Assembly (NCBI GenBank): GCA_037446035.1
Contig: JBBIJJ010000021.1
Location: 5,954 to 29,953 of the forward strand
Length of the DNA: 24,000 nucleotides
Direction of reading: 5' to 3'
Source of the DNA: Burkholderiales bacterium
GTDB lineage: Bacteria; Pseudomonadota; Gammaproteobacteria; Burkholderiales; Burkholderiaceae_F
Below are positions 1 to 24,000 of this stretch, piece by piece (position 1 is the first letter of the stretch; every line of letters starts with the position of its first letter). The notes beneath the pieces were generated by a model. The model ran no database searches. It worked only from the letters and a program-made list of their open reading frames with translations, and was not told the origin of the DNA. The translations under genes and the position numbers were made by a program.

Positions 1-144
1 CCGCAGTCCAGCCTGCGCCCGGCTTGGCATCCCCCTTGTTGCCGGACATCGAGGATATTTCCGTCTCCGTTCGGCCCGGATTTTCGTCGGCGGTCGGCCC
101 GCAGGCAACGTGAATTTCGGACTGTGGGCGCGCGTGCCCGGTGC

Positions 145-855
145 TCACGCGCCAGGCGCCGGCGCGCCGTAGCTGCCGAACTTTTCCAGCACGCGCGCCA
201 TTTCTTCGTCCGACAGCCGCGGCGGCTCGCCCAACACGCGCGCCTGCAGGTAGATGCGCGCGAGATGTTCGACTTCGATCGCGAGCGCCAGCGCCGCGGC
301 GAGCGTCGCGCCGCAGGCGATGACGCCGTGATGCGCGAGCAGGCAGGCCTTGCGGCCGGCGAGTGCGACCAGCGCATTGTCCGACAGCGCCTGCGTGCCG
401 AAGGTGGCGTATTCGGCACAGCGGATGTCGTGGCCGCCGGCCATCGCCACCATGTAGTGGAACGCCGGCAGCCCCAGACCGTGGCAGGCGAGCGCGGTCG
501 CCGCCGGCGAATGCGTGTGAACGATCGCGGAAAGTTCCGGCCGCTCGCGCAGGATGTCGACGTGGAAGCGCCACTCGCTGCTGGGCGCGCGTCGGCCGAC
601 GGCGCCCGCCGGCGCAGCTTCTGCGGTGCGCGCGGCCGCAAGCGGCAGGAAGACGAGGTCTGCCGGCTCGAGCGCGTCGTACGGGATCCCGGTCGGCGTG
701 ACCAGCAGCCCCGTACGCGCACCGCGCATGCAGCGCACCGACACGTTGCCGGCCTTGTTGACGTTGATGCCGACCGCGTTCATCCGGCGTGCCACCGCGA
801 TGAGTTCCGCGCGTAGTCCGGGTCCGTCTTCGGCGATGTCGTTGGGCGCGGTCAT
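145..855 (-). CDS. class II aldolase/adducin-family protein, FucA/Ald2-like (candidate 5-methylthio-/5-deoxy-ribulose-1-phosphate aldolase)
   Basis: Lies in ORF 145..903. Motifs GNVSVR, TPTG, PSSEWRFH, HTHSP, FHYMVAMAGG, YATFGT, AHHG and the C-terminal SDEE..VLEKFGSYG resemble E. coli FucA as I recall it. Start moved to ATG 855 (MTAPND...), which gives FucA-like spacing before GNVSVR. Sits directly downstream of mtnA on the same strand. Confidence 0.85.
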   Translation of the reverse strand: MTAPNDIAEDGPGLRAELIAVARRMNAVGINVNKAGNVSVRCMRGARTGLLVTPTGIPYDALEPADLVFLPLAAARTAEAAPAGAVGRRAPSSEWRFHVDILRERPELSAIVHTHSPAATALACHGLGLPAFHYMVAMAGGHDIRCAEYATFGTQALSDNALVALAGRKACLLAHHGVIACGATLAAALALAIEVEHLARIYLQARVLGEPPRLSDEEMARVLEKFGSYGAPAPGA

Positions 856-949
856 CCGTTCTCGGCGGGCCGTCGCGCGCCGTCGGCGCGCGGCCCGCGG
901 CACCGGGCCGCTGCCGGCCGAAGCGCAACGGAAGTGGGGTTAAGGGTGC

Positions 950-2035
950 TCACGCCGCCGCGCGCAGATCTGGAAACAGCGCCGCCAGCTCGCGCGGCGC
1001 GGCGATGCCTCGTTCGGTGATGATCGCGCTGACCAGTTGCGCGGGCGTGACATCGAACGCAGGATTGCTCACCGGGACCGACGCGGCGGCGATGCGCACG
1101 CGCGTCGCTTCGCCCGCGTCGGTGAGGCCCGCGAGCACCCGCAGCTCGTCGCCGTCGCGCTCCTCGATCGGGATCTCGGCGAGCGCGTCGCGCACGCGCC
1201 AGTCGATCGTCGGCGAAGGCACCGCCGCGTAGAACGGCACGCCGTTATCGTGCGCGGCCAGCGCCTTCAGGTACGTGCCGATCTTGTTGCAGACGTCGCC
1301 CGCCGCGGTCACGCGGTCGGCGCCGACCAGCACCAGATCGACGTGCCCGCGCTGCATCAGATGGCCGCCGGCATTGTCGGCGACCAGCGTGTACGGCACG
1401 CCGTGCGCGGCGAGCTCCCACGCGGTCAGCAGCCCCTGGTTGCGCGGCCGGGTTTCGTCGACCCACACGTGCAGCGGCACGCCCGCATCGTGCGCCTGGT
1501 AGATCGCCGACAGCGCGGTGCCGTAGTCGACGGTCGCGATCCAGCCCGCGTTGCAGTGGGTCAGGATCTCGACGGTGCGTCCGGCGCGTGCGTGTGCGGC
1601 GGCGATCAGCCGCGCGCCGTGCGCGCCCAGCGCGCGATTAATTTCGACGTCCTCGTCGGCGATGCGCGCGGCCTCGCGCCACGCCACGTCCGCTCGCTCG
1701 CCGCGCGCGGTGCGCGCGAGCAGCCGCTGCATGCGATCGAGCGCCCAGCGCAGGTTGACCGCGGTCGGGCGCGCGGCGGCAAGCGTGGCGACCGCGCGCG
1801 CGAGATTCGCTTCGTCCGCGTCCTCGTTCATCGCCAGCGCCAGGCCAAATGCACCCGCCACGCCGATCAGCGGCGCGCCGCGCAGCTTCATCGTGCGGAT
1901 CGCGTCGACGACCGCCGCGGTGGACGCCAGCTCGAGCGTGGCGAACGCGTACGGCAGCCGCGTCTGGTCGACGATGCCGACGGCGCGCGTGTCGATCGGC
2001 CAGAGCGAGCGGTAATGGGTGCCTTCGACCTTCAT
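950..2035 (-). CDS. mtnA: S-methyl-5-thioribose-1-phosphate isomerase (eIF-2B alpha/beta/delta-like family)
   Basis: Lies in ORF 950..2077. Typical MtnA N-terminus (YRSLWPID..IVDQTRLPY), plus LRGAPLIGV, RPTAVNLRWALDRM, THCNAGWIATVDYGTAL, VGADRV..GDVCNKIGTY and FDVTP. Start placed at ATG 2035 (MKVEG). Confidence 0.9.
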   Translation of the reverse strand: MKVEGTHYRSLWPIDTRAVGIVDQTRLPYAFATLELASTAAVVDAIRTMKLRGAPLIGVAGAFGLALAMNEDADEANLARAVATLAAARPTAVNLRWALDRMQRLLARTARGERADVAWREAARIADEDVEINRALGAHGARLIAAAHARAGRTVEILTHCNAGWIATVDYGTALSAIYQAHDAGVPLHVWVDETRPRNQGLLTAWELAAHGVPYTLVADNAGGHLMQRGHVDLVLVGADRVTAAGDVCNKIGTYLKALAAHDNGVPFYAAVPSPTIDWRVRDALAEIPIEERDGDELRVLAGLTDAGEATRVRIAAASVPVSNPAFDVTPAQLVSAIITERGIAAPRELAALFPDLRAAA

Positions 2036-2078
2036 GCCGTCGATTATGCGGCCGCCGCGATCTCCGCGCACCGGCAAG

Positions 2079-2104
2079 AAAAAACCGCGCCCGAGGCCGC
2101 GGTT
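2079..2104 (-). terminator. candidate Rho-independent terminator after OMP1
   Basis: Just after the OMP1 stop the minus strand reads AACCGCGGCCTCGGGCGCGGTTTTTTCTT. This is a GC-rich stem (ACCGCG/CGCGGT) followed by a T6 run. Confidence 0.55.
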
Positions 2105-2126
2105 GCCCGACCGATCGCGGAACCGG

Positions 2127-2741
2127 TCAGAAGCGATAGATCACGCCGACCGGAAGCAGGTCGACGTCGTCCTTGCACTCGTCCACGCCGTCGCTGTATT
2201 TGATGCGGAAACGCTCCCACTCGGCGCGCACGCCGAAGTTCTTGGTGAAGTTGTAGCCGGCACCGATGCCGTAGAACACGTCGGTATGACGGGTCGACGT
2301 GCTGTCGGTGACGCCCAGGACCGAGACGGTGAATTCGGTCTTCAGGTTGGCCAGGCCAAGCTTGCCGAACACCGAACCGTTGCCGATCGGCACTGCGGCA
2401 ATGCCGGCGGGGAACAGTCCGGACGACTTCAGCTCGCCGCTGCCGGTGATCACGATCGAGGAAATCGCTTCGACCGGTGGCGGCGGGATGACGTCGAGCG
2501 TGGCCGTGACCTTGCCAAGGTCGACCCAGCCGCCTTCCACCCCGAGGTAGGGCGTGAACATGTAGCCGCCAAAGAGCTTGTAACCCGTGTCCTTCGTGTC
2601 GCACGTCGTCAGACCCGTGCAGTCGACATCGAAGTCGCTCTGACCGATCGACGCGCCGACTTACCCCTGCGCGACCGCCGCGCTCGACAACGCCGTGGCG
2701 GCGGCGACGAGCGAACCTGCCAATACACGTTGCAGTTTCAT
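2127..2741 (-). pseudogene. small outer-membrane beta-barrel protein (OmpW/OmpA-barrel-like), interrupted by an in-frame TAA after the signal peptide
   Basis: ATG 2741 encodes the signal peptide MKLQRVLAGSLVAAATALSSAAVAQG, followed by TAA at 2661..2663. The same frame continues VGASIGQSDFDVDC...GYKLFGGYMFTPYLGVE... into track ORF 2127..2561, which ends in the OMP-type ...VGVIYRF. Paralogous in architecture to the OMP at 3771..4403. Confidence 0.75.
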
Positions 2742-2982
2742 ACAACCCCCAGCTTCTGTTGCTGCGATCCATCCTTTCGCTCGATGGACATCATCCCTGT
2801 CCTCCGGCGGGAAGTTCCCACATTGCCTGTGGTCAAGCGTCGGCGGGCTTGTTGCCGAAAGAACACGACGAGGGGCTCTAAGAAGGGGAGGCTGGTGAGC
2901 TGCGCGCCGCGGCCCACCGCCTGCGCCGCGCGCTTAACCGTGACGCGCGGCGATGAACGCGGTCGATCAGGCCGCGACCAGG

Positions 2983-3176
2983 CTACAGGCGCGCACCGCG
3001 GCCGAGGCTGCGCCGCTTTTCGAAGATCGCCTGACAGCTCGCGCAGCGCTCGGCGGCCGGATTGGCGGTCAGACGCGCGAAGCCGATCGGCTCGCCGCAG
3101 TTGGCGCATTCGCCATAGATACCCGCAGCGACGCGTGCGAGCGCGGCATCGACCTGCGCCAGCTCGTCGGCCGTGC
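2983..3176 (-). pseudogene. 3' fragment of a DksA/TraR C4 zinc-finger gene (duplicate of 4510..4685)
   Basis: Encodes ADELAQVDAALARVAAGIYGECANCGEPIGFARLTANPAAERCASCQ..., matching the C-terminal half of the full gene at 4510..4902. It lacks the N-terminal half, and the upstream sequence switches to mtnA-derived DNA at 3177. Confidence 0.8.
3041..3176. repeat. direct repeat copy A (dksA 3' core)
   Basis: Hand alignment with 4550..4685 at a constant offset of 1509 nt gives 136 nt with 3 mismatches (3050, 3052, 3102). Confidence 0.85.
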
Positions 3177-3586
3177 ACGCCCAGCGCGCGGTTGATGGCG
3201 ACGTCCTCTTACGCGATGCGCGCGGCCTCGTCCCAGGCGGCCGCGCGCTCGGCGGGCGCGACGGCGGCGAGCCGCGCACGCATCCGATCCAGCGCCCACC
3301 GCAGGTTCACCGCCGTGGGGCGCGCGGCCAGCAACCGCCCGTACGCCCGTGCCAGCGACGCGTCGCCAGCGTTTTCCCGCAGCGCCAGCGCCAGGCCGTA
3401 CGCGGCCGCCACGCCGATCAGCGGCGCGCCGCGCAGGCGCATCGCCCGGATCGCCTCCACGACGGCGTCGCAGGACGCCAGTTCGAGACTCGCAAACTCA
3501 TACGGCAGTCGGGTCTGATCGACGATCCCGATGCGGTCCTCGCCGATGGGCCGGATCGAACGGAAGTGCTGCGCCCCAACTCTTAT
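3177..3586 (-). pseudogene. 5' fragment of an mtnA paralog (about the first 137 codons)
   Basis: The C-terminal part of track ORF 3209..4009 reads ...HFRSIRPIGEDRIGIVDQTRLPYEFASLELAS..LRGAPLIGV..RPTAVNLRWALDRM..EAARIA, collinear with the MtnA N-terminus. The start position is ATA (3584..3586) instead of ATG, there is an in-frame TAA at 3209..3211, and the fragment is truncated at 3177. Confidence 0.85.
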
Positions 3587-3770
3587 GCGGCCGATTCTAC
3601 GGACGCGCGCGGCGGGTCCCTTTAAGCGCGCGCCTCGGCGCCTGGGTCGAACGCAAACCCGAGGCGGTCTCGCCCTTGCGATTGGTCGAGCGCCCGTCGG
3701 GGCGGCGGGTCGACGACCCGCTACGGCCAATCGCGCTCGGGTGCGGGACGGCAGCAACGGGACGCTTCGG

Positions 3771-4403
3771 TCAGAACCGCCAAGCGACGCCGACCGAATA
3801 CAGGTCGGCTTCGAATTTTTCGCCGAGCGTGGTGCGGGCGCGCGCGCGGTCCCAATCGAGCCGCACCACGAGGCCGCGCCAGACGTTGACGGCCATGCCG
3901 GCGCCGAAGATCGGCTCGCCGCGGCTTTTCTCTCCGCGTAGGCTCTGGCCTGTGCTCGGCAGGTAATCGTTGCGCGTCGCCGTCGAGGCCGCATAGCCCG
4001 CGCGCGCATTGAACATCACCGGGCCGAGCTGCGCGGCGCCGACCGCCGACAACCCGTAGCCATCGACGCGAAGCGTCTGCTCGAGAATCGTGCCGCCCCC
4101 GAGGTCGAACTTGATGCGCGCTTCGCCCATCGAGTAAGCGACGGCCTCGATGCCGAAGAAAGGCCAGATCATGTAGCCGGCGGTCAGCTTCCAGCCGACG
4201 GGATCGGCGCGGCAGTCGAGCAGCCCGGGGATGCCGCAGAGGTCTCTTGAGACGCCGGCCGGCGGGTTGCGCCAGGTGTAGTCGGATTGCCCGACGTTGA
4301 GCCCGAAGTAGGCGTTCTTCAGCGGGTCGGCGCGCTCGTCCAAAATCTGTGCCGAAGCGGTGCCGGACGCAAGCACAACCACGAGCAGCGCCAATGAGCG
4401 CAT
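3771..4403 (-). CDS. small outer-membrane beta-barrel protein (OmpW/OmpA-barrel-like)
   Basis: 210-aa ORF with signal peptide MRSLALLVVVLASGTASA. It has alternating beta-strand patterns, a Cys pair in the first loop, and a C-terminal ...VGVAWRF (aromatic terminal residue typical of OMPs). A strong SD (GAGGAGAGGGAG) lies upstream. Confidence 0.8.
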   Translation of the reverse strand: MRSLALLVVVLASGTASAQILDERADPLKNAYFGLNVGQSDYTWRNPPAGVSRDLCGIPGLLDCRADPVGWKLTAGYMIWPFFGIEAVAYSMGEARIKFDLGGGTILEQTLRVDGYGLSAVGAAQLGPVMFNARAGYAASTATRNDYLPSTGQSLRGEKSRGEPIFGAGMAVNVWRGLVVRLDWDRARARTTLGEKFEADLYSVGVAWRF

Positions 4404-4509
4404 CGCTCCCTCTCCTCGCTATCGTGACCCGTCACGGCCCGCGCGCGGGGCGCCGCGGCCACCGGGATTCCGAAGTCAATCAATCCGGCGGAGTCTAAAC
4501 AACTCCGCG

Positions 4510-4902
4510 TCAACGCGCGAGCCGCTTCTCGTAGCGGCTCTGGCACGGCGCGCAGCGCACCGCGGCCGGATTGGCGGTCAGACGCGCGAAGCCGATCGGC
4601 TCGCCGCAGTCGGCGCATTCGCCATAGATACCCGCAGCGACGCGTGCGAGCGCGGCATCGACCTGCGCCAGCTCGTCGGCCGTGCGCGACAGATGCGCGA
4701 CGTCGGCGTGGCGCGCCGCTTCGGCCGCGCCGTCGTCGTCGGTTTCCTCGGCGCGGCGCGGCAGCCCGGCTTCGTCGTGCCGGTCGGGTCCATGGCCATG
4801 AAGCCGCGCGTCGACCGCAGCCGCGAGTTCGGCTCTGCGCTCGCGCAGACGCGCGTGCAGTTGGGCGACTTCCTGAGGGTTCAGTGGCTTGGCTTCGTCC
4901 AT
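4510..4902 (-). CDS. DksA/TraR-family C4-type zinc-finger protein
   Basis: Lies in ORF 4510..4920. Contains a CxxC-x17-CxxC zinc ribbon (CADCGEPIGFARLTANPAAVRCAPC) preceded by helical and acidic regions. ATG 4902 is preferred over GTG 4920 because AAGGA lies 7 nt upstream of it. Confidence 0.85.
   Translation of the reverse strand: MDEAKPLNPQEVAQLHARLRERRAELAAAVDARLHGHGPDRHDEAGLPRRAEETDDDGAAEAARHADVAHLSRTADELAQVDAALARVAAGIYGECADCGEPIGFARLTANPAAVRCAPCQSRYEKRLAR
4550..4685. repeat. direct repeat copy B (inside the intact dksA-like gene)
   Basis: Partner of 3041..3176. Similarity drops sharply on both sides of the core. Confidence 0.85.
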
Positions 4903-4952
4903 CGCGCGATCCTTGTCCACAGCCGAGGTTACGCACCGGCGCGGCGGCGCCG

Positions 4953-4966
4953 TTGATTCGCATCAA
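4953..4966. promoter_or_regulatory. perfect FNR/Anr-type box TTGAT-N4-ATCAA
   Basis: Sequence TTGATTCGCATCAA, with both half-sites matching the FNR consensus. A minus-strand -10-like TAACCT (4931..4926) places the box centre at about -40.5 from a predicted TSS near 4919, upstream of the dksA-like gene. Confidence 0.5.
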
Positions 4967-5123
4967 TGTCACGGACAGCGTCACACGGCAGTCAATTCTT
5001 GCACGATAATGCTGCAACGCGACATCCGGCGATCGGCCGGTTCCGGCGCCGCGGGCCGTTCACGAAGCGGGCGGCGCGCCGGGTCGCACACGCGGCTCAC
5101 CCGCAGTCGGCTCGAAAGGAATC

Positions 5124-7898
5124 ATGTTCACTTCCCACTACCTGCGCAAGGCGCTGGTACCCCAATCGGTCGCCGTGGTCGGGGCCACCCAGAAGCCGGA
5201 CGGACTCGGCAGGTACGTCTTCGACAACATCGTCGCGGCGGGCTTCAAGGGCGAGGTCTATCCGGTCAACCCGAAGTACAAGAAGATCGGCGAACACGTC
5301 TGCTATCCGTCGCTCGCCGCGCTTCCGCAGGCGCCGGAACTCGCGGTGATCGTCACGCCGGCGCGCACGGTGCCGGCGCTGATCGACGACGCCGGCAAGC
5401 GCGGCATCCGCGCGGTGCTCGTGCTGTCCGCGGGTTTCGCCGAGATCGGCGAAGAGGGACGCCGGCTGCAGGCGCAAGCGCTCGCGCGCGCGCGAGCGCT
5501 CGGCATTCGCATGCTGGGTCCCAACTGCCTGGGCATCATGCGACCGGAAATCGGACTGAACGCGACCTTCGCGCGCACCGGTGCGCGCCCCGGGTCTGTC
5601 GCGCTGGTGTCGCAGTCGGGCGCGGTGGTCGCCGCGCTGCTCGACTATGCGTGGAACGCCGGCTTCGGGTTCTCGTCGGTCGTGTCGACCGGCGCGGGCT
5701 CGGACGTCGAGTTCTCCGAGATCCTGGACTTCCTCGCGCTCGATCCGGCCACGCGCAGCATCGTGCTGTACGTCGAGGGGGTTCACGACGCGCGCGCGTT
5801 CATGTCGAGCGTGCGCGCGGCGGCGAGCGCGAAGCCTGTCATCGTGCTGAAGGTGGGCCGCCATCTGACCGGCATGAAGGCGGCGATGAGCCACACCGGC
5901 GCGCTGGTCGGCAACGACGAAGTGTTCGGCATGGCGCTCAAGCGCGTCGGTGCGATCCGCGTGCGCGCCTACAACCAGATGTTCGCGGCGGCCGAGGCGC
6001 TCGCCTCGGGGCGACTGCCGCGCCCGAATCCCGGCAACCGGCTCGCCATCGTCACCAACGGCGGCGGGCCGGGCGTTCTGGCCGCGGACGCCGCGGCCGA
6101 TGCGGGCGTGGCGCTGGCGAAGATCTCGCCGCAGGCCATGGAGCGGCTCGACGCGGTGCTGCCGCCGACCTGGTCGCACGGCAATCCGGTCGACATCATC
6201 GGCGACGCCGACGCGCAGCGGTTCGCGCAGGCGATGCAGATCCTGGTCGAGGACAGGAGCAACGACGGCGTGCTGATGCTGTTCTGCCCGACGATCAAGC
6301 TCGCCTCGGAAGAGGCCGCGCGCGCGGTGCTGCCGGTGATGGAAGCGACGGACAAACCGGTCGTCACGGTTTGGCTGGGCGAAGCCGACGCGGCGCGCGG
6401 TCGCGCGGTGCTCAAGGCGGCGGGACTGCCCGCGCTGACCAGCCCGGAGCGCGGCGTCGAGTCGTTTTCGTACCTCGCGCAGTTCGTCCGCAACCGCGAG
6501 CTGCGGCTGCAGATCCCGCCGCCGCGGGTCGACGAATTCGCGCTCGACCTGCCGGCGGCGCGCCGCATCGTCGAGCGCGCACTGCTGGCCGGCCGTGCGC
6601 TGCTGGACGAGCAGGAGGCGAAGGCGCTGCTCGGCGCCTTCGGCATCGACACCGCGCGCGGCATGCTGGCCACGTCGGCCGACGAGGCCGCGCGTGTGGC
6701 CGACCAGATCGGCTATCCGGTCGTGCTGAAGGTCGTCGCCGCCGGCATCACGCACAAGAGCGAAGTCGGCGGCGTGCTGCTGTCGCTGCAGTCGGGCGCG
6801 GACGTGATGCACGGTTTCGAGACGATCCGCGCACGCGTGGCCGAGCGCGCGCCGCACGCGAAGTTCGTCGGCGTGCTGGTGCAGCAGATGATCCGCCGTC
6901 CGCACGGCCGCGAGCTGATCGTTGGGATCGCGCGCGACGCCACCTTCGGCCCGGTGATCACCTTCGGCATGGGCGGCATCGCCGTCGAGGTGCTGCGCGA
7001 CTCGGCCGTGGCGCTGCCGCCGTTGAACCGCTTTCTCGCCCACGAGATGGTGGCGCGCACGCGCGTGGCCAAGATGCTCGACAGCTTTCGCGGGCTGCCC
7101 GGGGTGGACCTCGACGCGCTGCTGGACGTGCTGCTGAAGGTTTCCGACCTCGCCTGCGAGATCCCCTGCATCCACGAGCTGGACATCAATCCGCTGCTCG
7201 CCGACGAGTTGGGGGTGGTCGCGCTCGATGCGCGCGTCGTGCTCGGCGACGGTCCGCTCGCGCCGGACGCGACCTACTCGCATCTGGCGATCCATCCGTA
7301 CCCGAAGAACCTCGCGCGCGCCACGCGGCTGAAGACCGGCGAGACGGTCCTGCTGCGGCCGATCCGTCCCGAGGACGCGCAGGCCGAGAAGCGTCTGATC
7401 GGCCGGCTGTCGCGCAAGACCATGTACATGCGCTTTCACGCGCCGCTGCGCGAACTCACCGCCGAGCGGCTCGCGCGCTTCACCAACATCGACTACGACC
7501 GCGAAATGGCGTTCGTCGCGATCGATGCGAACGCCGATTCGCCCGGCGGCGAAGGCGAGATTCGCGGGGTGGCGCGCTACACGCGCAACCCCGACGGGTC
7601 GACGGCCGAGTTCGGCATCGTCGTCGAGGATGCGTGGCAAGGGCGCGGGCTCGGTCACGCGCTGATGGATGCGATCGAGACCTGCGCGCGCGAGCGCGGG
7701 CTGACCGAGATGATCGGTCACGTGCTGCTCGAAAACGAGGAGATGGCCAAGCTGATGCGAGCGCGCATGTACGACGCGCGCCGCGACGAGGAAGACCCCG
7801 GCGTGATGCGCTTCAGCAAGCGGCTGCAGCCGGTGGCCGCGCCGCCCGCGCTCGGTTCGGTGGCCGTGCGCGGCGAGACGGCCGCGACCGTGCCGTAG
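5124..7898 (+). CDS. Pat/Pka-type bifunctional protein: ADP-forming acyl-CoA synthetase-like domains (CoA-binding, succinyl-CoA-ligase-like, ATP-grasp) plus a C-terminal GNAT acetyltransferase
   Basis: 924-aa ORF. N-terminal CoA-binding signature SVAVVGAT..YPVNP, an ATP-grasp region (GYPVVLKV...SEVGGV), and a C-terminal GNAT motif (VEDAWQGRGLGHALMD). AAGGA SD 5 nt upstream of the ATG. Confidence 0.9.
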   Translation: MFTSHYLRKALVPQSVAVVGATQKPDGLGRYVFDNIVAAGFKGEVYPVNPKYKKIGEHVCYPSLAALPQAPELAVIVTPARTVPALIDDAGKRGIRAVLVLSAGFAEIGEEGRRLQAQALARARALGIRMLGPNCLGIMRPEIGLNATFARTGARPGSVALVSQSGAVVAALLDYAWNAGFGFSSVVSTGAGSDVEFSEILDFLALDPATRSIVLYVEGVHDARAFMSSVRAAASAKPVIVLKVGRHLTGMKAAMSHTGALVGNDEVFGMALKRVGAIRVRAYNQMFAAAEALASGRLPRPNPGNRLAIVTNGGGPGVLAADAAADAGVALAKISPQAMERLDAVLPPTWSHGNPVDIIGDADAQRFAQAMQILVEDRSNDGVLMLFCPTIKLASEEAARAVLPVMEATDKPVVTVWLGEADAARGRAVLKAAGLPALTSPERGVESFSYLAQFVRNRELRLQIPPPRVDEFALDLPAARRIVERALLAGRALLDEQEAKALLGAFGIDTARGMLATSADEAARVADQIGYPVVLKVVAAGITHKSEVGGVLLSLQSGADVMHGFETIRARVAERAPHAKFVGVLVQQMIRRPHGRELIVGIARDATFGPVITFGMGGIAVEVLRDSAVALPPLNRFLAHEMVARTRVAKMLDSFRGLPGVDLDALLDVLLKVSDLACEIPCIHELDINPLLADELGVVALDARVVLGDGPLAPDATYSHLAIHPYPKNLARATRLKTGETVLLRPIRPEDAQAEKRLIGRLSRKTMYMRFHAPLRELTAERLARFTNIDYDREMAFVAIDANADSPGGEGEIRGVARYTRNPDGSTAEFGIVVEDAWQGRGLGHALMDAIETCARERGLTEMIGHVLLENEEMAKLMRARMYDARRDEEDPGVMRFSKRLQPVAAPPALGSVAVRGETAATVP

Positions 7899-7907
7899 AG
7901 CTGCGCC

Positions 7908-9008
7908 GTGGAACGCGTCGACTGCGTCGTCGTCGGCGCCGGCGTGATCGGCCTGGCGGTCGCGCGCGAACTGGCGCGGCGCGGGCGCGAGGTGCTCGTG
8001 CTCGAACGCGCGCACACCATCGGCACCGAAACCAGCTCGCGCAACAGCGAGGTGATCCACGCCGGCATCTACTACCCGCAGCACCTTCTGAAGCGCCGGC
8101 TGTGCGTCGAGGGCAAAGCGCTGCTGTACGACTTCTGCGCCGAATACGGCGTGGCGCATCGCCGCTGCGGCAAGCTGATCGTCGCCACCAGCGACGCGCA
8201 GGCGCCGCAGCTCGCGGCACTAGCCCGGCAGGCCGAGGCCAACGGCGTGCCCGACCTGCGGTTCCTCGCGCCGGCCGAGGTCGCGCGACTCGAACCCGAA
8301 GTGCGTTGTGTGGGTGCACTGCTGTCGCCGTCCAGCGGCATCGTCGACAGCCACGGGCTGATGCTGGCGCTGCAGGGCGACGCCGAGCGGCACGGTGCGC
8401 TGTTCGCGTTCGCCACGCCGGTCGAGGGCGGTGCGGTGCGCGACGACGGCATCGAGCTGCGCACCGGAGGTGCCGCGCCGACCGCGCTCGTCGCGCGCAC
8501 GGTGATCAACAGCGCGGGGCTGGGGGCGCAGGCGCTCGCGCACGCGATCGAAGGCGTGCCGGCCGCGACGATCCCGCCGCTTCATCTGGCCAAGGGCAAC
8601 TATTACACGCTGGCCGGGCGCAATCCGTTTGCGCGGCTCGTCTACCCGATCCCGGAGCCGGGCGGGCTTGGCGTGCACGTGACGATCGATCTCGGCGGGC
8701 AGGCGCGTTTCGGCCCCGACGTCGAATGGATCGATCACATCGACTACGCGGTCGATCCGCGCCGCGCCGACGCGTTCTACGCCGCCGTGCGCAAGTACTG
8801 GCCCGCGCTGCCCGACGGTGCGCTCGCGCCGGGCTACGCCGGCATTCGCCCCAAGGTCGAGCACCCCGGCGGATCGAACACCGACTTCGTGATCCATGAC
8901 GCCGTGACGCACGGCGTGCGCGGGCTCGTCAACCTGTACGGCATCGAGTCACCGGGGCTGACCGCGTCGCTTGCGCTCGCGCGCTACGTATCCGCTCTCG
9001 TTCAGTAG
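7908..9008 (+). CDS. FAD-dependent oxidoreductase, L-2-hydroxyglutarate oxidase/dehydrogenase-like (DAO family)
   Basis: 366-aa ORF with a GTG start. Has the dinucleotide-binding motif [13 protein letters not shown], plus [32 protein letters not shown], and a C-terminal [12 protein letters not shown]. Begins 9 nt after the pat stop. Confidence 0.8.
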
Positions 9009-9124
9009 CCCCCATTCGAAAGCAGACGGGGGACTTCAACGGCGCATCGCGCATCGCCGTGGTCCTTGCCGGCCGTACGATCGCTCGCCGATAGAATCGC
9101 CGCCTTCGCCCAGAGCCACTCGCC

Positions 9125-10066
9125 ATGAATCCAGCCGCCGCCGTGCATCGTGTCGTCGTTTTCGTTGCCGCGGCCGCCGCGTTGGCGTTTTCGCCGTGCT
9201 GGGCACAGTCCGCGCGCGCCGATGCCGCGCGCAAGACCGAGGCGGCCGCGCCGCGCGGCTTCGCGTGGGAAGCCGCGAAAGATGGCCGGCGCGTGCTGCT
9301 CGTGGGCACGATCCACGTCGGCCGCACCGCGCCGCCGCCGGCCGACTGCAGCCAGCGCTTCGCCGAGGCCGCGGTGATTGCATTCGAAGCCGACGTGTTC
9401 AACGCGCAGCGGGTCGGCCAGCTCGTGCAGCGGATGGCCACGTATCCGCCGGCGGAGCCCGATCTCAAGTCGCGCCTGCCCGCGCCGCTGCGCCAGCGCG
9501 TCGAGACCCTGCTCGCCCGCTACGGGCTGGACTCGCCGGCCGTGTGGCGGATGAAACCGTGGATGCTCGCCAACACGCTCGTCGTCGTCGAGGCGAGCCG
9601 CCTGGGCTTCAACCCCGCGTACGCGACCGAGGCCGCGCTGTACGAATGGGCGCGAACCTGCGGCAAGGCGATCGTCGAGATCGAAGGGATCGAAAGGCAA
9701 CTCGGAATTTTCGACGGCGCCAGTGCCGAGCTGCAGATCGCCTACCTCGAACAGGCGGTCCGCGGCATCGAAAGCGGCGAAAGCGAGCGCGAAGTGCGGC
9801 GTCTGGTCGCCGCGTGGGAGCGACGCGACGCCGCCGACATCGAGCGCGTGCTGGCGACGATGCGCGCGTCCACGGGTGCGGCCGAGCGCTTCGTCGTCGA
9901 GCAGGTGATCGACGCGCGCCATCCGGCGATGGTCGAGGCGATCGAGCGCTTCGCCGCGAGCGACAGGCTGCATCTGGTCGCGGTCGGATCGCTGCACTAC
10001 TTCGGGCCGAACGGACTGCTCGCGCTGCTGCGCGGGCGCGGCTACACGATCAAACCGCTCGACTGA
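9125..10066 (+). CDS. TraB/GumN family protein (secreted/periplasmic)
   Basis: 313-aa ORF with an N-terminal signal peptide (VVVFVAAAAALAFSPCWAQSARA). Family hallmarks are LLVGTIHVG near the N-terminus and LHLVAVGSLHYFGPNGLL near the C-terminus. Confidence 0.8.
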   Translation: MNPAAAVHRVVVFVAAAAALAFSPCWAQSARADAARKTEAAAPRGFAWEAAKDGRRVLLVGTIHVGRTAPPPADCSQRFAEAAVIAFEADVFNAQRVGQLVQRMATYPPAEPDLKSRLPAPLRQRVETLLARYGLDSPAVWRMKPWMLANTLVVVEASRLGFNPAYATEAALYEWARTCGKAIVEIEGIERQLGIFDGASAELQIAYLEQAVRGIESGESEREVRRLVAAWERRDAADIERVLATMRASTGAAERFVVEQVIDARHPAMVEAIERFAASDRLHLVAVGSLHYFGPNGLLALLRGRGYTIKPLD

Positions 10067-10076
10067 GAAGGGTGGT

Positions 10077-10892
10077 CTACTGCGCGGCCGCGCGTGGCCA
10101 GAACAGGTACGCGTCCATCGCCAGCACGCCGGCGTCCACGCCGGCGTCGATGCGTTCGACGCGCGGCGCTGGGCCCGCGGCCGCGAAGGCGATCGGCAGC
10201 GGCACAAAGTGTTCGTCGCTCGGATGCGCGCGCAGCGCGTGCGGCGCGCGCTCGCGCCAGGCGGCGAGCGCCCCGCGGTCGTCGTCGCGCAACGCGCGGT
10301 CGACCCAGCGCCTGAACTCCTCGACGTACGGCGCGGCCGGCGTGTCGCCCGGCTGCATTCCGTGGCGACGCACGTGCGCGATCCACTCCTGCAGGTTGTG
10401 CGTCAGGTGGCCCGAGCCGACGACCAGCACGCCTTCGTGCGCCAGCGGGGCCAGCGCGGCGCCGAGCCGCAGGTGATGCGCGGCGTCGAGCGACGGTTGC
10501 ACCGAGACCTGCGCCACCGGGACGTCGGCGTGCGGATACATGTGCAGCAGCGGCACCCACGCGCCGTGGTCGAGTCCGCGGCAGCCGTTGCCCGATGCGG
10601 GCAGGCCGGCGGCCTTCAGCAGCTCGAGCGCGCGTTGCGCGGACTCCGGCGTGCCGGGTGCGGGATAGCGCAGCTTGTACAGCTCCGGCGGAAAGCCGCC
10701 GAAGTCGTGGATCGTTTCGGGACGCGCACTCGTCGAGACCATCGGCAACTCGGTCTCCCAGTGCGCCGAAGCGACGAGGATCGCGCGCGGGCGCGGCAGG
10801 CGCTGCGTCAGTTCTGACCAGGCGCGCCCGGCCCGTCCGGCATGCAGCGCGTGCATCGGCGAGCCGTGCGAAACGAACAGCGTCGGCAGCAT
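10077..10892 (-). CDS. class III extradiol ring-cleavage dioxygenase (4,5-DOPA dioxygenase, YgiD-like)
   Basis: 271-aa ORF. MLPTLFVSHGSP, SAHWE, IHDFGGFP..LY...YPAPG, LDHGAWVPL and VGSGHLTHN match the YgiD/LigB-type family. Confidence 0.85.
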   Translation of the reverse strand: MLPTLFVSHGSPMHALHAGRAGRAWSELTQRLPRPRAILVASAHWETELPMVSTSARPETIHDFGGFPPELYKLRYPAPGTPESAQRALELLKAAGLPASGNGCRGLDHGAWVPLLHMYPHADVPVAQVSVQPSLDAAHHLRLGAALAPLAHEGVLVVGSGHLTHNLQEWIAHVRRHGMQPGDTPAAPYVEEFRRWVDRALRDDDRGALAAWRERAPHALRAHPSDEHFVPLPIAFAAAGPAPRVERIDAGVDAGVLAMDAYLFWPRAAAQ

Positions 10893-10931
10893 CGGGTGCG
10901 CCGCGGCGCCGCGGGTGGCGGCGCCGCGCGG

Positions 10932-11546
10932 CTACTTGACGAGGCCTTCGGCCTTCATCGCCTCCTGAACCGCGGGTCGCGCGGCCACGCGGGCGACGTA
11001 CTCATTGAGCACGGGCCACTTGGCCAGATCGATGCCCGTCCACTGGCACCAGTTCAGTACCGTGAACAGATACGCATCGGCGACCGTGAACTGCCGGCCC
11101 ATCAGACAGTCCTTGCCCTTGAGCCCGGCGCTGAGCCAGTCGAACCGGCTCGCGAGCCGGGTGCGTTGCCGCTGCTTGAGGTCGTCGCTCGCGGTCGGAT
11201 CGAACAGCGGCGAGAACTGTTTGTGCAGTTCGGACGTGATGAAGTTGAGCCACTCCTGCAGGCGGTAGCGCTCCAGCGTGCCGTTGGGCGGGGCCAGAGC
11301 CGCGTCGGGTTTGCGATCGGCCAGGTACTGCACGATCGCCGGCCCCTCGGTCAGCCGCTGGCCGTCGTCGAGTTCGAGCACGGGGACGTAGCCCTTGCCG
11401 TTGATCTGCAGAAAGTCGCGGCCGTCCTCGGTCTTCTTCGTCTTGATGTCGACCTTGACGAGCGAGAACGACAGGCCGAGTTCGCGCAACACGATGTGCG
11501 GCGAAAGCGAGCAGGCGGCGGGCGAGTAATACAGTTTCATCGACAA
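10932..11546 (-). CDS. gstA: glutathione S-transferase, beta class (GstA-like)
   Basis: 204-aa ORF. MKLYYSPAACSLSPHIVLRE..., GYVPVLELDDG..LTEGPAIVQYLAD and FTVADAYLFTVLNW are collinear with E. coli GstA as I recall it. GAGGAG SD upstream. Confidence 0.85.
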   Translation of the reverse strand: MSMKLYYSPAACSLSPHIVLRELGLSFSLVKVDIKTKKTEDGRDFLQINGKGYVPVLELDDGQRLTEGPAIVQYLADRKPDAALAPPNGTLERYRLQEWLNFITSELHKQFSPLFDPTASDDLKQRQRTRLASRFDWLSAGLKGKDCLMGRQFTVADAYLFTVLNWCQWTGIDLAKWPVLNEYVARVAARPAVQEAMKAEGLVK

Positions 11547-11604
11547 TCTCCTCGGTGGGGTCGTACGGAATGCGGCGGCATGCAGGCCGCCTCGCGTCAG
11601 GAAC

Positions 11605-12171
11605 CTATTCCTTGATGGCTTCGACGGGCACGTGGATGGTCACCTCGTCGCTCACGTAGGGCGCGTGTTTGCCCATGTTGAAGTCCGAGCGCTTCACGCG
11701 CGTCACGGCATTCGCGCCGCAAGCATCCTTCTTGGCGATCGGGTGCGGCATGCAGTGAAACGAGGTGACGGTGAGCCGCACCGGCCGCGTGATGCCCTTG
11801 ATCGTGAGCTGGCCGTCGGCTTCGACCACGCGGTCACCGTCGAACTTCAGGCGATCCGCCTTGAACGCGATGGTCGGATGCTTGGCGGTGTCGAAGAAGT
11901 CTTCGGCCTGGATGTGTTCGTTGAACAGCGCGTAGCCGGTGTCGACGGACTTGGCGTCGATCGTCACCTCGATCGAACCCGTCCGCGCGGCGCGATCGAG
12001 CACGATCTTGCCGCTCGTCCTGGTAAAGCGATGCGCCTGCGTCGAGTAGCCGAAGTGGCTGTACTCGAAGCGTGGATACGTATGCGCGTTGTCGATCACA
12101 TAGGTCTCGGGCGCCGCCGCGGCGGCGGCCGGCAGCAGTGCCGCGAGGGCGTACAGCAGCGGACTTTTCAT
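11605..12171 (-). CDS. yceI: YceI-family periplasmic (polyisoprenoid-binding-like) protein
   Basis: 188-aa ORF with a signal peptide (MKSPLLYALAALLPAAAAAA). Has the YceI pattern Y.ID..H....F...H.G.S...G.F, plus DFFD..KHP...F and L.G.LTI.G.T.PV. Its ATG overlaps the upstream stop (ATGA at 12168..12171). Confidence 0.85.
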   Translation of the reverse strand: MKSPLLYALAALLPAAAAAAPETYVIDNAHTYPRFEYSHFGYSTQAHRFTRTSGKIVLDRAARTGSIEVTIDAKSVDTGYALFNEHIQAEDFFDTAKHPTIAFKADRLKFDGDRVVEADGQLTIKGITRPVRLTVTSFHCMPHPIAKKDACGANAVTRVKRSDFNMGKHAPYVSDEVTIHVPVEAIKE

Positions 12172-13316
12172 CGCGAGCTTCCTTTCCTGTTGGAAACGGC
12201 GGCCGCAGCGCCGCTGGCGGCCGCGACCAGATAAAAACGGATCTCGACTTCGTCAGCCACGGCGCTCGTGTCGGACCAGGCGCCTTCGCCGATACCGAAT
12301 TGCAGGCGCCGGATCGGAAACGCGCCGCTGAACACTGCACGCTCGCCATCGCGACGCAAGGTCACCGGTGCGCGCACCGGCTGCGTGCGGCCTTTGATCG
12401 TCAGGTCTCCGGCGACCTCGTAGCGGTCGGCGCCGAGCGCGCGCACGGCGGTGGCAACGAAGCGCGCGGTCGGATGATTCTTGGCGTCGAACCAGGGACG
12501 CGTCAGCGCGGTGTCGTTCGCCTCCGCGAGCCCGGTGTCGATGCTGGCGACGTCGATGTCCACCGTCGCGCGCGAGCGCTGCGGCTGCGCCTCGTCGAAC
12601 GCGAACTCGGCGGAGAAGCGCACAAAGCGGCCTTCGATCGGCGCACCCATCGCGCGGTAGGAGAACGTGACACGGCTGCGGTCGGCGAGCAGCCGGTCGT
12701 ATTGCGCGGCGGCCGCAGCACCCGTGGCGAGCATCGCCCCGGCGGTCAGCAACGCGCCGGCAACGACGCGCATCATCGCGCCGCGTCCGGCGCCGGGCAG
12801 CATTCGCCGCAGCACGTCATCACGGTCGACGAAGCGGTGTTTCAGCGCGGCACCGACATGCACGGCCACCAGCGTCGCCAGCGTGAGGTTCAGCCCGAGG
12901 TGCACCCAGCGCAGCACCTCGCCGAGCGCCTCGTCCCGCGGCAGCAAGTCGGGCAGCCGCAGCAAGCCCAGCCAAACGGTCGGCACGCCTTTGGCGGAAC
13001 TCATCAGCCAGCCGGAAAGGGGAACCGCGAGCATCAGCCCATACAAGGCCGCTTGCACGCCGGCGGCGGCGCGGCGCTCCCATGCAGGCAGATGCGGCGG
13101 CAGCGGTGGCGCCGGATGCGCAAGCCGCCACGCCAGGCGTGCGGCGGCGAGCATGAAAACGGTCACGCCGATCCACTTGTGGAAGGCGTACAGCTTGAGC
13201 TTTTGCGGCGTCAACGGCAGGTCCTGCATGTAAAGGCCGAGCGGAAACGCCACGAAGATCAGCAGCGCTACCGCCCAGTGCAGCGCGATCGCGGTGCGCG
13301 TGTACGTCGTCGTCAA
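12168..13316 (-). CDS. cytochrome b561 (CybB-like, 4-TM di-haem) fused in frame to a YceI-like domain
   Basis: Lies in ORF 12168..13412. The N-terminal half has conserved His-containing helices (IALHW, AFHKW, RWVH, VHVGAALKH) and LRRMLP, as in CybB. A signal-peptide-like segment MMRVVAGALLTAGAMLATGAAAAA follows, then a YceI-like domain (V.F......G.F..F, WFDAKNHPTARF, GDLTIKGRTQPV). Start proposed at TTG 13316 because AGGAG lies 6 nt upstream. An internal ATG at 12776 could instead yield a separate YceI protein. Confidence 0.75.
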   Translation of the reverse strand: MTTTYTRTAIALHWAVALLIFVAFPLGLYMQDLPLTPQKLKLYAFHKWIGVTVFMLAAARLAWRLAHPAPPLPPHLPAWERRAAAGVQAALYGLMLAVPLSGWLMSSAKGVPTVWLGLLRLPDLLPRDEALGEVLRWVHLGLNLTLATLVAVHVGAALKHRFVDRDDVLRRMLPGAGRGAMMRVVAGALLTAGAMLATGAAAAAQYDRLLADRSRVTFSYRAMGAPIEGRFVRFSAEFAFDEAQPQRSRATVDIDVASIDTGLAEANDTALTRPWFDAKNHPTARFVATAVRALGADRYEVAGDLTIKGRTQPVRAPVTLRRDGERAVFSGAFPIRRLQFGIGEGAWSDTSAVADEVEIRFYLVAAASGAAAAVSNRKGSSR

Positions 13317-13380
13317 CTGCGGCTCCTGAAAGTGCGGTGTCCCAATGCCACCGGACGCGGCGACGCGCACTGTAGGTCGA

Positions 13381-13438
13381 CCGGAATTCGAGATAAACGG
13401 GCGCCACTGCAAAGAACCGTTGCGGATTCCGGGATAAT
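13381..13438. promoter_or_regulatory. nested inverted repeats plus a -10-like GATAAT in the divergent LysR / cytochrome b561-YceI intergenic region
   Basis: CCGGAAT (13381..13387) pairs with ATTCCGG (13426..13432), and AACGG pairs with CCGTT nested inside. GATAAT at 13433..13438 ends 6 nt before the LysR ATG (13445). On the minus strand, TTTATC-17-TACAGT (13397..13369) is a possible promoter for the b561-YceI gene. Confidence 0.35.
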
Positions 13439-13444
13439 GTCGCG

Positions 13445-14368
13445 ATGGATCGGCTCGTCGCGATACAGGCGTTTGTGCATGTCGTCGAGTCCGGCAACTT
13501 CGTTCGCGCCGCCAAGCGGCTCGGCACGTCGACTTCGACGCTGTCGCGCCAGGTCGCCGAGCTGGAAGCCAGCCTGGGGGCGCGGCTGCTGAACCGCACC
13601 ACGCGCAAGCTGTCGCTGACCGAGGGTGGGCAGGCCTTCTACGAGCGCGCCGTCCAGGTGCTTGCGGATCTGCAGGAGGCCGAGGCGCTCGTCAGCGCCG
13701 CCTCCGCCGCCCCGCGCGGGCTGCTGCGGCTGACCTGCTCGCACGCGATGGGCGTGCAGCGCGTGGCGCCGGCGATCGCGAGCTTCGTGGCGCGTTATCC
13801 CGAAGTGCGTTTCGAGGTTTCCGTGTCCGACCGCATCGTCGATCTGGTCGAAGAGGGCTTCGATCTGGCGATCCGCATCGGGCAGGTCGGCAGCGAACAG
13901 CTCGTCGCGCGCCGGCTCGGCACGATGCGGCTGCTCGCGTGCGCCGCGCCGGCCTACTTGAAGGCGCGCGGCACGCCGCGCGTGCCAGCCGACCTCGCGG
14001 CACATGCGGTGATCACCTATGCGTATTCGCCGAACCCGCGCGTCTGGCGTCTGGTCGATCGAACGGGCCGCCAGGAAGAAGTGCGAGTCGGCGGGCCGCT
14101 GCACTCGAACAGCGGCGATCTTGCGGTCGCCGCCGCGATCGCCGGGCTGGGCATCGTGTTCGAGCCCGATTTCATCGTGGCCCCGGCGCTTGCCGCCGGA
14201 TCGCTCGTGCGCGTGCTGCCCGAGTACAAAAGCGCGCCGGGCGACATCTGGGCCATCTATCCGAGCCGGCGCCACCTGTCGGCCAAGGTGCGGCTGTTCG
14301 TCGATCACTTTGCGCAGCAGTTCGCTGCGTCGGCCGCGGGGAAACCCGCAGCGGCGCGCCGACGCTGA
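13445..14368 (+). CDS. LysR-family transcriptional regulator
   Basis: 307-aa ORF with an N-terminal wHTH (FVHVVESGNFVRAAKRLGTSTSTLSRQVAELEASLGARLLNRTTRKLSLTEGG) and a typical LTTR substrate-binding domain. Divergent from the b561-YceI cluster. Confidence 0.9.
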   Translation: MDRLVAIQAFVHVVESGNFVRAAKRLGTSTSTLSRQVAELEASLGARLLNRTTRKLSLTEGGQAFYERAVQVLADLQEAEALVSAASAAPRGLLRLTCSHAMGVQRVAPAIASFVARYPEVRFEVSVSDRIVDLVEEGFDLAIRIGQVGSEQLVARRLGTMRLLACAAPAYLKARGTPRVPADLAAHAVITYAYSPNPRVWRLVDRTGRQEEVRVGGPLHSNSGDLAVAAAIAGLGIVFEPDFIVAPALAAGSLVRVLPEYKSAPGDIWAIYPSRRHLSAKVRLFVDHFAQQFAASAAGKPAAARRR

Positions 14369-14414
14369 GCGCTTGCGCGTCGCACCAATAGGCGCGGCCC
14401 TCTAGACGTCGCGG

Positions 14415-14456
14415 TTGACGGTCTGCGCGGGCGTAAGAAATAGTACGAACGTTCGT
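14415..14456 (+). promoter_or_regulatory. candidate sigma70 promoter (TTGACG-18-AATAGT) with an abutting 12-bp perfect palindrome ACGAACGTTCGT (putative TetR operator)
   Basis: TTGACG at 14415..14420 and AATAGT at 14439..14444. The palindrome at 14445..14456 is flanked by ATA/TAT, covers the predicted TSS, and lies about 20 nt upstream of the TetR ORF. Confidence 0.4.
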
Positions 14457-14476
14457 CTTATGAGAGGCGAGGGCCG

Positions 14477-15253
14477 GTGCCGCCGCACCGGCCCTCACAG
14501 TTCCCCCGCCGCCCGATGCCGCCGCCGCCCGCTCCTCTGCCCGCGCCTGTCGCCAAAGCCAGGCGCGCCGAAGCGCGCCCGCGCAAAGGCGAGGTCACGC
14601 GCGCGGCGATCGTCGAAGCCGCGCTCGCGCTGGCCCGACGCGACGGGCTCGAAGGGCTGACCATCGGCGTGCTCGCGGAGCAGATGCACATGAGCAAGAG
14701 CGGCGTGTTCGCGCACTTCGGCTCGCGCGAAGAGCTGCAGCTCGCGGTGCTCAAGGAGTACGCCGCGCGCTTCGTCGACCAGGTATTGCGGCCCGCCGTG
14801 CGGCGGCCGCGCGGCCTGCCGCGACTGCGCGCGCTGCTGGAGAACTGGCTCGCGCTGCTGGCACGCGAACTGCAGCAGGGCTGCCTGATGATCTCCGGCG
14901 CGAGCGAATACGACGACCGTCCGGGGCCGCTGCGCACCGCGGTCGTGCAGATCGTCGAAGGCTGGCGGCACGAGCTGCTGCGCGCGATCGAGCAGGCCAA
15001 GGACGAGGGGCACCTGGGGCGCGCGGTCGACGCCGAGCAGCTCGTCTTCGAGATCCACGGGTTGATGCTGGTGCTGCACCAGGATGCGCGGCTGCTCAAT
15101 TCGCCCGACAGCGTCCGGCGCGCGCGCGCCGGACTCGCGCGGCTGCTCGATGCAGCGAAGGCCAACGCGCCGAAACGCCGCGCCGCCGGCGCGGGGTCGA
15201 ACCGATCGCCGGCACGGCACAGCGCGCCGCGCGCAGCGCCACCGATCACGTAG
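14477..15253 (+). CDS. TetR/AcrR-family transcriptional regulator (likely fatty-acid degradation repressor)
   Basis: HTH region TRAAIVEAALALARRDGLEGLTIGVLAEQMHMSKSGVFAHFGSREELQLAVL. GTG 14477 has AGAGG 9 nt upstream. The alternative ATG 14516 would remove part of a Pro-rich N-terminal extension. The stop lies 17 nt before the acyl-CoA dehydrogenase gene. Confidence 0.85.
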   Translation: MPPHRPSQFPRRPMPPPPAPLPAPVAKARRAEARPRKGEVTRAAIVEAALALARRDGLEGLTIGVLAEQMHMSKSGVFAHFGSREELQLAVLKEYAARFVDQVLRPAVRRPRGLPRLRALLENWLALLARELQQGCLMISGASEYDDRPGPLRTAVVQIVEGWRHELLRAIEQAKDEGHLGRAVDAEQLVFEIHGLMLVLHQDARLLNSPDSVRRARAGLARLLDAAKANAPKRRAAGAGSNRSPARHSAPRAAPPIT

Positions 15254-15270
15254 TCGAAAAGGAGACACGT

Positions 15271-17082
15271 ATGCCCATTTACACACCGCCCCTGCGCGAC
15301 CAGCAGTTCGTCATGCACGAGCTGCTCGGCGCGGTCGACGAACTGCGCGCGCTGCCGCGCTACGCGGACATCGACGCCGACACGCTGAACCAGGTCGTCG
15401 AGGAAGCCGGCAAGTTCTGCGCCGAGGTGCTGCTGCCGATCAACGCGAATGGCGACGAGCAGGGCTGCAAGTACGACCCGGCCGACAAGTCGGTCAAGAC
15501 ACCGAAGGGGTTTCGCGAGGCCTACGACAAGTTTCGCGCCGCGGGCTGGCAGGGGCTCGCGGCCGAAACCGAGTACGGCGGCCAGGGCCTGCCGCACCTT
15601 CTGCAGATCGCCTTTTACGAGATGCAGTATTCGACCAACCAGTCCTGGGCGATGTACCCCGGGCTGACCGTCGGCGCATACGAACTGCTGCTCGTGCACG
15701 GCACCAAGGAGCAGAAGGATCTGTATCTGCCGAAGCTCGCGTCGGGACAATGGACCGGGACGATGTGCCTGACCGAGCCGCACTGCGGGACCGACCTGGG
15801 CATGCTGCGCACGAAAGCCGAGCCGCAGTCCGACGGGACGTACAGGCTCACCGGCACCAAGATCTTCATTTCCTCCGGCGAGCACGACATGGCGGACAAC
15901 ATCGTGCATCTGGTGCTCGCGCGGCTGCCGGACGCGCCGCAAGGAACGAAGGGCATTTCGCTGTTCATCGTTCCGAAGTTTCTTCCGCAGGGCAGCGGCG
16001 CGGGCGCGCGCGTCGGCGCGCGCAACGGCATTTACTGCGGCGGCATCGAGCACAAGATGGGGATCCACGGCAACTCGACCTGCCAGATGGTTCTGGACGG
16101 TGCCACGGGCTGGCTCGTCGGCGAGCCGAACAAGGGCTTGAATGCGATGTTCGTGATGATGAACGGCGCGCGGCTCGCGGTCGGCGTGCAGGGGCTGGGC
16201 ATCAACGAGGCTGCCTACCAGAACGCCGTCGCCTACGCGAAGGAGCGGCTGCAGGGCCGCTCGCTGTCGGGCCCGAAGGCGCCGGACAAGCCGGCCGACC
16301 CGATCATCGTTCATCCCGACGTGCGCCGGATGCTGCTGACCGCGCGCGCGTACGCCGAAGGCGGGCGCGCGTTCGCCTACTGGGTCGCGCTCGCCGCCGA
16401 CAAGCAGTTGCACCATCCGGACGAGGCGGTGCGCAAGGACGCGGCGGACACCATGGCGCTGATGACGCCGATCGTCAAGGCCTTCATGACCGACAACGGA
16501 TTCCAGTGCGCGTCGCAGTGCATGCAGGTCTTCGGCGGGCACGGCTACATCCGCGAGCAGGGCATGGAGCAGCTCGTACGCGACGCCCGGATCAACATGA
16601 TCTACGAGGGCACCAACACCATCCAGGCGCTCGACCTGATCGGCCGCAAGGTGCTGATGGACAACGGTGCGAAGCTGAAGAAGTTCGGCAAACTGGTGCA
16701 GGACTTCATCGAGGAGCACGGCACCACACCGGCGATGAACGAATTCGTCACGCCGCTGGCGGATCTGGGCGACAAGCTCACCAAGCTGACGATGGAACTC
16801 GGCATGAAGGCGTTCCAGAACCAGGACGAGGCCGGCGCCGCCGCGGTCGACTATCTGCGTGTCGCCGGCCACCTCGTTTACGCGTATTTCTGGGCGAAAA
16901 TGGCGCGCATCGCGCTGACGCGGATCGAGCAAGATGGCGACAAGGTCGACCCGTTCTACACGGCCAAGCTGGCGACGGCGCGGTTTTATTTCCAGAGGCT
17001 GCTGCCGGAAACCGCGTACCACATCCGTGCCGCGCGCTCGGGAGCCAAGAATTTGATGGAACTGCCGGCGGAACTGTTTTGA
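15271..17082 (+). CDS. long-form acyl-CoA dehydrogenase (FadE-like, with extra N- and C-terminal domains)
   Basis: 603-aa ORF with AAGGAG SD. Has CLTEPHCGTDLG, GTKIFISSGEHD, GIHGNSTC, the catalytic-region motif YEGTN.IQALDL, and a C-terminal helical extension. Confidence 0.9.
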   Translation: MPIYTPPLRDQQFVMHELLGAVDELRALPRYADIDADTLNQVVEEAGKFCAEVLLPINANGDEQGCKYDPADKSVKTPKGFREAYDKFRAAGWQGLAAETEYGGQGLPHLLQIAFYEMQYSTNQSWAMYPGLTVGAYELLLVHGTKEQKDLYLPKLASGQWTGTMCLTEPHCGTDLGMLRTKAEPQSDGTYRLTGTKIFISSGEHDMADNIVHLVLARLPDAPQGTKGISLFIVPKFLPQGSGAGARVGARNGIYCGGIEHKMGIHGNSTCQMVLDGATGWLVGEPNKGLNAMFVMMNGARLAVGVQGLGINEAAYQNAVAYAKERLQGRSLSGPKAPDKPADPIIVHPDVRRMLLTARAYAEGGRAFAYWVALAADKQLHHPDEAVRKDAADTMALMTPIVKAFMTDNGFQCASQCMQVFGGHGYIREQGMEQLVRDARINMIYEGTNTIQALDLIGRKVLMDNGAKLKKFGKLVQDFIEEHGTTPAMNEFVTPLADLGDKLTKLTMELGMKAFQNQDEAGAAAVDYLRVAGHLVYAYFWAKMARIALTRIEQDGDKVDPFYTAKLATARFYFQRLLPETAYHIRAARSGAKNLMELPAELF

Positions 17083-17089
17083 TTGCGGT

Positions 17090-17188
17090 CTCCCCTTTCA
17101 AGGGGAGGTGGGGCGGGGTCGGGTGCCTGGTGTCGAAAATACATCCCCACCCCTTTGCCTGCCCTTGTGAACGGCAGCGGCAGCGGCA
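17090..17188. repeat. REPIN-like doublet ('empty' version of the repeat pair that flanks the DUF559 gene)
   Basis: The left arm is hairpin CTCCCCTT-tc-AAGGGGAG plus G-tract tail GTGGGGCGGGGTCGGGTGC. After a ~16-nt spacer, the right arm is CATCCCCACCCC (identical to the core of the arm at 20031..20070) plus a degenerate hairpin TGCCTGCCCTTGTGAACGGCAGCGGCA. Confidence 0.6.
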
Positions 17189-17221
17189 TGGTTTCGTAGG
17201 AACCCACTCGAAAGAAGACCA

Positions 17222-19639
17222 ATGAGCAACTTCATCGTCAGAAAAGTCGCCGTGCTCGGTGCCGGCGTAATGGGCGCGCAGATTGCGGCGCATTGCGTCA
17301 ATGCCAAGGTGCCGGTCGTGCTGTTCGACCTGCCCGCAAAAGACGGGCCGAAGAACGGCATCGTGCTGAAGGCCATCGAAAACCTGAAGAAGCTGAATCC
17401 GGCGCCGCTCGGCAACAAGGACGACGCCCAGCACATCGAGCCGGCCAACTACGAGGATCACCTCGAACTGCTGCGCGGCTGTGATGTCGTGATCGAGGCG
17501 ATCGCCGAGCGGATGGACTGGAAGCACGACCTGTACCGGAAAGTCGCGCCCTTTCTGCGCGCCGACGCGATCTTCGCGTCCAACACCTCGGGCCTGCCGA
17601 TCGAGCGGCTTGCGGAGGTCATGAACACGGAGCTGAAGCAGCGCTTCTGCGGCGTGCACTTCTTCAACCCGCCGCGCTACATGCACCTGGTCGAGCTGAT
17701 CCCCACACCCGCGACGAAGCCGCGGATCCTCGACGATCTGGAGACCTTTCTGACGAGCACGCTCGGCAAGGGGGTCGTGCGCGCCAAGGACACACCGAAC
17801 TTCATCGCCAACCGCGTCGGCATCTTCGGCATGCTGGCGACGATCGAGGAGGCGGAGAAGTACGGCATCCCGTACGACGTGGTCGACGACCTGACCGGTT
17901 CCAAGCTCGGCCGTGCCAAGAGCGCGACGTTCCGCACTGCCGACGTCGTCGGCCTGGACACGATGGCGCACGTGATCCGCACGATGCAGGAGACGCTGCC
18001 GGCAGCGGTCGATCCGTTCGCCGAGCACTTCGCGACACCGCCGGTGTTGCAGGCGCTCGTCGACAAGGGCGCACTGGGTCAGAAGGCCGGTGCCGGGTTC
18101 TATCGGAAGGACGGCAAAGTCATCAAGGTGCTGGACCCGAAGAAGCAGGACTACGTGGAGTCGACCGGCAAGGCCGACGAGCTGATCGTGCGCATCCTGA
18201 AGAAAAAGGATCCCGCCGAGCGGCTGAAGCTGCTGCGCGAGACCGATCATCCGCAGGCCAAGTTCCTGTGGGCGATCTTCCGCGACGCCTTCCATTACAT
18301 CGCCGTGCATCTGGAGTCGATCGCCGATACCGCGCGCGACGTCGACTTCGCGCTGCGCTGGGGATTCGGCTGGAGCACCGGCCCGTTCGAGACGTGGCAG
18401 GCCGCGGGATGGAAGCAGATCGCCGAGTGGGTGCAGTCCGATATCGACAAAGGCGACGCCCTCGCGAAAGCGCCGCTGCCGAAGTGGGTCTTCGAGGGAC
18501 CGGTTGCGAAAGCCGGGGGCGTGCACACGAAGGACGGCTCGTGGTCGCCGGCGAAGAAGAAGTTCGTCGGCCGCTCGAACCTGCCCGTCTACGCGCGCCA
18601 GATCTTCCGCGCGTCGCTGCTCGGCGAAGGCGCGCCGACGGGGCACAACGGCGGCACGACGATCCACGAGGACGACTCGGTGCGCATCTGGAAGCTCGAC
18701 CAGGGGCTCGGCGCCGAGGTGCTGATCCTGTCGCTGAAGACCAAGGTCCACGCGATCGGCCCCGGCGTGCTCGCCGGCATGAACAAGGCCGTCGAGCTGG
18801 CCGAGTCGCAGTACCGGGGGCTCGTGATCTGGTCGCCCGACGATCCGTTCTCGGTCGGCGCCGACCTGCAGGCGATGATGCCGGTGTTCATGGCCGGCGG
18901 CGCCAAGGCGATCGGCCCCGAGGTCGCCAAGTTCCAGCAGACGATGATGCGGCTGAAGTACTCGCAGGTGCCGGTGGTCGCCGCGGTCAGCGGCATGGCG
19001 CTCGGCGGCGGCTGCGAGACGCTGCTTCACTGCGCCAAGCGGGTGGCAAGCCTCGAAAGCTACATCGGCCTGGTCGAGGTCGGCGTCGGGCTGATCCCGG
19101 GCGGCGGCGGGCTGAAGGAAGGCGCGCTGCGCGCAGCGGCGGCCGCGCAGGCGGCGGGCATGACGGACGTATTCCCGTTCATCCGCAACTGGTTTACGAA
19201 CGCTGCAATGGCCAACGTTTCGAAGTCCGCGCTCGAGGCGCGTGCAATGGGCTATCTATTGCCGAGCGACACGATCGTCTTCAACCCGCACGAACTGCTG
19301 TGGACGGCCATCGGCGAGGCGTTCGCACTGCACGCGACCGGCTGGCGCCCGCCGTTGCTGGCGAGGGGCTTCCCGGTGGCGGGCCGGACCGGCGTGGCGA
19401 ACGTCAAGGCGCAGCTTGTCAACATGCGCGACGGCGGCTTCATCAGCGCGCACGACTTCTTCATCGCCAGCCGGATCGCCGAGGTGATGTGCGGCGGCGA
19501 CGTCGAACCCGGTTCGCTGGTCGACGAGCAGTGGCTGCTCGACCTCGAACGCAAGCACTTCGTCGAGCTGGTGGCGCATCCGAAATCGCAGGAGCGCATG
19601 ATGGGCATGATGCAGACCGGCAAGCCGGTCAGGAACTGA
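17222..19639 (+). CDS. bifunctional 3-hydroxyacyl-CoA dehydrogenase / enoyl-CoA hydratase (FadB-like, dehydrogenase domain N-terminal)
   Basis: 805-aa ORF. N-terminal NAD-binding VAVLGAGVMGAQIAAH, plus NTSGL, HFFNPPRYM, TPNFIANR and a 3HCDH C-terminal domain. The C-terminal third is crotonase-like (DPFSVGADL..., VAAVSGMALGGGCE). Confidence 0.9.
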   Translation: MSNFIVRKVAVLGAGVMGAQIAAHCVNAKVPVVLFDLPAKDGPKNGIVLKAIENLKKLNPAPLGNKDDAQHIEPANYEDHLELLRGCDVVIEAIAERMDWKHDLYRKVAPFLRADAIFASNTSGLPIERLAEVMNTELKQRFCGVHFFNPPRYMHLVELIPTPATKPRILDDLETFLTSTLGKGVVRAKDTPNFIANRVGIFGMLATIEEAEKYGIPYDVVDDLTGSKLGRAKSATFRTADVVGLDTMAHVIRTMQETLPAAVDPFAEHFATPPVLQALVDKGALGQKAGAGFYRKDGKVIKVLDPKKQDYVESTGKADELIVRILKKKDPAERLKLLRETDHPQAKFLWAIFRDAFHYIAVHLESIADTARDVDFALRWGFGWSTGPFETWQAAGWKQIAEWVQSDIDKGDALAKAPLPKWVFEGPVAKAGGVHTKDGSWSPAKKKFVGRSNLPVYARQIFRASLLGEGAPTGHNGGTTIHEDDSVRIWKLDQGLGAEVLILSLKTKVHAIGPGVLAGMNKAVELAESQYRGLVIWSPDDPFSVGADLQAMMPVFMAGGAKAIGPEVAKFQQTMMRLKYSQVPVVAAVSGMALGGGCETLLHCAKRVASLESYIGLVEVGVGLIPGGGGLKEGALRAAAAAQAAGMTDVFPFIRNWFTNAAMANVSKSALEARAMGYLLPSDTIVFNPHELLWTAIGEAFALHATGWRPPLLARGFPVAGRTGVANVKAQLVNMRDGGFISAHDFFIASRIAEVMCGGDVEPGSLVDEQWLLDLERKHFVELVAHPKSQERMMGMMQTGKPVRN

Positions 19640-19650
19640 CCGGCCGCATA

Positions 19651-19690
19651 CCCTCCCCTTCAAAGGGAGGGCCAGGGTGGGGATGGGGTC
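19651..19690 (+). repeat. left inverted-repeat arm
   Basis: CCCTCCCCTTCAAAGGGAGGGCCAGGGTGGGGATGGGGTC, i.e. a C/G hairpin plus a G-tract tail. Confidence 0.7.
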
Positions 19691-19695
19691 AAGCG

Positions 19696-20061
19696 ATGCT
19701 CGGTCAGACAGGCGCAACGGCAAGAGTCCATGCAGTCGGACTGCGCAAGCAGCCGACCGATGCCGAGCGTGTGCTTTGGCGGCATTTGCGCGGCCGGCAG
19801 TTTGGCGTGAAGTTTCGGCGCCAGCATCCTTACCTGAACTACGTGCTGGACTTCGTCTGTCTCGAACACAAGCTCGTCGTCGAAGTCGACGGTTCCCAGC
19901 ACGCTGGGTCGCACCGAGACGCGGAACGAGACCGGAAACTCGTCGAAGGCGGTTTTCGGGTGCTGCGGTTCTGGGACAACGACGTGTTGGATGAAACGGG
20001 TGCAGTGCTCGACGCGATTCACCAAGCGCTGAACCCATCCCCACCCCAACCCTCCCCTTGA
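19696..20061 (+). CDS. DUF559 / Vsr-like (restriction-endonuclease-fold) endonuclease domain protein
   Basis: 121 aa, taken from the last part of track ORF 18268..20061, starting at ATG 19696. LRKQPTDAERVLWRHLRGRQFGVKFRRQHPYLNYVLDFVCLEHKLVVEVDGSQH...GFRVLRFWDNDVL is the canonical DUF559 pattern with the acidic catalytic residues intact. Confidence 0.85.
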   Translation: MLGQTGATARVHAVGLRKQPTDAERVLWRHLRGRQFGVKFRRQHPYLNYVLDFVCLEHKLVVEVDGSQHAGSHRDAERDRKLVEGGFRVLRFWDNDVLDETGAVLDAIHQALNPSPPQPSP

Positions 20062-20070
20062 AGGGGAGGG
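20031..20070 (-). repeat. right inverted-repeat arm
   Basis: The reverse complement reads CCCTCCCCTTCAAGGGGAGGGTTGGGGTGGGGATGGGTTC, with a perfect 10-bp hairpin stem. It encodes the last codons and the stop of the DUF559 ORF. Confidence 0.7.
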
Positions 20071-20088
20071 GGTCGCAAGGAGAAATCG

Positions 20089-21288
20089 ATGACCCGACAA
20101 GTGCAGGACGCCTACATCGTCGCCGCGACGCGCACGCCGATCGGCAAGGCGCCGAAGGGAAGCTTCAAGAACGTGCGGCCCGACGACCTGCTGGTCGCGG
20201 CGATCCAGTCGGCACTCAGGCAGGTGCCGGACCTCGACCCGAAGGCGATCGAGGACGCGATCATCGGCTGCGCGATGCCGGAAGCCGAGCAGGGGCTGAA
20301 CGTCGCGCGCGTGGCGGTGCTGCTCGCCGGGCTGCCGGCGAGCGTCGGCGGCATGACGATCAACCGCTTCTGTTCGTCCGGGCTGAACGCGGTGGCGATC
20401 GCCGCCGACCGCATCCGCGTCGGCGAGGCCGACGTGATGATCGCCGGCGGCACCGAGTCGATGAGCATGGTGCCGATGACCGGCAACAAGCCGTCGTTCA
20501 ACACGCGCATCTTCGAGCGCGACGAGAACGTCGGCATCGCCTACGGCATGGGCATGACCGCCGAGCGCGTCGCCGCGCAGTGGAAGGTCACGCGCGAGAT
20601 GCAGGACGAATTCGCCTACCAGTCGCACATGAAGGCGATCGCCGCGCAGAAATCGGGCGAGTTCGCCGACGAGATCACGCCGATCGAAGTCGTCGAGAAG
20701 TTTCCGAACCTCGGCAGCCGCGAAGTCGAAGTCAAGACGCGCAGGGTCGCGCTCGACGAAGGCCCGCGCGCCGACACGAACATGGAGGCGCTGGCGAAGC
20801 TCAAACCCGTGTTCGCCGCGCGCGGCAGCGTCACCGCCGGCAACAGCTCGCAGACCTCCGACGGCGCCGGCTGCCTGATCCTCGCGAGCGAGAAGGCAGT
20901 CAAACAGTTCAACCTGACGCCGCTGGCGCGCTTCGTCTCGTTCGCGATCCGCGGCGTGCCGCCCGAGATCATGGGCATCGGTCCGAAGGAGGCGATCCCG
21001 GTCGCGCTGAAGCTCGCCGGGCTGACGGCCGAGGACATCGGCTGGATCGAGCTGAACGAAGCGTTCGCGGCGCAGGCGCTCGCGGTGATCAACGACCTCG
21101 GACTGGACCGCACGAAGGTCAACCCGATCGGCGGTGCGATCGCGTTGGGCCACCCGCTCGGCGCCACCGGCGCGATCCGCTCGGCCACCGTCGTGCACGC
21201 GCTGCGCCGCAAGCAACTGAAGTACGGCATGGTGACGATGTGCGTCGGCACCGGCATGGGGGCGGCCGGGATCTTCGAGCGGGTGTGA
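20089..21288 (+). CDS. acetyl-CoA C-acyltransferase (3-ketoacyl-CoA thiolase)
   Basis: 399-aa ORF with AAGGAG SD. Has the active-site Cys region INRFCSSGL, plus NEAFAAQ, GGAIALGHPLGATG and CVGTGMG. Confidence 0.92.
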   Translation: MTRQVQDAYIVAATRTPIGKAPKGSFKNVRPDDLLVAAIQSALRQVPDLDPKAIEDAIIGCAMPEAEQGLNVARVAVLLAGLPASVGGMTINRFCSSGLNAVAIAADRIRVGEADVMIAGGTESMSMVPMTGNKPSFNTRIFERDENVGIAYGMGMTAERVAAQWKVTREMQDEFAYQSHMKAIAAQKSGEFADEITPIEVVEKFPNLGSREVEVKTRRVALDEGPRADTNMEALAKLKPVFAARGSVTAGNSSQTSDGAGCLILASEKAVKQFNLTPLARFVSFAIRGVPPEIMGIGPKEAIPVALKLAGLTAEDIGWIELNEAFAAQALAVINDLGLDRTKVNPIGGAIALGHPLGATGAIRSATVVHALRRKQLKYGMVTMCVGTGMGAAGIFERV

Positions 21289-21342
21289 TAGGCGCGCACG
21301 GGGCTCACCAAGTCGGCGGGTGCGATTGCCATCGGGGCGACC

Positions 21343-21813
21343 ATGACCGTCGCGCAGCGTTTCTTCGACGCCTTCATGCTCGGCGACCACCACACGATGG
21401 GCCAGCTTTACGCGTCCGATGCGACGTTCAGCGATCCGATCTTCCCGCTGCTGTCGGCCGACGAGGTGCGGCTGATGTGGCGCATGCTGCTGACGCGCGC
21501 GCGCGGCTTCAGCGTGTCGGCCAACGTCGAGGAGGGACCGCACGGCGCGCGCGCGGTCTGGATCGCGCGCTACACGTACGGTACGCGGCCGGTACGCAAC
21601 CGTGTCTACACCGAGATGGTGATCGCCGCTGGCAAGATCGTGCGCCAGGTCGACCGCTTCAGCTTCTGGCGCTGGTCGCGGCAGGCGCTCGGCTGGAAGG
21701 GATGGCTGCTGGGCTGGACGCCGTGGCTGCGCAACCGCGTGCGCGCGCAGGCGGCGGAGGCGCTGCGGCGGTTCGCGCAGCAGGAACGACAGGGCAGCAA
21801 GGAGACGCGATGA
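21343..21813 (+). CDS. NTF2/SnoaL-like (ketosteroid-isomerase-fold) protein with a Trp-rich C-terminal tail
   Basis: 156-aa ORF. The N-terminal ~110 aa have an NTF2-like pattern (FFDAF..GD...M..LYA.DATFSDP). The tail FSFWRWSRQALGWKGWLLGWTPWLRNRV contains six Trp. The stop overlaps the next ATG (ATGA at 21810..21813). Confidence 0.65.
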   Translation: MTVAQRFFDAFMLGDHHTMGQLYASDATFSDPIFPLLSADEVRLMWRMLLTRARGFSVSANVEEGPHGARAVWIARYTYGTRPVRNRVYTEMVIAAGKIVRQVDRFSFWRWSRQALGWKGWLLGWTPWLRNRVRAQAAEALRRFAQQERQGSKETR

Positions 21814-22574
21814 GCATCAGGACTGAAACGGCGGACGGCGTGGCGCGCATCGAGATCGCGCGGCCGGAGAAGAAGAACGCGATCACGATGGCGATGTACC
21901 AGCAGATGGCCGACGCGATCGCCGCCGCGCACGACGACGGCCGCGTGCGGGCGATCCTGATTCACGGCCAGCCCGACATCTTTACCGCCGGCAACGATCT
22001 CGAGGACTTCATGAAGCATCCGGCGCAAAGCATGGACGCGCCGGTATTCAAGTTCATGCAGGCGCTCGGCTATGCCGAGAAGCCCGTGGTCGCGGCGGTC
22101 AACGGTGCGGCGGTCGGCATCGGCACGACGATGCTGCTGCATTGCGACCTCGCGTACTGCGCCGACAACGCGATGTTCTCGATGCCGTTCGTCTCGCTTG
22201 GCCTGTGTGCGGAGTTCGCCTCCAGCCTGCTCGTGCCGCTGGCGGCCGGCTACCACAAGGCCGCGGAAAAACTGCTGCTCGGCGATCCGCTGAGCGCCGA
22301 AGAGGCGCTCGAGATGAAGATCGTGAACCGCATCCTGCCGCCCGACGAGGTGCTCGCCTACGCACAGAAGCAGGCCGCGCGTTTCAATGCGCTGCCGCCG
22401 GCATCCGTGCGCGAAACCAAGCGTCTGATGAAAGCCGGCTTCAAGAGCATCGTCGAGAAGATCATCCTGGACGAGGCGCAGACCTTCGGCCGCATGCTCA
22501 AGAGCCCGGAAGCGAAGGAAGCCTTCGCCGCGTTCTTCGAGCGGCGCATGCCGGACTTTTCGAAGTTCAGCTGA
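21810..22574 (+). CDS. enoyl-CoA hydratase/isomerase (crotonase family)
   Basis: Last 254 aa of track ORF 20058..22574, starting at ATG 21810. Has ARIEIARPEKKNAIT, FTAGNDL and KPVVAAVNGAAVGIGTTMLLHCDL. Confidence 0.9.
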   Translation: MSIRTETADGVARIEIARPEKKNAITMAMYQQMADAIAAAHDDGRVRAILIHGQPDIFTAGNDLEDFMKHPAQSMDAPVFKFMQALGYAEKPVVAAVNGAAVGIGTTMLLHCDLAYCADNAMFSMPFVSLGLCAEFASSLLVPLAAGYHKAAEKLLLGDPLSAEEALEMKIVNRILPPDEVLAYAQKQAARFNALPPASVRETKRLMKAGFKSIVEKIILDEAQTFGRMLKSPEAKEAFAAFFERRMPDFSKFS

Positions 22575-22577
22575 TGC

Positions 22578-22613
22578 TCTCCGTCCCTCGGCCAGGGGCA
22601 GGGGTGAAGGGTC
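22578..22613 (+). repeat. degenerate solo member of the G-tract repeat family
   Basis: CCCTCGG followed by CCAGGGGCAGGGGTGAAGGGTC, which resembles the tail CCAGGGTGGGGATGGGGTC of 19672..19690. The hairpin part is missing. Confidence 0.3.
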
Positions 22614-22652
22614 TGGGCCGCGCGCAGCCCCTGGAGATCGAGGCAGCCGGCG

Positions 22653-23084
22653 ATGAAACTGCGACCCGACGTGAGCATCGAAGCACTGAACGCGCGCGCC
22701 TCAACGCGTCTGCCCGCGCTGTTCGGCCTGAAGGTCGTCCGCATCGATCCGCACGAACTCGTGATGCGGATGGACATCCGGCCCGAACTTCTCGCGCCGA
22801 ACGGCTTTCTGCACGCCGCGAGCGTGATCGCGCTTGCGGATACCGCGTGCGGCTTCGCCACCGTCGCGCATCTGCCCGATGGCGCGGAGAACTTCACGAC
22901 GATCGAATTGAAGGCGAACTTCCTCGGCACCGCGACCGCAGGCACGCTCGAAGCGGTCGCGCGCGGCGCCCATCTGGGTCGCACGACACAGGTGTGGGAC
23001 GCCACCGTCAGCGAAGTCGCCACCGGCAAGACGCTCGCGCTGTTCCGTTGCACGCAAATGGTGCTGTGGCCGAAGAGGGCATAG
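22653..23084 (+). CDS. PaaI-family hotdog-fold acyl-CoA thioesterase
   Basis: 143-aa ORF. NGFLHAASVIALADTACG, T.ELKANFL and GRTTQVWDA are typical of PaaI/YdiI-type thioesterases. Confidence 0.85.
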   Translation: MKLRPDVSIEALNARASTRLPALFGLKVVRIDPHELVMRMDIRPELLAPNGFLHAASVIALADTACGFATVAHLPDGAENFTTIELKANFLGTATAGTLEAVARGAHLGRTTQVWDATVSEVATGKTLALFRCTQMVLWPKRA

Positions 23085-23086
23085 CA

Positions 23087-23265
23087 CCTCTTGCAAAGAC
23101 CGCCGCAGAATCCGTGCCCCTGACCAGCGACGGCGCCGAAGAAGGCGCAGCACACCGTCCTCTTGCAAAGCGGGGCAGGGGGGATTTCAGCGGCGCTTTT
23201 TGCTGCGACGATCGGAAAATCGCCCTCGGTCCCCCTTTACGAAAGGGGGCGGGAGACGGGTGCAC
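23087..23265 (+). repeat. repeat-rich intergenic region: 12-nt direct repeat plus a hairpin/G-tract family member
   Basis: CCTCTTGCAAAG occurs at 23087..23098 and 23159..23170. A perfect 8-bp hairpin CCCCCTTT-acg-AAAGGGGG lies at 23231..23249, preceded by CCCTCGG and followed by CGGGAGACGGGTGCAC (compare GTCGGGTGCC at 17118..17127). Confidence 0.5.
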
Positions 23266-24000
23266 CCGCAGATTCGACGTGTACTGCACTTGATCCGCGT
23301 CATCGGCAAACTTGTCCTCAGCCCGTTGCTCGCCTGGCAGGCACTGCGCGTGCGCCGCATGACGCCGCGACTGCCCGTGGCCGCAGGGGCGCGCGCGGGC
23401 GAAGTCGGCACTGGCGAGTCGCTGCGACTGCTCGTCGTCGGCGAATCGACCGCAGTCGGCGTCGGCGCCGCGCATCACGGAGAAGCGCTGGCCGGCGAGC
23501 TGGCCGTGCGGCTCGCGGCGAAGCTCGGCCGGCGCGTGTGCTGGCGCGTGATCGGCGAAAACGGCGCGAACGCGCGCCGTACACTGCGACTGCTCGAAGC
23601 GGCGCACGACGCCGCGGCCGATCTCGCGGTCGTCGCGCTCGGCGTCAACGACGTGCTCGAACAGACCTCCGCGGCGCGCTGGTCGCGCGACATGGCCGCG
23701 CTGGTCGCCGCGTTGCACGCGCGCACCGGCGCGCGCGAGGTGATCCTGCTCGAGGTGCCGCCGCTGGCGCACTTTCCGGCGCTGCCGCGCCCGCTGCGCG
23801 ACGTGCTGGGCTGGGACGCGCGCCGGCTCGACGCGGCGCTCGCGCGCGTCGCGGCGCGGCTCGACGCGCCCGCTCGGCCTGTGCGGCACTATCGTTTCGC
23901 TTTCGACGGCACGCGCGAGTTCTTCGCGCGCGACGGCTTCCATCCCTCGGCGCGCGGCTATGCGCGCTGGGCCGAGCTGATCGCCGCGCGTTACGCGCAC
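23260..24000 (+). CDS. SGNH/GDSL-family hydrolase (partial; continues beyond the window)
   Basis: Not in the supplied track because it has no stop in the window. I translated this frame by hand and it is open to 24000. It shows SGNH blocks LLVVGESTAVGVG (block I Ser), ALGVNDV (block III) and DGFHPS (block V). The start is uncertain: GTG 23260 (GGAG 4 nt upstream), TTG 23290 or ATG 23359. Confidence 0.75.
   Translation, partial: MHPQIRRVLHLIRVIGKLVLSPLLAWQALRVRRMTPRLPVAAGARAGEVGTGESLRLLVVGESTAVGVGAAHHGEALAGELAVRLAAKLGRRVCWRVIGENGANARRTLRLLEAAHDAAADLAVVALGVNDVLEQTSAARWSRDMAALVAALHARTGAREVILLEVPPLAHFPALPRPLRDVLGWDARRLDAALARVAARLDAPARPVRHYRFAFDGTREFFARDGFHPSARGYARWAELIAARYAH

Follow-up and report, generated by a model that had tools for sequence, protein, structure and literature searches.

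The 420-bp block located between a FadB-like gene and a thiolase gene in the 24,000-nucleotide stretch of Burkholderiales DNA analysed here (the window) is a copy of a specific, evolutionarily maintained DUF559-BoxC/TM cassette that was inserted at this site secondarily, a statement to which little doubt attaches. The fuller reading, for which the probability is estimated at roughly 0.5, is that the block belongs to a widespread type of compact, promoterless cassette comprised of a DUF559 nuclease gene within an inverted pair of BoxC/PIT/TM repeats, and that it would be expressed, copied and lost by the mechanism proposed below.

The block occupies positions 19651-20070, between the stop codon of the FadB-like gene (19637-19639) and the ribosome binding site of the thiolase, and an intact ORF of 121 residues was present there as given in a preliminary description of this DNA (Table 1). 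The imperfect inverted repeats of ~40 nt noted around the ORF are 41 nt each and 88% complementary, and the pair ranks first among 349 inverted repeats in the entire window. The hairpin pattern of the arms had two matches in the window compared with 0.00 expected from shuffled sequences. The DUF559 ATG is 4 nt past the end of the left arm, the G-run of which provides the sole SD-like sequence for the ORF. The right arm codes for the final nine codons (NPSPPQPSP) and the stop, and the TGA at 20059-20061 spans the apex of the right-arm hairpin, so that this part of the preliminary description is borne out by the coordinates. The GC3 of the DUF559 ORF was 0.68 versus 0.90-0.95 for the ACAD, FadB, thiolase and SnoaL genes, in agreement with the impression that the ORF is richer in A/T-ending codons than the fad genes. 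The degenerate doublet in the spacer between the ACAD and FadB genes is composed of an intact hairpin-plus-G-strand motif (17089-17119) followed after ~24 nt by only the right-arm C-tract CATCCCCACCCC.

Table 1. Features of the cassette and its surroundings (positions in the window).
Feature	Position	Strand	Remarks
FadB-like 3-hydroxyacyl-CoA dehydrogenase / enoyl-CoA hydratase, upstream host gene	17222..19639	+	likely read-through source
Left arm, BoxC/PIT/TM triplex motif	19651..19691	+	hairpin-then-G-strand orientation
Left-arm parts	hairpin 19651-19660/19662-19671; mirror G-strand from 19675	+	loop CCA; mirror G-strand GGGTGGGGAT
DUF559 ORF, intact, 121 aa	19696..20061	+	predicted Vsr-like / EDxHD-type PD-(D/E)XK nuclease fold
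Right arm, same triplex motif as left arm	20030..20070	-	hairpin 20050-20059/20061-20070; loop TTG
Thiolase RBS AAGGAG	20077..20082	+	preserved, 6 nt past right arm
Thiolase, downstream host gene	20089..21288	+	ATG at 20089
Degenerate gene-less doublet, ACAD|FadB spacer	17089..17156		strand unassigned

A generic finder of triplex motifs recovered both arms, at 19651-19684 on the plus strand and 20037-20071 on the minus strand, each with one mismatch in the hairpin and one in the third strand. Repeats named BoxC, PIT or TM (Bachellier; Hoyne & Maher 2000; Holder et al. 2015, PMC4666352, with the TM_ECO sequences in its Table 1) are recognized by a pyrimidine arm, a loop, a complementary purine arm, a short loop and a G-strand mirroring the purine arm, with A replaceable by T. 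The window arms have the same order of parts, which is the geometry of an intrastrand purine-motif triplex. The earlier view of each arm as a hairpin plus a G-tract tail was correct in that both are present and incomplete in that the arm matches the full triplex geometry. As with BoxC/PIT/TM_ECO, the window motifs are intergenic, multi-copy and arranged as a close inverted pair, the intact motif upstream of FadB being a third copy in the window. On these sequence features the arms are assigned to the BoxC/PIT/TM intrastrand-triplex repeats and not to REP/REPIN. Oligonucleotides of E. coli TM form triplexes as determined by NMR and CD, and TM loci are rearrangement hotspots for which a mobility gene was never found (PMC4666352). 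The E. coli TM pairs combine the loops CCG (type B) and TTA (type A), compared with CCA and TTG in the window; the A/B loop polarity of the E. coli pairs was tested as a conserved feature of the DUF559 cassette and found not to be general. Unlike BoxC/PIT/TM_ECO as known, the inverted pair of the cassette encloses a nuclease gene, and does so family-wide.

The description of the arms as a REPIN-like pair was not upheld, since they are triplex motifs (PMC4666352) with no RAYT involved; membership in REP/REPIN-RAYT was rejected on the lack of a GTAG/CGTC tag in the arms and on the enclosed gene, which encodes a DUF559 protein and not an HUH Y1 transposase. The block also has terminal inverted repeats (its 41-nt arms) as do IS elements and MITEs, and arms are found in most homologous loci. 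Assignment to either class was rejected on the absence of a target-site duplication and of a transposase domain in the ORF. The longest word common to both flanks averaged 3.45 in 49 loci compared with a null value of 3.36.

The deduced protein matched the DUF559 profile PF04480 with 121.7 bits (cut-off 20.6, E = 1.6e-35) over profile positions 5-108 of 109, and the best match in the protein collection was 90% identical. Residues D52, E63, D65, Q68, H69 and D75 were invariant among 30 homologues. When the AlphaFold model (pLDDT 87) was searched with Foldseek, the first-ranked structure was 3HRL (TM 0.88), which is N. gonorrhoeae NGO0050 and homologous to the window protein in sequence (E = 2e-21), followed by the catalytic domain of I-Bth0305I (3R3P; probability 1.00, TM 0.72-0.74) ahead of Vsr (1CW0). 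The model indicates that the protein has a restriction-endonuclease-like (Vsr-type) fold with conserved acidic and His residues. The PRK09767 (YcjD) model gave 87 bits, below the equivalog cut-off of 218 bits. Identity with the Vsr mismatch endonuclease was rejected on a TIGR00632 score of 21.8 bits versus a cut-off of 97.85 and on the lack of an adjoining cytosine-5 methyltransferase gene, the immediate neighbours of the ORF being FadB and thiolase; an unlinked methyltransferase gene may nonetheless be present (compare Caulobacter). The PADLOC defence models gave a sole marginal match to DpdF (E = 5.6e-4), which was disregarded.

The predicted EDxHD/Vsr-like fold is shared with the catalytic domain of I-Bth0305I (PMC3239194; PDB 3R3P), as is the conservation of the acidic and His residues D52, E63, D65, H69 and D75 (DUF559 numbering). 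Both genes also have a selfish-looking behaviour with patchy presence and decay after fixation. I-Bth0305I differs in that it is multidomain with an N-terminal DNA-binding region and encoded inside a group I intron or intein, whereas the DUF559 protein is a single domain of 121 residues encoded in an intergenic region between inverted repeats. Vsr and Caulobacter VsrA belong to the same superfamily, and homologues of the window protein are labelled 'very-short-patch-repair endonuclease' by JGI; unlike Vsr, the window protein is predicted to be nearer in structure to 3HRL and I-Bth0305I. Caulobacter VsrA is a DUF559 protein that is SOS-induced, functionally tied to a cytosine methyltransferase and DNA-damaging in vivo (PMC12907096). 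Thus, the earlier proposal that DUF559 proteins mobilise repeats rather than act as repair enzymes was too strong, because VsrA acts as a methylation-linked, SOS-induced nuclease.

The association of arms and gene extends to 80 independent metagenome DUF559 loci selected by core-domain peptide patterns alone. A plus-strand motif was found upstream of the gene in 55 of 73 loci (~75%) and a minus-strand motif at the stop in 52 of 79, with about one quarter of the loci lacking one or both arms. The density of motifs per 10 kb was 57.8 near the ends of DUF559 genes compared with 1.56 elsewhere in the same loci (37-fold) and 0.43 in FadB loci. Inverted-repeat scores of at least 40 were obtained for 37 of 75 DUF559 loci versus a control maximum of 22. 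The right arm of the same locus was the best partner of the left arm in 16 of 75 cases, and triplex motifs distant from the gene most closely resembled the arms of their own locus in 15 of 28. An exact-arm search of 80 FadB loci had placed the arms almost only at DUF559 genes. This was rejected when the generic finder recovered diverged members elsewhere, including doublets in Cupriavidus, and the claim of exclusivity is therefore replaced by the enrichment figure.

The imprint of the arms is also found in the proteins, since the ...PSPxxPSP tail forms the exact C-terminus of 71 of the closest 120 homologues, and in many others the reading frame continues through this stretch. Proline-rich tails, mostly of the PxPxxGEG type, occur in 110 of 143 representatives of clusters at 50% identity. 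The pairing of DUF559 with triplex motifs is present in Alpha-, Beta- and Gammaproteobacteria, Deinococcus and the cyanobacteria, in which the arms are of a 5-bp-stem type; instances are E. coli ycjD, S. meliloti, Azospirillum, N. gonorrhoeae, Deinococcus and Picosynechococcus. The E. coli ycjD gene ends ...NRRSPSP* within a degenerate arm and the published TM_ECO #9 is ~170 nt downstream, while the Neisseria gene has a degenerate TM ~60 nt upstream. YcjD and NGO0050, both uncharacterised DUF559 proteins, are clear homologues of the window protein encoded at loci from which the clean two-arm architecture has been lost. Cassettes were also found in the nif cluster and at PALP|recQ, thiS|thiG and fabI|sapF. 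Identity to the Herbaspirillum copies at FadB|thiolase is 77-79% for the thiS|thiG copy and only 61-65% for the window copy. These comparisons indicate that the arms and the DUF559 gene travel together across sites and phyla. The results are consistent with the expectation that other DUF559 copies carry such arms, and the arms constitute a genuine repeat family, members of which are found as doublets without a gene as well. None of the three outcomes named beforehand as refutations (no empty sites, armless copies elsewhere, arm similarity no better than that of random repeats) refutes the preliminary description.

The abundance of the motifs admits a reading in which the triplex doublets are themselves mobile or self-propagating, by replication slippage, recombination or another enzyme, and the DUF559 gene is cargo trapped once between the arms. 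The motifs far outnumber the genes, as in E. coli, where the TM family occupies a median of 19 places per genome and K-12 has 23 motifs versus one ycjD; moreover, ycjD is present in 62% of complete E. coli genomes and the motifs persist in the 38% without it, and gene-less doublets are common. We know of no transposase chemistry for the DUF559 fold, which also counts for trapped cargo. This reading is nonetheless quite unlikely, since the association holds across phyla despite strongly diverged arms, down to the 5-bp-stem cyanobacterial type, making a single ancient capture unlikely unless the pairing is selected. Further points against it are that no other cargo was found between arms in ~0.86 Mb of loci examined, that DUF559 is under purifying selection and that its predicted fold is that of a homing endonuclease.

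The FadB|thiolase junction was without DUF559 in 78 of 79 species in which it was readable (Burkholderiaceae and other Burkholderiales), the exception being a pseudogene in L023. The spacer was 13-304 nt in 70 of the 79, and eight contained an unrelated hotdog-fold ORF; the eight, from Oxalobacteraceae with spacers of 530-680 nt, were considered as diverged DUF559 and rejected on this content. L087 retains the ancestral spacer in its entirety, with the former RBS, start codon ATG and thiolase codons as far as ..TACATC, after which come the cassette and a new 5' end of the thiolase, and a similar relic of the thiolase 5' end lies upstream of the cassette in L086. The old spacer standing whole beside the cassette in L087 indicates secondary insertion. 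As judged from the sequences, the cassette was added secondarily at FadB|thiolase, in the sense orientation and with the thiolase RBS intact. Empty junctions are the rule, consistent with the earlier proposal that the operon was not broken by the insertion.

The end points of these relics (L086 and L087) lie no more than 13 nt apart (..CTGCAAGA| and ..CCTACATC|), and the thiolase 5' position ..CAAGACGCCTACATC.. may be a candidate recurrent break. At least three DUF559 lineages have members at this junction, namely the window clade together with L087 and L179, the Herbaspirillum group, and L129. Together with the predicted fold match to I-Bth0305I, these findings would be accommodated by a site-specific, free-standing homing endonuclease that cuts the conserved 5' end of cassette-free thiolase genes and is copied in by recombinational repair, the arms being incidental. 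Such an explanation is very doubtful, for the relic cases number only two and the same family with the same arms occurs at thiS|thiG, nif, PALP|recQ, fabI|sapF and many other contexts; in addition, conservation is much higher in the arms than in the flanks, indicating that the arms are not incidental.

In the comparison of the window with L001, dS was 0.35 for DUF559 versus 0.34-0.49 for the neighbours, with a dN/dS of 0.17 for DUF559. These values indicate that the copy was resident since the split from L001; thus, the statement that the block had landed in the gap was correct as to secondary insertion, although the event was not recent. Copies at the same site are found in the window, L001/L002 and L173, and among FadB|thiolase copies the divergence of DUF559 roughly tracks that of the thiolase. 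All of this would also be expected of a resident host gene encoding a Vsr-like chromosomal repair or genome-surveillance nuclease, the role proposed for Caulobacter VsrA, that is vertically inherited, often lost and mobilises nothing, with the motifs only regulatory or mRNA-stabilising. The fixed position of ycjD in E. coli, the SOS induction and methyltransferase link of Caulobacter VsrA, and arm-to-arm pairing as a plausible translation control are in the same direction. A resident host gene is nevertheless unlikely given the insertion beside an intact ancestral spacer in L087, the empty junctions, the GC3 far under that of host genes, the closely related copy in a different operon, the existence of pseudogenised copies, the same arms as gene-less doublets in other spacers and the absence of an adjoining methyltransferase gene.

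Intact gene-less doublets were found in the ACAD|FadB spacer (L076, Cupriavidus), and L060 has a solo hairpin between the same flanks. Two DUF559 sequences, P0003 and P0004, have substitutions at otherwise invariant residues. Doublets without a gene and solo hairpins occur at similar kinds of sites and have the appearance of decay products. No near-identical cassettes were found at different sites, all of the evidence for movement being old (77-79% protein identity). No plasmid or phage vehicle was identified among the matching records, of which only 29 were from plasmids (mainly chromids or mislabelled chromosomes) and one was from a phage.

No promoter, intrinsic terminator or Rfam family was detected in or around the 420-bp block, and the lack of a promoter-like site between FadB and the DUF559 ORF indicates FadB as the likely source of read-through. 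Both neighbours were co-oriented with DUF559 in 27 loci versus both opposed in seven. The minimum-free-energy fold of the RNA pairs arm with arm (z = -6.1), as calculated with ViennaRNA, in which folds are secondary structures without triplexes.

In the proposed cassette mechanism, the DUF559 ORF would be transcribed through operon read-through. On a single strand, either mRNA or ssDNA, the arms would pair into a ~45-bp stem enclosing the ORF and burying its SD and start, by which a potentially toxic nuclease may be kept low. The nuclease is envisaged as the cognate enzyme of the triplex repeats, as RAYT is for REP/REPIN, that would recognise the arms by their structure (as a hairpin, triplex or doublet cruciform) and introduce a nick or cut at or close to them. 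Repair or recombination of the break, with the ~40-nt arms and sometimes adjacent host sequence as homology, could then transfer a copy of the unit with its gene to orthologous sites or to doublets lacking the gene, and recombination between the two palindromic hairpins, which at the same time are direct repeats, may reduce full elements first to doublets and later to solo hairpins.

The RAYT-like role is proposed by analogy only. The REP/REPIN-RAYT systems, reportedly treated by Nunvar in 2010 and by Bertels and Rainey in 2011, resemble the DUF559 cassette in comprising a family of short structured intergenic repeats with inverted doublets, in usually having one nuclease gene per genome between inverted repeat copies, and in a gene that is long vertically resident without target-site duplication. 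Unlike the RAYT HUH Y1 transposase, the enzyme of the cassette belongs to the PD-(D/E)XK Vsr/EDxHD fold, and unlike REP, its repeats are untagged triplex motifs of which the right one is part of the ORF.

Several observations count against cognate-nuclease mobility. A PD-(D/E)XK nuclease alone is incapable of strand transfer, and the 121-residue protein is without the separate DNA-binding domain of I-Bth0305I. Neither a target-site duplication nor near-identical copies at different sites were found, and the co-divergence of this copy with its neighbours under purifying selection fits a long-resident and possibly host-useful gene. The persistence of triplex motifs in E. coli without ycjD and the loci without one or both arms also weigh against a cognate nuclease. 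That FadB|thiolase is occupied repeatedly (window clade, L087, L179, Herbaspirillum, L129) may in part reflect vertical descent accompanied by numerous losses.

The same pairing is found in many bacteria, E. coli among them, which suggests that the DUF559 family is probably the missing partner enzyme of the BoxC/triplex repeats. A broader proposal, advanced tentatively, is that DUF559 proteins including YcjD are cognate BoxC/PIT/TM nucleases constituting a second, independently evolved system of repeats and resident nuclease beside REP/RAYT, in which an EDxHD/Vsr-fold enzyme would recognise non-B (hairpin or triplex) DNA, generate and maintain the repeats and cause the instability of TM loci. 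No published link of DUF559, ycjD or Vsr/very short patch repair to REP, MITE, BoxC or triplex repeats was found in the literature available without subscription. Catalogues of BoxC/PIT/TM repeats, for E. coli and over 260 genomes, date back to the 1990s; the repeats yield highly stable triplexes in vitro and are rearrangement hotspots, and have so far had no assigned origin, partner gene or function. The DUF559 family is large, with over 22,000 clusters (50% identity) in the present search and almost no functional data. The link between the two gives both a testable hypothesis in E. coli, with ycjD and the 23 TM_ECO copies, and would make DUF559 a non-HUH addition to the short list of repeat-associated enzymes. 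Arm-encoded tails would account for the unusual proline-rich C-termini ('PSPxxPSP / PLPxxGEG') and wrongly extended ORFs that number in the thousands in annotations, and the cassette may serve as a model for a nuclease gene that lives in essential operons without breaking them.

The block between the FadB-like stop and the thiolase ribosome-binding site (RBS) is built as the preliminary description had it, with the coordinates confirmed: an intact DUF559 ORF is bracketed by imperfect inverted repeats (88% complementary over 41 nt), and its last residues, NPSPPQPSP, are encoded in the right arm, with the TGA at the hairpin apex. Of all 349 inverted repeats across the 24 kb, the arm pair ranked first, and the hairpin pattern occurred twice compared with 0.00 expected from shuffles. 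The GC3 of the ORF was 0.68 versus 0.90-0.95 for ACAD, FadB, thiolase and SnoaL, therefore the impression of more A/T-ending codons was correct. Searches of the block for a promoter, a terminator or an Rfam family were negative. Elsewhere in the window, two diverged direct repeats with ~1.5 kb spacing (1600-4700) look like tandem paralogous genes.

Table. Coordinates of the DUF559 cassette and related features. L numbers are loci retrieved from other genomes or metagenomes; P numbers are homologous proteins.
Feature	Locus	Position	Strand	Remarks
FadB-like ORF	window	end 19639		upstream of DUF559 ORF
Left arm	window	19651-19691		41 nt
DUF559 ORF	window	19696-20061		121 aa; Pfam DUF559 E=1.6e-35
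Right arm	window	20030-20070		41 nt
AAGGAG before thiolase	window	20077-20082
Thiolase ATG	window	20089
Triplex motif	window	19651-19684	+	generic finder
Triplex motif	window	20037-20071	-	generic finder
Triplex motif, third copy	window	17089-17119		generic finder
Triplex motif, ambiguous	window	23217-23264	both called	generic finder
Direct repeat	window	1793-2055 and 3344-3606		263 nt, 72% identity
Direct repeat	window	3012-3190 and 4521-4699		179 nt, 89% identity
Thiolase RBS/ATG/first-codon relic	L086	3881-3950		5' of cassette
Thiolase RBS/ATG/first-codon relic	L087	255-402		5' of cassette
Direct-repeat unit around DUF559 ORF	L162	2265-2968
Direct-repeat unit around DUF559 ORF	L133, L116, L089
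Cassette context	Thauera			nif genes
Cassette context	Nitrogeniibacter			PALP/recQ
Cassette context	L181			thiS/thiG
Cassette context				FadB/thiolase
Decay: full element	window			window copy
Decay: pseudogenes	L023, P0003, P0004			in-frame stop; H69R; several changes at invariant residues
Decay: possible 3' relic	L027			solo arm at FadB/thiolase with putative DUF559 3'-end remnant
Decay: gene-less doublets	L076 and four Cupriavidus species	ACAD/FadB spacer
Decay: degenerate doublet	window	17089-17156		ACAD/FadB spacer
Decay: solo hairpin	L060			outer flanks same as Cupriavidus doublets
Decay: solo hairpin	L003			FadB/thiolase

Each arm is composed of a C-rich strand joined through a 1-nt loop to its G-rich complement and, after a second loop of 3 nt, a last G-strand that mirrors the purine arm (GGGAGGGGAA versus GGGTGGGGAT), a layout with the predicted geometry of an intrastrand purine-motif triplex. 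Motifs were called with a generic finder built for this geometry. The arms are the repeat known from the literature as BoxC, PIT (potential intrastrand triplex) or TM. Holder et al. (2015, PMC4666352) listed 23 TM_ECO copies in E. coli K-12 (e.g. CCCTCGCCCCTCTGGGGAGAGGGTTAGGGTGAGGGG), reported the motif from >260 genomes, demonstrated triplex formation in vitro, described close inverted pairs at 5 E. coli sites and elevated rearrangement at TM loci, and stated explicitly that a mobility function associated with the motif was never found. The label "REPIN-like" is fair as an analogy, but the arms belong to BoxC/TM, not to REP. Hairpins with G-tracts also occur in the window directly after the stop at 22574 (22575-22615, GGCCAGGGGCAGGGGTGAAGGG, not called by the finder) and at a gene end (23217-23264, CCCCCTTTACGAAAGGGGGCGGGAGACGGGTG), both possibly degenerate members of the same family.

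A FadB protein scan with one genome per species yielded 80 loci from Burkholderiaceae and related Burkholderiales, which assigns the window to an uncultured lineage of Burkholderiaceae; the thiolase start downstream was locatable in 79. The gap was merely 13-304 nt in 70 of these, including the closest relatives (L003-L012, FadB identity ~71-91% over the whole protein), while 8 loci, all Oxalobacteraceae, contained a hotdog-fold ORF unrelated to DUF559. This ORF of ~165 aa appears thioesterase-like by eye (L015, L028, L039, L048, L051, L055, L070 and L071, from Massilia, Duganella, Rugamonas and Janthinobacterium). Only Herbaspirillum frisingense (L023) carried a DUF559 gene at the junction, 59% identical with an in-frame TAG and near-identical arms. 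The proposed insertion that left the operon unbroken was upheld by this comparison, DUF559 being absent from 78 of 79 readable junctions, and by the old spacer kept beside the cassette in locus L087. In L087 (FadB C-terminus 87%, DUF559 67% identical), the whole empty-site spacer with its own hairpin lies 5' of the cassette, followed by the old RBS, ATG and thiolase codons to ..GACGCCTACATC, and a fresh RBS and thiolase 5' end lie 3'; the arrangement reads as direct proof of secondary insertion. A similar relic in Herbaspirillum sp. WKF16 (L086) ends 13 nt away (..CTGCAAGA and ..CCTACATC in thiolase coordinates). Such closely placed ends may reflect a favoured break point in the 5' end of thiolase, or simply chance. 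A junction-specific homing endonuclease aimed at this 5' end is very unlikely; cassettes are also found at other junctions (Table).

Other palindromic repeats were found in the same spacer, 1-5 tandem copies of GCATGGGAYNGGAGTAAGCGCTAAAGCGC..CTCCNRTCGAC in Paraburkholderia/Burkholderia (L043, L062, L075, L078), which makes it a recurrent landing site for repeats of unrelated families. In other genomes the FadB/thiolase spacer is filled by short tandem repeats (CACGGAT x3 in L009, AGCCAAATAAA(A/G)C x4 in L030 and TTAATTGAYGCTNC x3 in L066). In L001, a 301-aa alpha/beta-hydrolase gene (11652-12557) separates thiolase from the SnoaL-like gene, versus only a 54-nt spacer in the window (21288-21343).

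Metagenomic relatives carry the cassette at the same site as the window (L001/L002, 88%, and L173, ~90% protein identity). The dS between the window and L001 was 0.35 for DUF559 and 0.34-0.49 for neighbouring genes, with a DUF559 dN/dS of 0.17; therefore, the window copy has been resident and under selection since the split from L001. A resident repair gene with structured UTRs is nonetheless unlikely, although it retains some weight; Caulobacter VsrA, the one DUF559 protein for which the searchable literature offers in-vivo data, is SOS-induced and sets off the DNA-damage (SOS) response in cells without ScmA cytosine methylation (PMC12907096).

The window protein matched PDB 3HRL from N. gonorrhoeae (E=2e-21), scored 87 bits against the model for E. 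coli YcjD, under the equivalog cut-off, and failed the Vsr model. In a fold search with the AlphaFold model (pLDDT 87), 3HRL came first, then the homing endonuclease I-Bth0305I by its catalytic domain (probability 1.00, TM 0.72-0.74), RAP-domain proteins and then Vsr, and D52, E63, D65, Q68, H69 and D75 were invariant in 30 homologues. The modelled fold is that of a nuclease. The RAP-domain (FASTK-like) matches, apicomplexan and ciliate mitoribosome proteins placed above Vsr, are a reminder of RNA work by the same fold.

The pairing of gene and arms extends across the family. The tail ...PSP[PS]xPSP is the exact terminus of 71 of the 120 nearest homologues, which share 54-90% identity and come from Herbaspirillum, Thauera, Collimonas, Noviherbaspirillum and Nitrogeniibacter, among others; many of the remainder are frameshift or read-through forms of arm DNA (e.g. 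PSPPPPLPLKGRG), and only a handful end ahead of the arm. P-rich tails, most of the PxPxxGEG/GRG type, were present in 110 of the 143 cluster representatives (50% identity) that were usable, and are translated C-strand-plus-hairpin arms. An independent sample of 80 metagenome loci was obtained with the patterns [IV]E[VI]DG[SG]QH.. and FRRQHP[FY]..Y; since these cover only the catalytic core, selection was independent of the tail. Arm pairing, scored by local alignment of the upstream region with the reverse complement of the downstream region, was at least 40 in 37 and at least 30 in 53 of 75 loci, and never >22 in distant control windows of the same loci. Arm sequences vary between loci and co-vary within a locus, and the own right arm was the best partner of the left arm in 16 of 75 (~1 expected). 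The finder called a plus-strand motif just upstream in 55/73 loci and a minus-strand motif at the stop in 52/79, so that arms of the kind raised in the preliminary description recur at other DUF559 copies. Motif density per 10 kb reached 57.8 within 150 nt of the gene ends, compared with 1.56 over the remainder of these loci and 0.43 across the FadB loci, and 15 of 28 motifs at least 250 nt from the gene were nearest in sequence to the arms of their own locus. Motifs flank DUF559 in S. meliloti, Azospirillum, N. gonorrhoeae, Deinococcus and Picosynechococcus, the last with the 5-bp-stem cyanobacterial PIT type and the stop codon within the C-tract. DUF559 and BoxC/TM are very probably a specific, evolutionarily maintained pair.

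Cassettes lie between co-directional genes inside operons; where both neighbours were callable, both were co-oriented with the gene in 27 loci versus opposed in 7. At least three DUF559 lineages occupy the FadB/thiolase junction: the window clade with L087 and L179, the Herbaspirillum group, and L129 with a different arm type. The thiS/thiG copy shares 77-79% identity with the Herbaspirillum copies, which share only 61-65% with the window copy; therefore, the gene changed site within one lineage. Flank comparison found no target-site duplication, and plasmid or phage carriage was essentially nil. In several loci the ORF is flanked by directly repeated [C-strand-hairpin, spacer, hairpin-G-strand] units (exact over 143 nt in L162), and L133 and L105 each hold two DUF559 copies inside ~2 kb, which suggests tandem duplication or single-crossover integration. 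Together with the L086 and L087 relics, the direct repeats point to recombinational (single-crossover or tandem) events, not cut-and-paste transposition.

The loci can be arranged in a decay series (Table). Inter-arm spacers of the gene-less doublets vary by species and the arms remain recognisably similar. A passenger gene in self-propagating doublets is improbable. Because the hairpin is palindromic, the pair within one element doubles as 21-22-nt direct repeats, which would offer a simple route to collapse via recombination or slippage. In E. coli, ycjD ends ...NRRSPSP inside a degenerate arm, followed by a partial duplication of the last ~45 nt of the gene (GAGACGGTGCTGGAGAATATTC..CTGAACCG; L167, K-12 NC_000913.3 1351200-1351830) and, beyond it, TM_ECO #9 as tabulated by Holder et al. 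(1,351,239-1,351,204). Members of this motif family lie at a median of 19 places in each of 5,426 complete E. coli genomes, of which 3378 (62%) contain ycjD; a 2026 paper (PMC12817139) reports the eefRABCD efflux operon from the fabI-sapF interval of the ycjD-less strains.

The DUF559 ORF would be transcribed by operon read-through, and the arms may pair with each other on a single strand. The RNA MFE structure of 19640-20088 has a ~45-bp stem enclosing the ORF from end to end, G-run and ATG included (z=-6.1), and the L076 doublet folded as DNA gave z=-8.0; such predicted pairing probably keeps nuclease translation low. The nuclease would recognise structured arms or doublets and make a break, and repair or recombination with the arms, sometimes with adjacent conserved host sequence, as homology would spread or restore the gene-bearing unit. 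We place the probability that the nuclease is the enzyme acting on and propagating the repeats at roughly 0.4-0.5.

Both parts were already known, the repeat as BoxC/PIT/TM and the protein family as DUF559; the association, the cassette architecture and the ycjD/TM_ECO link were in no searchable paper, subscription-only literature being outside the scope. The pair is comparable to REP/RAYT, a repeat family with a resident nuclease, and to free-standing homing endonuclease genes, and is of high interest because it is directly testable in E. coli.
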